Part shown: piece after piece, positions 1-64,000 of the stretch | Position numbering within the stretch: the stretch's first letter is position 1 | Layout of the letters: the number at the start of each line of letters is the position of its first letter | Assembly (NCBI GenBank): GCA_963663225.1 | Contig: OY760142.1 | Span: forward strand, 1,824,001 to 1,888,000 | Source of the DNA: Nitrospirota bacterium | Lineage (GTDB): Bacteria; Nitrospirota; UBA9217 | DNA: 64,000 bases | Direction of reading: 5' to 3' | Made by a program: the position numbers and the translations under genes | Notes under the pieces: model-generated | Seen by the model: only the letters and a program-made list of their open reading frames with translations | The model's database searches: none | What the model was told of the DNA's origin: nothing

Positions 1-239
1 AATAATATCCCCAATATATTGAATGCCAATCCTAACCGAGCCCATTTAAACCAAAAAGATATATTAGGATGATGCTTGTTTGGCCACAGAAGTAGCAAAA
101 AACCTACCCAAAAGAAAAATGTCGCTGGCACTTGCCCATCGGTAAGAAATGGTACGGTAAAACCACCGATAATAGCTATGATTCCTAATAAATTAACCAT
201 GTGATATCGCCTTTGCGTCAAATATTCTATTCGTAACAT
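1..239 (-). CDS. Hypothetical membrane protein, 3' end outside window
   Basis: Hand translation from ATG at 239 gives MLRIEYLTQRRYHMVNLLGIIAIIGGFTVPF..., open to the window edge with hydrophobic segments. Confidence 0.55.
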   Translation of the reverse strand, partial: MLRIEYLTQRRYHMVNLLGIIAIIGGFTVPFLTDGQVPATFFFWVGFLLLLWPNKHHPNISFWFKWARLGLAFNILGIL

Positions 240-346
240 TTAATATTGCAAAAAAATGCAAATACAAATAATACAGGAAGTTGTTAGTATCGCATTTTTC
301 GATCGAGCCCTATATTTTATTTCTAGTTTGAATAAAATGAATGATG

Positions 347-817
347 CTATTTTGAAAGGTCGAGCCGTTTATTACGCCTTGCTAACAATGCACCCATATA
401 TGCACTGATAATAATAATCGGCGTAAACCACGATAGAAATAAAATGCCCACAATAGTACCCGTAATAACTCCGCAAAAAACAACCATATCCTTAGCAATC
501 TTCCCAGTAATATAACCACCAAGAAAAGAACTTAAAGCACCTAGAATCGAACTTATAATTGGGAACCATGTAGAATAAAAATACCAAGAAGAACGATTTA
601 AGTTGTCAGCGTCAAAGGCTGGATCAGGGGAAAATACAAAGAATCCCCATCCCTCTTTGGATAAAATAGTAAATGAATATGGGACATGATGTTTTTCAAA
701 CATCACTAGATCTACAAATAGACTTGCAGCGACAGCTAGTACAAGTGAAACAATAATTGTTGATATTGTACCGATGATAATTGGCTTCCATTCTATGTGC
801 TTCGGTAGATTGATCAT
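347..817 (-). CDS. Hypothetical multi-pass membrane protein
   Basis: 156-aa ORF with several hydrophobic, Gly-rich segments; AT-rich. Confidence 0.65.
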   Translation of the reverse strand: MINLPKHIEWKPIIIGTISTIIVSLVLAVAASLFVDLVMFEKHHVPYSFTILSKEGWGFFVFSPDPAFDADNLNRSSWYFYSTWFPIISSILGALSSFLGGYITGKIAKDMVVFCGVITGTIVGILFLSWFTPIIIISAYMGALLARRNKRLDLSK

Positions 818-963
818 CGTAGATTTTTAACGTTTAAAACTTTATTTGTTAAACTGCTTGAAAATTGCAGTTTTTTCACTCATCGTTCGACTCACAAAAA
901 CTACATCAAAACTGCATGCTCGCACTGATCGCGAAATCTGCCGTTATCAGGAAAAAGCTTGCC

Positions 964-1263
964 CTACTTGGGTTTTTTATTAAAAGCGCCCGACATAAAA
1001 ACAGTTACCAGTATTCCGACTGTTAGCCCACCGAGAAATATTTTTGCGTTCTGTAAGAGGCGGCCTGCTTCAGAGTCAGATAACACTGTGTGAGCCATCT
1101 GCATTACTTTTAAAACAGACCACATGATGGCGCAGGAACCGGAAATTCGAATAGCCCTTCTAGACCAAACAGAAGCATATGGCATTTTTTTAACCGTTCC
1201 AATTGATAGCAACAATGCCAATCCTCCGAGTGTAACGATTATTAGTAATATATAGTCAGCCAT
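964..1263 (-). CDS. Hypothetical small membrane protein
   Basis: 99-aa ORF with three hydrophobic stretches. Confidence 0.6.
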   Translation of the reverse strand: MADYILLIIVTLGGLALLLSIGTVKKMPYASVWSRRAIRISGSCAIMWSVLKVMQMAHTVLSDSEAGRLLQNAKIFLGGLTVGILVTVFMSGAFNKKPK

Positions 1264-1418
1264 AGTTGTTTATAAATTTACGCCATCACATTTTTAATTA
1301 TTTTGGGGTGCCGATCCCAAATCTGTAACTGTAAAATACCAATAGTACTATACATCCCAGCGATCCGTGCCAGGCTGCGACCTACAGGAAGAAACGATGC
1401 AGTACGCTACTATTACCG

Positions 1419-1850
1419 TCAATCTTTTTGCGGTGCAACAATAGATCCATCCATTAATACGACGACAAATAAATAGCTTCCTGATGAGCCGTATCCTTTA
1501 ATCCTTTGAGTAAACTCAATCAAATAATACCATCTATCGTTTAATTCAGGCCAGTTGATCCTCAGAAGTTTAATCGAATTGACATCATAACTTTCAAAAT
1601 TAATGTACTGCTTATTCGCCCATGCTTTTGATAAGGATATGGCTTTATCAGTTGTAATAGGAGCCGTCGTTCTATTTTCAGGAGACCATACAGGTAATAT
1701 GGATGCTTTTTTAGTTGTGATTTTAAAAACCTCATGTGTACCATCAGCTTTTCTTACATCATAAAGGGTAACTTCTGGTTTATTTTGGGCAACAGATATG
1801 ATGGGTAGAAGAAGAACTATGATAGCCACTATGGCCCGATATATTTTCAT
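1419..1850 (-). CDS. Hypothetical secreted protein
   Basis: Signal peptide MKIYRAIVAIIVLLLPIISVA; GGGG RBS upstream. Confidence 0.7.
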   Translation of the reverse strand: MKIYRAIVAIIVLLLPIISVAQNKPEVTLYDVRKADGTHEVFKITTKKASILPVWSPENRTTAPITTDKAISLSKAWANKQYINFESYDVNSIKLLRINWPELNDRWYYLIEFTQRIKGYGSSGSYLFVVVLMDGSIVAPQKD

Positions 1851-1984
1851 TTTAATCCCCGCTTTACGAGTACACTGACATGCAAATAACAGGTTGTAAC
1901 ATAGTATACGCTCACTTTGAGCCTGGGTACGATGTATCAGGAAGTATCCTGTAGTTTTAAACTTACGATATTCTCAATAATTTA

Positions 1985-2440
1985 TCACCGCAGTTTCTCC
2001 ATAAACACGAGCTCAACTTTCGGCGACAACTGATCAGTACGGCAAATCTTATAACCAAGTCGTTTGTACAATCGGATATTGCCCTCGCTTAAAGCTCCGG
2101 TAAATAATTCAAACCGTTTGAGAAGGGGAAATGCCGTCTCAAGAGCAATCATCAGTTGGGTGCCAATGCCCCTGCGCTGAAACTCTGGGTGAACGATCAA
2201 GCGCCCGATATGACACGTATCGTCTTGAACGGCCGCCCTGACAGATCCTACAATCCTGCCGGAATGGATTGCTTTAAAGATATTTTTTTTCTCGAATTCT
2301 TTTTCCAGTTCGCCCAGTGTCTGGGTTAATGGCGGAATATTATAATCATTATATAAGGCTGCTTCGCTTTGATAGGCAAGTTACTGAAGTTCGAGTAGTG
2401 CGGCTGCATCTGTTTTGTCTGCTCTGAAAATTTCAGTCAT
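1985..2440 (-). pseudogene. GNAT acetyltransferase with an in-frame TAA at codon 20
   Basis: ATG at 2440 reads MTEIFRADKTDAAALLELQ*LAYQSEAALYND...IGRLIVHPEFQRRGIG; TAA at 2383-2381; same frame continues to the GNAT motif A (VHPEFQRRGIG). Confidence 0.8.
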
Positions 2441-2775
2441 AATTCCGCCGCTTCCGGATTCGTGGATATTTGATCACCGGCAACCAATGGAAGCTAAAAT
2501 TTAATAAACGAATATACCATAAAATAAACGCCACAGACAGCATTTTATCTACCTGTCCTCTGCATTGTCGGCAAATGGCGCACAGAATCAGAGTATTGTA
2601 AAGCGAATCTCTCGAGGAAATAACGAAGAAAATTTGGATTTGCTATAAAAAATCGCTTCACATTTCCTCTTTTTTATTGTACTCTTACGATATACATTCA
2701 TTGCCGTTTGAACCTGAATAAAGAACCCGGTTTCACTAAAAACACACCAAGACCAATAACCAGGGAGCTTTTTTT

Positions 2776-5007
2776 ATGGAAAGCAAAACGCCCGGCCCCT
2801 CCAAAGGATACCAGAAGCAGATTAAAAAGGACGATCAACCGAAGCCAAAACCCAAAAGCAGCTACAATCCGGATTATTCCTCACCGACCGCGAAGAAATG
2901 GCCCCAATTCATAGAGGCCCTGCAGACAGGAAACGCGGAAACCGTCAAACAGCTGATCGAAGAAGGCATCAATGTAAATATTCTGCGCGAAGGCGCCACA
3001 CCGTTGATGGTTGCCGCTTACAAAGGGCAAACGGAAATTGCGGAAATCATTCTGCAGGCGGGCGCGAATATCAACGAAAAGAATGAAGACGGTTGGACCG
3101 CGCTGCACAAGGCGGCATACGAGCAGGACAAAACAGAAATCATTGATCTGCTGATGCAGTCAGGTGCTGACGTCGAAGCAAAGAACAGGTTCGGAAAGAC
3201 GGCGCTGCAGCTGGCAGAAGAAAAAAGCCATCGTGATATTGTACGGGTCATCAAAAGCCATTTGACGCAGCAGAGCCAGGACGTGCAGGAATGGGAAGAT
3301 TTTCTGAACACGCCCGACGGCAAACCGTACAAGCAGACACGACGCTACGAATCGCTGGCGCCCTTGTTTAAATTCTGGTGGCTGCCTTTACCTGTGCTTG
3401 GCGCTATCGGACTTCTGATCGGTTTTTTGTCCGGCCTCGCTCTTCTGCTGTGCATTATCGGCATTGTGTCCGGAGCCTTTGCCGGACTTGGTATCTTTTT
3501 GTGGGAGCGCAATCTGCGGACATATTTGGACGGATTGGGGCCCCTGCCGCATCTGGATATCCACATATTGCGCCAGAAAAGAAAGGCGGGAGAATCCTTG
3601 GCAGCGGCGGCTCAACAGAAGTCAGGACCCGTTGATGCTGCAACCGACGACCAGTCCGCGGAGAAGTCCGGAGAGACAGGCACCTTTCAAGCTGTTCTCG
3701 ACCAGGCGTCTGCCGAGGGACGGTCAGACGATCTGGGCCTTATACAGACCCGGAAGACAATCGGAAGACGAAAACTAGAAATCGGCATGTACGCCGCGAT
3801 AGCGGTACTTGCAATTCTTGCGATTACGGCTCTTGTTTACAGAAATTCAATTGTTCAGTGGTACTCCGCAAAGAAGCTGGAACGAAGCGGGATTCAGCTT
3901 TCCGAGCGGGCGTTCCTGGCAGAAGTATCAAAGAACAATGAAGAAGCAGTGAGCCTGTTCATCAACGCAGGAATCAACCTGGCCGCGAAGGATGAGCAGG
4001 GCAGAACCGCTCTGATGATCGCCGCAGAAAAAGAGAACGCAGCGATACTCAAGAGACTGGTCAAGCGCGACCCTGCGTTGCTGAACCATTATGATTCGAA
4101 CGGGAACACGGCCCTGATGAACGCCGCGCGCCAAGGACGCATAACTGCTGTGTCGCTGCTGCTCGAAAACGGCGCAGATGTCAATTACCTCGTGCCTTCG
4201 GCAGAAGGCGCGGCCACGGCACTGCAGGCGGTTTTGAGCGCCCCGGATTTCAAAGACGAGCACATGAATGTTCTCCAGAAACTTCTGCAGCAGGGCGCCC
4301 AGGTGAAAGCCCGAAACAAGGCGGGTCAGTTTCCGCTGCTGTTCGCAGCCGAACACGGCTATACGAAAGCGGCGGTATCGCTCCTGGAGCAGGGGGCTGA
4401 TATCAACGACATGACTCCGACCGGCCAGTTTCCGTTGATGGTGGCCGCCTGTAAGGGATACTTTGAATTTATCGCGACCCTTGCGTCAAAAGGCGCGAAC
4501 ATGATGACGACCCAGCCTGACGGAAAAACACCGCTTATGTGCGCCGCTCAGGAGGGCCACATAAGTACGATCAGGGTCCTCCTTGAGAACGGTTCGAATA
4601 TCAATGCAAAAACAGCAAGCGGCGCGACCGCACTGACGGAGGCCACCAGAGCGGGGCGTGTCGAGGCCATACCGGTTCTTCTCGAACAGGGGGCAGACCC
4701 CGATGGGTCATATATCCCGGATTCATTTCTGGCCTTGCAGGGGAAAAAAGTTGCGATCAGTGCAAAAAATGACAAAGCCGGCGACATTGTAAAGCGGATC
4801 GGTAAACAGGCCGCTCTGGACGGGTATACGGTTAACGACAGGACAAGCAAGGAACAAAAAATTACGGCCTCGTTGAAAGGTTCATGGAACAGGATGCTGA
4901 TGGAACTGTCAAAGAAAAATCCTGTTGTGCTTGCAGTGAAAGACAAGGAAGTGTTTGTCTGGTCCTATAATCCGGCGGCTGTAAAGCGCGACGCAGGAAC
5001 GCCGTGA
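2776..5007 (+). CDS. Ankyrin-repeat membrane protein
   Basis: Many GxTPL/TAL..AA..G ankyrin repeats on both sides of about three hydrophobic helices. Confidence 0.9.
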   Translation: MESKTPGPSKGYQKQIKKDDQPKPKPKSSYNPDYSSPTAKKWPQFIEALQTGNAETVKQLIEEGINVNILREGATPLMVAAYKGQTEIAEIILQAGANINEKNEDGWTALHKAAYEQDKTEIIDLLMQSGADVEAKNRFGKTALQLAEEKSHRDIVRVIKSHLTQQSQDVQEWEDFLNTPDGKPYKQTRRYESLAPLFKFWWLPLPVLGAIGLLIGFLSGLALLLCIIGIVSGAFAGLGIFLWERNLRTYLDGLGPLPHLDIHILRQKRKAGESLAAAAQQKSGPVDAATDDQSAEKSGETGTFQAVLDQASAEGRSDDLGLIQTRKTIGRRKLEIGMYAAIAVLAILAITALVYRNSIVQWYSAKKLERSGIQLSERAFLAEVSKNNEEAVSLFINAGINLAAKDEQGRTALMIAAEKENAAILKRLVKRDPALLNHYDSNGNTALMNAARQGRITAVSLLLENGADVNYLVPSAEGAATALQAVLSAPDFKDEHMNVLQKLLQQGAQVKARNKAGQFPLLFAAEHGYTKAAVSLLEQGADINDMTPTGQFPLMVAACKGYFEFIATLASKGANMMTTQPDGKTPLMCAAQEGHISTIRVLLENGSNINAKTASGATALTEATRAGRVEAIPVLLEQGADPDGSYIPDSFLALQGKKVAISAKNDKAGDIVKRIGKQAALDGYTVNDRTSKEQKITASLKGSWNRMLMELSKKNPVVLAVKDKEVFVWSYNPAAVKRDAGTP

Positions 5008-5065
5008 TAAAATCGTCCGGGCTTCAAGAGCGTGGCAAAGGAACATGCTGCGGCCTGATTTGACG

Positions 5066-5094
5066 TTGACAACTGCGGTGTTGTATGATATGGT
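5066..5094 (+). promoter_or_regulatory. Sigma70-type promoter for pal-cpoB
   Basis: TTGACA-17 nt-TATGGT. Confidence 0.5.
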
Positions 5095-5195
5095 AGGTAA
5101 CAAAAAATAGTTGTACCTTTTGGTCCGCATCTTCCCATTCTATATTGTGATTCATATAAAACGAGCATTGCTCGTACTATCTAAGGAGGGTCATT

Positions 5196-5744
5196 ATGAG
5201 GAACAGAAGTATATTATTTTTGGGAATCATCGCGGTGCTTTGTCTATTCGTGCTCTGGGGGTGCCCGAAGAAGTCCGAAGTGACATCAGGGGATGCTCAG
5301 CAGGAGACCGCGGCAGCCGCCGGTGATAAAGCGGGTGCCGAAAAAGCGGGAGCTGCAAATGGAGTGAAAGCTGGAGCAACCGCAAAAGAGCGCGCAGCAG
5401 CAGCATCTGCAGGCTTACAGCCGATCTATTTTGATTTTGACAAATCGATTGTCCGCAATGATGAAAAAGCCGTTATGAAAGCGAACGCAGAATGGCTCAA
5501 GGCAAATCCGAAGGTCAATGTCAGAATCGAAGGAAACTGCGACGATCGCGGGACCAAGGAATACAACCAGGCTCTCGGCCAGCGCCGCGCTGCAAGCGCC
5601 AAGAAGTATCTCACGGATCTCGGCATTTCAGGAAAGCGGATTTCCCTGATCAGCTACGGCAAGGAAAAACCGGTCTGCACTGCGGCCACGGAAGAATGCT
5701 GGCAGAAGAACCGCAGAGGCGATCTTGTTTCCGTGACGAAATAG
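5196..5744 (+). CDS. pal: Peptidoglycan-associated lipoprotein Pal
   Basis: Lipobox LWGC; OmpA_C motifs IYFDFDKS, IEGNCDDRGTKEYNQALGQRRA, SYGKEKP. Confidence 0.93.
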   Translation: MRNRSILFLGIIAVLCLFVLWGCPKKSEVTSGDAQQETAAAAGDKAGAEKAGAANGVKAGATAKERAAAASAGLQPIYFDFDKSIVRNDEKAVMKANAEWLKANPKVNVRIEGNCDDRGTKEYNQALGQRRAASAKKYLTDLGISGKRISLISYGKEKPVCTAATEECWQKNRRGDLVSVTK

Positions 5745-5859
5745 ACCGCATACACACGATCTGAATTGTGGAACAACGGGGAACCTGGGAAGAGTTGAGG
5801 TTCCCCGCGCTTCCTTCCCGAGGGCGTGCTGTCGTGTACCGCCCGGTGAAATAAATACT

Positions 5860-6678
5860 ATGATGAATAGAATTTTAACAATAGCAATCTGTTCCCTGAT
5901 GCTGCTGTTTACAATGATGGCCTGTGCGCCGCAATCGGAACTTGTACGGACCAGGTCTGAAGTGGCCGACATCCGCGATGATCTGTCCGCGGCAAAATCG
6001 AAGCTGCAGGATGTCCAGAACCGCCTTGATATGCTCGATGCAAACATCAAGGGGACGGTTGATCTGCAGAAGACAATTGCTGACTATGGGACCAAGTCAG
6101 ACCAGCTTACTACGGACATGCAGCTTCTTCAGGGGAAACTGGAGGAAAATAATTTCCGCATTGCCGAACTTGCACAGAAACTTGACGATAAAAGCTTTAA
6201 ACTCGCAGAACTTTCTGCAAAAGTTGAAGAACTTGAAGCAAAATTAAAGCAATCAAACGGTGGAACGCCCGCAGCTTCAGGAAAGCAGGCGTCGAAAACG
6301 CTGGAGCCGTCCGATGCCTATCGCCAGGCGAAGAGTGATTTCGACAAGAAAAATTACGACCTCGCCCTTGCCGGGTTTCAGAATTATGTTGCACACTTTC
6401 CCGACACAAGCCAGGCTGACAAGGCGCAGTACTGGATTGGCGAATGTTATTATGCCAAAAAGGACTTCACCAAGGCTATTGATGCATTTGACAAAGTCAT
6501 AAAAACTTATCCCAAAAGCGATAAAGTGCCCGGGGCGAAGCTGAAAATCGGTTTCTCCTATCTGAACGAAAGAAACAACGCGAAAGCACGGGAATATTTG
6601 TACAAAGTCATAAAAGAGCATCCCGCGACCGATGAGGCAAAACTGGCGAAGGATAAGTTGAAAAAAATAACCAACTAG
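5860..6678 (+). CDS. cpoB: Tol-Pal system protein CpoB (YbgF)
   Basis: Lipoprotein signal, coiled coil, C-terminal TPRs (AQYWIGECYY, YPKSDKVPGAKLKIG); directly after pal. Confidence 0.88.
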   Translation: MMNRILTIAICSLMLLFTMMACAPQSELVRTRSEVADIRDDLSAAKSKLQDVQNRLDMLDANIKGTVDLQKTIADYGTKSDQLTTDMQLLQGKLEENNFRIAELAQKLDDKSFKLAELSAKVEELEAKLKQSNGGTPAASGKQASKTLEPSDAYRQAKSDFDKKNYDLALAGFQNYVAHFPDTSQADKAQYWIGECYYAKKDFTKAIDAFDKVIKTYPKSDKVPGAKLKIGFSYLNERNNAKAREYLYKVIKEHPATDEAKLAKDKLKKITN

Positions 6679-6903
6679 GCCGTATTGTCAGTATATTCCC
6701 CCCTTCCCAAAGGTCTTTCCACAATTTCCTTCTGTGGCATTCAGCGCATATGGGTAGCAATGCAAAAGATGTAATCGTACAGCCGTGCCGATTGGTGCCG
6801 CCTATCCGGCTAAAAATACGGCATGGCATGTACACATGCTCTTTCGATCAAAGGACCGGACAGCGGCGACACAGCAGCTTGATGCCTAGTAAGAGGAACA
6901 AGA

Positions 6904-7569
6904 ATGTTTTTTGAAAAGATATTTATCAGACTCATCTGGCTGATTGTTTTGCTCTGGAGCAAGACAATCAGGTTCCGTATGGTGAACAAGGAAATCCAGG
7001 ACCGGCTGATTGCACAGGGACAAAACTGCATTTATGCCTTCTGGCACGGGAGTCTGCTTATGCTGCTTAAATCCCACCATGATTCAGGCCTTCTGATTCC
7101 GGTGAGCGAGAGCAGGGACGGAGAGTTTATAACGCGGGTGATCACCACATTCGGGTTCGAAGTCGCGCGGGGATCAAGCAAACGAAAAGGGCACAGGGCG
7201 CTTTACTCTCTGGTCACCAGAATGCGCAAAGGGAAAAATGTCGGAATAACCGTGGATGGACCGCGTGGCCCCCTTCACAAGGTAAAAAAAGGGGCGCTTT
7301 TCCTTGCTGCTGTTTCCAAAGCCCCCATCGTCCCTGTCGCGACCGCGGTAAAACACGCATGGATTTCCAAAAGAAGCTGGGACAGACTGATCGTTCCGTT
7401 TCCCTTCACCGAAGGTCTGATTATGCTCGGCGAGCCGATCTATGTGCAGGACACATCGGAAGAGGCCATAGAAGCCGGGCAGAAAACGCTCGAGGCGGAT
7501 CTGATAAAACTGACGCAGGCAGCGCAGGCCCATATCTCAGGCAACGGCCGCAATAGAACGCAAGAATAA
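6904..7569 (+). CDS. DUF374 / lysophospholipid acyltransferase family protein
   Basis: FWHG, SESRDGE, RGSS, ITVDGPRGP and SWDR motifs. Confidence 0.82.
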   Translation: MFFEKIFIRLIWLIVLLWSKTIRFRMVNKEIQDRLIAQGQNCIYAFWHGSLLMLLKSHHDSGLLIPVSESRDGEFITRVITTFGFEVARGSSKRKGHRALYSLVTRMRKGKNVGITVDGPRGPLHKVKKGALFLAAVSKAPIVPVATAVKHAWISKRSWDRLIVPFPFTEGLIMLGEPIYVQDTSEEAIEAGQKTLEADLIKLTQAAQAHISGNGRNRTQE

Positions 7570-7653
7570 CAGCGGCGCACCAAAGGCGGCGCTGGAACGT
7601 TTCCACACGACGGACATCATTTATTCCAATTCCGGAATATATTTTCAAATCTT

Positions 7654-8346
7654 ATGAAAAAAGCAAAAATCCTTGTCGTTGAAGATGAAAGAAATATTTC
7701 GGATATTGTAAAAGCATATCTTGAGCGGGAGGGATTTGAAGTGGTTGTTGCGGCCACCGGAAAAGCAGCGCTCAAGGAGGCCGGAAAAAATGTTGATCTC
7801 ATCGTCCTGGATCTTAAACTCCCCGACATTGACGGTGAGATCGTCTGCAAATCAATCAGGGAGTTTCTTGACGTCCCGGTGATCATGCTTACCGCAAAAA
7901 GCGCCGAGGATGACCGGGTCAGGGGGCTGGGCCTGGGTGCGGACGATTATGTGGTAAAACCGTTCAGCGCACGGGAACTGGTCGCGCGGGTAAAAGCTCA
8001 TGTACGACGCGCGCGGATCGGAGAAAAAAAGGAGCTTTCCTTTGAAGGAAGGGCCCTTGTTATCAACACCCAGGCACATGCCGTCCAAAAAAATGGTAAA
8101 GATGTCGATCTGACGAACACCGAGTTCAGGATTCTCCTGAGCCTTGCGGAGAAGCCGGATGTCGCGTTTTCCCGCCTGCAGCTGATTACGAACGCGCAGG
8201 GATATGATTTTGAAGGCTTTGATCGGGTCGTGGATGCGCATATCAAGAACATCAGGCACAAGATTGAAGACGACCCCGCCTCACCATCCTTTATCAAGAC
8301 CATGTACGGCGTAGGATACAAATTCATAGGCAGGCCTGACAAATGA
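7654..8346 (+). CDS. OmpR-family response regulator
   Basis: REC domain (VVEDE, LDLKLP, MLTAK, KPFS) plus winged helix (RVVDAHIKNIRHK, GVGYKF). Confidence 0.95.
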   Translation: MKKAKILVVEDERNISDIVKAYLEREGFEVVVAATGKAALKEAGKNVDLIVLDLKLPDIDGEIVCKSIREFLDVPVIMLTAKSAEDDRVRGLGLGADDYVVKPFSARELVARVKAHVRRARIGEKKELSFEGRALVINTQAHAVQKNGKDVDLTNTEFRILLSLAEKPDVAFSRLQLITNAQGYDFEGFDRVVDAHIKNIRHKIEDDPASPSFIKTMYGVGYKFIGRPDK

Positions 8347-9704
8347 GAACGAAACTCTTTCTTGCATTCATAATTCTGATATTGATTATCCTGCTTTCCT
8401 CCCTGGTCTTTGCAGTCGCAATTCTGAAGGATTTTGATACGTATACCGAAAAAGTTAAACGGGATCATGTGTATTGGATCATTGCTTCCATTGAGGACGC
8501 ATACCGGGGTAACGGCGGCTGGGACCCCAGGATACTTTCCGAGTCCATCCACTGGGCTATGATGATGGGGCTCGATATAAAAATAACCGACAGAGCAGGA
8601 AATGAAGTCGTCCCTGCACACCATGTCATGGATTCGTTGACTCCGAACATGCAGCGGCGCATGGAAGAGCTTTTCCATGTCCACACGGAGGCTAATCTTC
8701 CGTATGAAGCATTTCCCCTCACCTCCCATGGTGAAAAAGTCGGCTCGCTCCACGCCCGTGCTTTCCAGAAAAAAGAGCTGGCCGAGCAGGAGTCCGTTTT
8801 CAGGGTGCGGGTCAAAAACTTTCTTTATTTTTACCTCGTTATTGCCGGGACCGGATCGGTTGCCGCCGGTTTTTTGCTCAGTCAATATCTTTCCAAACCA
8901 GTCTTATCTCTGAAAAAAGCGTCGGAAAAAATAACTGCGGGAGATTTTTCTGCGCGGGTCCCGACTGTGTCTTTTGATGAAATCGGTGATCTTGCAGCAA
9001 CGTTCAATACAATGGCTGAGTCGCTCCAAAAAGAGGCGCTTCTCAGGAAACATCTTACCTCGAACATTGCGCATGAGCTGAGGACGCCGCTAACTATCAT
9101 GAAAACCCAGGTTGAGGGAATGTCCGACGGTGTTTTGCGCGACCCGCACCGAGGGTTAGAAAATATACAGCGGGAAATAGAAAAGCTTATTGCACTCGTC
9201 AAAGGCATAGAAGACATGACCGCGGCAGAATCCAGTTTTTTCTCGAAGGGGACAGTAGAACGGGTCAATTTCAAGGAACTTATTGCCGGCCTGGTTCAGG
9301 ACCTGTCAGCCGCCTTGCAAAGCCGCGGATTGTATGTCCGGATTCTGAACGACGAGGATATTATGGTAACAATGGATATCGGCAAACTCGAGATGGTTCT
9401 CCGGAATATTCTTGCCAACGCGGCAAAGTTTACCGAAATCGGCGGTGTGACTATAACGTACGGAAAGGACGACCGCAATATGCTGCACATAGAAATTGCC
9501 GATACAGGACGAGGCATTGCGGAAAGCGAGCTGCCGTTTATTTTCAATCGATTTTACAAGGCTGAAAATTCCGTTCCTGACGGCGTGGGTCTTGGCCTCG
9601 CAATAGCCAAAGAGCTCATCAGCATTATGGCCGGTGAAATATCGGTGCAAAGCGACAGGGGAAAAGGCTCTTGCTTTAAAATAGTGCTGCCCATTGCGGA
9701 ATAG
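8343..9704 (+). CDS. HAMP sensor histidine kinase, probably metal sensing
   Basis: Two TMs, HAMP, AHELRTP H-box, N/G1/F/G2 boxes; His/Met-rich periplasmic loop; ATGA overlap with the regulator. Confidence 0.93.
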   Translation: MRTKLFLAFIILILIILLSSLVFAVAILKDFDTYTEKVKRDHVYWIIASIEDAYRGNGGWDPRILSESIHWAMMMGLDIKITDRAGNEVVPAHHVMDSLTPNMQRRMEELFHVHTEANLPYEAFPLTSHGEKVGSLHARAFQKKELAEQESVFRVRVKNFLYFYLVIAGTGSVAAGFLLSQYLSKPVLSLKKASEKITAGDFSARVPTVSFDEIGDLAATFNTMAESLQKEALLRKHLTSNIAHELRTPLTIMKTQVEGMSDGVLRDPHRGLENIQREIEKLIALVKGIEDMTAAESSFFSKGTVERVNFKELIAGLVQDLSAALQSRGLYVRILNDEDIMVTMDIGKLEMVLRNILANAAKFTEIGGVTITYGKDDRNMLHIEIADTGRGIAESELPFIFNRFYKAENSVPDGVGLGLAIAKELISIMAGEISVQSDRGKGSCFKIVLPIAE

Positions 9705-9871
9705 AACCGGAGCTGTAATAGCAAAAAAACCGCTGTTTTCTGCTTGACGCAATACATCAGTTCATACCTCATCCACCGGGCAGTGCCCTTCACAAATACT
9801 CCGATATAATGTGCATTTTTCGTTGTTGCTGAATCTATCCCTGTGGCAGGGAAATCCTCCAATTTTTATTA

Positions 9872-9906
9872 TTCTTCATAATTTCTTCACCATGGTGTGG
9901 CATACT
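9872..9906 (+). promoter_or_regulatory. OmpR-type tandem operator and -10 element for the metal efflux operon
   Basis: TTCTTCA at 9872 and 9883 (11-bp period), followed by CATACT at 9901. Confidence 0.55.
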
Positions 9907-9957
9907 TTCATCAATAAACATCGCAAGTATCTCAAATATTTCTGAGGAGGCGGGAGT

Positions 9958-10347
9958 ATGAAAAAAACACTGACAATAGTACTAGCATTGTTTCTTATGG
10001 CAGGCGCAGCGTCAGCCGGAGGTTATGAGGTCTCAAAGAAGGCGGGTGAATATAATGTTGCTGTTGTCCTTGACCGGAACCCGCCGGTCGCAGGAAACAA
10101 CGAAATCAACCTTGTTATTAAGGATGCAGCAGGCAACGTTGTCCGGGACGCACAGGTGAAAATTGAATATTCCATGCCGGCCATGCCCGGTATGCCGCCC
10201 ATGCGCCATAAAACCAGCGCGACCCTGCAGGGGGATTCCTACAAGGCTGTCATGACATTCTGCATGGGCGGAGCATGGACAATCGAGATCAAAATCGCCC
10301 GGGCCGGCAAAACGTCTCAGATGAAGTTCATGGTGGACGCTTCGTAA
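9958..10347 (+). CDS. YtkA/FixH-like secreted Met-rich protein, copy 1
   Basis: Signal peptide; PPVAGNN, YSMPAMPGMPPM and MGGAW motifs. Confidence 0.82.
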   Translation: MKKTLTIVLALFLMAGAASAGGYEVSKKAGEYNVAVVLDRNPPVAGNNEINLVIKDAAGNVVRDAQVKIEYSMPAMPGMPPMRHKTSATLQGDSYKAVMTFCMGGAWTIEIKIARAGKTSQMKFMVDAS

Positions 10348-10493
10348 GAGGGTTTGCAGGGTGTCCCGTTACTGAAAGGGATTTAAAATCGCATCATTCA
10401 CTAACTCTTCAAAATTGTGTGATATCCTTAGTCTTAAGAAACACAAAAACGGCATATGACATGCCCGGTTAATCTTATCGGAAGGAGAAGAAT

Positions 10494-10883
10494 ATGAAAA
10501 AGAGCATACTTATGATGATGGCCGTACTTTTGGTAACGGGTATTGCCTCTGCAAAAGGATATGAGATCCAGAAGAAGGCAGGCGAATATGACGTCACTGT
10601 AGCTATTGACAGAAATCCGCCGGTAACCGGCAACAATGGAATCAGCATTTCGGTAAAGGATGCCGCAGGAAAACCTGTCAAAGACGCTGCGGTAAAAGTG
10701 GAGTATTCCATGCCGGCCATGCCGGGAATGCCGGCCATGAATTACAAGACCGACGCGGTGCTTCACGGCGATGAGTACAAGGCCATGATGTCCCTTTCCA
10801 TGGGCGGTTCCTGGAACATTGCAGTGAAAATTTCAAAAGCGGGAAAAATATCCACCATGAAGTTCACCGTGGATGCGAAATAG
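10494..10883 (+). CDS. YtkA/FixH-like secreted Met-rich protein, copy 2
   Basis: Same length (129 aa) and motifs as copy 1 (YSMPAMPGMPAM, MGGSW). Confidence 0.82.
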   Translation: MKKSILMMMAVLLVTGIASAKGYEIQKKAGEYDVTVAIDRNPPVTGNNGISISVKDAAGKPVKDAAVKVEYSMPAMPGMPAMNYKTDAVLHGDEYKAMMSLSMGGSWNIAVKISKAGKISTMKFTVDAK

Positions 10884-12213
10884 GCGGACTATGAAAAAGG
10901 AAGAATACAGCAGAGAGAGAAATATACCCTGGCGATTTTTCGTGAATGTGGTACTGGCTCTGCTGTGTTCTGTATTCCTGTGGCCTCGCACCGCGGTAGC
11001 CGCGGACGAAGCTCCGGGCCTTCAAGCGCTGATTGAAGAAGCCCTGAAAAACAATCGGGAGGTGCGGGCGGCGGAAGCGAAATGGAACGCATCAACGTAC
11101 CGGGTCCCGCAGGCGGAAAGCCTGCCGGACCCCATGGTCATGTTCGGCTATCAGAATGAAGGCTGGAACAGATATACCTACGGTCAGATGCAGGGATCGC
11201 AGTGGATGTATTCGGTGTCCCAGACATTTCCGTTTCCGGGGAAACGGTCGCTCAAGGGAGAAATGGCCGCTCGGGAGGCGGAAAGCTACGCCGCGGCGTA
11301 CGAGGCGGTTCGCCTCAGGGTTGCCGCGTCGGTCAGGCAGCTCTACTATGACTTGTTTCTCGCATACAAAACGTCCGACCTGATCCAGGACAAAACAGCC
11401 CTGTTCACCAGAATAGAAGACGCCGCACTGGCCCGGTATTCCGCAGGCTTGGGCACGCAGCAGGAGGTGCTCATGGCGCAGACGGAAAAATACATGCTGC
11501 TTGAAAAAGAGACCATGCTCAGTCAAAAGATGGAATCGCTGCAAGCGATGCTGAATAACGCGATAGGTAGAGAGGCGAATGCCCCACTCGAGCGGCCGGC
11601 CGCGCCTGAACGGTCGGTCTTCGGCCATTCAGCGGAGGAACTACTCGCTCTGGCCTACGAACATTCACCGGAAATCCGGTCTCGTGAAAAAATGAAGGAC
11701 TCCTCGAAGGCACAGATCAGTCTGTCGCAGAAGGATTACTATCCGGATCTTACTCTCGCCGGAAGCGTCTACCAGCGCAAAGGGGATTTTGAAGACATGT
11801 GGAGCCTCACCGCCACGATCAACATTCCCCTCTTTTTCAGAAAAAAACAATCGGCCGTTGCTGAAGCACGGTCTCTCTCCTATCAGGCGGAGAGCGAACT
11901 GGAGGCGGTCAAACTGATGCTTTCGTCGACCATACGGGACAATTTTTCCATGCTGACCATGGCGGAAAAACTGATGGATTTATATAAAGTCGGCCTTATC
12001 CCGAAAACCTATCAGGATTTCGAGTTGGCCCTTTCGGGCTACCGGTCGGGGAAGGTTGAGGCCATAACGGTCATCAACCGGCTGAAGGCTCTCCTTGATT
12101 ATGAGACCCTGTACTGGGGACAGTACGTGGAGCGGGAAAAGGCCGTTGCACGGCTGGTATCAATTGCAGGAATTGCAGATCCGAAAACGGTGGTGATAAA
12201 AAATGAACATTAA
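10873..12213 (+). CDS. TolC-family outer membrane efflux protein, CusC-like (start may be 10891)
   Basis: OEP-like repeats (LPDPM, SQTFPFPGK, YYPDL); precedes the MFP and RND genes. Confidence 0.88.
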   Translation: MRNRRTMKKEEYSRERNIPWRFFVNVVLALLCSVFLWPRTAVAADEAPGLQALIEEALKNNREVRAAEAKWNASTYRVPQAESLPDPMVMFGYQNEGWNRYTYGQMQGSQWMYSVSQTFPFPGKRSLKGEMAAREAESYAAAYEAVRLRVAASVRQLYYDLFLAYKTSDLIQDKTALFTRIEDAALARYSAGLGTQQEVLMAQTEKYMLLEKETMLSQKMESLQAMLNNAIGREANAPLERPAAPERSVFGHSAEELLALAYEHSPEIRSREKMKDSSKAQISLSQKDYYPDLTLAGSVYQRKGDFEDMWSLTATINIPLFFRKKQSAVAEARSLSYQAESELEAVKLMLSSTIRDNFSMLTMAEKLMDLYKVGLIPKTYQDFELALSGYRSGKVEAITVINRLKALLDYETLYWGQYVEREKAVARLVSIAGIADPKTVVIKNEH

Positions 12214-13390
12214 ACGATTCGCTCGCATTGCGGTTTTTTCCGTGCTTGGAGGTGCAGTCGCGGTATTTCCCGTGTCCACCTTCAATGGGCAAGCACTATT
12301 GCAGCAGGCCTACGCGCAGCATGCAGGACATGGCGAAGGAACGCCGTCAAAAGAGCAGGCCGCAGGCCAGCCCGAAGAGGAAGCCTCCACGGTGGAGATA
12401 CCCGCGGACAAGCAGCAGATGATCGGCGTCAAAACAGCGTCGGCAACCGTGCAATCAATCCGTAAAACCATCAGGACTGTGGGAAGGGTAGAGGCGGATG
12501 AAAAGAAACTTGCCACGATCAATCTCAAATTTGAGGCGTGGATAGAGAAACTCTATGTAGATTATACCGGTAAATATGTAAAAAAAGGAGAAGCGCTTGC
12601 CGAAGTTTACAGCCCGGAACTGTTTGCGACCCAGCAGGAGTTTATTAATCTGCTCAAATGGAAAAACCGAAAAAGTGACGTGAAAAGCACGGAGATGGAC
12701 GCGATGCTTTCCCGTGACGCGGAGGCAATCGTTGAAGCGGCGAAACAGCGATTGAGGCTGTGGGACATCTCGGATGAGCAGATTAATTCCCTAGCGGAGA
12801 CCGGAAAACCGATCCGGACGCTTACGATTTTCAGCCCTGTCAGCGGTTATGTCATACAGAAAACGGCACTCCAGGGAATGCGGGCCGCTCCCGGAGAAAA
12901 ACTTTTTGACATAGCGGATCTGTCCACCGTCTGGATCATTTCCGACATTTACGAATATGAGCTTTCCCTGATCCGGGCAGGCGACACGGCGAAAATCACG
13001 ATGAGTTATTTCCCCGGAAAAGAGTTCAACGCCCGTGTCGATTATATCTATCCTGTTCTCGCCGGTGAAACAAGGACCGCCAAAGTGCGGTTTTCCATGC
13101 CGAATCCCGGCGGACAGCTGAAACCCCAGATGTTTACGAACGTGGAGCTGAAAATAGGCATGGGAAGGAAGCTGGTTGTTCCTGAAGACGCAGTCATCGA
13201 CACCGGCGCGCGGCAGATTGTTTATGTGGACAAGGGGGACGGAAATTTCGAACCGAGGGAAGTAACTGTCGGGACCCGGTTCGACGGCATGGCGGAGATC
13301 GTGAAAGGATTGAAGCCGAAAGAAAAGGTCGCTGCTGCCGCAACATTCCTGATTGATTCGGAAGCGCGTTTGAAAGGCGTTGTGAAATAG
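12203..13390 (+). CDS. cusB: RND periplasmic adaptor, CusB-like
   Basis: WIEKLYVD..G..VKKGE, YSPEL..TQQEF, LKPQMF, FLIDSE; HAGHG N-terminus. Confidence 0.88.
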   Translation: MNIKRFARIAVFSVLGGAVAVFPVSTFNGQALLQQAYAQHAGHGEGTPSKEQAAGQPEEEASTVEIPADKQQMIGVKTASATVQSIRKTIRTVGRVEADEKKLATINLKFEAWIEKLYVDYTGKYVKKGEALAEVYSPELFATQQEFINLLKWKNRKSDVKSTEMDAMLSRDAEAIVEAAKQRLRLWDISDEQINSLAETGKPIRTLTIFSPVSGYVIQKTALQGMRAAPGEKLFDIADLSTVWIISDIYEYELSLIRAGDTAKITMSYFPGKEFNARVDYIYPVLAGETRTAKVRFSMPNPGGQLKPQMFTNVELKIGMGRKLVVPEDAVIDTGARQIVYVDKGDGNFEPREVTVGTRFDGMAEIVKGLKPKEKVAAAATFLIDSEARLKGVVK

Positions 13391-13496
13391 AACCGAACGC
13401 ACGGTGTTGCGCGGGAGCAAGAACGCATCTCCCGAAGTTTTTTCAGGCCGCTGGTACTGAGGAACATCCAGCGTATATGCTGAGGAATATGATGGT

Positions 13497-16400
13497 ATGA
13501 TTGCCAGGATCATTGAGTACAGCGCCAAAAATAAATTTATCATTTTTCTGTTCGTGATCTTTCTGTGTATTTGGGGCTATCTCTCACTCAAAAACACCCC
13601 GCTTGATGCCATCCCCGATTTGAGCGACACGCAGGTTATCATCTACACGGAATGGCCGGGCCGAAGTCCGAACCTGGTGGAAGACCAGGTGACCTATCCC
13701 ATCAGTGCGACTCTTCTTGCGGCCCCGAAGGTCCAGGTCGTGCGGGGATTTTCCTATCTGGGAAGCTCGTTCATTTACGTCATCTTTGAAGAAGGGACCG
13801 ATATCTACTGGGCAAGGAGCAGAGTGCTGGAGTATCTCCAGGCGGTAAAAGGCAAGATTCCCGTCGATGTGAACCCGGTACTGGGACCCGATGCCACCAG
13901 CGTGGGATGGGGATTTTCCTACGCAGTGACTGATGAAACCGGGCACTATGATCTTTCGCAACTCCGTACGGTGCAGGACTATACGATCAAGCTTGCTCTT
14001 GAAAGCGTGCCCGGCGTTTCACAAGTTGCGAGCGTCGGCGGATTCGTCAAGCAGTATCAGATTACGGTGGACCCAAACCGGCTTGCCGCATTCAACATTC
14101 CCGTGACTAGGGTGATGGAGGCGGTCAAAAAAAGCAACAGCGATGTTGAAGGAAGGGTTCTGGAGTTTTCGGGCGTGGAATACATGATCCGGGGCCGGGG
14201 ATATATCAACTCGGTCAAGGACATTGAAAACATTGCCGTAGGAAGCAGCGGCTCCGGCACGCCTGTTTTTTTAAAAGACGTCGCCCGGGTGCGGCTGGGT
14301 CCGGAGATACGGAGAGGACTTGCCGAACTCGACGGCAAGGGAGAAGTTGCGGGCGGCATTGTGGTGGTGCGGTTCGGCGAAAATGTCCTGAACGTCATAG
14401 ACCGGGTGAAGGAAAAGATCAGGAACAGCATCGAACCAAGCCTGCCGAAGGGCATGAAGATCACGGTCACCTATGACCGGTCCGATCTTATCCATCGATC
14501 AATTGCCACCCTGAAGGAAGAAATTTTCAAGCTTGCGGTTGCGGTAAGCATCGTCTGCGTCGTGTTTTTGTTTCATCTTCCCAGCGCGCTTGTGGTCATT
14601 CTGACATTGCCGGTTGCCATTATCATCTCCTTCATCCTGATGCATTTCCTGCATGTTACATCGAACATCATGAGCCTTTCCGGCATCGCGATCGCCATCG
14701 GCGCCATGGTGGACGCATCCATCATCATGGTGGAGAATGCGCATAAAAAACTTGAAGAATGGGAGCATGCGGGCAGGCCGGGCAGCCGCACGGAGGTCAT
14801 TATCGAAGCGGCACAGGAAGTCGGGCCGTCGCTCTTCTTTTCCCTTCTGGTGATCACCGTCGGGTTTCTTCCGGTTTTCTCGCTTCAGGCGCAGGCGGGC
14901 AGGCTCTTCAAGCCGCTGGCGTATACCAAGACGTTCGCCATGCTCTTTTCATCGTTTCTCGCAGTGACGCTGACTCCGGTGCTGATGACGCTGTTTATCC
15001 GGGGGAAGCTGCGGCCAGAGGAATCGAATCCGGTGAGCGTTTTCCTCCGCCGGATCTATGAACCAGTCGCCGTAATCACCCTGCAATTCAGGAAAACAGT
15101 CATCATTGCCGCGCTCCTTATCATGGCCGTGACGGTGTATCCTTTTCTGAAGCTCGGAACGGAATTCATGCCGCCGCTGTACGAAGGGACGCTTTTTTAC
15201 ATGCCGGTCACGGTGCCGCCGCCTTCCATCTCGGTTGTGTCCGATCTTCTGCAGCTGCAGGACAGACTGCTCATGAAGATTCCGGAAGTTGCGCAGGTCT
15301 TCGGAAAGGCGGGGCGGGCGGAAACGGCGACGGATCCCGCGCCGCTTGAAATGTTCGAGACCGTCATCAATCTCAAACCGGAATCCGAGTGGCGAAAGGG
15401 AATGGACGTCGAGAAGCTCAAGAATGAAATGAATGACGCGCTTTCCATCCCCGGCGTCGCCAACTCCTTCACCATGCCGATCAAGGCCCGAATAGACATG
15501 CTCGCCACGGGCATACGGACGCCGGTCGGGGTCAAGGTGCTCGGCCCCAACATCGAGGAAATCGAGAAGACAGGCCTTGCCGTCGAAGAAGCGGTAAAAA
15601 ATATCAAGGGTACGAGGAGCGCCTATGCCGAACGGGTGACCACCGGGTATTACCTGGATATTGTTATCAAACGGGAGGAGGCGGCGAGGTACGGTCTGGC
15701 GGTTGATGATATCCAGCAGGTCATCCAGTCCGCCGTAGGCGGCATGAACCTCACCACAACGATCGAGGGCCGGGAGCGGTATCCGGTGAATGTCAGGTAC
15801 TCGCAGGAGCTGAGAGATTCCATTGAGAAGATGAGGCGGGTGCTTGTGCCGGTGTTCTCGGGAGGCGCAGGGTCGTCAGCGGCGGATCCCATGCAGCCTG
15901 CCTCCAGTCGTCAGACTTCGGCACAGAATGCAAGATTGCTTCAAGTGCCGCTGGGTGAAATTGCGGACATCAGGATCGTGAAAGGTCCGACGGCGATCAA
16001 GAGCGAGGAAGGCCTCCTGACCGCATACGTGTACATCGATTTTTCAGGGCGCGACGTGGGCGGCTATGTTGAGGAGGCCAAGGCAAAAGTGAACGAATCG
16101 GTCAGACTTCCTCCGGGATACCGGCTGCAATGGAGCGGAGAGTACGAATACATTCTGAAAACCCATGAACGGCTGAAGATGGTCATTCCGTTGACGATTC
16201 TGATCATCTTTGTCCTTATTTATTTCAACACCCGGTCCGTCGGCAAGACATGCATTGTTCTTCTTGCCGTGCCGTTCTCTCTCGTGGGGTCCTTCTGGTT
16301 TCTCTATTTGCTGAACTATAACATGAGCATTGCCGTGTGGGTCGGAATCATTGCGCTTGCCGGCCTGGATGCCGAGACCGGCGTGGTCATGCTTCTGTAC

Positions 16401-16715
16401 CTCGAGCTTGCTTATGACAAGTGGAAACGGAATGGTAAGCTGAAAACAGCAACCGACCTGAAAGAAGCGGTGATGGAAGGTGCGGTGAAGCGGATCCGGC
16501 CGAAAATCATGACCGTAAGCGTCATTCTGGCGGGCTTGGTCCCCATTATGTTCAGCCACGGAGCTGGATCGGATATCATGAAACGCATTGCCGCGCCCAT
16601 GATCGGCGGCATTGTGACATCGACCTTTCTCGAGCTGCTTATCTATCCGGCGATTTACATAACCTGGAAGGAATGGGAAATAAAGAAAGCGAAAACAGAA
16701 AACCTGAAAACATAA
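13497..16715 (+). CDS. cusA: Cu/Ag heavy-metal RND efflux transporter CusA
   Basis: LDAIPDLSDTQVII, GPDATSVGW, NIMSLSGIAIAIGAMVDA, TDPAPLEMFET, GAVKRIRPKIMT. Confidence 0.95.
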   Translation: MIARIIEYSAKNKFIIFLFVIFLCIWGYLSLKNTPLDAIPDLSDTQVIIYTEWPGRSPNLVEDQVTYPISATLLAAPKVQVVRGFSYLGSSFIYVIFEEGTDIYWARSRVLEYLQAVKGKIPVDVNPVLGPDATSVGWGFSYAVTDETGHYDLSQLRTVQDYTIKLALESVPGVSQVASVGGFVKQYQITVDPNRLAAFNIPVTRVMEAVKKSNSDVEGRVLEFSGVEYMIRGRGYINSVKDIENIAVGSSGSGTPVFLKDVARVRLGPEIRRGLAELDGKGEVAGGIVVVRFGENVLNVIDRVKEKIRNSIEPSLPKGMKITVTYDRSDLIHRSIATLKEEIFKLAVAVSIVCVVFLFHLPSALVVILTLPVAIIISFILMHFLHVTSNIMSLSGIAIAIGAMVDASIIMVENAHKKLEEWEHAGRPGSRTEVIIEAAQEVGPSLFFSLLVITVGFLPVFSLQAQAGRLFKPLAYTKTFAMLFSSFLAVTLTPVLMTLFIRGKLRPEESNPVSVFLRRIYEPVAVITLQFRKTVIIAALLIMAVTVYPFLKLGTEFMPPLYEGTLFYMPVTVPPPSISVVSDLLQLQDRLLMKIPEVAQVFGKAGRAETATDPAPLEMFETVINLKPESEWRKGMDVEKLKNEMNDALSIPGVANSFTMPIKARIDMLATGIRTPVGVKVLGPNIEEIEKTGLAVEEAVKNIKGTRSAYAERVTTGYYLDIVIKREEAARYGLAVDDIQQVIQSAVGGMNLTTTIEGRERYPVNVRYSQELRDSIEKMRRVLVPVFSGGAGSSAADPMQPASSRQTSAQNARLLQVPLGEIADIRIVKGPTAIKSEEGLLTAYVYIDFSGRDVGGYVEEAKAKVNESVRLPPGYRLQWSGEYEYILKTHERLKMVIPLTILIIFVLIYFNTRSVGKTCIVLLAVPFSLVGSFWFLYLLNYNMSIAVWVGIIALAGLDAETGVVMLLYLELAYDKWKRNGKLKTATDLKEAVMEGAVKRIRPKIMTVSVILAGLVPIMFSHGAGSDIMKRIAAPMIGGIVTSTFLELLIYPAIYITWKEWEIKKAKTENLKT

Positions 16716-16744
16716 CAAAGACAGCGGGGAAATAATGCTGTTCG

Positions 16745-17428
16745 TTATTTCTGTTTTTCGGACATTGCGGCATCATAACGTTTCATATAATCGCCGACCA
16801 TGCGTTCCGAATCACAGCCCAAGGCTTTTGCGTAGAGCGAGAGGAAGCCGCGGAGATAGGGCCGTGCCGGCAGTTTTTTAAAATTTTCCGATTCGATGAA
16901 CTCAAGATAGCGGGTGCCGATTTTCGTTATGTCGGCGATGCTGCGGATTGTCTGGCCATGCTGCTCACGCAGTATCCGGATGGCAGGACCGGTGAATTCG
17001 GTCACCAGGCCGGAGACCGGAGTGGCACTTGGTTGCGGCCGCTCCCCGGGTTCCTGCTGCATCGGCTGCTGCGGTTTTTCAAGGAAGCGGTTTTCCGAAG
17101 GCAAAGAAAAGGCGGGTTGGACTGGCACGGACTCGATTTTCCGGGAAAATTCCGGAAAGGGAGAGTCATCTCCTTCCTCTGCACGACTTTTGAGCATGGC
17201 ATCATACCGTTTCCGGTTGTCTTCATAGACAAGCGTGCGGTACGCCTCCTCGATTCGCTGGTGCATTATCGCTGTTTCCTCCGGCGTGAAGAGAGAATAC
17301 AGCGCGATGGAGTTCGGCTCATACACGCGTCGTATCCGTTCGTACGCTTTGTGAATTTCCTGCTTCGTGGCCGTCGGGCTGACTTCCAGCAGTTCGTAAA
17401 AATTCAGGTTCTCAATTTTTTTCAACAT
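16745..17428 (-). CDS. J-like domain plus RodZ-type HTH protein
   Basis: N-terminal NFYELLEVSPTAT..EI.KAY J fold with YEPN in place of HPD; C-terminal LRE..G.TI..IA..TKI...YLEFIE...F.KLP..YLRGFL..YAKALG. Confidence 0.8.
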   Translation of the reverse strand: MLKKIENLNFYELLEVSPTATKQEIHKAYERIRRVYEPNSIALYSLFTPEETAIMHQRIEEAYRTLVYEDNRKRYDAMLKSRAEEGDDSPFPEFSRKIESVPVQPAFSLPSENRFLEKPQQPMQQEPGERPQPSATPVSGLVTEFTGPAIRILREQHGQTIRSIADITKIGTRYLEFIESENFKKLPARPYLRGFLSLYAKALGCDSERMVGDYMKRYDAAMSEKQK

Positions 17429-17443
17429 TGCTCTCCTCCCTTC

Positions 17444-18397
17444 TCAGTACAGCACGTTGAGTGAGAGCTGCTCTTTTCTGAGCAGGTTATGAACAATACG
17501 TTCGATGCAGCGTGACGGACGAGAATACGGATATTCCACGGCGAGCGGCCGTTTGCTTCGTATGGACTGCCAGACGCAATCATCGTATTCAACATAGCCG
17601 AGATATTCGAGATTGATGCCGAAGTATTTATGGCAGGCGCTCTTCATGGCGAATCCGATTTGAATGTCGTTTTTGGTGCGCACCTGGTTCACCACCAGCT
17701 TCGGTTTGAACTTTGCCACTTCAAGTTCGAGGATTTCCCCCACTTCCCGCTCCATCTGCTTGACCCGCTCGATCAAATCGTACGGTGTCCGGATGCCCAT
17801 GCTGTTTTTCTGGTCCATGGCGGCGTCTATCAAGTCTTTGATCCCCTGGTTGCTGACGACGCGTTTAAACCGCCGGTAGAAGGCGCTTTTAATGAAGCGG
17901 TATGCGTTTTCGATGGCCGTGGGTTCCGGCAGCACCACCAGAATACCGTGGTCCGAGAACAGGAAAAAATCCAGAATATTGAAGGAAGTGCCTGCGCCGA
18001 GGTCCAGGAGAATGTAATCCGCGTCCAGGGTCTCGAGATGGCGCAGCAGCCGGGTTTTCTGGGCAAAGTTGGGGTTCGCCGCATCAAGAAAATCCTGCGC
18101 GCCGCTGATGAGGTACAGATTGGGAATGGCTGTTTTAATGACGACATCGTTGATGCTCTCAACCCGGCGGTTCAGAAAGTCTGAGAGCGTGACATCCGGC
18201 ACGCCGATGCCGAGCGTTGTGTGAAGATTTGCCCCGCCGAGGTCAGCGTCAACCAGCAGGACCTTTTTCTTGAATCGGGAGAGAAAGATGCCGACATTGC
18301 CGGTAATCAGGCTTTTGCCGATCCCTCCCTTGCCTCCGCCGATCGCCCAGATTTCCTTTTTTCGCAGTGCGTCCTGCAGTTCCGTGTCTAGCATCAT
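17444..18397 (-). CDS. MinD/ParA/FlhG-family P-loop ATPase
   Basis: Deviant Walker A GGGKGGIGKS, VDADLGGANL, LDLGAG, PEPTAIENAY; ATGA overlap with scpB. Confidence 0.9.
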   Translation of the reverse strand: MMLDTELQDALRKKEIWAIGGGKGGIGKSLITGNVGIFLSRFKKKVLLVDADLGGANLHTTLGIGVPDVTLSDFLNRRVESINDVVIKTAIPNLYLISGAQDFLDAANPNFAQKTRLLRHLETLDADYILLDLGAGTSFNILDFFLFSDHGILVVLPEPTAIENAYRFIKSAFYRRFKRVVSNQGIKDLIDAAMDQKNSMGIRTPYDLIERVKQMEREVGEILELEVAKFKPKLVVNQVRTKNDIQIGFAMKSACHKYFGINLEYLGYVEYDDCVWQSIRSKRPLAVEYPYSRPSRCIERIVHNLLRKEQLSLNVLY

Positions 18398-19407
18398 CCG
18401 GCGCTGTTCTCCCTGTTTGCGGCCGCGCTCACCGGCTCGGCCTGCGGTGCTTCCGACTCCGCAGCAGCCGGTTCCTCTTCCGGCGCCGCATCCGCGCTTT
18501 CCGGGGATAATTCTTCCATGACCTCTTCACCGGGTTCCAACTCCTGAAATTCCTTCAGAGTCGGAAGCGCGGAAAGATCCCTTAAACCGAAGTACTGGAG
18601 AAATTCCTGGCTTGTGCCGTACAGCATGGGTTTGCCGGGGATGTCTTTTTTCCCGACAATCTTGACGAGACGGCGCTCCATCAGGTTGCGCACGATGCCG
18701 CCGATGTTCACTCCTCTGATGGCTTCAACTTCGGTGCGGGTGATAGGCTGCTTGTACGCGATAATGGCAAGTGTTTCAAGCGCCGGCCGCGACAGTTTGG
18801 ATGATGCCTTTACGGATCTGAATTTTCGTATCCAGCCGGCATTTTCCGGTCTGGTAACGAGCTGGTATCCCCCGGCAACTTCCGCAAGCAGGATGCCGGA
18901 GACCCTTGCGTCATATTCATCCCGCAGCGCTTCAATCTGTGACTCAATTTGATCTTGCGTGAATTCTTCAAAAATGCCCTTGAGGCGGTCCAGGGACAGG
19001 GGAGCAGCTGCGACGAAAAGCAGGGATTCTATCGCTGACTTTAACTGAGGACTGTCCGGAGAAGAAGGCTGGGCCGCGATTTCTGCGGAGACCTCCTGGT
19101 TTTCCAGCGCCTGCAGCAGGGGCTGATCCTGGGGCGTCTCTGCCGCTGTTTGTTCCTGAACAGATTGGAGGGGTTGATTTTCTGCAGCAGGTTCCTGCCT
19201 GGGTTCCTCCTGCTCCGGTTGGACCGGGGCATTGTCCGACGCAGGCTCCTGGTGCTGCTCCTGCGCGGCCTGCGGCTGTGGGTTTTCAGTTGATTTCAGT
19301 TGCTGATCTTCCAAATGTACGGTACCTCGTCTTAATCGCTTTATTAAGGAGTCGGAAATGAAGCCTGAAATATATTGAAAAAATTTTCCTAGGGCTTTAA
19401 AAATCAT
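18394..19407 (-). CDS. scpB: SMC-Scp complex subunit ScpB (probable true start TTG at 19314)
   Basis: AIESLLF, EVAGGYQL, LSRPALETLAIIAYKQPITR.EVEAIRGV, YGTS.EFL.YFGL. Confidence 0.93.
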   Translation of the reverse strand: MIFKALGKFFQYISGFISDSLIKRLRRGTVHLEDQQLKSTENPQPQAAQEQHQEPASDNAPVQPEQEEPRQEPAAENQPLQSVQEQTAAETPQDQPLLQALENQEVSAEIAAQPSSPDSPQLKSAIESLLFVAAAPLSLDRLKGIFEEFTQDQIESQIEALRDEYDARVSGILLAEVAGGYQLVTRPENAGWIRKFRSVKASSKLSRPALETLAIIAYKQPITRTEVEAIRGVNIGGIVRNLMERRLVKIVGKKDIPGKPMLYGTSQEFLQYFGLRDLSALPTLKEFQELEPGEEVMEELSPESADAAPEEEPAAAESEAPQAEPVSAAANRENSAG

Positions 19408-19452
19408 CGATAATGAAGAGTATGGCTTGATGAAATAGGGCCCCGGTAAATC

Positions 19453-20211
19453 TTATCCGAACAGGCTCCCTGTTGCTGTATCACGATTCTGCGCATCGGT
19501 TACGGCTTTCATAATTCTGATGGCGCCGAATTCTTCGACTTGAAAAACTTTTACAACCCGTGTTTTGATAAGTTCGAGAGTCGCCAGAAACGTTGCGATC
19601 ACCTGGGGTTTTGTATTGTTTCCTTCAAAAAGATCGGTGAATAATACACTGTCCGCTGCTTCGAGCCGTGCCAGTATCTGGGATATTTTTTCAGTAATGG
19701 AGACGGTATCGGTCGTGACTTCGAATGATACATCAGGAACGCGCGCCATTACGTCCTTGAGCGCCGCCAGAAGATCAAAGAGATGAAAGTCGAACAACAG
19801 CGGCTCATCATCCGCCGGTACGCCGGGGCCGGCATCGGCCGGCCGCGTGTATATCTTCGACCAGGTCTCCTCTTTGTTTTCAAGCGATCCCGCCGCTTCC
19901 TTGAAGCTCTTGTATTCAAGCAGCCTGCGGATCAGTTCGGCACGCGGGTCAACGCCGTCCTCCTCGTTTTCAGGGTTTTCGGAGGGAGGAAGCAGCATTT
20001 TCGATTTAATATGCGTGAGCGTGGAAGCCATTACAAGAAATTCACCGGCAATTTCCATGTCAAGGCTTTTCATTAATTCAAGATATTCCAGATACTGCTG
20101 GGTGATAAGGGCGATGGGGATGGAGTAAATATCGAGTTCGTGTTTCTTGATGAGATGCAGGAGAAGGTCCATGGGGCCTTCGAATATCTCCAGTTTGATC
20201 TGGTATGACAT
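19453..20211 (-). CDS. scpA: Segregation/condensation protein A
   Basis: FEGPMDLLLHLI, AGEFLVMA, IKSKMLLP, DPRAELIRRLLEY, TFLATLEL. Confidence 0.95.
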   Translation of the reverse strand: MSYQIKLEIFEGPMDLLLHLIKKHELDIYSIPIALITQQYLEYLELMKSLDMEIAGEFLVMASTLTHIKSKMLLPPSENPENEEDGVDPRAELIRRLLEYKSFKEAAGSLENKEETWSKIYTRPADAGPGVPADDEPLLFDFHLFDLLAALKDVMARVPDVSFEVTTDTVSITEKISQILARLEAADSVLFTDLFEGNNTKPQVIATFLATLELIKTRVVKVFQVEEFGAIRIMKAVTDAQNRDTATGSLFG

Positions 20212-20445
20212 GTACTAAAAAACCTCTCCTTTACAGGTCGTGCTGACACCGGCCTCGGGTGTAATAACAACTGAAAATTAGCCTCATTTCCCCGAAAAGT
20301 CAAGAGAAAAGCTCGTCGCCGGGGATTTTATGCGCTGCGGTCTGGCTGTTTTGTGCGTTTTTGATCACCGGGTGCAGGAAGCGGCGGTTCAGTGACAAGA
20401 AAAGTGTTTACACCGGCGGTGAAGGGCACTAATCTGCGGAATGAT

Positions 20446-22641
20446 TTATCCCAGTACGCTGCCGACCAGCTCTTTTTCAACAAGAGCCAGGGCCTCTTCA
20501 GCCGGCACCGGTTTTGAAGACAGGTATCCCTGCCAGTATTCACATTGCAGAGAGGCTATCTGGTCCAGCTGGGTTTTTGTTTCAATGCCCTCTGCGACGA
20601 CCTGTACCTGCATATCTTTGGCAAGCAGCATGATTGTTTTTACAATCCCCTGGCTTTCTCCGCGGTTGTCCAGTCGCTTGATGAAGGAGCGGTCTATTTT
20701 AAATCCGTTGATCGGCAGACTGTGAAGGTAGCTGAGCGATGAATATCCCGTTCCGAAATCATCAATATAAAGCTGTACGCCAAGTCCCCGCAAGGCATGA
20801 AGCCTGCCCACGATTGTTTCGGGATCTTTTATGATGACATTTTCCGTTATCTCCAGCTTCAGATGCCCGGGCTTGATTCGGGTTTCCCGCAGAACTTTTT
20901 CGACATAATTGACCAGATCGAGTCGGGCCAGCTGCCTGTTGGAAATGTTAACGCTGATGAAATGAAGTGCATCTGGCGGCAGCTGTTGCTGCCAGGCATG
21001 CAATTGGCGGCATGCCTCCCTCAGGACCAGGCGATCTATGGTAACGATGAAGCCCGTTTCTTCTGCGATCGGGATGAAATCCGCGGGGCTGACCATGCCC
21101 CGTTTGGGATGTTGCCAGCGCACCAAGGCTTCAAATCCCACAATGCGGCTGGAAGTGGATGAAACGACAGGCTGATAATAAACGATCAGTTCCCCGCGCT
21201 CGACGGCCTTCCGCAGGTCGGTTTCAAGGTGCATGCGTTCGACTGCGTGGGTGTGCATACCGGCTTCGAATACGACATGTTTTCCCTTGCTGCTTGTTTT
21301 TGCACGATACATGGCGGTATCCGCGTCGCGCAGCATGTGATTGGGGTCGTCGCCGCTCCCGGTATTGAAGGCGATGCCAATGCTTCCGGTAACAAATATT
21401 TCCTGCCCTTTTATAACGAAGGGAGTGGCAACTTCTGTCCCGATGCGCTCTGCAATGGCGATCGCATTTGACTGCGCTTCGATATCTTCGAGAAGAATTG
21501 CAAACTCGTCGCCGCCGAAGCGGGCTACGGTATCCTGCGGCCGGACGCATCGTTCAAGACGTTGTGCAAAAGAAATCAGCAATTGATCCCCTGCATCGTG
21601 GCCGAGGCTGTCGTTGATTATTTTGAAACGGTCCACGTCCAGAAAGAGTACTGCGTAGATGTAATCTGCCCGGCGTTTTGAAATGGTATTGGCATGCCTG
21701 ATCCGGTCCATGAACAAGACCCTGTTCGCGAGACCGGTCAATGAGTCGAAATGGATCTGCGCTTCAGCCGACTTGCGGGCGCTGATCTCGCGCGTCAGTT
21801 TGTCGTTTGCTGCGGACAGTTCTCTTGTTTGTTCTTCGAGTTTGCTGTAATAATCATGCAAGTGGCTTCTCATATATTCAAATGATTGCGCCAGATCAGC
21901 AACTTCATCATTCGTGCGTATTTCGATGGGTGAGTTGTATTTCCCTTCTGTCATGTCGATGGCGGCATTTGTTAAGCGCTCGAGCGGAGAGGTTATTCTT
22001 CTGGAGAGAATGACGATGAGGATGATGCCGAGCAGAACCAGAAAAGTGGTAAATGCGATAGTAGAAACAAGCAGATTGCGAATGCGGTTCTGGAGATCCG
22101 ACTGGGTCAAACCCAGCCGGACATATCCGATGATTTTATGCTGCTGTTTTGCAGGCTTCATTTTTACTGCTGCCTGTGCTGTATCGTCCTGTTCGCCGCT
22201 TGATACCGGATAGAGGATGTCGAAATATTGAGCGCCGGTATTTTTGTCGATCAGATCCTGATGATGAACCTGCACATCGTTTTCGGCGGGAACGAAGGCT
22301 TCCTCAGGGACAACTGTTCCATGCTTAAATACATGCGTGGCGATTACCGAGTGGTTCCGGTTCATAACGGATGCGTAGATAATGTCAGGGTCAGAAGACA
22401 GTTTTTTCAGAACGGAGAGCAGTAATTCGCGGCTTTCCGTGTAAATGCCGAATTCGCAGTTTTTGGCAGTGGCGCTCGCGATCGTGCTGCCGTGAGTCAA
22501 CAGGGTGCTCCGGGAATGCAGGAGCTCCATGTACAGCATGAATACGCAGATGCCTATGGAGGTGACCAGTATTAATGCGATGGTAATAAAGTTGAATTTT
22601 GCGGCAAGAGTAAACCGTTTTTTTGAAATGTGCATGCCCAT
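20446..22641 (-). CDS. Membrane HAMP-GGDEF-EAL c-di-GMP enzyme with intact GGDEF
   Basis: Two TMs, HAMP, RPQD I-site, RFGGDEF, FEALVRW, DDFGTGYSS, AEGIE. Confidence 0.93.
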   Translation of the reverse strand: MGMHISKKRFTLAAKFNFITIALILVTSIGICVFMLYMELLHSRSTLLTHGSTIASATAKNCEFGIYTESRELLLSVLKKLSSDPDIIYASVMNRNHSVIATHVFKHGTVVPEEAFVPAENDVQVHHQDLIDKNTGAQYFDILYPVSSGEQDDTAQAAVKMKPAKQQHKIIGYVRLGLTQSDLQNRIRNLLVSTIAFTTFLVLLGIILIVILSRRITSPLERLTNAAIDMTEGKYNSPIEIRTNDEVADLAQSFEYMRSHLHDYYSKLEEQTRELSAANDKLTREISARKSAEAQIHFDSLTGLANRVLFMDRIRHANTISKRRADYIYAVLFLDVDRFKIINDSLGHDAGDQLLISFAQRLERCVRPQDTVARFGGDEFAILLEDIEAQSNAIAIAERIGTEVATPFVIKGQEIFVTGSIGIAFNTGSGDDPNHMLRDADTAMYRAKTSSKGKHVVFEAGMHTHAVERMHLETDLRKAVERGELIVYYQPVVSSTSSRIVGFEALVRWQHPKRGMVSPADFIPIAEETGFIVTIDRLVLREACRQLHAWQQQLPPDALHFISVNISNRQLARLDLVNYVEKVLRETRIKPGHLKLEITENVIIKDPETIVGRLHALRGLGVQLYIDDFGTGYSSLSYLHSLPINGFKIDRSFIKRLDNRGESQGIVKTIMLLAKDMQVQVVAEGIETKTQLDQIASLQCEYWQGYLSSKPVPAEEALALVEKELVGSVLG

Positions 22642-22649
22642 ATGTTACC

Positions 22650-23618
22650 TCAGTAGAGTCTTCGAGCTTTTTTGGTAATTGCTTCGGGGAGCTCGACTTT
22701 CAAATGTTCGGCGGTATTCATGTTTATGGAATAGAGCACCGTTCGCGGCGGAGCCGGCGGAATATTCTCCGGCCGTGCGCCGTTGAGTATCTGAAGGGCC
22801 ATTTCTCCGCATTGTGCGCCCAGATCCCGGTAATTCCATTCGAGTGCGGAGAATGCGCCTGCTTTCACCCATGCGGGTGAAGGGCCGACAAAAGGAATGT
22901 CGTTCTGAAACGCAAACAAAAGAACGTGCTGGGCAATCTGCGGAGACAAGGCAATCCGGTCTGCCAGGCCCCAGAGCACGTCAGCGTTTTTTGATATGGA
23001 TTGGAGCGCTGCTGGTATGTCTTGCAGCGCATGCACGGGGACTGCGTGAAGGCGCACGCCCCGGCTGTATGCTATCTGTTTTGCATCCTCTATCCGCTGT
23101 TTATTCTCGGCGGGATTATAGATGACGGCTATCGTTTTTGCTTCGGGAAAGAATCGGATGATCCAGCCGAGCTGGATTTCCAGAGGAAATTCAAGCCATA
23201 CTCCCGTGGCATTCGGCATCCGGGAGAAATTATCCTGCCGCAAAACCATGCACGCAACATGTGGCATGTCAACCGCATTTTCGGCCACTGTTTCTGCACC
23301 GGCTGAACCCAGCGTCAGAACCAGCCGAAAACCACCCTGGCTGATTTTGTCCATAAATTGTTCACGCTGGGTCGGAGAGGTCTTGTGTGGAAGAAGGAAG
23401 ATCTCATATTCAACATCACTGTTCTCCTCTTCAAGATATTTCTGGAACCCTGCGAGCCCCTCTTTAAAAGAAGGTTCTGAAGACGTGATGACCACCGCGA
23501 TTCTCATTGCGGCTTCCGAGCCGGACAACAGAACAAACAGCACGGCAGTCGTGGTTGCGACGACCGTCAGAAATATTTTAAAGGACATTTTGCCCATATG
23601 ATTTTTTTTAAAACGCAT
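22650..23618 (-). CDS. ABC-type substrate-binding protein (ABC_sub_bind-like), no permease nearby
   Basis: Signal sequence; TGV, IAVIYNPAE, VKAGA, LGAQCGEMA.QILNG..P..IP, INMNTA. Confidence 0.82.
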   Translation of the reverse strand: MRFKKNHMGKMSFKIFLTVVATTTAVLFVLLSGSEAAMRIAVVITSSEPSFKEGLAGFQKYLEEENSDVEYEIFLLPHKTSPTQREQFMDKISQGGFRLVLTLGSAGAETVAENAVDMPHVACMVLRQDNFSRMPNATGVWLEFPLEIQLGWIIRFFPEAKTIAVIYNPAENKQRIEDAKQIAYSRGVRLHAVPVHALQDIPAALQSISKNADVLWGLADRIALSPQIAQHVLLFAFQNDIPFVGPSPAWVKAGAFSALEWNYRDLGAQCGEMALQILNGARPENIPPAPPRTVLYSINMNTAEHLKVELPEAITKKARRLY

Positions 23619-25623
23619 ACGTCATCTTCAGCCTGAAACTCCTGCCGTCCTGCATGATGGCGTGCTGCACAAAGTCTGTTGAAACCGGATCGCTGTATCT
23701 GGTATCAAAGAGATTGTAAACACTTGCGGACAGTTCTAGCCCTTTAAGAAACTGCCGGCTGTACACGGTGATGTTGGTAACGTAAAAATCCCGGGTATAA
23801 TCGCCGAATTCCGTCTTCCGTTTGCTGGTGTACCGTTGTTCTATGCCGGCAAAAAGCTTGTTCCGTACAATCGGAACAACGACGTTCAGCTTTGCCAGAT
23901 GTTCAGGCGAGTTGGAAAGGACCTCGTTTGTCCGGGCGTTCGTCGCCTTCTGGATCGTATAATTGATTCTTCCTTCAATGCCGTTTTCCCATTTGTTTTC
24001 CAGCTCGAATTCAGCGCCGAAGGAGCGCGCCTTGTCAAAGTTCTGGAATACTGCCTTGCCGGTCCCGTCATCAACCTGGTTGATGAGATCCTGTATGTTG
24101 TAATAAAAACCGGATACCGTTGCGCGGAAGCCCTCTCCGAGATATTGTTCGAAAACCAGTTCGCATGTCTGCATTTTTTCAGGCTTCAGTTCAGGATTGG
24201 GCACGTTTGTTGAGCTTGCATAGTACAATTCGAACGGTGTTGGTGCCCGAAACGCGGTGCCGAACAGCAGCTTGACGATGCTTTTCGGCAGAGGCGTGTA
24301 CAGCAGGGCCAGCCTCGGATTGATCGTATCTCCGAAGGTGCTGTAATTGTCATATCGCACGCCGGCGGTTACAGTCAGCAGATTTCTTGCAATGATGAAT
24401 TCATCCTGAAGATAGGCTGCCAATACCCGCGAACTTCGCTTGTCGTCCAGCCAGAGATAATAGGGGTTCACATCGTAGGTCGTCTGGTTCTGCTGCACGT
24501 TGTCCGTATACTCGCCCCCCGCGATGATCCGATGATTATCAAAGAAGCGGGAATTGAACTTGATTTCACCGCCCCAGGAGTGGCTGTAAGCCTGGTCCTT
24601 GTTTTGAACTCCTGCGCTGATGTAGCTCCCGTTGTAGTCGTAATAATCGTAATACAGCCTGGCGGTGATGTCCGTTCGCGGCCCCAGAGCGCGTTCATAC
24701 CGCAGATCAAGATACGCGTAATCATCGGTCGCTTTGTTCCCCGGATCGCTGAAATCCGTATTGAATGCACCGGTAGGAATGCCCTTGGTCCTTGATGAAT
24801 AGGCGCCGGACAGCGTAAAATCTTGAAAAGCTATTTTTGAAAAGAAACTGCGGGAGCGGTCATAATCCGTATTGCTCGAATACCCGCCGTTTGCTGCCCG
24901 AGGGTCTGCAAGCGGATTAGCAGGGTCAAACTCGTTGAAGTACAAACGCTGTCCTCTGCTGGTGTAGAAAGATCCGGAGGCGATTATCTCAAGACCGTTC
25001 TGGTAACGGCTGCCGTACGTGATGCGGCTTTTGTAGGTATCGTAACTGCCGGCCTCACCGGAGAGTTCGCCGATTTTCAATGCTTTTCCGCGCCGGGTGA
25101 TGATATTTACGACCGCGAAGACGGCGTTGCTGCCGTACAGGGACGAACCCGGGCCCCGGATGATTTCTACCTGATCGATCAGGTCCACATCAAGGATAAA
25201 ATCCGGTCCGATCGCGGCTGAACCGTAAATTGCATCATTGGTGCGGTGGCCGTCGATGAGCAGCTGGATGCGGTTGTTATAGTCGCTCGGCCGCCCGAAC
25301 CCGCGGACCCCCACGTAGGCGTAGTTGCGGTCATACGTGACATAAAAGCTTCTGACGCTGTTCAGGATGTCCGCAAGAGTCCTGTAGCCGTATTTTTTGA
25401 TATCGTCTGCCGTAACGATGCTGACGGATGAAGGGGCTTCGGTTATCTTCTGCTTGTATTTTGATGCTCCGTAGACAGAGGAAATTTCCTGGAAAAGCAC
25501 GATGTCTTCGCTGTCGGAAGCGATCGGTTCATCCACCGAGGGTTCTGCTGCCTTTGCAGACGGCGAGATGGTCAGAACAGCAAAAACAAGGAGTATGAAC
25601 AGTAACTTATTAAACGCAGACAT
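23608..25623 (-). CDS. TonB-dependent receptor (ATG at 25623 preferred over 25710)
   Basis: Signal peptide MSAFNKLL...SAKA; plug EAPSSVSIV, VEIIRGPGSSLYG; YNLFD; C-terminal YAF. Confidence 0.93.
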   Translation of the reverse strand: MSAFNKLLFILLVFAVLTISPSAKAAEPSVDEPIASDSEDIVLFQEISSVYGASKYKQKITEAPSSVSIVTADDIKKYGYRTLADILNSVRSFYVTYDRNYAYVGVRGFGRPSDYNNRIQLLIDGHRTNDAIYGSAAIGPDFILDVDLIDQVEIIRGPGSSLYGSNAVFAVVNIITRRGKALKIGELSGEAGSYDTYKSRITYGSRYQNGLEIIASGSFYTSRGQRLYFNEFDPANPLADPRAANGGYSSNTDYDRSRSFFSKIAFQDFTLSGAYSSRTKGIPTGAFNTDFSDPGNKATDDYAYLDLRYERALGPRTDITARLYYDYYDYNGSYISAGVQNKDQAYSHSWGGEIKFNSRFFDNHRIIAGGEYTDNVQQNQTTYDVNPYYLWLDDKRSSRVLAAYLQDEFIIARNLLTVTAGVRYDNYSTFGDTINPRLALLYTPLPKSIVKLLFGTAFRAPTPFELYYASSTNVPNPELKPEKMQTCELVFEQYLGEGFRATVSGFYYNIQDLINQVDDGTGKAVFQNFDKARSFGAEFELENKWENGIEGRINYTIQKATNARTNEVLSNSPEHLAKLNVVVPIVRNKLFAGIEQRYTSKRKTEFGDYTRDFYVTNITVYSRQFLKGLELSASVYNLFDTRYSDPVSTDFVQHAIMQDGRSFRLKMTYAF

Positions 25624-25788
25624 GGTTTTGTTTTTCTCCGCTATCGGTTTTTGAGTATCATAGCCAAGCAATAAAGCTCCACTGCTGTTTTTTTGTGCGG
25701 AATTTCGCACAGGGATTACGGAAAAATGCGCGCAGGACAGGACTGGCTGTCCTTGGTTTTTTCTACGGCAGATTTTTTATCTAATGAG

Positions 25789-28005
25789 CTACACTGTTTG
25801 CTGCTGTTGGGTGTTTTTTTCCAGATCTTTCACGATCAGTTTTCTGGCCTCTTCATCCGGCACCGGTTTTGAGGACAGATATCCCTGCCAGAAATCGCAC
25901 TGTAAGGAACTGATCTGGGCCAGCTGATTCCCCGTTTCAACACCCTCAGCGACAACCTCCACGCGCATGTCTTTGGCAAGCAGCGTGATTGTTTTCACGA
26001 TTTCCTGGTTTTCACCGTTTTTCCCGAGCCGCTTGATGAAGGATCGGTCGATTTTGAAGCCGTTTATCGGCAGACGGTGAAGATAGCTGAGTGATGAATA
26101 TCCCGTTCCGAAATCATCGATGTACAGTTGGACGCCGAGCGTTCGCAGCCGGTGCAGTCTGTCCAGAATGGATTCAGAGTTCTTTATGATGACGTTTTCC
26201 GTGATCTCGAGTTTTAGATATTCGGGTTTGAGGCCGGTCGTCTCCAGGATCCGCTCGACCTGGCTGACCATGTCGGGCTGCGCCATGTGCTCGTTCGAAA
26301 CATTCACGCTGATGAATTGAATCGGGTTGTCCGGCATGCTCAGCTGCCACTCCCGCATCTGGGCACAGGCTGTTTTGAGCACCATGCGGTCGATGGAGAC
26401 GATAAAGCCGGTTTCCTCCGCGATCGGAATAAAATCAGCGGGACTGACCATGCCGCGCTCCGGGTGCTGCCAGCGCACCAATGCTTCAAAACCCACAATC
26501 TGGCCTGTTTGCGAGGATACAATGGGCTGGTAATACACCAGAAATTCCTTGCGTTCCAGGGCAGTGCGGAGATCTGTTTCCAGTTTCATGCGCTCGACTG
26601 CGTGAGCGTGCATGCCGGTTTCGAACACCACATATTTCGTTCCGGTGTTCTGTTTCGCCCGGTACATGGCGACCTCCGCGTCCCGCAGAACCTGATCCGG
26701 ATGTTCGTCCCCCCCGCTGCCGAAGGCGATTCCGATGCTCGCCGTGACGAAAAGCTCGCGGCTGCTCAGGGTCAGGGGCGTTGCGAAATCGGAGCAGATC
26801 CTCTCCGTGATGTAGGTGGCATTCGAAGGAGTTCTGATGTCTTCGAGCAGGACGGCAAACGCGTCTCCGCCGAAGCGCGCGATCGTATCATGAGGCCGCA
26901 GCAATGCCCGGACTCGTTGGCCAAAGGCCCGAAGGAGTTCGTCGCCGACCGTGTGTCCGACACTGTCATTGATGACTTTAAAACGGTCAATGTCCATGAA
27001 CAGCACACCGTAATTATAGTCTTTGCGCCGTTTGGAAAGCATGATCGCGTGTGACAAACGGTCCGTGAGCAAAGCCCTGTTCGGAAGACCGGTGACGGCG
27101 TCATGGAATGCGTCATGCAGGATCTGCTGTTCAGCCATTTTGCGCGCGTTGATTTCCTGGACCAGATTGCTGTTTGACGCTGCCATCTCGCTTGTTTGCT
27201 TTTCGACCAGTTCCCGGTAGGCGCGAAACCGTTCCTGCATATGGTTGAATGATGCAGTAAGGTCGGCAAGTTCGTCATGGGTGCCGGCTTCCAGAGGGGC
27301 ATCAAATTTTCCTTCAGCAATGTCCTGCGACGCTTTCGTAAGACGTTTGAGTGGAGACACCAGCCTGCGCGAAAGCAGGATGGCTACGCCTGTTCCTACA
27401 AGCAGAAGGCAGGCAGTGAACAGCGTAATAGAGAGTATTTTCTGCCGGATGCTGTTTAATACGGCTTCCTGGGTCAGCCCCAATTGCAGGTAACCGATAA
27501 CTTCCGATCCGTTCGCGACGGTTTTCTGAACATGAAATGTGCTTTTGTCGGCTTCGCGCAAAATGGGATGAATAATCTCGACATATCGATGTCCTTTTTC
27601 ATCAACTACATCTCGATGGAACGGCTTGATAATAGAGGTGTTGTCGTTTGGAACGGAATATGCCTGAAGTTCGCGGAGACCATTAATAAAGACCTGGGAA
27701 ACAAGCACGGAGGATTGCCGGTCAATGACTGATACATATGCTATTTCATCGTCCTGGGACAGGTGTTCCAGAATATTGTGCAACCGTGCTTTATTTGCCG
27801 GGTGTGTTGCCGGTGCGCATCTGCTGGCAGTAATGGCGGCATGGGCCACTCCGCGTTTAATAAGATCTTCATAGTGTTCTTTCGCTTCGATCCGCACGAT
27901 AAAAAAACAAATCCCGAGAGAAGTGACCAGTGTTAATACAATGGCTCCCAGACTAAATTTTGCGGCGAGACTGAAACGTTTTGCAAAAGGCCGGATGATA
28001 CTCAT
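25789..28005 (-). CDS. Membrane HAMP-GGDEF-EAL protein with degenerate GGDAF, likely phosphodiesterase
   Basis: Paralog of 20446-22641; RPHD, RFGGDAF, FEALVRW, DDFGTGYSS. Confidence 0.92.
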   Translation of the reverse strand: MSIIRPFAKRFSLAAKFSLGAIVLTLVTSLGICFFIVRIEAKEHYEDLIKRGVAHAAITASRCAPATHPANKARLHNILEHLSQDDEIAYVSVIDRQSSVLVSQVFINGLRELQAYSVPNDNTSIIKPFHRDVVDEKGHRYVEIIHPILREADKSTFHVQKTVANGSEVIGYLQLGLTQEAVLNSIRQKILSITLFTACLLLVGTGVAILLSRRLVSPLKRLTKASQDIAEGKFDAPLEAGTHDELADLTASFNHMQERFRAYRELVEKQTSEMAASNSNLVQEINARKMAEQQILHDAFHDAVTGLPNRALLTDRLSHAIMLSKRRKDYNYGVLFMDIDRFKVINDSVGHTVGDELLRAFGQRVRALLRPHDTIARFGGDAFAVLLEDIRTPSNATYITERICSDFATPLTLSSRELFVTASIGIAFGSGGDEHPDQVLRDAEVAMYRAKQNTGTKYVVFETGMHAHAVERMKLETDLRTALERKEFLVYYQPIVSSQTGQIVGFEALVRWQHPERGMVSPADFIPIAEETGFIVSIDRMVLKTACAQMREWQLSMPDNPIQFISVNVSNEHMAQPDMVSQVERILETTGLKPEYLKLEITENVIIKNSESILDRLHRLRTLGVQLYIDDFGTGYSSLSYLHRLPINGFKIDRSFIKRLGKNGENQEIVKTITLLAKDMRVEVVAEGVETGNQLAQISSLQCDFWQGYLSSKPVPDEEARKLIVKDLEKNTQQQQTV

Positions 28006-28164
28006 GAATCACCTCAGAGACATCGTTTTCTTTCGGTTCATTGCTCCGAAAAAACGGGTATTCTTTATTGCCCTACACCATAAGAACAGCAACTGCGGTT
28101 CACAAAACGATGCAGAATATTAATTATTGTTTAGAAACAAGGACAGAACTATCCTTGATCGATC

Positions 28165-28191
28165 TTATCGGATTATCTAGTAAAAACTTTA
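28165..28191 (-). promoter_or_regulatory. Sigma28 (FliA-type) promoter
   Basis: Minus strand reads TAAA-GTTTTTACTAGATAA (15 nt)-TCCGATAA, against consensus TAAA-N15-GCCGATAA. Confidence 0.75.
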
Positions 28192-28340
28192 AAAAAATAT
28201 TTTTTTGTTCTTGATGATTTTTTATTATTTATCAATAGGCTGGACAATAAATAGTTTTTGAAAACGACAGGTTCCATGGTAATATCCGGGGGAAATTGAG
28301 AAAGATCGATTATAGCCTTAATCGGTGAAGGAGAAAAGGC

Positions 28341-28751
28341 ATGCCTATAGAATGGACACCGGACCTTGCGACCGGTACTAAAAAAATTGATGAGCAGCAC
28401 GTGGAATTGTTCAGACGCGTTGATACCCTGATTGGCGCGTGGAAAAACGGCAAGGCCGGTCCGGAAATTGACAAGCTTATTCAGTTTCTCGGGGATTATG
28501 TTGTCGAACATTTCGGGACGGAAGAAAAATTCATGGAACAGTACCAATACGGCAGTGCGGCCGTTCAGCACAAGGCGCAGCATGAGGTGTTCATCAACTT
28601 GTTTGGAAAGTTGAAGGAACGCTATATGAAGGAGGGCCCCACTCCTGCCTTTGTTGACGACACCAAAGATGTCGTTGTTGACTGGCTGAAAAATCACATT
28701 AAGTATTCAGACAAGGCACTCGGCCTGTTTCTGAAAATGAAAATGCGATAG
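28341..28751 (+). CDS. Bacteriohemerythrin
   Basis: IDEQH, HFGTEEKFM, HKAQH and WLKNHI..D iron-ligand pattern. Confidence 0.92.
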   Translation: MPIEWTPDLATGTKKIDEQHVELFRRVDTLIGAWKNGKAGPEIDKLIQFLGDYVVEHFGTEEKFMEQYQYGSAAVQHKAQHEVFINLFGKLKERYMKEGPTPAFVDDTKDVVVDWLKNHIKYSDKALGLFLKMKMR

Positions 28752-28858
28752 AAACGGACGCCTGAGAAAACAGCATTGTGGCGTAAAAATTGATTGGTTT
28801 TTTCCTCAAGGAATGATACGATACCAAACTATATATTTTCAGGGGGGGGTATGAACGT

Positions 28859-30178
28859 ATGAGCGCAGCAGCACGAAAAAAGCTGTATGCCGACCGGGTG
28901 TACGAGCTGGGAACAGAGAACGCCTTTAAAATCGGACCGCATATTGCATTCCTCGAAGGAGAAGGACACAAGGTTCTTCGGCTGAATATCGGGGAACCTG
29001 ATTTTGATATTCCATCTTTTATACGGGATGAAGTAAAGCGACAGCTTGACCTCGGGAACACTCACTATTGCGACCCGAAAGGGATTCCCTCGCTGCGCAA
29101 AGCCATTGCAAATCAGATCAATGAGACCCGCGGGCTTGACGTATCGCCAGAGCAGGTCGTGGTATTTCCGGGAGGGAAGCCTTCCATCGGTTTTACACAG
29201 GAAGTTTACTGCAACCCGGGCGATGAAATAATCTACCCCAGTCCCGGCTTTCCCATTTACGAGTCGTTCCCCCGTTATTTGGGTGCGGTTCCGGTTCCTC
29301 TGCACGTCTCGGAAGAGTCGAATTTTACGTTTACCGCGGAGCATTTAGGGGATTTGATTACCGAGCGGACCAGGCTGATCATCCTGAATTTCCCGTCCAA
29401 TCCGACAGGGGGCGTTGCCACGCATGAACAGCTTGCCAGCATTGCCGAAGTCATCAAAATAAAATGCGCACCGGACGTGCGTATCTATTCGGATGAAATT
29501 TATGAAAACATAATTTTCGACGGGCACAAGCATGTTTCCATCGCGTCGATTCCCGGCATGAAAGAACGGACCATTATCAGCAGCGGGTTCTCGAAGTCGT
29601 TTGCATGGACCGGCGGGCGCATCGGCTATGCCGTTTTTCCGACTGAGGAAGAGGCGAATATATTTAAGAACATCAATATTAATTATTTTTCGTGCGTTCC
29701 GCCGTTTAACCAGGAGGGTGCGCGGATCGCCCTGGAACATCCGGACAGCAAGGCAGTCACCGCAAGCATGGTCCAGACGTTCCAGAAACGACGGGACATT
29801 ATCGTAAAACAATTGAATGAAATCGACGGCATCCGTTGCAAGACGCCGGGAGGCGCATTCTATCTCTTCCCGAATGTGGCAGGTGTCTGCGAAAACGTCG
29901 GGGCCATTGCGGCATATGACAAACTTCCTGCTGACATGAAAACCAGGACCTCGCCGTCAGGACTCTTCCAGATGTTTCTCCTGTATGCACACCATGTTGC
30001 CACAATGGACCGGAATTCCTTCGGCAGGATCGGGGCCGAGGGGCAGCATTTTCTGCGGCTGTCCTCCGCATCTGACCTGGAAGTTCTTGAAGAGGGGGTA
30101 CGGCGTCTGGCAGTTGCCTCCCGGGATCGCGACGGTTTCGAGAAGTTCATGAAGAATACCGCAAGCCGTGTATGCTGA
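28859..30178 (+). CDS. PLP-dependent aminotransferase class I/II
   Basis: IGEPDF, NFPSNPTG, SDEIY, GFSKSFAWTGGRIGY, GAFYLF. Confidence 0.92.
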   Translation: MSAAARKKLYADRVYELGTENAFKIGPHIAFLEGEGHKVLRLNIGEPDFDIPSFIRDEVKRQLDLGNTHYCDPKGIPSLRKAIANQINETRGLDVSPEQVVVFPGGKPSIGFTQEVYCNPGDEIIYPSPGFPIYESFPRYLGAVPVPLHVSEESNFTFTAEHLGDLITERTRLIILNFPSNPTGGVATHEQLASIAEVIKIKCAPDVRIYSDEIYENIIFDGHKHVSIASIPGMKERTIISSGFSKSFAWTGGRIGYAVFPTEEEANIFKNININYFSCVPPFNQEGARIALEHPDSKAVTASMVQTFQKRRDIIVKQLNEIDGIRCKTPGGAFYLFPNVAGVCENVGAIAAYDKLPADMKTRTSPSGLFQMFLLYAHHVATMDRNSFGRIGAEGQHFLRLSSASDLEVLEEGVRRLAVASRDRDGFEKFMKNTASRVC

Positions 30179-30263
30179 CCATGTCAGCATCCGGCAGGCA
30201 CGTACGCTGTGGCGCGGACCGGTTGGTTCGCGCCGTTTTTTTAACCCTCAAGAGGAGACTGTG

Positions 30264-30737
30264 ATGAAAAAAAACGGCAACAGGCTGATAATGCGTATCC
30301 TGATTGCCTCGCTTCTGGTCAGCGGATGCGCGTCCGCATCAGCGCTCAAGGATTTTACGAGCGATGGATGCAGCCTCTTTCCCGATGGAAATTTTTCAGA
30401 CCGGACCCTCTGGTGCGACTGCTGCTTTGTTCATGATATTGCGTATTGGCGCGGAGGCACTGAGCAGGAGCGAAAGCAGGCGGACCAGGCGTTCCGGCAA
30501 TGCGTGCTTGCCCGCACAAAAAGCAGAATTCTGGCAAATCTGATGTATGAGGGGGTGCGGACCGGAGGACATCCCGCATTTCCCACGTGGTATCGCTGGG
30601 GATATGGGTGGGAATATGGCAGAGGATACGAGCCGCTTACAAACTTGGAACTGCAGCAGGTGCAGAAAAAGCTTGAGGAGTATCATACCCGGCATCCATC
30701 AGGTTATTGCGGAGAAAAAAAAAGTAAAGAACAGTAA
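30264..30737 (+). CDS. Lipoprotein with a phospholipase A2-like CCxxHDxxY motif
   Basis: GAGGAG RBS before ATG 30264; lipobox VSGC; FTSDGCS...WCDCCFVHDIAYW.GG. Confidence 0.75.
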   Translation: MKKNGNRLIMRILIASLLVSGCASASALKDFTSDGCSLFPDGNFSDRTLWCDCCFVHDIAYWRGGTEQERKQADQAFRQCVLARTKSRILANLMYEGVRTGGHPAFPTWYRWGYGWEYGRGYEPLTNLELQQVQKKLEEYHTRHPSGYCGEKKSKEQ

Positions 30738-31143
30738 TGCCTGACGCAGGGACATGTCAGCTTCTCTGGTATCAGCAAACCGCTTTGCCAGGTCCTTCAT
30801 TTTTGATAGCTCCTTTCTTTGGGAATGCAAAGACACTGGAATCTTCTCGGGTGATGAGATTGGATCTTGAGACTTACCGCTCACTGTGCGGCACAAACGA
30901 GAGGAAGTTACTCCGAGAATATGCACATCGTATGGTTCCCGGAAGAAGGTCGGCACTCCGCGGCAAGCAACTGTGTGATTGCAACTCGCTTCATGCGCCT
31001 GGATATTCAAGACCCTGTTACTCCTGATAATCATTTTTATCGCATCTGTAGCGGTTTTTTTCAGCCGATTTTTTTTTACTACGGTTTTATCCTGATTTCA
31101 TGCGTCTTCGGTGGGTCTTCATTCTGAAAACCCTTGCCAAACC

Positions 31144-31196
31144 AGCCTAGATATGGTGTTTAAATATCTTGACAACACAACATATTGTGATATACT
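31144..31196 (+). promoter_or_regulatory. Tandem NrdR boxes overlapping a sigma70 promoter
   Basis: agcctagatatggtgt (31144) and acacaacatattgtga (31175), 31 bp apart; TTGACA at 31169 and TG-n-TATACT at 31191; upstream of nrdJ. Confidence 0.88.
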
Positions 31197-31382
31197 CAGA
31201 CCCAGTTTTGAGACCAAATGACTGTAACCTACTGCATTTTCTTTTCTCAGAGCAATACAAAAACCAAAAAAGGCTTCATCAGAGACACAATACTGGCAAG
31301 GTTATATGAGAATCGTACGACTGAACTGTCTTGATCATCTGGTGTTCGCTTATCTGATAAGTAATAAATAATATATATAATT

Positions 31383-31420
31383 GCCGGGACGGTTATGGTA
31401 AGCCATCCCGGCTTTGATTT
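31383..31420 (+). terminator. Terminator-like hairpin in the nrdJ leader
   Basis: gccgggacggtt...agccatcccggc followed by tttgattt. Confidence 0.5.
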
Positions 31421-31487
31421 GGGTTTATAATTCGTTCCAAAATATTATTTTGTTGGGGGATACTATCTCATCAGGGAGGGTTGTTTT

Positions 31488-33827
31488 ATGAAGAATTCTG
31501 CTGTTTCGGCAATAGCTGCCGGCAAGAATGGTCTTGGCTTGTCCGAAAACTGCCGCACGGTCCTGGAAAAGCGCTATTTGAAGCGAAATGAGGAAGGAGC
31601 GGTTATTGAAACAGCAGAGGATATGTTCACGCGCGTCGCGCGGACTATTGCCGGGGCGGACAAAGCCTACGGCAGGTCCGACGCTGAAGTAGAACAGACG
31701 GCCGCGGAATTCTACCATGCGATGACCTCGCTTGAGTTTTTGCCGAACAGCCCCACGCTGATGAATGCAGGGCGGGAACTGGGCCAGCTTTCCGCCTGTT
31801 TCGTGCTTCCGGTCGGAGATTCCATGGATGAGATTTTCGAATCCGTAAAACATGCGGCGCTTATCCATAAGTCCGGCGGCGGCACCGGGTTCTCCTTTTC
31901 GCGCATCCGCCCGAAGAACGACGTGGTAAAATCCACCAAAGGTGTGTCGTCAGGCCCCATTTCATTTATGACGGTGTTTGATGCGGCAACCGAAACAGTA
32001 AAACAGGGCGGCACGCGGCGCGGTGCGAACATGGGAATTCTCCAGGTGGACCATCCGGACATCCTCGACTTTATCACCTGCAAGCAGCAGAATGACCGCC
32101 TGAACAACTTCAATATTTCCGTGGCCATGACCGACACGTTCATGGAAGCCGTTGAATGCGACGGCGAGTACGACCTGGTTTCTCCCCGGAACAAAAAAGC
32201 GGTCAGAAAATTCAAGGCTACCAAGGTATTCGACACCATCGTAAACATGGCCTGGAAGAACGGAGACCCGGGGATCATTTATCTGGACCGCATTAATCAG
32301 TACAATCCTACCCCGCACATAGGCATGGTGGAGTCCACCAATCCCTGCGGAGAGCAGCCGTTGCTTCCCTATGAATCCTGCAACCTCGGCTCCATCAACT
32401 TGTCCAGAATGCTGGCCCCGCACGGCGGAGCCGTGGACTATGAAAAACTCCGGCGTACCGTGCGTCTGGGAGTGCACTTTCTCGATAATGTGATCGACGT
32501 CAACCGGTATCCCATAGAGAAGATATCGGAAACGACCCGTGCAAACCGCAAGATCGGCCTGGGCGTCATGGGTTTCGCGGACATGCTGCTCGAACTGGGA
32601 ATCCCCTACAATTCCGATGAGGCGGTGAAGCTTGGTGGAGCAGTGATGAAGTTCATCACTGATGAAGGACGGAAAATGAGCGAGGAGCTTGCCGGGGAGC
32701 GCGGGGCTTTTCCCAACTTTCAAGGAAGTATTTACGACAAGCCGGGTGTGGCTCCTGTGCGGAATGCCACGGTGACGACGATTGCCCCGACGGGGACGCT
32801 TTCCATTATCGCGGGCTGTTCGAGCGGCATTGAACCGCTTTTCGCGCTTACCTTTGTCAGGAAGGTTTTGGATGGGGCAGAACTGCTGGAAGTAAACCCC
32901 GTCTTTGAGAAGACGGCAAAAGCAAGAAACTTCTACTCCGACACGCTTATGAAAGAAATCGCGGAGCACGGCGGATGCACGGGCATCAAACTGGTGCCCG
33001 AAGATGTGCAGCGGGTGTTCGTCACAGCCCATGACATTACGCCGGAGTGGCATATCCGCATGCAGGCCGCATTCCAGAAATACACCGATAATGCCGTGTC
33101 CAAAACCGTGAATTTCCCGCACAGCGCCACCCATGACGATGTAAGAAAAGTATATTTGCTGGCGCACAAACTGGGTTGCAAAGGGGTGACCATTTACCGC
33201 GACGGATCGCGCGATGAGCAGGTGCTGCACAGCGGAGCTACGGAGAAGGCGCGCAAGGCTGCAGCTGTTCCCGCACCGCCTGCGCAGGCAGAAGACAAAA
33301 AACCGAGGCATCGTCCGGCTCTTACGCAAGGCGTTACGCAGAAAATACCCACAGGCTGCGGCAACCTTTATATTACGATCAACGAAGACGAGGAGGGGAT
33401 CTGCGAAGTCTTTTCCACCATGGGGAAGTCGGGCGGCTGCGCAGCGAGCCAGTCGGAAGCGGTAAGCCGCATGGTCTCTCTTGCACTTCGGTCCGGGGTC
33501 TCCATAGACTCCATTGTCAGACAGGTAAAGGGAATTCGCTGCCCTTCACCGGCGTGGGGAGAAGGCGGATCCATTCTGTCTTGCCCGGACGCCATCGGCC
33601 GGGCCTTGGAGCGCTATCTTAAGGAACATGTAAGCCAGTATCGTCAGCATCACAAACCGAAGGCGAGCGTTCAACCGGTATCAGGTCAGGTATTGTCGGA
33701 TTGCACGGCAGGGACCGGGAAAAACCACCTCGGGCTGTGCCCGGAATGCCCGGACTGCGGCGGATTGCTTGAATTTGGCGAAGGGTGTGCTTTCTGCCGG
33801 GGATGTGGTTTCTCGAAGTGCGGATAA
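31488..33827 (+). CDS. nrdJ: Vitamin B12-dependent (class II) ribonucleotide reductase with TSCPD domain
   Basis: PNSPTLMNAG, QLSACF, TNPCGEQ, TIAPTG, KGVTIYRDGS, LSCPDA, C-terminal Cys cluster; NrdR boxes upstream. Confidence 0.95.
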   Translation: MKNSAVSAIAAGKNGLGLSENCRTVLEKRYLKRNEEGAVIETAEDMFTRVARTIAGADKAYGRSDAEVEQTAAEFYHAMTSLEFLPNSPTLMNAGRELGQLSACFVLPVGDSMDEIFESVKHAALIHKSGGGTGFSFSRIRPKNDVVKSTKGVSSGPISFMTVFDAATETVKQGGTRRGANMGILQVDHPDILDFITCKQQNDRLNNFNISVAMTDTFMEAVECDGEYDLVSPRNKKAVRKFKATKVFDTIVNMAWKNGDPGIIYLDRINQYNPTPHIGMVESTNPCGEQPLLPYESCNLGSINLSRMLAPHGGAVDYEKLRRTVRLGVHFLDNVIDVNRYPIEKISETTRANRKIGLGVMGFADMLLELGIPYNSDEAVKLGGAVMKFITDEGRKMSEELAGERGAFPNFQGSIYDKPGVAPVRNATVTTIAPTGTLSIIAGCSSGIEPLFALTFVRKVLDGAELLEVNPVFEKTAKARNFYSDTLMKEIAEHGGCTGIKLVPEDVQRVFVTAHDITPEWHIRMQAAFQKYTDNAVSKTVNFPHSATHDDVRKVYLLAHKLGCKGVTIYRDGSRDEQVLHSGATEKARKAAAVPAPPAQAEDKKPRHRPALTQGVTQKIPTGCGNLYITINEDEEGICEVFSTMGKSGGCAASQSEAVSRMVSLALRSGVSIDSIVRQVKGIRCPSPAWGEGGSILSCPDAIGRALERYLKEHVSQYRQHHKPKASVQPVSGQVLSDCTAGTGKNHLGLCPECPDCGGLLEFGEGCAFCRGCGFSKCG

Positions 33828-33924
33828 TGTGCCGTGCCGTGCTCTCTGGAAGTCAGATGTTTAGACAGAAGAGAACCTTGTATAGAGGATATGAGTATAA
33901 ACTGTTGAATTTAAAGGATTATTA

Positions 33925-34116
33925 GTGGGAATTGATCAGGTGATCATAGAACTGTATCGTTTGGCTGAGACGAAGAAATGGGATGGAAAATCCACCGATG
34001 AGGCACTTTTTGCGGCAATCGAAAGGATGGAACAACTGTTGGAGCAGAAACAGGCCGAGAAAAGAAGAAGTACTACTGCTCATGCAAACAAGAAGCCGCC
34101 AAGAATATGGTGTTAA
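33925..34116 (+). CDS. Small hypothetical protein
   Basis: AAGGA RBS before GTG; 63 aa, helical and charged. Confidence 0.45.
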   Translation: MGIDQVIIELYRLAETKKWDGKSTDEALFAAIERMEQLLEQKQAEKRRSTTAHANKKPPRIWC

Positions 34117-34140
34117 CTGTGAATAAAATCATAAAAAAAC

Positions 34141-34169
34141 TTGACATTTACCCGATATAATTCTACAGT
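34141..34169 (+). promoter_or_regulatory. Sigma70-type promoter for the structured RNA and H1-like gene
   Basis: TTGACA-17 nt-TACAGT. Confidence 0.65.
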
Positions 34170-34180
34170 AGCGTTTGACA

Positions 34181-34345
34181 AGAAGCTTAATATACAACCT
34201 GACTTGTGTGCGGTTTTCAAAGTATTCTGAACGCAAGACGATCACTCCGCGAAAGCAGTCCCGCTTGTAATCTCCGGATTACGAACGGGTTTACGATAGG
34301 CGTACTGTTATTAAACCCGTATGAAAACGGGTCATCAGCTTATTC
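34181..34345 (+). ncRNA. Candidate structured leader RNA
   Basis: Closing helix aagct/agctt, GAAA tetraloop hairpin, long stem capped by cUCCGg, tacg/cgta hairpin, acccgt/acgggt hairpin; ends just before the AGGAGG RBS. Confidence 0.65.
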
Positions 34346-34361
34346 AAGGAGGAAGGCACGT

Positions 34362-34718
34362 ATGGGGAACGAGAAGATCGTGCAGTATGAGTGCAGGGTG
34401 TGCGGCAGAAAGATAGATGTAACGAGGACCGGCGACGTGTATGAAGAGCCGGTGTATTGCTGCGGTCTTGAGTCAGCGGAAATCAACGTACAGGAAGTGC
34501 CGGCGGTTCAGGAAGCACCGGTAGCCGTAAAGAAACCGGCGAAAAAGAAGACCAAGAAGAAAGTCGTTGCAAAGAAAAAGGCCAAGAAAAAAGCGGCAAA
34601 AAAGACGGTAAAAAAAGCCGTAAAAAAGAAAGCGACCAAGAAGAAAACAACCAAGAAAAAAGCAACGAAAAAGAAAGTCGCCAAAAAGGCAAAAAAAGCA
34701 GTAAAGAAAAAAAGATAG
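34362..34718 (+). CDS. Desulforedoxin-like CxxC...CC domain fused to a histone-H1-like Lys/Ala-rich tail (118 aa)
   Basis: AGGAGG RBS; YECRVCG-x-VYCCG; tail KKPAKKKTKKKVVAKKKAKKKAAKK... Confidence 0.8.
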   Translation: MGNEKIVQYECRVCGRKIDVTRTGDVYEEPVYCCGLESAEINVQEVPAVQEAPVAVKKPAKKKTKKKVVAKKKAKKKAAKKTVKKAVKKKATKKKTTKKKATKKKVAKKAKKAVKKKR

Positions 34719-34754
34719 TAATGCATGGTTCAGCAATACTGCATAGTATTCACG

Positions 34755-34792
34755 ATAGGGCTTCCGGAAAAGACCGGAAGCCCTATTTATTT
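34755..34792 (+). terminator. Intrinsic terminator
   Basis: atagggcttccgg-aaaaga-ccggaagccctat followed by ttattt. Confidence 0.85.
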
Positions 34793-34822
34793 GTGCAATT
34801 CAGTTATGACCAATGTTGACTT

Positions 34823-35662
34823 ATGGAACATGCGGATTTAAAATTTGGTATGCAGTTCAAAAAAAATACGGAACGTAAAATACAGCGGCTTACCGGCAGG
34901 GCCATTGGCGATTTCGGCATGATCGTGAACCATGACCGGGTTCTGGTCGCGTTGTCCGGCGGAAAGGACAGCTGGACGCTTCTCCATATGCTGGAACGCC
35001 TGCGGCGGCGTGCCCCGATTGATTTTACGCTTATCGCAATTACCGTCCATCCCGGATTCTCAACGTTTCAGACAGATTTCCTGGAAAAATACCTTCGCAG
35101 GCACGAATTCGAATACCGCATTGTTCATGCGCCCATTTATTCAATCATGCTTGAAAAACTCTCGTCCGGCGACACACCCTGCGCATTATGCTCACGAATC
35201 AGGCGCGGGGTGCTGTACACACAGGCACGAGAACTGGGATGTACGAAAATCGCTCTTGGCCATCACCGCGAAGATTTTATCGAAACGCTGCTGTTGAACC
35301 AGTTTTACAATGGCAAGATCAAGGCCATGGCGCCGATTCTGAACGCTGATGATGGTCAGAATGTGGTTATCAGGCCGTTGGTATATGCTCCTGAAGAGAC
35401 TATTATCCAGTATGCGGCGGCCGCCGGGTTCCCGATCGTCTGTTGCAGCTGCCCGGTATGTGGAAATCAGGACCTGAAGCGCGTGAAGATGAAAAGCCTT
35501 TTGGAAAATCTTGAGCGGGAGCATCCTGGAATTAAGGCAAGTTTACTGACCTCCCTCGCTGATGTGGAGTATCGCCATCTGTTGGTGCGGGAACAGGGGC
35601 TTGCGCACAGCAGGTTGCTGAAAAAAGGATCATCAGGAGGCATGCCGCCTTTCGATGAATAG
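34823..35662 (+). CDS. ttcA: tRNA 2-thiocytidine(32) synthetase TtcA
   Basis: SGGKDS PP-loop, CALCSRIRRG, ALGHH.ED, IRPL, CSCPVC. Confidence 0.9.
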   Translation: MEHADLKFGMQFKKNTERKIQRLTGRAIGDFGMIVNHDRVLVALSGGKDSWTLLHMLERLRRRAPIDFTLIAITVHPGFSTFQTDFLEKYLRRHEFEYRIVHAPIYSIMLEKLSSGDTPCALCSRIRRGVLYTQARELGCTKIALGHHREDFIETLLLNQFYNGKIKAMAPILNADDGQNVVIRPLVYAPEETIIQYAAAAGFPIVCCSCPVCGNQDLKRVKMKSLLENLEREHPGIKASLLTSLADVEYRHLLVREQGLAHSRLLKKGSSGGMPPFDE

Positions 35663-35838
35663 CAAACAAACGGCAGGGTTGAATAATCATAAATTGGGTA
35701 TCAGGAATTAATCTTTGGGAGGGTATTTCCAACAGTGCCGATACCCTTTAAGCTTTTTAATTGTTTGACTTTCTGCATACGCACCGCCTATAATAAAGAC
35801 AATACGAGAACATCCATCCGACTGGCACGGAGGCTGAT

Positions 35839-36543
35839 ATGTCCGGCGCAAAGAAGCTGGGGGAAATGCTGAAAGAAGCGGGTCTCATCGATGATTTCCA
35901 GCTCCAAACTGCATTATCACATCAGCGCAACTGGGGAGGGAAACTGGGCTCCATCCTCATCGAACTGGAGTTCGTCAGAGAAGAAGACATCGCGAGGGTC
36001 ATTGCGCAGAAACTGCACATTCCCCATATTAATCTCTTCGAACCGGAAATTCCCGAAAACATAGTTAAAATGATCAAGTCTGACATTGCAAAAAAATACA
36101 ATGCAATGCCGGTCAAGAAAGAGGGGGGGGCGCTGGTTCTCGCCATGTTTGACCCCTTCGATCTCAAGGCGGCGGATGAGATCCGGTTTATCACCGGCCT
36201 TACCATAAAGCCTACCCTTGCCATGGAGTCAGAAATCAGGGATGCCATCAGAAAATATTACGATGGGGAACGGGTGGACCGCACGCAGGCGAGGTCATTG
36301 TATCATCAACGGGAGAGAGAGCCCGGGAAGATGGAAATTATTCACGCACGGGATCCTATCAAATCGAAAAAACCGGGAACTGATGACGACGCCCCGCTTC
36401 CGGCCAAGGATGCTGCGGCTTTCCAGGAGCTGAGTGATGCCAAGATGCGGATAGATGCGTTGATTGCCTTGCTGATAGAGAAAAAAATAATTACCCGTGA
36501 AGAACTCGTCAGCATGATTTACCAGAAAAAAATAGGACTATAA
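35839..36543 (+). CDS. Stand-alone MshEN / GspE-N domain protein without ATPase
   Basis: KKLGEMLKEAGLI..FQLQTAL..Q and KLGSILIELEFV repeats, then LAMFDPFD; no Walker motifs. Confidence 0.8.
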   Translation: MSGAKKLGEMLKEAGLIDDFQLQTALSHQRNWGGKLGSILIELEFVREEDIARVIAQKLHIPHINLFEPEIPENIVKMIKSDIAKKYNAMPVKKEGGALVLAMFDPFDLKAADEIRFITGLTIKPTLAMESEIRDAIRKYYDGERVDRTQARSLYHQREREPGKMEIIHARDPIKSKKPGTDDDAPLPAKDAAAFQELSDAKMRIDALIALLIEKKIITREELVSMIYQKKIGL

Positions 36544-36586
36544 CCACGGATTGAGACTCCAGAACACACGAGGCAGGGCCGACCAC

Positions 36587-37009
36587 ATGGCAAAGAACGA
36601 CAAAAAGAACAATATGAGTAATATTTTTTTGTTCAGCACGCTGTTGGTTTTTTTTCTGAGCGCCGGCGCGGCGCTCGCGCAGGACCATAACGGGCCCCGG
36701 ATCGAAGTCAGGGAAATGCGGTATGATTTCGGAAAGGTGCCCCAGGGGGAGCAGGCAACCCATATTTTTCAGGTGCGCAATGCCGGGAACGAACCGCTCG
36801 TTATTGACCGGGTTGTTCCGTCATGAGGCTGCTCAGCCGCGGTGATTAGTTCTAATCACCTGGAACCGGGAATTGCCGGGCAGATACAGGTCAGTGTGGA
36901 TACCCGGGGGAGAAACGGTCTCCTCGCGAAATACATCACGATCTATTCCAATGATCGTACGAACCCGGTAATAACCCTGAACGTAACCATGGACATTGTC
37001 AAAAAATAA
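36587..37009 (+). CDS. Secreted DUF1573 (Ig-like) protein with in-frame TGA, candidate selenoprotein (SUGC)
   Basis: YDFGKV..GE...HIF.VRNAGNEPLVIDRVVPS-TGA(36824-36826)-GCSAA...LEPG..GQI.V.VDT...KYITIYSND; reading through gives a complete domain ending at TAA 37009. Confidence 0.8.
36841..36860 (+). promoter_or_regulatory. SECIS-like hairpin
   Basis: Perfect 8-bp stem ggtgatta/taatcacc with loop GTTC; loop G is the 23rd nt after the TGA. Confidence 0.65.
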
Positions 37010-37329
37010 CCGGGAAAAAGTGGGAAAACCTGTTTTTAATGTAGAACTATTTCCTTGACAATTTTCAGCCCGGTATGTTACTGTCCATATCAGTAAACTG
37101 GTCCATCAGGGTTCCAAACACCCAATAGAGAGGCAGTACGATCTTGAAACAGCACAGACATCCTCAATACCCCAGCGACATGCCTACCCCGGGCATAGGT
37201 CCCGCCCCGGCGGGACTATCTTAATTTTCGTCGCACAAATCAGTCATCTTTTTAACTATATCTCGCTTGCGTATGCTTGCGTTAAAAAACCGACGGTTGT
37301 TTCGTCTTACATTGTTGGAGGGTAACACT

Positions 37330-38469
37330 ATGCAAAAAAAATATCTTTTGGCTCCCGGCCCCACCCCGGTGCCGTCCGAGGTGTTGCTGGCAATGGCCAT
37401 GCCGATTATTCATCACCGCGCACCGGATTTTCTGCCGGTGCTTGATTCCGCCAAAAAAGGTCTGCAGTGGGTTTATCAGACCAAAAACGACGTGTTGATT
37501 CTGTGCAGCACCGGCACCGGCGGCATGGTTGGTGCGGTAAACAACTTCCTGAATCCCGGCGATGATGTCCTCGTAGTGAACGGCGGTAAATTCGGTGAAC
37601 GCTGGACCAATATCTGCAAAGCCTATGGCATGAAAATCGAGGAAATCGTTGTTGAGTGGGGCTATGCGGTAAAACCGGAGCAGGTCGAGGCAGCGCTCAA
37701 GAAGAATCCAAAAATCAAGGCGGTCTTTGTGCAGGCGAACGAGACTTCGACCGGCGTGTACCACGACGTCAAGGCCCTTGCGGCTGTGGTGAAGAAGACC
37801 GATGCGTTGTTTGTCGTTGATGCCATCTCGGCACTCGTTGCACATGATATCAGAACCGACGAGTGGGGAATCGATGTTCTGGTGGGCGGTTCTCAAAAAG
37901 GAGTCATGCTTCCGCCCGGGCTGGCTTTTGTGTCGGTAAGCGACAAAGCATGGAAAATGGCAGATTCCGCGAAGTCCCCCAAATTCTATTTCAACTTCAA
38001 GAAAGAACGCGACAACCTGGCCAAAAATCAGACCAATTTTTCCTCGGCGGTCTCGCTCATCATCGGGTTGAACGCGAGCATCAAATTGCTGCAGGAAGAA
38101 GGGTTGCAGAATGTGTTCGCGCGTCATGAGCGGCTTGCCAATGCAACCCGCGCGGCTGTAGCGGCGCTCGACCTTAAACTTTTCCCCAAGGAAAACCCGA
38201 GCCTCGCCCTCACGGCTATTGAAGCGCCAGCGGGCGTAGACGGCCAGGCGATTTACAAGAACCTCAGGGAGAAATACGGCATCACGGGGGCCGGCGGACA
38301 AGACAAATTAAAAGGAAAAATATTCCGCATTGCTCATCTGGGGTATGCCGATACGTTCGACATCATAACCGCCGTATCCGGCATCGAGATGGTATTGAAA
38401 GGCCTCGGCCACCCGGTGAAACTCGGCGCGGGTGTGGCAGCAGCTGAAGAAATATTAATGAAAAAATAA
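37330..38469 (+). CDS. Class V aminotransferase (alanine-glyoxylate family), probable phosphoserine aminotransferase
   Basis: GGAGG RBS before ATG 37330; LLAPGPTPVP, NETSTGV, VDAIS, GSQKG.MLPPG; adjacent to serA. Confidence 0.9.
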   Translation: MQKKYLLAPGPTPVPSEVLLAMAMPIIHHRAPDFLPVLDSAKKGLQWVYQTKNDVLILCSTGTGGMVGAVNNFLNPGDDVLVVNGGKFGERWTNICKAYGMKIEEIVVEWGYAVKPEQVEAALKKNPKIKAVFVQANETSTGVYHDVKALAAVVKKTDALFVVDAISALVAHDIRTDEWGIDVLVGGSQKGVMLPPGLAFVSVSDKAWKMADSAKSPKFYFNFKKERDNLAKNQTNFSSAVSLIIGLNASIKLLQEEGLQNVFARHERLANATRAAVAALDLKLFPKENPSLALTAIEAPAGVDGQAIYKNLREKYGITGAGGQDKLKGKIFRIAHLGYADTFDIITAVSGIEMVLKGLGHPVKLGAGVAAAEEILMKK

Positions 38470-38551
38470 ACCATATGCCACGGAGGTTCAGAAGCCGGTT
38501 TGATTTTCCCAGGATTCTGCTCCTCCGTGGCAAAGCTTTTGTGGAGGATAT

Positions 38552-40129
38552 ATGAAAGTTCTCATCAGCGACGATCTCTCTCCCAACGGAGTTGAGATTT
38601 TGCGCAAAGCAGGACTCGAAGTGGATGCGCGGAGCAAGACCTCGGTAGAGGAGATAGAAAAAATCATCGGGCAGTATGATGCTCTTGTTATCCGCTCGGC
38701 AACCAAAGTCACGAAGGAGCTCTTGGAGAAAGCGACAAACCTTAAAGTCGTCGGCAGGGCGGGAAGCGGACTTGACAACGTGGACATTCCTGCCGCGACA
38801 AAAAAGGGCGTTGTGGTCATGAATACGCCGGGCGGCAACACCATCACGACGGCAGAGCACGCCATCGGCATGATTTTCGCCTGTGCACGGCTGATCCCTC
38901 AGGCTTATGCATCCATGAAGGCGGGCAAGTGGGAAAAGAAAAAATTCGAGGGCGTAGAGCTGTATGACAAAACGCTGGGCATCATCGGGTTGGGCGCCAT
39001 CGGCAGCGTGGTGGCAAACCGCTGCACCGCCATCGGCATGAAGGTGCTTGCCTATGATCCGTTTATCTCAGCGGAGAAAGCCAAAAGCCTGGGCATCGAA
39101 CTGACGAATCTCGCCACCATCTATAAGCAGTCTGACTTCATCACGGTCCATACTCCGAAGACAAAAGAGACTGCAAACCTGATCAACAAGGACACGATCG
39201 CACAGATGAAGAACGGTGTGCGCATCATCAACTGCGCGCGCGGCGGCATTGTGGTGGAACAGGATCTCTATGAAGCGCTGAAGAGCGGAAAGGTTGCGGG
39301 CGCGGCTTTCGATGTTTTTGAGAAAGAACCGCCGGAAAACCATCCCCTGATGACACTGGACAACTTTATCGCAACGCCCCATCTCGGAGCATCCACCAAG
39401 GAGGCCCAGGAGAATGTGGCCGTGGCAATTGCTGAACAGATCGTCGATTATCTCATCGCAGGGACTGTGCGAAATGCGGTGAACGTTCCTTCGGTGCCGG
39501 CTGACCAGCTTCCCACGCTTGCGCCGTACATTAACCTCGCAGAGCGGATGGGCCTGTTTCAGGCGCAGATCTGCGAAGGCGGTCTTACCCAAGTTGTGGT
39601 GGAATACAGCGGCGATGTTGCAAGCCTGAAGCTTGAGCCGATGACACTTGCTGCCCTGAAGGGCCTGCTTGCGCCCACGTTGCAGGAAAACGTCAATTAC
39701 GTGAATGCTCCGCTTATCGCCAAAGATCGCGGTATTGAAGTCAAGGTGTCTACGTCAGACGATACCAAAGAATACACGAGCCTTATTACGATCAAGGTGA
39801 AAACAGTCGGAAAGGAACTGTCCGTATCCGGGACCCTGAACAGCAAAAAGGAACCGCGCATCATCCAGGTGGACGATTTCCCGATGGAAACGGTGCCGGA
39901 CGGCGACATGCTTGTGCTGAAGAACAATGACAAACCCGGTGTGATCGGCGGAATCGGGACGCTCCTGGGGCAGAACGGAATCAACATTGCGCGCATGCAG
40001 TTCGGGCGCGAGGTGCAGGGCGGTCTTGCCATGTCGGTTGTGAGCATTGACAGCCAGGTGCCGGACAGCCTTTTGGAAAAGGTCAGAAACCTTCCGAATG
40101 TCCTGTCCGTAAAACAGATCAAAATATAA
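38552..40129 (+). CDS. serA: D-3-phosphoglycerate dehydrogenase
   Basis: GRAGSGLDNVD, GLGAIG, NCARGG, TPHLGAST.EAQ; C-terminal ACT domain (NDKPGVIG). Confidence 0.96.
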   Translation: MKVLISDDLSPNGVEILRKAGLEVDARSKTSVEEIEKIIGQYDALVIRSATKVTKELLEKATNLKVVGRAGSGLDNVDIPAATKKGVVVMNTPGGNTITTAEHAIGMIFACARLIPQAYASMKAGKWEKKKFEGVELYDKTLGIIGLGAIGSVVANRCTAIGMKVLAYDPFISAEKAKSLGIELTNLATIYKQSDFITVHTPKTKETANLINKDTIAQMKNGVRIINCARGGIVVEQDLYEALKSGKVAGAAFDVFEKEPPENHPLMTLDNFIATPHLGASTKEAQENVAVAIAEQIVDYLIAGTVRNAVNVPSVPADQLPTLAPYINLAERMGLFQAQICEGGLTQVVVEYSGDVASLKLEPMTLAALKGLLAPTLQENVNYVNAPLIAKDRGIEVKVSTSDDTKEYTSLITIKVKTVGKELSVSGTLNSKKEPRIIQVDDFPMETVPDGDMLVLKNNDKPGVIGGIGTLLGQNGINIARMQFGREVQGGLAMSVVSIDSQVPDSLLEKVRNLPNVLSVKQIKI

Positions 40130-41509
<1,380 letters not shown>

Positions 41510-41632
41510 GTTTGAGAAACTTTCATTCTGCTGCAGTGCAATGGCTGCAGTAAAAATTGATTGCAGGTTATTTTTATTGGTCTTTACGGCCTCGATGGTA
41601 ATCGCATCGTTGCACAGAAAGTTTATTTTATA

Positions 41633-41661
41633 TTGACAAACAAGGCGCTTATTGATATTAT
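41633..41661 (+). promoter_or_regulatory. Sigma70 promoter of the tRNA operon
   Basis: TTGACA-17 nt-TATTAT with AT-rich upstream sequence. Confidence 0.75.
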
Positions 41662-41685
41662 ACGCCTCTTCGTCACACTAGTGAC

Positions 41686-41761
41686 GGGCCGGTAGCTCAG
41701 TTGGTAGAGCACCGCCCTTTTAAGGCGGGTGTCCTGGGTCCGAATCCCAGCCGGCTCACCA
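41686..41761 (+). tRNA. tRNA-Lys (UUU)
   Basis: Cloverleaf gggccgg/ccggctc, anticodon loop cTTTTaa, CCA encoded; T-loop TCCGAAT. Confidence 0.95.
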
Positions 41762-41833
41762 AAATAATTCAGAGTGAATTGCAGATTGCGGGCTTCGATC
41801 CGCAGACACTCAGTTCACAGTTCAAAATTTATT

Positions 41834-41911
41834 GTCCCCATCGTCTAGCCCGGCCCAGGACACCGCCCTTTCACGGCGATAACAGGGGTTCGAATCCCCT
41901 TGGGGACGCCA
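41834..41911 (+). tRNA. tRNA-Glu (UUC), integration target
   Basis: gtcccca/tggggac acceptor stem, anticodon loop ctTTCac, GGTTCGAATCC, CCA. Confidence 0.96.
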
Positions 41912-41918
41912 ATCTTTC

Positions 41919-41948
41919 AAAGAGTTACGGCATTTGCTGTAACTCTTT
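41919..41948. terminator. Bidirectional terminator between tRNA-Glu and the integrase
   Basis: aaagagttacggca-tt-tgctgtaactcttt. Confidence 0.75.
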
Positions 41949-42995
41949 TTCTTTTGAATGTGCTAGATTTGTGCTAAATTCCCCATAACTTTTTTCTAAC
42001 TGGCTTATTGCGTTGGCTAAGTGCTTTGGACTAATGTGAGCATAACGCCGAGTCATCCTTGTATCTTTATGTCCCATCAGATCAGCCAGCGTGTCGAGGT
42101 CAACTCCTGCCTGCCTGTTCCATGATGCAAAGCAATGCCTCAGATCATGAAACCTGAAATCTTGAATCTCTGCTTTTTTGAGTGCTTCCTTAAAAGCCCT
42201 TTGTAGCTGCATTGAGGTAATCTGTTTCCCATCTTCATGACAGAAAACATAAGGGTTGTCTAAGTGAACCACTCTTAAAGCTTCCTTCAAGGCTTCCATA
42301 GCAGGTGCTGCAACAGGAATAATCAGATTCTCACCGTTCTTTGTTTCTGAACCATCTAAAGAAATGGTTTTTGCAAACATATTTACCTGATTGCGTTTCA
42401 GGTTCAGAACGTTGCCTTTTCTTAATCCTGTCCATGCAGCCACGATAACAATATTTCGAAGCCAGCTATCGCACTTACTAAGGAGCTTGTGATATTCCCC
42501 AAATGAAAGATACCGAAGCCGTTTTTTATCGGCTTTTGCTATTCCTTCAATCGGAGGAACATCTTTGACCCACATCCAACGTTTTTTAGCCAGATTGAAC
42601 ATCCGTTTTAGGATATTCAGTTTTCTAACAATCGTTGCAGGTTTATCGCCTTCACTTTTTCTCTTCTGCTTAAAATCGTCTATCAGAGCAGGATTGACTT
42701 GGGAAAGGGAGTAAGAACCAAAGAACTCTTTTAACTGCTTCAGGTAGCTTTCTACAGATCGCCAGCTTTTAAGCTCTTTGAAATCCGTAGACTCGTATTT
42801 CTCGACAAGTTCTAGAAAGGTTCTACTACTTCCCTCATCAACATCTAACCATTTACCCTCGGCAATCTGGGCCATGACTTTGTGATAGATTTTCTCAGCT
42901 ATCTTTCTGTCATTTGTGCCAGTAGGCTTTCTGATTTGCCTGTTCTGATAATTAAATCTCATCCACCAGGCTTGGCCTCGTCTGTACAGTCCCAT
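41925..42995 (-). CDS. int: Tyrosine integrase
   Basis: TGLRKGN, TKN, HDLRH, MGH, RYAH catalytic residues; N-terminal arm-binding-like domain. Confidence 0.96.
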   Translation of the reverse strand: MGLYRRGQAWWMRFNYQNRQIRKPTGTNDRKIAEKIYHKVMAQIAEGKWLDVDEGSSRTFLELVEKYESTDFKELKSWRSVESYLKQLKEFFGSYSLSQVNPALIDDFKQKRKSEGDKPATIVRKLNILKRMFNLAKKRWMWVKDVPPIEGIAKADKKRLRYLSFGEYHKLLSKCDSWLRNIVIVAAWTGLRKGNVLNLKRNQVNMFAKTISLDGSETKNGENLIIPVAAPAMEALKEALRVVHLDNPYVFCHEDGKQITSMQLQRAFKEALKKAEIQDFRFHDLRHCFASWNRQAGVDLDTLADLMGHKDTRMTRRYAHISPKHLANAISQLEKSYGEFSTNLAHSKEKELQQMP

Positions 42996-43309
42996 TAAAC
43001 CTCCTTCCTGAGACCTTGCATTTGGCCTGGTTTCCCGTTGGATGAATTATACCTTGAGTTCTTAACACTATCAATGGCCTGTTTAACGATATTATCTATA
43101 CCCAAAACATTGCCTTTATTTGGGATTACGGTGGGCTCAGCTTTAAATTTACGAGACGACTTGATCCAATCTATAACCTCTTCCATATCAAAGCGAATTA
43201 ACCCATTCAGCTTATGAAAAGGGATAGTTCCTTGATGCACCCACGAGTAAAGAGTAGATACCTTGACCATGAGAAACTCAGATACTGTTTTAATGCTTAC
43301 CAGCTTCAT
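42995..43309 (-). CDS. Excisionase-like HTH protein
   Basis: VSEFL.VKVSTLYSWV..G.IPF.KL..LIRFD; coupled to int. Confidence 0.85.
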   Translation of the reverse strand: MKLVSIKTVSEFLMVKVSTLYSWVHQGTIPFHKLNGLIRFDMEEVIDWIKSSRKFKAEPTVIPNKGNVLGIDNIVKQAIDSVKNSRYNSSNGKPGQMQGLRKEV

Positions 43310-43310
43310 A

Positions 43311-43622
43311 TCAACCCTTGTGCTTCCTTTTTCTGTCTTCAGTAAATATTTCTTTATACCATTTGGTACGTTCTTTACTTGGTGCTACGAACCAATAAAC
43401 GCCTTTCTTGCGAGTCTCGTTAATTAATTCTTCTCCGGATTGACCCCGTCGCTCCATTTCTGCGAGTTTGACTTCTTCCTTGGCCTCTTTATCTGTAATA
43501 ACCTTGCCTTTGAAGATACGACAAACATCTTTAGCCGTAATAAAAGGCTGTTCCGGTTCAGGCTTGAATTTAGTAAACAAATCACCTTGTTTGTGGGGTT
43601 TTTTCTTCATGGATAGCCTCAA
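43311..43622 (-). CDS. Hypothetical basic protein (start may be ATG 43610)
   Basis: 103-aa ORF tightly packed between rep and xis. Confidence 0.6.
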   Translation of the reverse strand: MRLSMKKKPHKQGDLFTKFKPEPEQPFITAKDVCRIFKGKVITDKEAKEEVKLAEMERRGQSGEELINETRKKGVYWFVAPSKERTKWYKEIFTEDRKRKHKG

Positions 43623-44761
43623 AACGGTACTTCGTCATCATCAGGTTTATTGAACAGTTTCTTTTTAAGCTTTATCTTCTTACTCACATAATCCATACTG
43701 TCAGTAAAGCCGCTAGTGCCTTTATTTTCATTCAGAAAGCTTGCGTCTAGGTAAGCTCCTGCATCACGCAAGAAACTTAACGCAGCAGCTGATAGATTGG
43801 ATTCGTCATAACCGTATAAAGCCGCATATGCGAGCAGATACCCAAGACCGTTAACAAATAGCCTTTTCATGTTAGGAAACCTTGATTTGCTTATGTCGCG
43901 TTGTATCCCGGTATATCCGCCATCAACAAACATGATTTTTTGTATTTCTGACCATACAGGAGCGGTTTCCCAGCGGCTTCTATTTACGTCTCCGTTATCA
44001 TCAGCCAGTTTAAGCCAATCATGAGTGCAATATCTCCAAATATCATTAATCTTGTTCGTAAGATCAGGTATTGTTAAAGCACCTAGTTGAGATAAAACCA
44101 GCCTTTTAATCTCGAATTCAAGACGCATAATCTTTTGTCCTTCTGTCCAGCCTTGTTTTGCCCAAATCTCCTTAAACCAATCCTTATGAGTCCGGATAAT
44201 TTCTATTGTTTTGTCATACAGGCGTGCTGATATATCGCCACCTTGACCGATTGACCAACCAGTAAAGTCATTATTATCCCAAAAGGCATTAATACGCCTT
44301 GCAGGTGAAATCCATTCTTTATTGTCAACATTTGCAAAACTCACATCAGTAATAAAATCGATAAAGATATCTACACGACTTATCTTTTCTTCATAGACAC
44401 CGTCAATTAACGCATCTATGACAGTTCTTAATTGCCTCATGGACTCATCAAGGCCCTTACAATTAAGCAATTCGCTTGAAACTTGGACATAGACAGCAGG
44501 AACCTTTTTACTTCCTGCCCCTGCTATCTGGATACGGAACCAGTTATCTACGATCACATAGCTGTATACGCCAGCCCCTTTATCTTTGACCTCAAAACAA
44601 TGTTTTCCAATAACCATTTTTGCTTCGGCTTGGTCTTGGATATCGCTTGAACGGGCTAGCTGCTTTTTAGATTCAAGATTGATTAATAAGCCGCTTTTCA
44701 ACGTTCCCCGGTAAGATAAATAAATACTGTCAATTCCCTTATGGACTACCTTAAACTCCAT
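43619..44761 (-). CDS. Replication initiation factor (Rep_trans-like rolling-circle initiator)
   Basis: GIDSIYL, ISRVDIF.D, IG.G....ARLYDK..EI, RLEFE pattern; AGGAG RBS. Confidence 0.8.
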   Translation of the reverse strand: MEFKVVHKGIDSIYLSYRGTLKSGLLINLESKKQLARSSDIQDQAEAKMVIGKHCFEVKDKGAGVYSYVIVDNWFRIQIAGAGSKKVPAVYVQVSSELLNCKGLDESMRQLRTVIDALIDGVYEEKISRVDIFIDFITDVSFANVDNKEWISPARRINAFWDNNDFTGWSIGQGGDISARLYDKTIEIIRTHKDWFKEIWAKQGWTEGQKIMRLEFEIKRLVLSQLGALTIPDLTNKINDIWRYCTHDWLKLADDNGDVNRSRWETAPVWSEIQKIMFVDGGYTGIQRDISKSRFPNMKRLFVNGLGYLLAYAALYGYDESNLSAAALSFLRDAGAYLDASFLNENKGTSGFTDSMDYVSKKIKLKKKLFNKPDDDEVPF

Positions 44762-44783
44762 AACTCTCCTTTCTTGTATTTAG

Positions 44784-44877
44784 ACAGTGCTGTGATACTA
44801 GGCTCCGCACTGTTTTAAAACTCAAACCATGCCACAGCGAGCCCGCCAGCCTTCGGCTGTTGCGGGGCTCTCTGTGG
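44784..44877. other. Candidate replication origin (two hairpins upstream of rep)
   Basis: acagtgc/gcactgt stem at 44784-44813 and a long GC-rich stem ccacag...ctgtgg at 44832-44877 in AT-rich DNA. Confidence 0.5.
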
Positions 44878-45005
44878 TGATTGCTCTGAAAATAAAAAAG
44901 CCATGGCGATTACCATGGCTAGAAAATACAATATGATGACATTAATTTCCCGGACTCTGATAGGTCTATTTTTTGTCCGTGAAGTGTTTAAGCTATTGAA
45001 AAGGT

Positions 45006-45986
45006 TTATTTGCCGTACAGAGGATAGATATGTCTTTGAAGAAATTTATCAAGACCGGAAGGATATTCAGGAGGATTTAAACCACAGTCCTTTAAGAAAT
45101 GGTAAAGTTGATTCAGCTTTAAAGTATTTAACCCCATCAGCCAGAAAAACCATAAAACAATATACGTCTCATACTGAGGAGCTTCTTTCGCTATAGGTTT
45201 TTTCTCAATAGCCCTCGCCAGCTTTTGAAAGAAAACGACATCACCGGATAATTGAGCCTTCATGAGCCTTTGTTTAACAACGTCTGTACAAAGAAGCGTC
45301 TTATCTACTCTTATGGCTTTTAAAAGTGAAGAATCATTTTCTTCCTGCAAAAGTTCGTAAATTGATTTTTGAAAGGCTATTTGTGAAAATATTGAATGAT
45401 TGACGTTCATAAAAGTATTGAGAGCTGAAGGTCTATCCAATAGCTTTACTTGGTTATTGTCTAAGTCTGTATTCTTTTCCAGGTCTTGAAATATCAACCG
45501 ACACATTAAAGAATAGTAAAAAGTGAGCGCGTCGGAAACTGCCTGATTAATAGCTTTTTCCCTGTTTTTGCCATACAATTTGGCTAGCTGTTTGGAGAAA
45601 GAAGCATCACAAAGAGATTCAATTTTTGATTCATAATATTTTTTACTTGCCTCAGGTAGTTTGCCTGCTAAAGTGAATAAAAATTTCTCTAATCTGTGCT
45701 GTCTTTTCTTATTACTCCGGTAGCTTTCAAACCTCTTAACAACACTATCTGAATCAAGATAGCCCTCGTATGCCTCATTTACAAGCCGGGTAAGTTCTTT
45801 GCCATCGTAGCCTGTTTGCCAACCAGTGCTATTTAATATGATTTGCTGAAAATTGTCGTTTATAGCAAAAAAGCCGTCATCTGAAGCACTCTTAATTTCT
45901 CTAAAAAAGCGTAATAAGGTTTTAACCGCAGCATCAAACTCAGGATCAATTTTTGATTTCCAGCTATGTTTATTGAATGAAACCAT
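45006..45986 (-). CDS. Hypothetical protein of the element
   Basis: 326-aa ORF, co-oriented with rep; no motif recognised. Confidence 0.75.
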   Translation of the reverse strand: MVSFNKHSWKSKIDPEFDAAVKTLLRFFREIKSASDDGFFAINDNFQQIILNSTGWQTGYDGKELTRLVNEAYEGYLDSDSVVKRFESYRSNKKRQHRLEKFLFTLAGKLPEASKKYYESKIESLCDASFSKQLAKLYGKNREKAINQAVSDALTFYYSLMCRLIFQDLEKNTDLDNNQVKLLDRPSALNTFMNVNHSIFSQIAFQKSIYELLQEENDSSLLKAIRVDKTLLCTDVVKQRLMKAQLSGDVVFFQKLARAIEKKPIAKEAPQYETYIVLWFFWLMGLNTLKLNQLYHFLKDCGLNPPEYPSGLDKFLQRHIYPLYGK

Positions 45987-46392
45987 TAAGGCAGTTTATC
46001 AAATAAACATAAAATTTCAAACTGTAATATTGAATAAATTGTTCTTGTTTTTAGCAAAATTTAACGTTATTCTTTTACGAAGTAAAAAAATATTGGCTAA
46101 TACTTGTTGATAACTGCAGATTTTGCGATCAATGTGAGTCTGCAGTCTTGATGCGGAAATCGACAACCTCTCAATTTTGATATTCCGTTTTCCTGTAATA
46201 TCAGATTTAGTTTCTTAATATTGATATCTGCCGTCATTTTTAAGGATATATCCTTTTCAAACAATTGATAAATAAATATTCTTATGATATCATCCGCTTA
46301 TATAATATTTTGTTAGCCACTTGAAAAAATACATTGAATTATTGCCCGACAAATAGTCTTCCTTGGCTATCTTAAAGACAAAAGAGGATAAA

Positions 46393-48096
46393 ATGCAAAA
46401 CCTATTAAACGACCTAACCGCTCTACTTTCCAAAGACGATCGACTTGTCGTTGAAGGAAAGTTACTTAAGAACAAAGTCATCGAACTGGCTCTTGCAATG
46501 GATGGCGATTTAATAAAATCACTGTTAAAAGATAAAGGCATCAAGAAGCATTTTTTTGCCGATGTTGACGGTATTTTGGTTTTCGACAAAATAAAATTCC
46601 AGCGTTTTGTTTCAAATAAAGAATTTCTCACAGATAGTTATACTGCGTTCAAAAACAAAATCGGCTTGGTCGATGAACAGGGCGAGTACATTACAAATAG
46701 TCAGAATGTTGTTCTTGCCTGGCCGTATAAAGATTGTGTGCTTGAAGGTGGTCAAACAAAGGAAGACCAGAAGCGAGATGAAATATTCTGGAATGAAACG
46801 CTTGCTCCGGATGAAATAGACAGACTGCTTGCTCCGAAAGTATTCACCAGATGGAAGAAACATGATTCAAAAGGCGAGCATGAATTAACAGCAGGAAAAG
46901 AGAAAATTGATTTCAAAAAAGAAAATTTAATTATTCGGGGAAATAATTTATTAGCTTTGCATTCATTACGTAAAGAATATGCACGCCAGGTTAAACTTAT
47001 ATACATCGATCCTCCATATAATACAGGAAATGATAGTTTTGGATATAACGATTCATTCAATCACAGTACTTGGTTAACATTTCTAAAAAATAGATTGGAA
47101 ATTGCAAAAGACTTGTTAAGTGACAATGGCAGTATATACATTCAGTTGGATAATAATGAAGTTCACTATGCCAAAGTATTATGCGACTCAGTATTCGGAA
47201 TAAATAATTTTCAAAGAGAAATTATTTGGGACATATCCGTGTTGTCTGGTTATAAAACAATGGTAAATAATTGGATTAGAGGACATGACACAATTCTCTT
47301 TTATTCAAAGAAAAGCGAGTCACTTCATTTCAACAAAATATATGTTGACCATAAACAAGAATACATTGATATGTTTAACAAAGAGGATGAAGGAGGGAAA
47401 TATCTTGTAGCTCACGGAAAAAAACGATATCTAAAAGATGTATTAGAAAAGGGGAAAGCAATAGGAGATGTTTGGAATGATATAATGTCATTTCAACAGC
47501 AACCTACATCTGCTGAAAGACTAGAGTTTTCAGGGCAGAAACCTGAAACTTTATTAGAAAGAATAATTAAATCAGCTACAGATGAGAATGATATTGTTTT
47601 AGACTTTTTTCTTGGTTCAGGGACAACTTCTGTTGTTGCTCACAAATTAAAGCGAAGGTATATCGGAATAGAACAACTTGATTACGGTAAAAATGATTGT
47701 AAATTCCGATTGAAGAATATAATTAAGGGTGATAACACAAGTGTATCAAAATCAAACAAATGGCAAGGTGGTGGCTCGTTTATTTATTGTGAACTTGCCG
47801 AATGGAACGAAGCATCTATTTCAGAAATAAAAAAATCAAAAACATCAAAAGAACTCCTAACTATCTGGAAAGACATTCAGGAAAAAGCCTTTATTAGTTA
47901 TAATGTTGACCCTAAAACAATAAACGAGAATATTTCTGACTTTGAAAAACTGCCGATTGAAGACCAAAAGAAATTCCTTATCGAAACACTCGATAAGAAT
48001 CAGCTTTATGTCAATTACAGTGAAATTGAAGACGATGATTACAAGATTTCGGATACTGACAAAAAATTGAATCGCATGTTTTATGGTGAGGTGTAA
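46393..48096 (+). CDS. mod: Type III R-M DNA methyltransferase (Mod)
   Basis: GAGG RBS before ATG 46393; IYIDPPY, QKPE.LL, LDFFLGSGTT (beta-class order). Confidence 0.92.
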   Translation: MQNLLNDLTALLSKDDRLVVEGKLLKNKVIELALAMDGDLIKSLLKDKGIKKHFFADVDGILVFDKIKFQRFVSNKEFLTDSYTAFKNKIGLVDEQGEYITNSQNVVLAWPYKDCVLEGGQTKEDQKRDEIFWNETLAPDEIDRLLAPKVFTRWKKHDSKGEHELTAGKEKIDFKKENLIIRGNNLLALHSLRKEYARQVKLIYIDPPYNTGNDSFGYNDSFNHSTWLTFLKNRLEIAKDLLSDNGSIYIQLDNNEVHYAKVLCDSVFGINNFQREIIWDISVLSGYKTMVNNWIRGHDTILFYSKKSESLHFNKIYVDHKQEYIDMFNKEDEGGKYLVAHGKKRYLKDVLEKGKAIGDVWNDIMSFQQQPTSAERLEFSGQKPETLLERIIKSATDENDIVLDFFLGSGTTSVVAHKLKRRYIGIEQLDYGKNDCKFRLKNIIKGDNTSVSKSNKWQGGGSFIYCELAEWNEASISEIKKSKTSKELLTIWKDIQEKAFISYNVDPKTINENISDFEKLPIEDQKKFLIETLDKNQLYVNYSEIEDDDYKISDTDKKLNRMFYGEV

Positions 48097-48098
48097 AG

Positions 48099-50702
48099 AT
48101 GCCTCAGACCTTAAATGATGTTTTATCAGCATTGCAAACAGCGGGCATTCCTTTCCCGAGAACCCCTAAATATATTGAAAGCAATTTAAACCCTGCCTTT
48201 GAGCTAAGACCATACCAAATCGAAGCATTTGGCCGCTTTTTGCATTACCTTGATAATGAAAAGCTCCGGCAAAAACCTGCTCAACTGCTATTCCATATGG
48301 CAACAGGAAGCGGGAAAACACTCATAATGGCAGGAGCAATACTTCATCTCTACACCAAGGGCTATAGAAACTTTCTTTTCTTCGTAAACAGTACAAATAT
48401 TATTGAAAAAACGCGCGATAATTTTCTTAATCCGCAGTCATTGAAATACCTGTTTTCTGAAACAGTAGCGTTTGGGGATAAGAAGGTTCAAATTAAGGAA
48501 GTAGAAAATTTTCAATCGCCCAATGATGATTGTATTAATATCGTCTTTTCAACCATTCAGGGTTTGCATTCTCGACTGAATACGCCGCGTGAAAATTCTG
48601 TAACATACGATGATTTTGTAAATAAAAATATTGTTCTGATTTCAGATGAAGCACACCACATCAATGTAGACACAAAAAAAGGAAAAATATCTGCGGACGA
48701 AGCAGAGGACTTGTATTCTTGGGAAACAACGGTTCAGCGCATTTTTCGATCTAATAATGAGAATCTCTTGCTTGAATTTACCGCGACCGTTGACTTGTCA
48801 GTTCCAGAAATAGCTTCAAAGTATTCAGATAAAATTATTTTTGACTATCCATTGAAGCAGTTCCGACTGGATGGCTATTCTAAAGAGGTTAAAGTACTTC
48901 AATCCGACGTAGAACTCATTCAAAGAGCTTTGCAGGCAATTATTCTAAGTCAATACCGGAGAAAAGTATTTGAAAAATATAAGAAACTCATTAAACCAGT
49001 ATTGCTTTTCAAGTCAAAAACTATTGCAGATAGCAAGTCATTTTATTCTGATTTCATTACAAAGATAAAATCACTTAAAAAATCAGATGTTTCTCAAATA
49101 TTGAAAAGTAAAGACGCAGTGTTAAGCAAGTGTTCTGCATATTTTGAAAATAACGATATAACAGTTGAAAATCTAATTGAAGAATTGAAAAACGATTTTG
49201 CAGAAGAAAAATGTATTGAAGTAAACAGCAAAGAGGAAAGCGAAGCAAAACAAATCGCAGTGAATACTCTTGAAAACAGCAACAATGAATATCGAGCGGT
49301 TTTTGCTGTCGATAAATTAAATGAAGGATGGGATGTTCTTAACCTGTTTGATATTGTCAGGCTTTATGAAACAAGGGATGCAGATACTAAAACCGGTAAG
49401 CCTGGAAAAACGACCATTGCAGAAGCTCAGTTAATCGGACGAGGCGCAAGGTATTGTCCTTTCCAAATAGACGATACTCAACTAAAATATCAACGAAAAT
49501 ATGACGAAGACCTTGAAAACGAACTTCGTATTTGCGAGGAATTGTATTATCATAGTGCTTACAATCCAAAATATATACATGAATTACACAATGCCCTTCA
49601 CGAAATTGGAATAAAAGATAATACAGCAAAGGAAATCCAGCTTGAATTCAAAATGGATTTCAAGGAAACAGAGCTCTACAAGAGCGGAGCGGTTTTTAAA
49701 AATGAGCAAATACGCTATGATCGTTCTGGCTTGTTTTTTCTGCCAAATACAATCACAGAAAAACCGTATCGTTTTAACTTGAAAACGGGAGCAGTTCAAT
49801 CTTCGCTTGTCTTTGATGATGACACATCAGGGACAATTTCAAAAAAGCAAAAAGATTTTCCGCTTTTCAGTTTTGGTGTGCCAATAATCAGAAAAGCAAT
49901 ATCCCGTCTTGAGTTCTATCGCTTTAACAATCTTAAATCTTTCCTGCCGAATGTAAAATCAATTACAGAATTTATAACTTCAAATAACTATCTTGGAAAA
50001 ATCAAAGTCGAGGTATCCGGAGCAGAGGACGCTTTAACAAACATAAACCTTGCTCACAAAGTAAATATTGCTGTTCAAATCTTGATTGATATAAGCAACA
50101 CACTTCAATCTGATAAAATTGAATATCAAGGAACAAAAGAATTCAAACCGTATGATTTTAAAACTATTTTCAAAGATAAAAAACTCAATATAGTGGTCAG
50201 AGACAGTAGCGATCAAGAGTATGGTATACCGCAATCACAAACTCTCAATCAAAATCTCCGCATGGATTTGAGTAAAAAGGACTGGTATGTTTTTACAGAC
50301 AATTACGGAACTTCTGAAGAAAAGTATCTCGTTAAATACATCGATAAAGCCTACGAGCAATTAAAGAGGAAATACTCAGAGGTATTCCTTGTTAGAAATG
50401 AACGCCATTTCCAACTATACAATTTTGATGATGGAAAACCTGTCGAGCCGGATTTTGTTTTATTTCTGAAAAAGAAGTCAGGAGATGAGACGCTTCATTA
50501 TCAAGTGTTCATAGAGCCAAAGGGCGAACATTTACTTGAACATGATGCGTGGAAAGAAAGTTTTTTTAAGTCATTAAAAAAACAGCATAAAATAAATGTG
50601 CTTTGGAAATCAAAAAAATATGTAATCTGGGGAATGCCTTTTTATAATGAAAATGTTAGAAAGCAGGATTTTGAAAATGCGTTTAATGAAATTACAACGT
50701 GA
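48099..50702 (+). CDS. res: Type III R-M restriction subunit (Res)
   Basis: MATGSGKT, DEAHH, FTAT, LNEGWD, QLIGRGAR; C-terminal PDF...IEPK nuclease. Confidence 0.92.
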   Translation: MPQTLNDVLSALQTAGIPFPRTPKYIESNLNPAFELRPYQIEAFGRFLHYLDNEKLRQKPAQLLFHMATGSGKTLIMAGAILHLYTKGYRNFLFFVNSTNIIEKTRDNFLNPQSLKYLFSETVAFGDKKVQIKEVENFQSPNDDCINIVFSTIQGLHSRLNTPRENSVTYDDFVNKNIVLISDEAHHINVDTKKGKISADEAEDLYSWETTVQRIFRSNNENLLLEFTATVDLSVPEIASKYSDKIIFDYPLKQFRLDGYSKEVKVLQSDVELIQRALQAIILSQYRRKVFEKYKKLIKPVLLFKSKTIADSKSFYSDFITKIKSLKKSDVSQILKSKDAVLSKCSAYFENNDITVENLIEELKNDFAEEKCIEVNSKEESEAKQIAVNTLENSNNEYRAVFAVDKLNEGWDVLNLFDIVRLYETRDADTKTGKPGKTTIAEAQLIGRGARYCPFQIDDTQLKYQRKYDEDLENELRICEELYYHSAYNPKYIHELHNALHEIGIKDNTAKEIQLEFKMDFKETELYKSGAVFKNEQIRYDRSGLFFLPNTITEKPYRFNLKTGAVQSSLVFDDDTSGTISKKQKDFPLFSFGVPIIRKAISRLEFYRFNNLKSFLPNVKSITEFITSNNYLGKIKVEVSGAEDALTNINLAHKVNIAVQILIDISNTLQSDKIEYQGTKEFKPYDFKTIFKDKKLNIVVRDSSDQEYGIPQSQTLNQNLRMDLSKKDWYVFTDNYGTSEEKYLVKYIDKAYEQLKRKYSEVFLVRNERHFQLYNFDDGKPVEPDFVLFLKKKSGDETLHYQVFIEPKGEHLLEHDAWKESFFKSLKKQHKINVLWKSKKYVIWGMPFYNENVRKQDFENAFNEITT

Positions 50703-50763
50703 ATCGCCTACGCTAATCCAACGCTTCGGCTAAACAATCGAGCAATAATGAAAAATCAAGTGG

Positions 50764-51024
50764 CTAAAAAAGCGGATCGAGACAGACGCCCCTGCGGGGC
50801 AACCGCTCATCCGCCGCATTATTTTCTTTTGACTTCCTGAATGCGTATCCCGTAAGGGAATATGATGCTGTTAAATTCATTTTTTTTGGTACACGCTTTA
50901 CGTCAATGTCGTACTCGCACTGATGCTGTCCTTGAACAAGAGGAATGGGATTTAATTCTTTCAGCACCTTTTCCCGATTTGATTTCGGCACGAGTTTTCC
51001 AATCCACATGTCATAGTATTTCAT
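50764..51024 (-). CDS. Hypothetical protein
   Basis: GGAGG RBS; 86 aa. Confidence 0.55.
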   Translation of the reverse strand: MKYYDMWIGKLVPKSNREKVLKELNPIPLVQGQHQCEYDIDVKRVPKKMNLTASYSLTGYAFRKSKENNAADERLPRRGVCLDPLF

Positions 51025-51091
51025 GATTCTGACCTCCGAAAATAACTACGACCGTCGAGAGGGTTGCAAACTCGCGCCCGTCACGGCCCAA

Positions 51092-51187
51092 TGTGCTAAT
51101 AATGTGCTAAATTTGTGCTAGAAAATTTCCTAACAAGCATGAAGAGCATAATAAACATAAAATATGTAAACCTATAACTCCTTGATT
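51092..51187. repeat. Integrase arm-type repeats and IHF site of element 1
   Basis: TGTGCTA at 51092, 51103, 51114 (also 41959, 41970), 11-bp period; AATCAAggagTTA on the minus strand at 51175-51187. Confidence 0.75.
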
Positions 51188-51292
51188 TTATAAGTAACAC
51201 AGGAAACCAGGCGACAAGTCAAGGTTATTATTTTTAGTTGTTTTCGGCTTTCACGGCGATAACAGGGGTTCGAATCCCCTTGGGGACGCCAA

Positions 51293-51467
51293 ATTATCAA
51301 GAGGTTAGCGTATTCGCTAGCCTCTTTTCTTTTTCAAACGTTGCAGAAACGCAGCACTTTTCTTTGGCATCCAGTACATTTACCGCTTCCCTCAAGTTTT
51401 CAGGAGAAAGATGGCTGTACCTGATTATCATCCGCAAGTCTTTATGTCCCAGCAGTTCCTTTACAAT
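51293..51467 (-). pseudogene. Integrase C-terminal remnant
   Basis: Translates to IVKELLGHKDLRMIIRYSHLSPENLREAV... Confidence 0.85.
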
Positions 51468-51621
51468 TAAAAGCCATGTAAAATACTATACGAATTATCT
51501 CTATTATGATATAGTGAGTTGAAAAATGTTTAATATTAGTGAACTAGTCGAGTCCTGCGATAATAACACGCGTGTGCCTTTAATGAAGAACTTCTAATAT
51601 GGAGTAGGTAATGGGGGTGTC

Positions 51622-52467
51622 ATGCATAAAACGGCTGCTGTGCTTAGTGCCTATGTTTGCACCCTAGTTCTTTTGGCGGGTTGTGCCTCAGCAAACTTGA
51701 AAAACACAACCGCATTGAATGATAGCGGCTACACGGTTGTCATTATCGGAGGTTCAAACAGCACTCCGACACAACTGGAGTTGCTACACAAGAACTTTCC
51801 CGGATCTGTCGTGATAATACCTGAAATATACTATCCTTTGTGGTTGGGATCTGATGCTGTTTTGCGGAAGCTCAGAGAAAAAGGCATTACAGGAAAATTA
51901 GTGCTCATTGGGCATTCTTGGGGTGGTCTTATTGCACGCGAGATTGATGGAGAACATCCGAATCTGGCTAAGGCTGTTGTGACAATCGCGACACCGTGCG
52001 GGAACTTCAGGTATACTCCGGATGCCCTTTCGGGCATGGTGATACGGCCGCAAGACAGCAACAGTAGAACGCCGTTGTACATCATCGGAGCCTACAGGGA
52101 GGATGCAGCGAAAAGATGGTGGATGACCACGGAAAAATCAGACGGAGTGGTAGATATCGCATCAGTAATGGCAATGGGAGAAAGAGCCGTCAACGGTTCT
52201 ACGGTCTTGGAAAAGGAGCATAACGAGCTTTTACAGGATGCCGGTGTAATTATGCAAATTAAAAAATGGCTTTCGCAGACAGAGGACGACGAGCTGATTG
52301 CCCGGGAAGTTGAGGTTGCAAAGCCGATTCTTAACAATCGCAAAGTGGCGCTTTTACGCTGGTCTTTTATGACGGGGTTCTTTCACACGATTTTATTAGA
52401 TTTATTGTATAAAGAATGTGACATGGGTTTTTACTGTGAGAATGAAAATTCAACCAAGAAAAACTGA
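51622..52467 (+). CDS. Alpha/beta-hydrolase (lipase/esterase) lipoprotein
   Basis: Lipobox LAGC; LIGHSWGG nucleophile elbow; TIATP; SDGVV; H. Confidence 0.82.
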   Translation: MHKTAAVLSAYVCTLVLLAGCASANLKNTTALNDSGYTVVIIGGSNSTPTQLELLHKNFPGSVVIIPEIYYPLWLGSDAVLRKLREKGITGKLVLIGHSWGGLIAREIDGEHPNLAKAVVTIATPCGNFRYTPDALSGMVIRPQDSNSRTPLYIIGAYREDAAKRWWMTTEKSDGVVDIASVMAMGERAVNGSTVLEKEHNELLQDAGVIMQIKKWLSQTEDDELIAREVEVAKPILNNRKVALLRWSFMTGFFHTILLDLLYKECDMGFYCENENSTKKN

Positions 52468-52556
52468 ATTAACTATTGTTATTCATACGTGGAATCTGTT
52501 GTTATAAGATTATTTTAATGCAACTCCAAACGAGCCACTACTAAAAGGGAGGTTTT

Positions 52557-52982
52557 ATGAAACTGGGAAGATGGTCTATGGCAATTATCGTTGCAGTTAT
52601 TTTTGCAGGGTGCAGTACCTCTGCTAGTTTCAAGCTTCCTCCAAACACTGACTTAATGATTAGCGACGAACGTGTGGTTTTCCAATCTAAGGATGAAGCA
52701 GGGTATCCAGAATTTAAGCGGACGCCTTTTTTCTGGACCTCACTTATGGGTATTGACTACGCGCTTATTCAGGATGGCAAAATTATAAAAAAAGACAGAT
52801 TGCCCGCGAGATTTAGAGTCATCTCGGTCTTCTTCCCGCCATACGCATTAATTTATTGGCCATTGGGTTTTAAGTTAAAATGCTATGACCTTTCGGATAT
52901 CAAAAAGGAGTTTATAGAAGAGTGTTCTACCTCTGAACAGATGGTTTCTAAGAGCACAGCTACAACAAATATAACTAAATAA
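52557..52982 (+). CDS. Hypothetical lipoprotein
   Basis: GGAGG RBS; lipobox FAGC. Confidence 0.75.
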   Translation: MKLGRWSMAIIVAVIFAGCSTSASFKLPPNTDLMISDERVVFQSKDEAGYPEFKRTPFFWTSLMGIDYALIQDGKIIKKDRLPARFRVISVFFPPYALIYWPLGFKLKCYDLSDIKKEFIEECSTSEQMVSKSTATTNITK

Positions 52983-53029
52983 CATCAGGGCATAATAATT
53001 AAAATAGTAGCGTTTTAATAGGAGGCACC

Positions 53030-53656
53030 GTGAAAATTAAAGTATGTTAATTATTATCGTTGCGACATCCTTGTTTGGCTGTTATGTTCCAACAATTGAC
53101 AAACAAGTAGATCGCCTTATGCCATCTCGATAACAAAAAAGACCAAGCAAATAGCGATTAGTAAAATAACGAACTCTATAGAAACCGCAAGGTATATTGG
53201 CTTAAATTACGGAGGAGTTGCTTGTCTTCTCTGCGACTCGATAACTTGGCGAAATGCTGGAAAAATTGACTATCAGAGGTTGGCAGATATTGCCAGAAAA
53301 AAATGACAGATAATAACTACAATTTGATTGGGAGCGCATATTCTCCTTTTAACGAAAAATATAATAGGCAATCTCAGTATCTGCTTGAAGGAATAATATT
53401 CGATGTGGCAATGAATACATGCGATATTAATAAAAAAAAGAAAGGTATTGCATTTGTAAAAGTTAATTGGGAACTTTTTGATCAAAAAATAAAAAATATT
53501 ACTTTGACTTTTTCAAGTGAAGGGGTTGCAATGGTAGATAGCTTTTCAAATATCGGTGGTGATTTTTTGATTGAAAAAGCATTTTCGATGGCTGTAGATA
53601 ATATGTTAGCCAATCAGAAGTTTTATGATTAGCTGGTAAATCTTGAAGAAAAATAA
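53030..53656 (+). pseudogene. Fragmented lipoprotein gene
   Basis: GGAGG RBS and GTG at 53030; LFGC lipobox; frameshifts; includes ORF 53303-53632, with the frame continuing past that TAG to TAA 53656. Confidence 0.55.
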
Positions 53657-53948
53657 AATATGCGCAGGGTTGCCGCGCTGCTGCTGACTATATCTGACTT
53701 ATAGAACCTTAAAGGACTGAAATGAGTAGAATGATATAACTACTTGATTGTGCGAAACTATTGTTTTTGCCAAAAACACCCGGCATCATTGACATCGCCG
53801 AGTAATCAGTATATATTGTGTAACACAATCTTGCAATAATTAGCACTCGCTAAGAAAACTACCTTGCTTTGCGCTCATTTTGCGGTTCTCAGTATTAATT
53901 CTACTCAATATATGGTGGATAACTTGTTAAGAAAGATATGAGGTAACT

Positions 53949-54704
53949 ATGGGACTCAAAAAAGTTATACGCAAACTTACTGGCAAAGGTAAAGAGCCGA
54001 AAGTTGAATATTGCCAGGATGGTTTACAGACCATTCACAATCACGACTTCATGAAGGACCCTTCGTTCCTCAAAGCGTATGAGCGGGGCTGCCGCGCTGC
54101 TGCTGACTATAATTGGCACTGGCGTGTTCACATTGGATTGTGGGCTGCCTTCACTGCTAGCAAACTTCAGGGGGATTTTGTTGAATGCGGAGTGAACCGT
54201 GGTTTCCTCAGCTCAGCTATCATGGAATTCCTTAATTGGGATTCTCTGAACAGAACCTTCTATTTGCTTGACACTTTCGAGGGACTGGATAAGCGCTATG
54301 TTTCGCATGAGGACCACAAATCTGGCGCGATAGAGAAGTACGAATCTTTATTGGAAGACGGGTTTTACGTCCTAGGGGTTGAGTCCGTTAAGGCCAATTT
54401 CTCCCAATGGAAGAACATACGGATAATTCAGGGAAGTATTCCAGAAACGCTTAAACAAGTTGAGACAAAACATGTCGCCTATCTTCATATTGACATGAAT
54501 TGCTCACCACCAGAAATTGCGGCGATAAATTTTTTCTGGGATATCCTGCTTCCAGGAGGTATCGTCCTCCTGGATGATTACGCATATCGTGGCTATGAAG
54601 CGCAGAAATATGCGATGGATGATTTTGCAAAAGCACACAATGTAATGTTCGCATCTCTTCCAACCGGACAGGGGCTTCTCGTAAAACCGCCGGTGAAAGT
54701 ATAA
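53949..54704 (+). CDS. TylF/MycF-family O-methyltransferase
   Basis: GDFVECGV..G, LDTFEGL, G.IPETL, LHIDMN, GGIVLLDDY. Confidence 0.9.
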   Translation: MGLKKVIRKLTGKGKEPKVEYCQDGLQTIHNHDFMKDPSFLKAYERGCRAAADYNWHWRVHIGLWAAFTASKLQGDFVECGVNRGFLSSAIMEFLNWDSLNRTFYLLDTFEGLDKRYVSHEDHKSGAIEKYESLLEDGFYVLGVESVKANFSQWKNIRIIQGSIPETLKQVETKHVAYLHIDMNCSPPEIAAINFFWDILLPGGIVLLDDYAYRGYEAQKYAMDDFAKAHNVMFASLPTGQGLLVKPPVKV

Positions 54705-54931
54705 CCGCGATCTGCACGAGAGAATCTATCGTCAATGGATTAGTGCTGAGATGGTTTACGCGTGCTTGTTCTTTTATAAAAACGTAGCATAAACGTAGCA
54801 GAATTTGACTTATTAGGCCTTAAAGGACAGAAAATACCGAAATGGTTGGAATGGTTTAACTGGTTGATTGTATAGTAAAAAGTAAAAAAATGCAGGTAAG
54901 AGGCCTAGTTAGTAAAACTGCCAATTTACAA

Positions 54932-55010
54932 CTTTCACGGCGATAAAAGGGGTTCGAATACTCCAGGGGACGCCAATCTTTCAAAGAGTTACGGCATTTG
55001 CTGTAACTCT
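54932..55010 (+). repeat. Third (degenerate) tRNA-Glu 3' att copy plus terminator
   Basis: ctttcacggcgataaaaggggttcgaatactccaggggacgcc, then aatctttcaaagagttacggcatttgctgtaactcttttt as at 41911-41950. Confidence 0.9.
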
Positions 55011-55035
55011 TTTTTTTGAATTTGATAACATCCCT

Positions 55036-55204
55036 CTAGCTCTTCTCAAGTTGGCTGATTGCGCTGGCAAGGTGCTTCGGACCGATATGCGCGTATCTTA
55101 TGGCCCATGAGGTCGGCCAGAGTATCCAGATCCACTCCCGCCTGTCTGTTCCATGAAGCGATGCAATGCCGCAGATCGTGGAATCTGGAATGCTGGATTT
55201 CCGC
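55036..55204 (-). pseudogene. Integrase remnant closely related to the element-1 integrase
   Basis: AEIQHSRFHDLRHCIASWNRQAGVDLDTLADLMGHK, then a frameshifting deletion, then YAHIGPKHLASAISQLEKS*. Confidence 0.88.
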
Positions 55205-55544
55205 AATCAAGGATGCATTCCTACTTCATACCCAGATAATGCTTGCCAACAGGGTATTTCAAGAGAAAAGAATAGTAAATATGATACAAAAAGTATGAAA
55301 TATGTATAAAAAAATATAAGTTATTACAATAATTATTTGTTGACATTCTGGGGGGACGCTGTTATCTTCTCATTAGTTATGCATGCTGTCCGTAGGTTTT
55401 TCGTTTGCTCATTAAAGTTTTTTTCGACATGAAAGATGTAGGTTACTCGGTTATTATGACTGATTTCGAAATGCCAGTTGTTTCGGTAAGACGGTTGTTC
55501 GTATCTTGATCAGTCATTTTGGGTAATTCAGGTTAGTTTTAATA

Positions 55545-55931
55545 ATGAGTGGTTTTCAGAGAAATACATCTCACCAAAAAAACGCCGCAAATAATAAAAT
55601 ATCTACCGTATTACTAAAGCCGTCGGTACAGATTTTTTTTATTGTCCCCGTTGTTGTTTTTGCCGGCACATTTGCCGACTTAAGGCTGCTTTATTTATTT
55701 TTTGGAATATGGGTTTGTACTTTGATAAGCTATGGATTGTCTCTTTTGATACTCAGTCTGTTGCCATCATATGTGCTTGAGTTGCATCCAAGGTTGAACC
55801 CCTATATAAAAAAATTTTTAAATACCGCTTCAATATTGCTCTACGGTGGAATTTTAGGATTTCTTTATCTGTGGTTATATGTTGAACTGAAAATACCCGG
55901 TTTCGAGTTATTGCAAAAATTAGAAATATAA
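55545..55931 (+). CDS. Hypothetical membrane protein
   Basis: 128 aa, three hydrophobic segments, AT-rich. Confidence 0.6.
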   Translation: MSGFQRNTSHQKNAANNKISTVLLKPSVQIFFIVPVVVFAGTFADLRLLYLFFGIWVCTLISYGLSLLILSLLPSYVLELHPRLNPYIKKFLNTASILLYGGILGFLYLWLYVELKIPGFELLQKLEI

Positions 55932-55967
55932 AACGAAATCATTTTGAGTTAAGCAAACTCTTTCATT

Positions 55968-56705
55968 CTATGAGCCAGATTGCACGCTGTTTTCTTTGAG
56001 ACGGATTTCAACCCTTCTGTTCCTGGCTCTATTGTCCTGTGTATCATTCTGTACAAGCGGTTTCTGGTCAGCATTGCCCTTAACAGAAAGACGTGAAGGA
56101 TCTATTTCGTGGCGCATGATGAAATATTTCAGCACATTCGTTGCCCGCGCGACGGACAGTTCCCAGTTCGATGGATACTTGTGGGTTCGGATCGGGACAT
56201 TGTCTGTATGCCCTTCTATTTCAACCTGAAATAAAGGATGCTGTTGAATGATGAGGGCAATGTTGTCGAGGATTGGTTCAGAGCTCTGCAGGGGTTCAGC
56301 TTCACCCGGCCGAAAAGTGACTTTTTCTTTCATGGAGATAACAACTTCTTTGTCCGCGGCGTGAACAAAAACCTCATTTTCCAACTCCAGCCGTTTTATG
56401 TCTGCATTCATTTCCTCAACCATTTTCTTCTGAATTGTGGCGGCAGTATCCTGGTCGCCTGAGAGTGCAGACGTTTCATGTGGGTTCGGCCTGGATTCTT
56501 TTGGTACAGTCGCTCCGGCGTTCCTTGTCATGACCGTAAATACCACAAAGAGCAAAAGCAGCAATGAAAGAACATCACTGAGAGTAATAAGCCAGTTGCT
56601 GTCAAAATCGTTTAGGACTGATAAACCCTGCTTTCTAAGAGTTTTTAATCGAAATGGCTGCATGATCTGTGCTTCGAGTATCTTTTCTTTTTGGTTTTCT
56701 TCCAT
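55968..56705 (-). CDS. motB: MotB-family stator protein
   Basis: WLITLSD TM with the conserved Asp; EGHTDN, SNWELSVARA, RARNRRVEI. Confidence 0.88.
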   Translation of the reverse strand: MEENQKEKILEAQIMQPFRLKTLRKQGLSVLNDFDSNWLITLSDVLSLLLLLFVVFTVMTRNAGATVPKESRPNPHETSALSGDQDTAATIQKKMVEEMNADIKRLELENEVFVHAADKEVVISMKEKVTFRPGEAEPLQSSEPILDNIALIIQQHPLFQVEIEGHTDNVPIRTHKYPSNWELSVARATNVLKYFIMRHEIDPSRLSVKGNADQKPLVQNDTQDNRARNRRVEIRLKENSVQSGS

Positions 56706-56732
56706 GCTGCTTTCTCCGTATCTGGTACAGTA

Positions 56733-57542
56733 TTATGCTGAATGCACGGTCAGTCCTGCCCGTGACAACACGAGGTCCACGTTCATCTTTGTACGACCCA
56801 AAACATTCCCCTCATAATTTCCGCTAATTCGTTCCTCGACGTATAATGGGTTTTGCCATTCATTCATTGATATGATGCCTTCTATAATGCCTTGCATAAT
56901 TTCCTCAGACTGGATAGTGCGCTCTTCCAGTTTCGCACAGATTGGAAGAACAAAAAGATTCGATATGATCACTCCGTAGAATGTAGACATCATTGCGACA
57001 GCCATAAGAGGTACGACATCATCTATCGACTGACTGATCTTGAATATTTTAATGAGGCTGATCACGGTCCCGGCGAGGCCGAGGGAAGGAGTAAGCCGTG
57101 CAATGGTTTTTAAAACATTCTGGCTGAAATGATAGTCTGTTATCCGGGTTGTCATTTCTCGTTCCATGGCGGTTCTTATATCTCTGCTGGTCCGATGGCT
57201 GATTAAAAGGTTCATTCCCAGCCGCAGGAATTCGTCCTTGATTGCTCGTATTTTTCTTTCCAGTCCACGGATGTCTGCTTTTCTTGACGTGCGTGCCAAG
57301 TCGAGCATTTCTTTCGCCAGTTCCTGCCTGTCTTTCATTGGATGAAATGAATCGAGTACGTCCGCAAAAGTCTTTTTCAATCGGCGAATCGAGAAGCCTA
57401 AAAAAAGCGCAATAATTGTTCCTCCTCCAACGATCATTAATGCATCTATATTAAAAATCATAGTTAGTCCGATGTTTCGGAATATCGTTGCAGAAAACAG
57501 TACAAGTGCAGTAAGAAAAAAAATAACTATGAACGAATACAT
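56733..57542 (-). CDS. motA: MotA-family stator protein
   Basis: IVGGGTI, DEFLRLG, PSLGLAGTVISLI, MAVAMMSTFYGV; upstream of motB. Confidence 0.85.
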   Translation of the reverse strand: MYSFIVIFFLTALVLFSATIFRNIGLTMIFNIDALMIVGGGTIIALFLGFSIRRLKKTFADVLDSFHPMKDRQELAKEMLDLARTSRKADIRGLERKIRAIKDEFLRLGMNLLISHRTSRDIRTAMEREMTTRITDYHFSQNVLKTIARLTPSLGLAGTVISLIKIFKISQSIDDVVPLMAVAMMSTFYGVIISNLFVLPICAKLEERTIQSEEIMQGIIEGIISMNEWQNPLYVEERISGNYEGNVLGRTKMNVDLVLSRAGLTVHSA

Positions 57543-57590
57543 AGTTTCTTCTCCCGGTAGTTAAATTATTAATCAAAACGAGATTTTTAA

Positions 57591-57607
57591 CGCAATATTG
57601 ATGCCAA
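57591..57607 (-). promoter_or_regulatory. Sigma54 promoter of motAB
   Basis: Minus strand TTGGCATCAATATTGCG, i.e. GG-N10-GC. Confidence 0.75.
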
Positions 57608-58239
57608 GGATGCATCTAAACGAAGCGGTTGTTATTGCAGGAATTTTGTTTATGGTTATTTATAGCGTAGACCGGTACAGAGGCAAAATGCGAAAAACAG
57701 GGAGAAAATTTTGCCTGACAGGCAAGGTTTTCCTAATAGAGTTAACCGTAAATAGAGATTTAAGAAGTTGGTGGGAGAGAATTACTAATTTGAATCATAA
57801 TGCCATGTCATCAACGGTATAAAGCGTCACCAGCTGATAATTGCATTGTTACAGATTACATTTACCCAGAGAGAAATGTTCATTTTTTGATGAATTTCTT
57901 TCTTATCTCGTGACCATTCCATTTCTCCACAAAGAATCCGCAGGCTCCTGCGGATGGGACTCCACGTATCCTCGTACGGAAAGAACAGAGCAAAACGACA
58001 ATCCTACTGTTGTGCTGAATGCAGTCAGATCTAATATTGCAAAGCCGCCCATGTATATCACGTTGCTGCATAATTGCTCTTAATGCAACTTTATGCTAAC
58101 ATGAAATAGCATCCTTTATTTAAAGCATAATCCTGAACAAATACCTCAGTTATAGAATATTGTTTATTATCATTCGGTTATAAGTCCAATTTTATGAAGG
58201 TTGTACAAACGGTTAATCAAAACTGAAAGCACTCAACTT

Positions 58240-61200
58240 ATGGAATATAAACTTGAAGAACTGATAGATATCAAGCATTTCCAATCGCTGCTGGACCGAT
58301 TAAACGAAATATATTTCTTTCCTTCCGCGATTGTCGATAATGAGGGGAATATCCTTACCACCACGGCGTGGCAAGACATCTGTACGAAATTTCACAGAAA
58401 AAACAAAATATCTGAGCTTGAATGCATTAAGAGCGACCAGTATATTCTCTGTCATCTTGCTGAAGCTAACCCCGCCGTAATCTACCGTTGTCCTCATGGT
58501 CTCATAGAAAGCGCTACCCCCCTGATCATAGATGGAAAACACCTGGGAAACTTTTTCACCGGACAATTTTTCCTTGAAAAACCGGATCTGGCTTTCTTTA
58601 AGAAACAAGCCGTGAAATATGGATTTGACGAAGAGCAATATCTGGAAGCCGTACGGAATGTGCCTATCTGGACGCAACAAAAGCTGGATCAGTACCTTTT
58701 CTTTGTTAAAGGGTTGATTGCGGTAATAGCCAAAACAGGGCTTAGGACTCTGCAAGAAATTGAGTCGAATAGAAAGATCTGGGAGAGCAAAGATCAGCAC
58801 AGGGCCGTTATCCAGATGGCCAGTGAAGGATTTTGGACGCTTGATCTGCAGGGGCGTTTTTTACAGGTCAATGAAGCCTACTGCAGGATGAGCGGCTACA
58901 GCGTCCAGGAATTACTGAGTATGAGCATATCGGATGTCGAAGCAAAAGAGAGTCCTGCCGACACTGCTGCGCATATCAAGACGGTAATGGCTGAGGGGCA
59001 GGCCAGATTTGAGACGAAGCACCGACGAAAAGACGGCACTGTCTATGACCTAGAAGTCAGCACACAGTACCAGGCCGGTAGGGAAGGACGGTTTGTAACG
59101 TTTCTCCACGATATCACGGAAAAAAAGCGGTCGGAAGAGGCACTCAGGGTGAGCGAAGAAAAATTCAGAAAAGTTTTTTTTGCCAGCGCTGATTCCATTA
59201 ATATCAACCGGCTCGAGGACGGCATGTATGTTTCCATCAACCATGGATTTACCGCGATGACCGGTTTTACAGAGGCCGACGTCATCGGCAAAACTTCCTT
59301 GGAGTTGAATATCTGGGTTGATCCGGCAGATCGCATGAATGTCATAAGGCAATTACGGGAGAATGGAGAGGTCAAAAACTACGAGGCGTTGTTCCGCGCA
59401 AAAGATGGACGAATTCTCACAGGACTGATGTCCGCCAGGATCGTCGAAATCGATCACGTGTTGTACAATGCCAGTATTACCCGAGACATTACTGAATATA
59501 AAGCCCACGTGATAGAAATCGAGCGTCTGAACCGGCTTTACTCGGTATTGAGCCACATCAATCAAACCGTTGTTAAAGTTCAGTCGCAACAAGAGCTCTT
59601 TTCCGAAGTCTGCCGCGTTTTGGTGGAATACGGCGGACTTAAGCAGGCTTGGATCGGATGGCATGATCCGGCAAATCATCGGGTGCTGGTCGTTGCACAG
59701 TGCGGTGATGAAACCGGATATCTAAAAAATATATGTGTTTATGCCGATGACAGACCCGAAGGCTGCGGTCCGACCGGTACTGCCATGAAAGATGGGAAAC
59801 CCTTCGTCAGCAATGATTTTCTCAATGACACGCGCACGCTGCCCTGGCGCAAAGCAGCTGCTCTTACTTCGTGGCGTTCCGCGGCGGCGTTTCCCATCCG
59901 TTTTGAGAATGAAGTGCGCTATGCATTGACGGTGTATGCGCCTGAAAAAGATTATTTCGGAGACCGTGAAGTATTGCAGCTCGAAGAGATTGCTGCGACC
60001 GTGTCGTTCGGCCTTGACACGCTTAAAAACGAAGTGCAGAAAAATGAAAATGAAAAACGTTACAGAATGCTGTTTGAGTCCATGACGAACGGGTTTGCCT
60101 TGCATGAGATTATCTGTGACGAACAGAAGAATCCCCGCGATTATCGGTTTCTGGAAGTGAATCCCGCGTTTGAGAACCTGACGGGATTAAAAGCCTCGGA
60201 CGTCATCGGAAAAACCGTGTTTGAAGTATTGCCGGATATAGAAAAATGGTGGATAGAAACCTATGGCAGGGTCGCCCTAACCGGCAAATCAGAACATTTC
60301 ACGAAATTCGATAAGAACCTTGAACGTTGCTATGAAATTATGGCATACTCTCCGCAGCCCGGTCGATTTGCTGCCATTATTACAGACGTTACGGAAAAGG
60401 AAAAAATGGAGGATCAGCTTCGCCAGTCCCAGAAGCTTGAATCGCTTGGTGCCCTCGCGGGGGGCATTGCCCATGATTTCAACAATATACTTACTGCCAT
60501 CATAGGATACGCGAATATAGCCCAGATCCAGATGCCGGAGGACGACCCAAGACGCCTGAACATCGAGCACATACTCGATGCCTCCAATCATGCTGCAAAT
60601 CTGACGAAAGACCTCCTTTTATTCAGCCGTAAGCAGCAGAGCGCAAAGCAAACCGTGGATTTGAATCAAATCGTCAAAAAAGTAGAACGATTTCTGAAGC
60701 GGATCATAGGCGAGGACATAGAATGCCGGATATCGCTCTACGCGAACGTGGTGCCGGTTCTCGCCGACGGTCATCAACTTGAGCAGGTCTTGATAAATCT
60801 CGCATCAAATGCCCGAGACGCTATGCCGGGAGGAGGCACCCTTGCCATCACAACGGAGCAGGTGCAGTTGAATGACGGCACCCTTTCCGTGAGAGGTGAT
60901 ATCAGGCCCGGCAAATATGTATTGCTCACGGTATCGGACACAGGCATGGGAATGGATGAAACCACAAGGAAACGCATTTTCGAACCGTTTTTCACGACTA
61001 AAAATGTGGGCAAAGGCACAGGCCTGGGGCTGGCAGTAGTGTACGGAATTATTAAACAGCACGAAGGCTTCATCAATGTGTACAGCGAGCCTGGCCATGG
61101 TACGATGTTTAAAATATATTTACCGGCCATGGTGCTGGACAGGGAACAGGCGGAAGCCGAAAAAGCGGCAGAGCCACCTCCCCAAGGAGGCACCGAGACC

Positions 61201-61560
61201 ATTCTGCTAGCGGAAGACAATGAAATGGTCAGAAATCTCAATAAAACGGTGCTCGAAGAGTTCGGTTATAAAGTAATCGAGGCAATTGACGGTGAGAATG
61301 CGGTAAACAGCTTTTTGCAATTCAAAGATACTATCAAACTCCTTGTGTTTGATAGTATTATGCCCAAGAAAACCGGGAAAACGGCGTATGACGAAATCAG
61401 ATCGGTTCGGCCTGATATCAAGATTATTTTTTTGAGCGGGTACGCTCCTGAACTTGTTCGTCAGCGATTTCAGCTTGATGACACTGCTGTTGTCGCCAGC
61501 AAACCAATTTCACCGAAAGAACTTCTAAAACTGGTCCGTTCTACGCTGGATGCCGAATAA
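58240..61560 (+). CDS. Cytoplasmic hybrid histidine kinase (PocR-PAS-PAS-GAF-PAS-HK-REC)
   Basis: WQDICTKFHR...C...YRCPHGL PocR pattern; PAS/PAC; GAF; IAHDFNN; FFTTK..GKGTGLGL; REC. Confidence 0.92.
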   Translation: MEYKLEELIDIKHFQSLLDRLNEIYFFPSAIVDNEGNILTTTAWQDICTKFHRKNKISELECIKSDQYILCHLAEANPAVIYRCPHGLIESATPLIIDGKHLGNFFTGQFFLEKPDLAFFKKQAVKYGFDEEQYLEAVRNVPIWTQQKLDQYLFFVKGLIAVIAKTGLRTLQEIESNRKIWESKDQHRAVIQMASEGFWTLDLQGRFLQVNEAYCRMSGYSVQELLSMSISDVEAKESPADTAAHIKTVMAEGQARFETKHRRKDGTVYDLEVSTQYQAGREGRFVTFLHDITEKKRSEEALRVSEEKFRKVFFASADSININRLEDGMYVSINHGFTAMTGFTEADVIGKTSLELNIWVDPADRMNVIRQLRENGEVKNYEALFRAKDGRILTGLMSARIVEIDHVLYNASITRDITEYKAHVIEIERLNRLYSVLSHINQTVVKVQSQQELFSEVCRVLVEYGGLKQAWIGWHDPANHRVLVVAQCGDETGYLKNICVYADDRPEGCGPTGTAMKDGKPFVSNDFLNDTRTLPWRKAAALTSWRSAAAFPIRFENEVRYALTVYAPEKDYFGDREVLQLEEIAATVSFGLDTLKNEVQKNENEKRYRMLFESMTNGFALHEIICDEQKNPRDYRFLEVNPAFENLTGLKASDVIGKTVFEVLPDIEKWWIETYGRVALTGKSEHFTKFDKNLERCYEIMAYSPQPGRFAAIITDVTEKEKMEDQLRQSQKLESLGALAGGIAHDFNNILTAIIGYANIAQIQMPEDDPRRLNIEHILDASNHAANLTKDLLLFSRKQQSAKQTVDLNQIVKKVERFLKRIIGEDIECRISLYANVVPVLADGHQLEQVLINLASNARDAMPGGGTLAITTEQVQLNDGTLSVRGDIRPGKYVLLTVSDTGMGMDETTRKRIFEPFFTTKNVGKGTGLGLAVVYGIIKQHEGFINVYSEPGHGTMFKIYLPAMVLDREQAEAEKAAEPPPQGGTETILLAEDNEMVRNLNKTVLEEFGYKVIEAIDGENAVNSFLQFKDTIKLLVFDSIMPKKTGKTAYDEIRSVRPDIKIIFLSGYAPELVRQRFQLDDTAVVASKPISPKELLKLVRSTLDAE

Positions 61561-61637
61561 TACCAAAACATATTATTAGTGAAACAATTGTATGATGAGA
61601 GAGGTATCCCGTCTTCAACGATGCCCAAGGGAGTAAA

Positions 61638-62618
61638 ATGAAAAAAAACTTTTTTTCTCGATTATTTACCGGTATGCAATTCTTGTTTTTCGCACTGTCT
61701 TTAGCTGGATGCGGCGGTAGCAGCGGCAGTGATAACAGCTTCCTCAATATATATGCGGCAACGCAGGGTGGGTTGTCCATCTCGCTGGATGGTGGAGCAA
61801 CCTTTGTCAACCGGACAACCGCACATGGATTGGGCAATAACAGCATAGGGGGCGTAACTATATCGGGTTCCACGATCTACGCCGCAACCCAGGGCGGGTT
61901 GTCCATCTCGACCAACGGTGGTTCGGTTTTTACCAACCGAACAACCACGAACGGACTCGGGAGCAACATTGTGCACAATGTTTTTGTGTCAAATTCCATT
62001 ATTTACGCGGCGACTCTCGGCGGGCTGTCCATCTCGACCAACGGCGGTACGACCTTTACCAACTATACAACAGCCAACGGTCTGGGAAATAACGAAGTCC
62101 AAAGTGTTTTTGTGTCTGGGGCAGCTGTTTACGCGGCGACTGATGAAGGTTTATCCATCTCGACCAATGGCGGCATGTCGTTTACCAACTATACAACAAC
62201 AAGCGGTCTGGGAAGTAATTATGTTTATGACGTTTATATCTCTGGTTCCACCATTTACGCGGCGACTGACGCCGGGCTGTCCATTGCAGCCAGCGGCAGC
62301 ACAACGTTTACCAATCACACAACTGGATTGGGCAGTAATTTGGTACATGGCGTTTTTGTGTCCGGTTCCTCCGTTTATGCGGCAACGTACGGCGGGCTGT
62401 CTATTTCCACGAACGACGGCACGACATTCACCAACTATACCACCGCAAACGGGTTGGGAAGCAATGTCGTGGAGAGTGTCTTTGTGTCCGGGTCAACTAT
62501 ATACGCGGCAACTACCGGCGGATTATCCATTTCTACGAACGGCGGTACGACATTCACAAACTACACCACTGCTAACGGATTAGGGAACAATATAGTATGG
62601 GAAATATATGCCCGATAG
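61638..62618 (+). CDS. Lipoprotein of seven ~42-aa repeats (beta-propeller)
   Basis: Lipobox LAGC; seven YAATxGGLSISTNGGxxFTNxTTxNGLGxN repeats. Confidence 0.88.
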   Translation: MKKNFFSRLFTGMQFLFFALSLAGCGGSSGSDNSFLNIYAATQGGLSISLDGGATFVNRTTAHGLGNNSIGGVTISGSTIYAATQGGLSISTNGGSVFTNRTTTNGLGSNIVHNVFVSNSIIYAATLGGLSISTNGGTTFTNYTTANGLGNNEVQSVFVSGAAVYAATDEGLSISTNGGMSFTNYTTTSGLGSNYVYDVYISGSTIYAATDAGLSIAASGSTTFTNHTTGLGSNLVHGVFVSGSSVYAATYGGLSISTNDGTTFTNYTTANGLGSNVVESVFVSGSTIYAATTGGLSISTNGGTTFTNYTTANGLGNNIVWEIYAR

Positions 62619-62790
62619 GTTGCCTCGATTTCCATAACAATATCCACATAAAACGCGTCAGCATCTACTATAATTATAGAAAGTAAAGCATGTCTGGAAT
62701 TGACATCCCGATTGGGGAAAGCTGCAGTAATTCTGCTGATTAAGCCGACAGGCAGGGAGCAGTTTCGCCTGCTCCTTGAGGGGGGGGAGG

Positions 62791-63030
62791 ATGGGAGATT
62801 GCCCGATGATAAGTGCGTGTATTTTTTTTAAAGATCAAATGACTTTGCTGCCGGATATAGTAATAGTCATGAAAGACAAATATTGCAGAAATAATTTTGA
62901 GTCTTGTGCGCGATATATCGTAAACACGGCACTGGGCAAAGGGAACGTGCCGAACACATTGTATCCGTTTGAAATCTCAAAAGTTGAAGGAATTATTGCT
63001 GATTCTAAAACAAAGCCTCCCCGCGAATAG
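62791..63030 (+). CDS. Small four-Cys protein
   Basis: G-rich RBS; C-x5-C...YC-x6-CARY. Confidence 0.65.
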   Translation: MGDCPMISACIFFKDQMTLLPDIVIVMKDKYCRNNFESCARYIVNTALGKGNVPNTLYPFEISKVEGIIADSKTKPPRE

Positions 63031-63043
63031 CAGATGAGCCCGA

Positions 63044-64000
63044 TCAGCTCTGGCAGGAGGTTTTTGCATAATCCGGAAACTTCCATGCATATATTTTTGC
63101 CGTCAGGGCGGCGAACGGCTGCTGAAAAAGCATGGCAAGCGCGATGGGGATGGCCGTCTCCGGGGGAAAGTAGCTGGTGGCAATGACAAGACCCATCGCG
63201 ATGTTTCTCATGCCGGCATTGTAGATGATCGAAAGAGTTGTCGGATGGTCGGTCCGGATTATTTTCCCCGCCGTGTATCCCACAAAATAGCCAATGGCCA
63301 CGATAAGGCCGGTAACAAGTAAAATCCTTACGATAAAAAAACTCCATATAATCGAGGTGGAAACAAACGCAGCATTCAGGAAGATGATGCCGAAAAGGGA
63401 AAAACGGGACAGAATGCCGCCGGCACCTTCGGCAAAAGGTGCAGTTTTTCCTTTTGATAAATCATGAGCCAGCATCCCGAGCAGGCTCGGCAGGGTGACC
63501 ATGATCAGCAAATCAATGATCATGGCGGTATAATCGATGCTGACGGAGACCCCGGCGATAAAAAAGATGAACACCGGCAGCAGGACCGGAGCGATCATGG
63601 TGTCCAGCGTGACCGTGACCAGCGAAACCGGGACGTTTCCTTTCACGATGGAGGTCCACACGACAGAGGTGACGCCCACCGGTATCGCGGCGCTGATCAG
63701 ATACCCGATCCGGATCAGGTGGTGATCGGAGAAAAAAAGAAGGCCTATTATCCAGGCGGTAAGGGGGGTCGCAACATGCACAACGCACAGAATATACAAG
63801 GGGATTTTCGGATTGCGGGAGATGGTGAAAAACTCACGAAGACTGATCCCGAGCGATGTGAAGAATGTCATGCAGGTGAACAGCGCAATAATAATATTTT
63901 TGAGAAACGGAGTCGGCGTGAGTGGGAAAAAATATCCGCACACAAGGATAAATAAAACGGACTGGAAAATATGCCGGTTGAGCCAGGTATTGGCTTTTTT
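63044..64000 (-). CDS. Bile acid:sodium symporter family protein, 5' end outside window
   Basis: PVGVTSVVWT...KGN, GMRNIAMG; frame open to the window edge. Confidence 0.88.
   Translation of the reverse strand, partial: KKANTWLNRHIFQSVLFILVCGYFFPLTPTPFLKNIIIALFTCMTFFTSLGISLREFFTISRNPKIPLYILCVVHVATPLTAWIIGLLFFSDHHLIRIGYLISAAIPVGVTSVVWTSIVKGNVPVSLVTVTLDTMIAPVLLPVFIFFIAGVSVSIDYTAMIIDLLIMVTLPSLLGMLAHDLSKGKTAPFAEGAGGILSRFSLFGIIFLNAAFVSTSIIWSFFIVRILLVTGLIVAIGYFVGYTAGKIIRTDHPTTLSIIYNAGMRNIAMGLVIATSYFPPETAIPIALAMLFQQPFAALTAKIYAWKFPDYAKTSCQS

Follow-up and report, generated by a model that had tools for sequence, protein, structure and literature searches.

The window analysed here, a stretch of 64,000 nt, comes from the complete 3.26-Mb genome of a Nitrospirota bacterium (G000) whose relatives are represented solely by metagenome-assembled genomes. 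Within it, a 245-bp gap separates a 63-codon ORF (33925-34116, plus strand) from a 118-codon gene (34362-34718, plus strand, defined by its ORF and translation, with its ATG at 34362), and this gap holds the leader region that is our subject. The 63-codon ORF matches no Pfam or NCBIfam family and stops 25 nt before the -35 element described below. Nearly all loci of the same uncultured family have an upstream ORF with a conserved C-terminal ...KKQPR(I/L)W(S/C) whose end lies some tens of nt upstream of the promoter, and because of this shared C-terminus and position we regard it as a real, syntenic small gene. Upstream of it, 31488-33827 (plus strand) encodes a 779-aa ribonucleotide reductase (RNR) of class II type, which carries a TSCPD domain and has a C-terminus rich in Cys (...CPECPDCGG...CAFCRGCG...). 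On the other side, the 118-codon gene is followed by an intrinsic terminator at 34754-34797 (plus strand), recovered by a scan at 34754-34787 as a 14-bp stem with a U-rich tail, and orthologous genes likewise end in GGGCUUCCGG...CCGGAAGCCC-U terminators. The next gene, at 34823-35662 (plus strand), encodes the tRNA 2-thiocytidine synthetase TtcA (322 bits against a cut-off of 272); it has a promoter-like site of its own at 34816-34844, and many relatives show TTGAC at the same place after the terminator. Public sequencing runs were at hand as assembled contigs only, two of them (X1 and X2) probably DNA; the RNA run X3 contains a contig of a close relative over 34437-34664 and another within the RNR gene, and none over the leader.

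The 118-aa product opens with a domain of ~45 residues carrying a CxxC...CC pattern (a zinc ribbon of the Cys4 type), closes with a K/A-rich tail of KKKA-type repeats, and is highly basic overall. An earlier reading of this DNA, made from the sequence only, had called the gene H1-like, a fair label for the C-terminal tail. No Pfam family matched the protein; the nearest domain match, the FmdB zinc ribbon, stayed below threshold (E 0.15), and a search for solved structural relatives yielded none, the best E being 0.46. More than 260 homologues supplied no function from any source, most being named 'hypothetical protein' or nothing at all, and three bearing unrelated automatic names; a search of open-access full text likewise returned nothing on the zinc-ribbon/H1-like protein or on the leader motif. 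Nucleic-acid binding is plausible for a basic product of the Cys4 type, and its composition suggests a nucleoid protein. The gene itself is evidently very strongly expressed.

Transcription of this gene can be assigned to a dedicated promoter, as had been proposed for 34141-34169. The element spans 34133-34169 (plus strand) and comprises an A-tract, a -35 hexamer TTGACA (34141-34146), a 17-nt spacer and a -10 hexamer TACAGT (34164-34169), with 10/12 consensus matches. A promoter scan by itself performs at chance level here, finding 2 sites where 1.5 are expected, and the call therefore rests on conservation across 109 orthologous upstream regions, taken from 55 distinct genome loci and 54 metagenome contigs of the one uncultured Nitrospirota family. 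Over these regions the consensus is AAAAAaCTTGACATTTnatgnAgATGATTCTAcAtTA, and mean pairwise identity reaches 0.73, compared with 0.55 at the third positions of codons in the gene that follows; within its own genome the promoter sequence is unique at up to 3 mismatches. Between genera the spacer (34147-34163, TTTnnnnnAGATGATTCTA) varies little more than the two hexamers do; it may serve as an operator, or a very strong promoter may require it. With a start predicted ~7 nt after the -10, the 5' UTR of the 118-aa gene would run from 34177 to 34361 (plus strand), making it ~185 nt long instead of the ~165 nt first estimated. Orthologous leaders range from 58 to 189 nt.

What the family has retained across these lengths lies at the 3' end of the leader. 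A hairpin close to the ribosome-binding site (RBS), ACCCGU-AUGAAA-ACGGGU (34315-34332, plus strand; arms 34315-34320 and 34327-34332), had been noticed in the window, and we find it to be conserved throughout the family, with a CCCG/CGGG core and upper pairs that covary. In 91 distinct sequences 79.5% of cells in the hairpin columns pair, compared with 25-47% after a shift of the 3' partner by 1-3 columns, and none of 500 shuffles reached the observed covariation score. The proportion of paired cells is 75-80% in a MAFFT alignment (55 sequences), a model-based alignment (53) and an enlarged alignment (96, of which 91 are distinct) alike; the helix was entered by hand, MAFFT with RNAalifold on all 55 3' modules having returned no pairs. 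The fifth pair of the stem is UA in 37 of the 91, CG in 21 and UG in 4, and a GU closes the base of the stem in 52. By comparison, C-G dominates the three lower pairs (83, 85 and 87 sequences) and GC never occurs there, an invariance that is overstated in this set since 45 of its metagenome sequences came from a search pattern fixing GGGT of the 3' arm; among 51 distinct sequences free of that bias, the counts are 45, 45 and 48. The loop is unconserved, with 3-8 nt of any sequence.

Downstream of the hairpin lies a conserved single-stranded linker, 12-16 nt long in the family and in the window CAUCAGCUUAUUC (34333-34345, plus strand; family consensus UYAUCAGCUUA in the model-based alignment columns), followed by the Shine-Dalgarno (SD) sequence AAGGAGG (34346-34352, plus strand), which sits 9 nt before the ATG, is nearly invariant in alignment A1, and is complementary to the 3' end of the genome's own 16S rRNA (...GAUCACCUCCUUUCU). 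The SD lies outside the hairpin, about 12-17 nt from its end in canonical leaders and 13 nt in the window, an arrangement unlike that of an RNA thermometer of the ROSE or fourU type. A strong promoter, one RBS-proximal hairpin, and the linker with its strong SD, AAGGAGG(G), and spacer to the ATG are conserved family-wide, and nothing else is. One genus (g11; loci L056, L059, L060 and L061) carries a variant module, AAUCCCGC-GGGA-GCGGGUUAUCCGGUAAAGGAGG, with a GGGA tetraloop, CCGG in place of CAGCUU, and a 5' leader hairpin CCAGAGGAC...GUCUGG.

As the hairpin is also an inverted repeat, the conserved blocks could in principle act on the DNA, as operators for a DNA-binding regulator downstream of the promoter. 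The promoter spacer and GGTTCTCGAAGTATTCTGAAC, an imperfect GTTC..GAAC dyad, are indeed conserved without a consistent RNA fold. However, the G.U and U.G pairs that are common on the sense strand (at the base in 52/91, at the fifth pair in 4) would be A.C mismatches on the other strand and meaningless in duplex DNA, the two arms co-vary as RNA pairing predicts, and the hairpin lies ~140-155 nt downstream of the predicted start, adjoining the SD. We consider a DNA-level element very improbable, chiefly because of the sense-strand G.U pairs in the stem.

The module is tied to one gene. The N-terminal domain of the protein occurs in 56/64 family genomes and 16/19 genera; across the phylum it was found in 74/401 sampled genomes, 24 of them outside the family and only 33-53% identical. 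A covariance model of the 3' module (R1) matches its own genome once, at 58.4 bits with the next best at 20.8 bits, and gives exactly one match per genome in 52/64 family genomes, each abutting the protein gene. Metagenome contigs were scanned with an exact pattern (GGGTYATCAGCTTA, 0-6 nt, AAGGAGG), and 64/65 matches precede the same protein gene, 54 of the 64 with a recognisable promoter; the 65th (L170) was set aside as an unrelated AT-rich context with neither hairpin nor gene. Four family genomes (L034, L052, L054 and L066) have the gene, with a protein domain still 66-73% identical, and no model match. Their leaders are shorter, and RNAfold places a sequence-unrelated hairpin upstream near the SD, directly before it in L054 and L066. 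Outside the family, 18 orthologues from other Nitrospirota families and three additional paralogue loci all stay at or below 12 bits even with filters off, and several of these other-family orthologues show, by eye, consensus promoters within ~60 nt of the start codon. Since orthologues in other families have short leaders and no module, the long leader is an invention of one family. The extra zinc-ribbon gene copies (L067 at G031:C1:120890-121580; L042 and L044 in G076) have neither promoter nor module, and in G031 two copies stand in tandem, 10 nt apart. Taken with the searches described below, the leader is real, conserved at the level of the family, absent from Rfam and tied to one gene.

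Upstream of this module the leader is far more variable. A semi-conserved block, GGUUUUCAAAGUAUUCUGAACGCA (34212-34235, plus strand; family form GGUUCUCGAAGUAUUCUGAACGCA), was located by motif search in 22/55 genome-derived leaders, two of which (L030 and L063) look off-target; among the 54 metagenome leaders, many show it on inspection by eye. The 22 single-sequence folds disagree and yield no consistent structure for the block, and one-base indels, judged by reading, rule out that it is coding; an in-frame 13-codon ORF over it in L017, considered as a leader peptide, has no counterpart in the window and was rejected.

Between this block and the RBS hairpin lies a 68-nt insert (34243-34310, plus strand) restricted to G000, G004 and, in diverged form, G002, and it is here that most of the structures listed in the sequence-only reading reside. 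The gc-GAAA-gc element (34249-34256) and the tacg-atagg-cgta hairpin (arms 34292-34295 and 34301-34304) are present as described. The 12-bp stem (34260-34289) is present as well, with a UCCG cap and one C.A mismatch; one compensatory and three one-sided changes in G002 leave its pairing intact, so that within these three genomes it is probably a real hairpin. The insert also holds the 5' half of the competing pairing discussed below. The closing helix between aagct (34183-34187) and agctt (34337-34341) can likewise be found, but it is a HindIII palindrome and is broken by a G.G in G002, the nearest other species. A sequence block that had seemed familiar from other anaerobes (GGGTTTACGATAGG...) is limited, among 205 loci, to those of G000 and G004, and G002 has a variant of it. 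The insert is present in single copy in its own genome, and a repeat or mobile origin was rejected; other members of the same genus (L153, L169 and L172) carry quite different inserts. The G004 leader is 99% identical to that of G000 and has a C.A mismatch that weakens the RBS hairpin from -8.0 to -3.0 kcal/mol.

One further contact involves the other end of the transcript. The leader sequence AGUAUUCUGAAC (34221-34232) is complementary, over 12 bp with one bulged C, to GUUCAGCAAUACU (34729-34741), which sits in the loop of an AUGCA...UGCAU hairpin (34721-34744) within a 3' UTR segment identified by reading (34721-34750, plus strand). The complementary motif occurs only in L012 and L013 (G000 and G004), that is, in 2/79 loci with a 3' UTR; a conserved 5'/3'-UTR pairing was accordingly rejected, and the complementarity may be chance. 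The 3' UTR also contains AAUACU-GCAU-AGUAUU.

The sequence-only reading had gone on to describe the leader as densely structured, with mutually exclusive pairings, and to propose an uncharacterised riboswitch, a protein-binding leader or an RNP-forming ncRNA. Dense structure does not hold up as a property of the family: mean minimum free energy over 102 distinct leaders corresponds to a z of -0.25, with 4% below -2, and the part upstream of the 3' module equals its shuffles (mean z +0.15, 97 leaders). The window's own leader is not significantly more stable than shuffles either (z -1.48, with 16/200 shuffles as good; z -1.78 in a second estimate). The competing pairing is exact, acgggttta (34285-34293) being the perfect reverse complement of taaacccgt (34312-34320), yet it is confined to the three related genomes and loses 2/9 pairs in G002. 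In the window the competitor of the hairpin's 5' arm does exceed dinucleotide shuffles of the upstream leader (z -3.47); a comparably strong one (z < -2) occurs in 6/47 leaders, the window included, and upstream pairing with the two hairpin arms shows no enrichment over the 47 (mean z -0.21 and +0.04). Nor did the 26 nt 5' of the hairpin show any signal of sequestering the SD or AUG (mean z +0.10 over 47 leaders, 8/55 having been excluded because a simple finder missed their canonical hairpin). No sign of selection for an open RBS was seen, its unpaired probability being 0.42 natively and 0.45 with shuffled upstream sequence. In 27 well-aligned leaders of one clade, RNAalifold added only an invariant CCGCC/GGAGG contact that lacks covariation. 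The dense, switch-like fold is thus genus-specific and statistically weak.

These results bear directly on a riboswitch, in which a ligand-binding aptamer would switch expression through alternative pairings. Such an element would share with known riboswitches and Rfam cis-regulators its 5'-UTR position and, in this genome only, the competing pairings; in its favour are the 9-bp pairing in G000 that rivals two hairpins at a level above chance, and the 12-bp stem that keeps pairing in G002 through a compensatory change. It would also be new. In agreement with the earlier statement that the leader matches no known riboswitch consensus, Rfam 15 at gathering thresholds reported only two tRNA genes in the whole window (41686-41758 and 41834-41908, plus strand); at E values up to 10 it gave four chance-level matches over 33900-34800, none inside 34170-34361, and 20 relatives' loci gave 0 matches. 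Unlike riboswitches, however, the family has no conserved multi-helix core or expression platform: a single hairpin is shared across it where a conserved, covarying, multi-helix aptamer would be expected, and a terminator-forming or SD-hiding alternative pairing is not conserved family-wide, the z of -3.47 being the window's own. A plus-strand scan finds no intrinsic terminator or attenuator in the leader, only the gene's own terminator; the RBS hairpin is followed by CAUCAGCUU and the 12-bp stem by UUUACGAU (4 U in 8), below the rule of the scan. Furthermore, the downstream product is a basic, structural-type protein, neither transporter nor enzyme. Given an elaborate architecture limited to three genomes, a leader of variable length, folding energies at shuffle level and no enriched alternative pairing, we regard a riboswitch as highly unlikely. 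An independent RNP-forming ncRNA likewise found no support, and a CsrA-bound leader fits poorly: the variable loops mostly lack GGA, and no CsrA domain was found in the window's own genome (99% complete). Rather than a riboswitch-like aptamer, the leader module is a small, new 5'-UTR motif that acts in cis; judged from sequence comparison, it is most likely an element of mRNA stability and translation initiation, or else the operator of a factor acting in trans, which could be the protein that the gene encodes.

Of these functions we tentatively prefer the first, in which the last ~50 nt of the leader (the G+C-clamped hairpin, the unpaired linker and the strong SD) would set the fate of the mRNA rather than sense a ligand. 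The primary transcript would start at the conserved promoter, at a point we can only predict, and its loosely structured, variable upstream leader would be attacked by RNase Y or RNase E/G and then trimmed 5'-to-3' by RNase J. The hairpin may halt this trimming and shield the RBS from the variable sequence upstream, and the outcome could be a stable mRNA whose 5' end lies close to the hairpin, with an open landing strip leading to a strong SD; the role, if any, of the 68-nt insert of this genus, with its hairpins and competing pairing, would be a separate matter. Several observations suggest that the hairpin is a protective structural element: a stem-loop is retained at this place even in leaders that have lost the sequence, as with the unrelated hairpins near the SD in the four genomes with no model match, its loop is free, it adjoins a strong SD without enclosing it, and the genome encodes RNase J (620 bits), RNase Y (762 bits) and an RNase E/G domain (367 bits). 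The covariation of the stem, the consensus promoter with its A-tract, the complementarity of the SD to the 16S tail, the shuffle-level folding upstream, and the lack across the leaders compared of conserved SD/AUG sequestration or of a conserved competitor of the hairpin are all consistent with this preference. On the other side, a purely physical barrier would need neither the fixed orientation of the lower stem, even allowing for its inflated counts, nor a conserved linker sequence; the mismatch in G004 weakens the hairpin; orthologues in other Nitrospirota families manage without such a leader; and the idea of insulation finds no thermodynamic support, the RBS being no more accessible than with shuffled upstream sequence.

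The hbs mRNA of Bacillus subtilis, encoding the nucleoid protein HBsu, offers a precedent for such a stabilising leader: its structured 5' UTR is reported to be cleaved by RNase Y, and a strong SD to bring RNase J1 to a halt (PMC5737220). Our locus resembles hbs in gene content and layout, with a gene for a small, presumably abundant and basic nucleic-acid-binding protein, a long 5' UTR, a strong SD and a host that has both RNase Y and RNase J, although the nucleoid role is here a prediction from composition. Even the 5'/3'-UTR contact of hbs has a formal parallel in the 12-bp complementarity of G000 and G004. In contrast to hbs, that pairing is unconserved here, no homology links the sequences or the proteins, the processing is proposed by analogy, and the presumed barrier would be a conserved hairpin upstream of the SD and not the ribosome itself.

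An operator recognised by a factor acting in trans is suggested by the lower stem with its fixed orientation, by the conservation of the linker and by the strict one-per-genome linkage to a basic, presumably nucleic-acid-binding product. The base of the hairpin and the linker might then be bound by a protein, most simply the encoded product, and binding beside the SD would hinder the 30S subunit, giving negative feedback. Autogenous translational operators of this kind are familiar from ribosomal-protein leaders and from the thrS operator. As in those systems, the element is single-copy, acts in cis on one gene, lies beside the RBS, and combines covarying pairs with a stem conserved in sequence beyond what pairing requires; it precedes the 118-aa gene's orthologue without exception among the 52/64 family genomes that carry it, and all but one of the 65 metagenome matches lead to the same gene. 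The product, highly basic and of the Cys4 type, is a plausible nucleic-acid binder. Here, however, binding to RNA is a presumption about a protein with no Pfam or structural assignment, the loop is free in both sequence and length, which is unusual for protein-recognised hairpins, and the element is not known to mimic another RNA target and matches no Rfam leader. Moreover, the four family genomes with no model match lack the hairpin or have an unrelated one instead, while their protein domain is still 66-73% identical. We therefore hold autogenous control to be possible but somewhat doubtful. It and control of mRNA fate fit the evidence about equally, with mRNA fate slightly ahead, and the two are not mutually exclusive.

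A combination of feedback with the genus-specific structures is a considerably weaker prospect. The leader and the protein would form a dedicated feedback pair, with its origin in this one family, in which the protein binds CCCG/CGGG together with UYAUCAGCUUA, and in the genus of G000 the leader would have expanded into a conformational switch, with the 12-bp stem and the RBS hairpin opposed to the 9-bp pairing and a 5'/3'-UTR contact in addition; we rate this as improbable.

The conserved single-stranded sequence beside the SD, which carries no thermodynamic signature, could also be where a small RNA docks by base pairing, perhaps with the help of Hfq, to control translation. The genome has three Hfq-domain matches, and the chlamydial histone-like protein HctA is under control of the sRNA IhtA (PMC3469542, PMC4355289). 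The parallel lies in a candidate control that acts after transcription, at the 5' end of the mRNA for a basic, H1-like protein, while the proteins are alike only in their lysine-rich character and, unlike in the chlamydial case, a complement search found no sRNA partner here. Indeed, genome-wide exact complements of at least 12 nt to the leader number 115, the longest being 13-14 nt, which is chance level: roughly ~70 would be expected for 12-mers, and overlapping matches were counted more than once. An sRNA target site accordingly seems quite unlikely.

Whichever of the two leading readings holds, the element resembles known 5'-UTR stabilisers or translational operators, so that it represents a new motif and no new class of mechanism. 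It would contribute a previously undescribed 5'-UTR motif of cis-regulatory type, from a lineage without cultured representatives among the relatives' records, and the small RNA element (~50 nt) and the 118-aa protein are both testable in vitro. It would also flag a very conserved, evidently highly expressed and unclassified zinc-ribbon/H1-like protein as a candidate major nucleoid protein of these bacteria, one whose dosage may be controlled post-transcriptionally.

Follow-up and report, generated by a model that had tools for sequence, protein, structure and literature searches.

Introduction

The closest described relatives of the gene reported here are the OS_HP2 selenoproteins. OS_HP2 was introduced by Zhang and Gladyshev in 2007 as one of six new selenoprotein families from the symbionts of Olavius algarvensis, and the relevant passages of that report give two Sec sequences for it and, as of then, no homologue with Cys (PMC1976440). 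The GOS study of 2008 enters the family as 'OS_HP2, pfam07610, UxC' and counts 2 Sec sequences as against 354 Cys homologues (PMC2398784), and the tables of two reviews, of 2022 (PMC9312934) and 2026 (PMC13188914), carry a DUF1573 selenoprotein with the motif UGC. A full-text search of the literature for 'DUF1573' found no paper on function. For the RNA element that accompanies such genes, the consensus of bacterial SECIS hairpins set out in the later review has 3-9 nt in the apical loop and 4-16 bp in the upper stem, with a G at loop position one or two that is mostly followed by G or U; the loop lies 16-37 nt from the UGA, and the free energy does not exceed -7.5 kcal/mol (PMC13188914).

Here we describe a gene in a 64,000-nucleotide stretch of a Nitrospirota genome, the whole of which is referred to as the window. 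The gene is a mis-annotated further member of the catalogued OS_HP2/DUF1573 selenoproteins, and the basic finding is therefore not new: since a DUF1573 selenoprotein with a UxC motif had already been catalogued, the novelty is limited to one more, currently mis-annotated member. The first-pass annotation of this DNA had implied more, namely a selenoprotein in a fold outside the classical families. That implication falls, because DUF1573 proteins with UxC/UGC are OS_HP2, which has been published, reviewed and modelled in NCBIfam.

Results and discussion

The gene and its interrupted reading frame

The gene and the codon at issue are as follows.

36587..37009, + strand: DUF1573 Ig-like selenoprotein gene of 140 codons and a TAA stop, in which codon 80 (TGA) is the predicted Sec codon
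36824..36826, + strand: UGA codon predicted to encode Sec (U80 of U-G-C), in a column shared with TGA or Cys in relatives

Both the sequence and its translation place the start at ATG 36587 and the in-frame TGA (36824-36826) at codon 80. Exactly 60 sense codons follow the TGA before the frame ends at TAA 37007-37009, and the local motif of the read-through product is P-S-U-G-C-S. The C82 codon is TGC 36830-36832. U80 and C82 are the only Cys or Sec residues of the mature protein. The 140-residue read-through product matches the Pfam family DUF1573 (PF07610) with 84.5 bits (cut-off 26.1) over residues 39-128, so the domain spans the TGA; it also matches a HYDIN/VesB-like Ig domain. Coordinates and Pfam match thus agree with the first-pass annotation, which had described an open reading frame that ends at the TGA and a frame that runs 60 codons further and completes the domain.

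The plainest alternative is that the TGA is an ordinary stop, arising from a nonsense mutation or a sequencing error or ending a short product of 79 residues, and that the remainder is untranslated or is translated separately from GTG 36842. Standard gene calling takes exactly this course. The list of open reading frames under translation table 11 contains an ORF at 36551..36826 that closes at the TGA, and a 55-codon ORF with a GTG start occupies 36842..37009. A word-index search of the protein collection returned 3 matches, among which the window gene and a 90% identical NCBI sequence are both present only as 79-residue fragments, just as had been anticipated for annotation pipelines. An ordinary stop at this position would, however, halve the DUF1573 domain, and the comparative data described below speak against it at several further points.

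Relation to the described OS_HP2 family

As in OS_HP2 according to its published description, the window protein carries PF07610 and a Sec residue in a UxC/UGC motif that replaces the first Cys of CGC. The published accounts, as far as they describe these features, also agree with the window in the SECIS-like hairpin after the UGA and in the hosts, which are selenoprotein-rich bacteria of the sulfate-reducer type. The best NCBIfam match of the protein is NF041425, 'OS_HP2 family (seleno)protein', although its 83.7 bits do not reach the cut-off of 100. All 45 aligned relatives, Cys forms included, match the same model (best E-value 7.5e-25), and the three bit scores that were read (83.7, 83.7 and 78.0) each lie below the 100-bit cut-off. 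These scores imply that the clade of the window lies outside what the curated model accepts. Unlike the curated OS_HP2 proteins, then, the window protein falls short of NF041425, and its likeness to the original OS_HP2 is one to the published description.

Conservation of the TGA codon

To place the TGA in a comparative frame, we used an orthologue set made up of the 30 best loci, one per genome from 30 genomes of the same family, including the window's own. The TGA occupies the identical column in 30/30 orthologues, within the motif [PT/SA][ST]-U-G-C-[TSA]-A, and the 55 codons 3' of it contain no stop in any of the 30. A further set of 14 loci gave 15 matches, comprising 8 TGA forms and 7 Cys forms; the column holds TGA in 8/8 of the former and Cys in 7/7 of the latter, whose motif there is [STP]-C-G-C-T. 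Residues U/C80, G81 and C82 are invariant across the resulting 45-sequence alignment, as are G49, G67, L71, G95, D123 and P127. The expectation that the Cys forms of this domain usually read SCGC at this position is borne out by all 7 Cys-form matches ([STP]-C-G-C). The accompanying proposal that TGA stands in for the first Cys is backed by the 38/38 Sec-form loci that keep the TGA and the 7/7 Cys forms that align a Cys to it. The search for homologues with TGA or Cys at this column, which the first-pass annotation had suggested, thus found TGA in 30/30 and 8/8 loci and Cys in 7/7.

The sequence downstream of the TGA behaves as a coding region. Variability at the first, second and third codon positions is 0.185/0.156/0.407 over the 55 codons after the TGA, as compared with 0.252/0.193/0.396 over the 42 codons before it; the similarity of the two patterns implies that the downstream part evolves as coding sequence. 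An independent assembly adds to this. A contig (X5) from a separate metagenome study spans this region in full and differs from it at 9 places over 601 nt. The TGA and the hairpin described below are untouched by these differences, and the two located 3' of the TGA are synonymous third-position changes. Retention of the TGA and the hairpin in that contig rules out a sequencing error as well as a nonsense mutation private to the window's genome. Comparative genomics therefore strongly supports the prediction that UGA codon 80 is read as selenocysteine.

Distribution in the phylum

A six-frame search of 61 related genomes detected the protein in 47, among them 32 of the 36 genomes of the window's own family. 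A scan of 301 genomes sampled from the phylum gave matches at E <= 1e-10 in 124. Broken down by family, this larger scan gives 57/63 for the window's own family and none for three others (0/50 in f9, 0/28 in f10 and 0/25 in f17). By hand count, the 139 listed places divide into 103 with at least one in-frame TGA, 35 without, and one with TAG only, where the figure of 103 refers to any in-frame TGA and the TGA column itself was verified for the extracted loci. The locus with only a TAG proved to be a Cys-form ORF without an internal stop. Many families besides the window's own also contain TGA forms.

The hairpin downstream of the TGA

Two hairpins follow the TGA closely.

36841..36860, + strand: predicted bacterial SECIS hairpin within the coding region, with an 8-bp stem and a GUUC loop, identified by folding and covariation
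36827..36838, + strand: small ggct/agcc hairpin, present in the window and not conserved

The larger hairpin is formed by the stem strands GGTGATTA (36841-36848) and TAATCACC (36853-36860), which enclose the loop GTTC (36849-36852). Counted from the last base of the TGA, the loop G (36849) is 23 nt away, which gives a UGA-to-loop spacing of 22 nt. The perfect 8-bp stem, the GTTC loop and the distance of 23 nt had all been noted on first inspection, and each was found as described. When folded alone, the 20-nt hairpin has a free energy of -8.2 kcal/mol (z = -4.35; 1/200 shuffles as good), and the 57-nt stretch gives -23.4 kcal/mol (z = -2.87).

With a loop of 4 nt, a stem of 8 bp, a spacing of 22 nt and -8.2 kcal/mol, the hairpin lies within all of the constraints quoted above from the 2026 review. 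G is the first loop base and U the next, as in the consensus model used by bSECISearch, to the extent that the review describes it. What distinguishes the element from the consensus model is that the loop A-G-U-U-C is invariant within the window's clade, that is, in all 30 sequences of a 48-nt alignment starting from the TGA; its role as SECIS is a prediction. A search of the window with Rfam at gathering thresholds returned two tRNAs only and no match at the hairpin.

Evolution of the stem supports a function at the RNA level. The stem common to the family has 7 bp, and 98.1% of the 210 cells (30 sequences) are paired. Compensatory changes occur in 3/7 stem pairs and affect 26 cells, namely G-C to C-G (n=5), A-U to G-C (n=11) and U-A to C-G (n=10), and one further stem pair is either U-A or U-G. 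In percentage of paired cells, count of cells changed on both sides and covariation score alike, none of 500 shuffles comes up to the observed value, and controls in which the stem was slid along the alignment have 19-49% of cells paired. Two of the five covariation measures were not above the shuffles, these being the number of double-change pairs (296/500 as high) and of further pair types (500/500). Several of the paired changes alter an amino acid on one side (Ile/Val with Asn/Asp, and His/Arg). Since the paired changes come at the cost of amino acid changes, an RNA constraint probably acts on top of the protein constraint; part of the hairpin conservation is nevertheless due to protein constraint, because the hairpin sits in coding sequence.

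The hairpin is associated with the Sec forms. A hairpin is present here in each of the 8 further Sec forms, with free energies from -8.6 to -16.2 kcal/mol, and in the five distant ones that belong to other lineages (L051-L055) the stem at this site is built from quite different sequences. Among the Cys forms, 6/7 are weaker than -7.5 kcal/mol and the seventh reaches -10.4. A conserved downstream hairpin, which had been named as something to look for, is accordingly kept and covarying in the TGA forms and weak or absent in 6/7 Cys forms.

The small hairpin fared differently. The first-pass annotation had pointed out a ggctg/agcc hairpin directly after the TGA; it is indeed there, while its part in the element found no backing in conservation. 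As a candidate SECIS component it was rejected, given that 61.7% of its cells are paired, the same as in shuffles, and that no pair is changed on both sides. A downward extension of the main stem by three pairs is only partly conserved, its middle pair being unpaired in 19/30 sequences.

Selenocysteine machinery

The window's genome is a single contig of 3.26 Mb and is 99% complete. It encodes tRNA-Sec, found both with Rfam (62.8 bits) and with ARAGORN as SeC with anticodon tca, as well as SelB (wing domain, 80.2 bits), SelA (520.6 bits) and SelD (372.2 bits), the last of which itself contains one in-frame TGA. Genes selA, selB, selC and selD, which had been listed for checking, are therefore all present. 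At the locus of one relative, a neighbour with an AIRS domain was considered as SelD and proved to be ThiL.

Returning to the ordinary stop, this reading has to contend with a TGA that is kept in 38/38 Sec-form loci and aligned to an otherwise invariant Cys, with downstream codons that evolve as coding sequence, and with the retention of the TGA in an independent assembly. It has further to contend with a covarying hairpin that goes with the TGA forms and not with most Cys forms, and with a complete Sec machinery in the genome. The comparative data already contradict it, and we regard its chance of being correct as negligible.

Fold and predicted export

The N-terminus of the read-through product has the appearance of an export signal.

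36587..36679, + strand: predicted Sec-type signal peptide, residues 1-31, read from the sequence and similar in the orthologues

It consists of a Lys-rich n-region and a hydrophobic core that runs into A-L-A, followed by Q-D. The orthologues likewise have a hydrophobic stretch that closes in A-x-A or similar and is followed by Q-[DE]. These features suggest that the signal peptide is cleaved before Q32.

An AlphaFold2 model built from the 45-row alignment is confident over residues 41-140 (pLDDT 94-98), while residues 1-30 are of low confidence. It consists of a helix at residues 12-30 and then an eight-strand sandwich, in which U80 is located in a short turn between strands 71-78 and 83-87. 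The best Foldseek hits are Ig domains of the ASH/PapD-like/HYDIN type and 2qsv, with probability 1.00 and TMq 0.66. The structure 2qsv, an uncharacterised protein of Porphyromonas gingivalis, is at the same time the one solved structure that the sequence clearly matches (profile E-value 3.5e-06, residues 34-126). The window protein thus shares its Ig-like beta-sandwich with 2qsv and with the ASH/PapD-like/HYDIN structures, none of which has a known redox function; unlike the window protein, the aligned 2qsv domain lacks a CGC motif at the corresponding place.

The vicinal C-G-C of the bacilliredoxins BrxA/BrxB (YphP/YqiW) is a redox-active centre, in proteins that are cytoplasmic and have a thioredoxin-like fold. 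One of the aligned relatives matched the bacilliredoxin model TIGR04191 weakly (E = 0.00058). In view of the thioredoxin-like fold on one side and the Ig-like fold on the other, the resemblance of the bacilliredoxin CGC to the motif of the window protein is an analogy of motifs, not homology.

Fusions to cytochrome c and links to DsbA-like proteins

Homologues elsewhere in the phylum offer a clue to function. The Cys forms nearest to the window protein do not consist of DUF1573 alone: in three other families, 8 Cys-form ORFs combine DUF1573 with a cytochrome c domain of the Cytochrome_CBB3 type. In four further families the domain is followed by a C-terminal extension with two CxxCH motifs in 8 Sec-form ORFs, one of these being confirmed by Pfam. 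Altogether, DUF1573-cytochrome c fusions were counted in at least eight families. The window protein resembles these fusions in its homologous domain (34-47% identity), in the C/U-G-C turn and in its signal peptide; it differs in being a stand-alone domain, whereas the fusions continue C-terminally into some 100 further residues that form a domain with two CxxCH motifs. Only the stand-alone form occurs in the window's family, and two protein queries together with the Pfam model found no homologue of the fused cytochrome domain in the window's genome.

A second link is to thioredoxin-fold proteins. In six of the Cys-form fusion loci, a gene for a DsbA-like thioredoxin-fold protein with an invariant C-x-H-C lies directly upstream of the fusion, overlapping it by one base in one locus and separated by about ten bases in others. 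A seventh fusion locus has DsbA-like sequence in the same frame after the fusion and before the contig end. The DsbA-like gene is adjacent or fused in three families. Around the Sec-form fusions, a DsbA-like query of ten loci (L078-L087) found no such gene within about 2 kb. A complex prediction for a natural Cys-form pair from one genome, the DsbA-like protein and the DUF1573 domain of the fusion, scored 0.09 against a mark of 0.32, a value that speaks neither for binding nor against it. The best homologue of the DsbA-like partner in the window's own genome is itself predicted to be an exported selenoprotein, with U-P-H-C as its active site; DsbA-like selenoproteins are an already listed family.

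A proposed redox relay and its alternatives

In the standard bacterial mechanism, a SECIS hairpin recruits SelB carrying Sec-tRNA(Sec). By analogy, the hairpin 22 nt past the UGA would recruit SelB with Sec-tRNA(Sec), and codon 80 would be decoded as Sec. The product would be a small exported Ig-like (ASH/PapD-like) DUF1573 protein made as a 140-residue precursor, and its Sec-type signal peptide would direct it to the periplasm. There, U80 and C82 in their tight turn may cycle between selenol/thiol and selenenylsulfide, acting as a redox relay. We hold this account as a whole to be highly probable, comprising an OS_HP2-group selenoprotein, SECIS-driven Sec insertion at codon 80 and, as its presumable activity, a periplasmic relay through U80/C82.

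A different use of the same residues is conceivable. The protein could be a true selenoprotein whose U-x-C binds a soft metal such as Cu(I) or Hg(II), and it would then be a periplasmic chaperone or scavenger. Periplasmic Ig-like metallochaperones do exist, and, judging from the model, linear two-coordinate binding of a metal could arise from the pair of neighbouring soft ligands in their exposed turn. Moreover, the tables of the two reviews place MerT-like, cation ATPase, CobW-like and YHS selenoproteins, which come from the same 2007 study, beside DUF1573 (PMC9312934, PMC13188914). Yet the 45-sequence alignment has no conserved His, Met or extra Cys alongside the motif, and metal-resistance genes were seen beside none of the loci inspected. 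The cytochrome c fusions and the DsbA-like link point instead to electron or disulfide transfer. The recurrence of the fusion suggests that the C/U-G-C turn trades electrons with haem c as well as with thiol-disulfide proteins, and a periplasmic U-G-C redox centre is favoured over a metal site, which we judge to be unlikely.

Another possibility is that the selenoprotein carries sulfur or selenium on U80/C82 as an adduct of the persulfide or perselenide type, serving as a carrier in the periplasm much as SoxY does. In favour of this, the protein is small, Ig-like and predicted to be periplasmic, and it presents Gly-flanked reactive residues in an exposed turn, features in which it would resemble SoxY. 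The fusion partner cytochrome c, however, also fits plain electron transfer, and no genes for sulfur oxidation or sulfur transfer were seen beside any locus inspected. A carrier role accordingly seems very improbable, and the redox relay remains our preferred reading.

A possible route independent of DsbB and VKOR

The redox relay could be part of a larger arrangement. We speculate, with considerable doubt, that the C/U-G-C of DUF1573 forms the thiol/selenol end of an undescribed periplasmic redox module that connects a DsbA-like protein with haem c in either direction without DsbB or VKOR, the window form being a detached, selenium-boosted version of it. Such a route might form or reduce disulfides, and the stand-alone Sec form might have the UPHC DsbA-like protein of its own genome as a partner.

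The occurrence of DsbB and VKOR bears on this idea from both sides. A search of nine fusion-bearing genomes detected neither protein, and families with strong VKOR have no DUF1573 match, namely f17 (VKOR 24/25; DUF1573 0/25) and f9 (VKOR 10/50; DUF1573 0/50). These counts of DUF1573 against DsbB and VKOR come from related genomes, which are not independent samples. DsbB is rare in the phylum (17/301 genomes). On the other side, most families of the phylum have no DsbB and VKOR anyway, VKOR is present in one fusion genome (G283), and the window's genome has a weak VKOR-like match and yielded no homologue of the fused cytochrome domain, all of which count against a link of this kind.

Gene neighbourhood

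One neighbour of the gene is conserved in nearly all orthologous loci.

35839..36543, + strand: stand-alone MshEN-domain protein with a c-di-GMP-binding motif (PF05157, 80.6 bits; NF053729, 70.9 bits, cut-off 38)

The MshEN gene lies directly upstream in 28/30 orthologous loci, the other two being cut by contig ends, and it may be co-transcribed with the selenoprotein gene. A TtcA-like protein is a neighbour in 23/30 loci and a class-V aminotransferase in 27/30; SerA was seen in the window, the only place checked for it. None of these conserved neighbours (MshEN, TtcA-like, aminotransferase and SerA) is a redox protein, which counts against the proposed relay, as do the stand-alone form in the window's lineage and the lack of a nearby DsbA-like gene at the Sec-form fusions. 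Beside the distant forms, the MshEN gene was not seen in the roughly 500 nt of flank examined. The five distant forms and nine fusion loci have mostly housekeeping neighbours (SSF and sulfate transporters, YceD, PlsX, DksA, PCMT and UbiA) and no common partner except the DsbA-like gene.

Implications

The gene and its orthologues are truncated in current annotation. Because NF041425 does not reach this clade, a looser or an additional NCBIfam model would recover many selenoproteins. The family has been on the lists of selenoproteins for almost twenty years without a function, and its links to cytochrome c and to DsbA-like proteins now give the idea that it may serve as a selenol/thiol relay in the periplasm.

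Genomic context of the DUF1573 selenoprotein gene

The selenoprotein gene is directly preceded by an MshEN gene in 28 of the 30 best orthologous loci (one per genome, the window's own included). In the window, this upstream gene encodes a stand-alone protein whose c-di-GMP-binding motif is of the MshE type (70.9 bits to NF053729, cut-off 38), and the two genes lie between a promoter-like and a terminator-like site.

Window 35765-35794: promoter-like site, 11/12 consensus matches; such sites no more numerous than in shuffles
Window 35839-36543, + strand: MshEN-domain protein, 234 residues, NF053729 match
Window 37198-37217: terminator-like site, consensus match; such sites no more numerous than in shuffles

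Given these two flanking sites, the MshEN and selenoprotein genes could form one transcription unit. Two tRNA genes, both found with Rfam at the gathering threshold, are also present.

Window 41686-41758, + strand: tRNA gene
Window 41834-41908, + strand: tRNA gene

Selenocysteine-related loci elsewhere in the genome

The following features are located on the same contig (G000:C1).

522308-522451, - strand (locus L002): Rfam tRNA-Sec model match, 144 nt, 48.9 bits, above cut-off
522565-523479, - strand: SelD gene with one in-frame TGA
2655435-2655914 (locus L075, ORF within 937..2004, + strand of the locus): DsbA-like protein, Thioredoxin_4, 76.9 bits
3214210-3214304: true tRNA-Sec

SelD is probably Sec-containing, because its gene carries the in-frame TGA. 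The model match in L002 adjoins selD; ARAGORN found no tRNA in it. In the DsbA-like protein, which has a predicted signal peptide, the active site reads U-P-H-C owing to an in-frame TGA. Directly after its gene, at about 1943..3085 of L075, lies a gene with two CxxCH motifs, which, judged by eye from the sequence, resembles one for a di-haem cytochrome c peroxidase.

Other DUF1573 architectures

A long DUF1573 form with one TGA occurs in two genomes, G128 and G151. In the variant from the latter, a genome of another family, a long N-terminal extension precedes the domain, in which U-K-R-C (UxxC) replaces U-G-C.

L087 (G151:C99), ORF 1208..2362, + strand: DUF1573 variant, 385 residues

A 9-kb stretch of locus L067 in a further genome (G055:C12:84000-97000) contains three genes for Cys-form DUF1573 proteins. 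Two of these genes encode extra Ig-like (ASH/CARDB-like) domains rather than a cytochrome domain. The combination of DUF1573 with extra Ig-like domains is a third architecture of the DUF1573 family.
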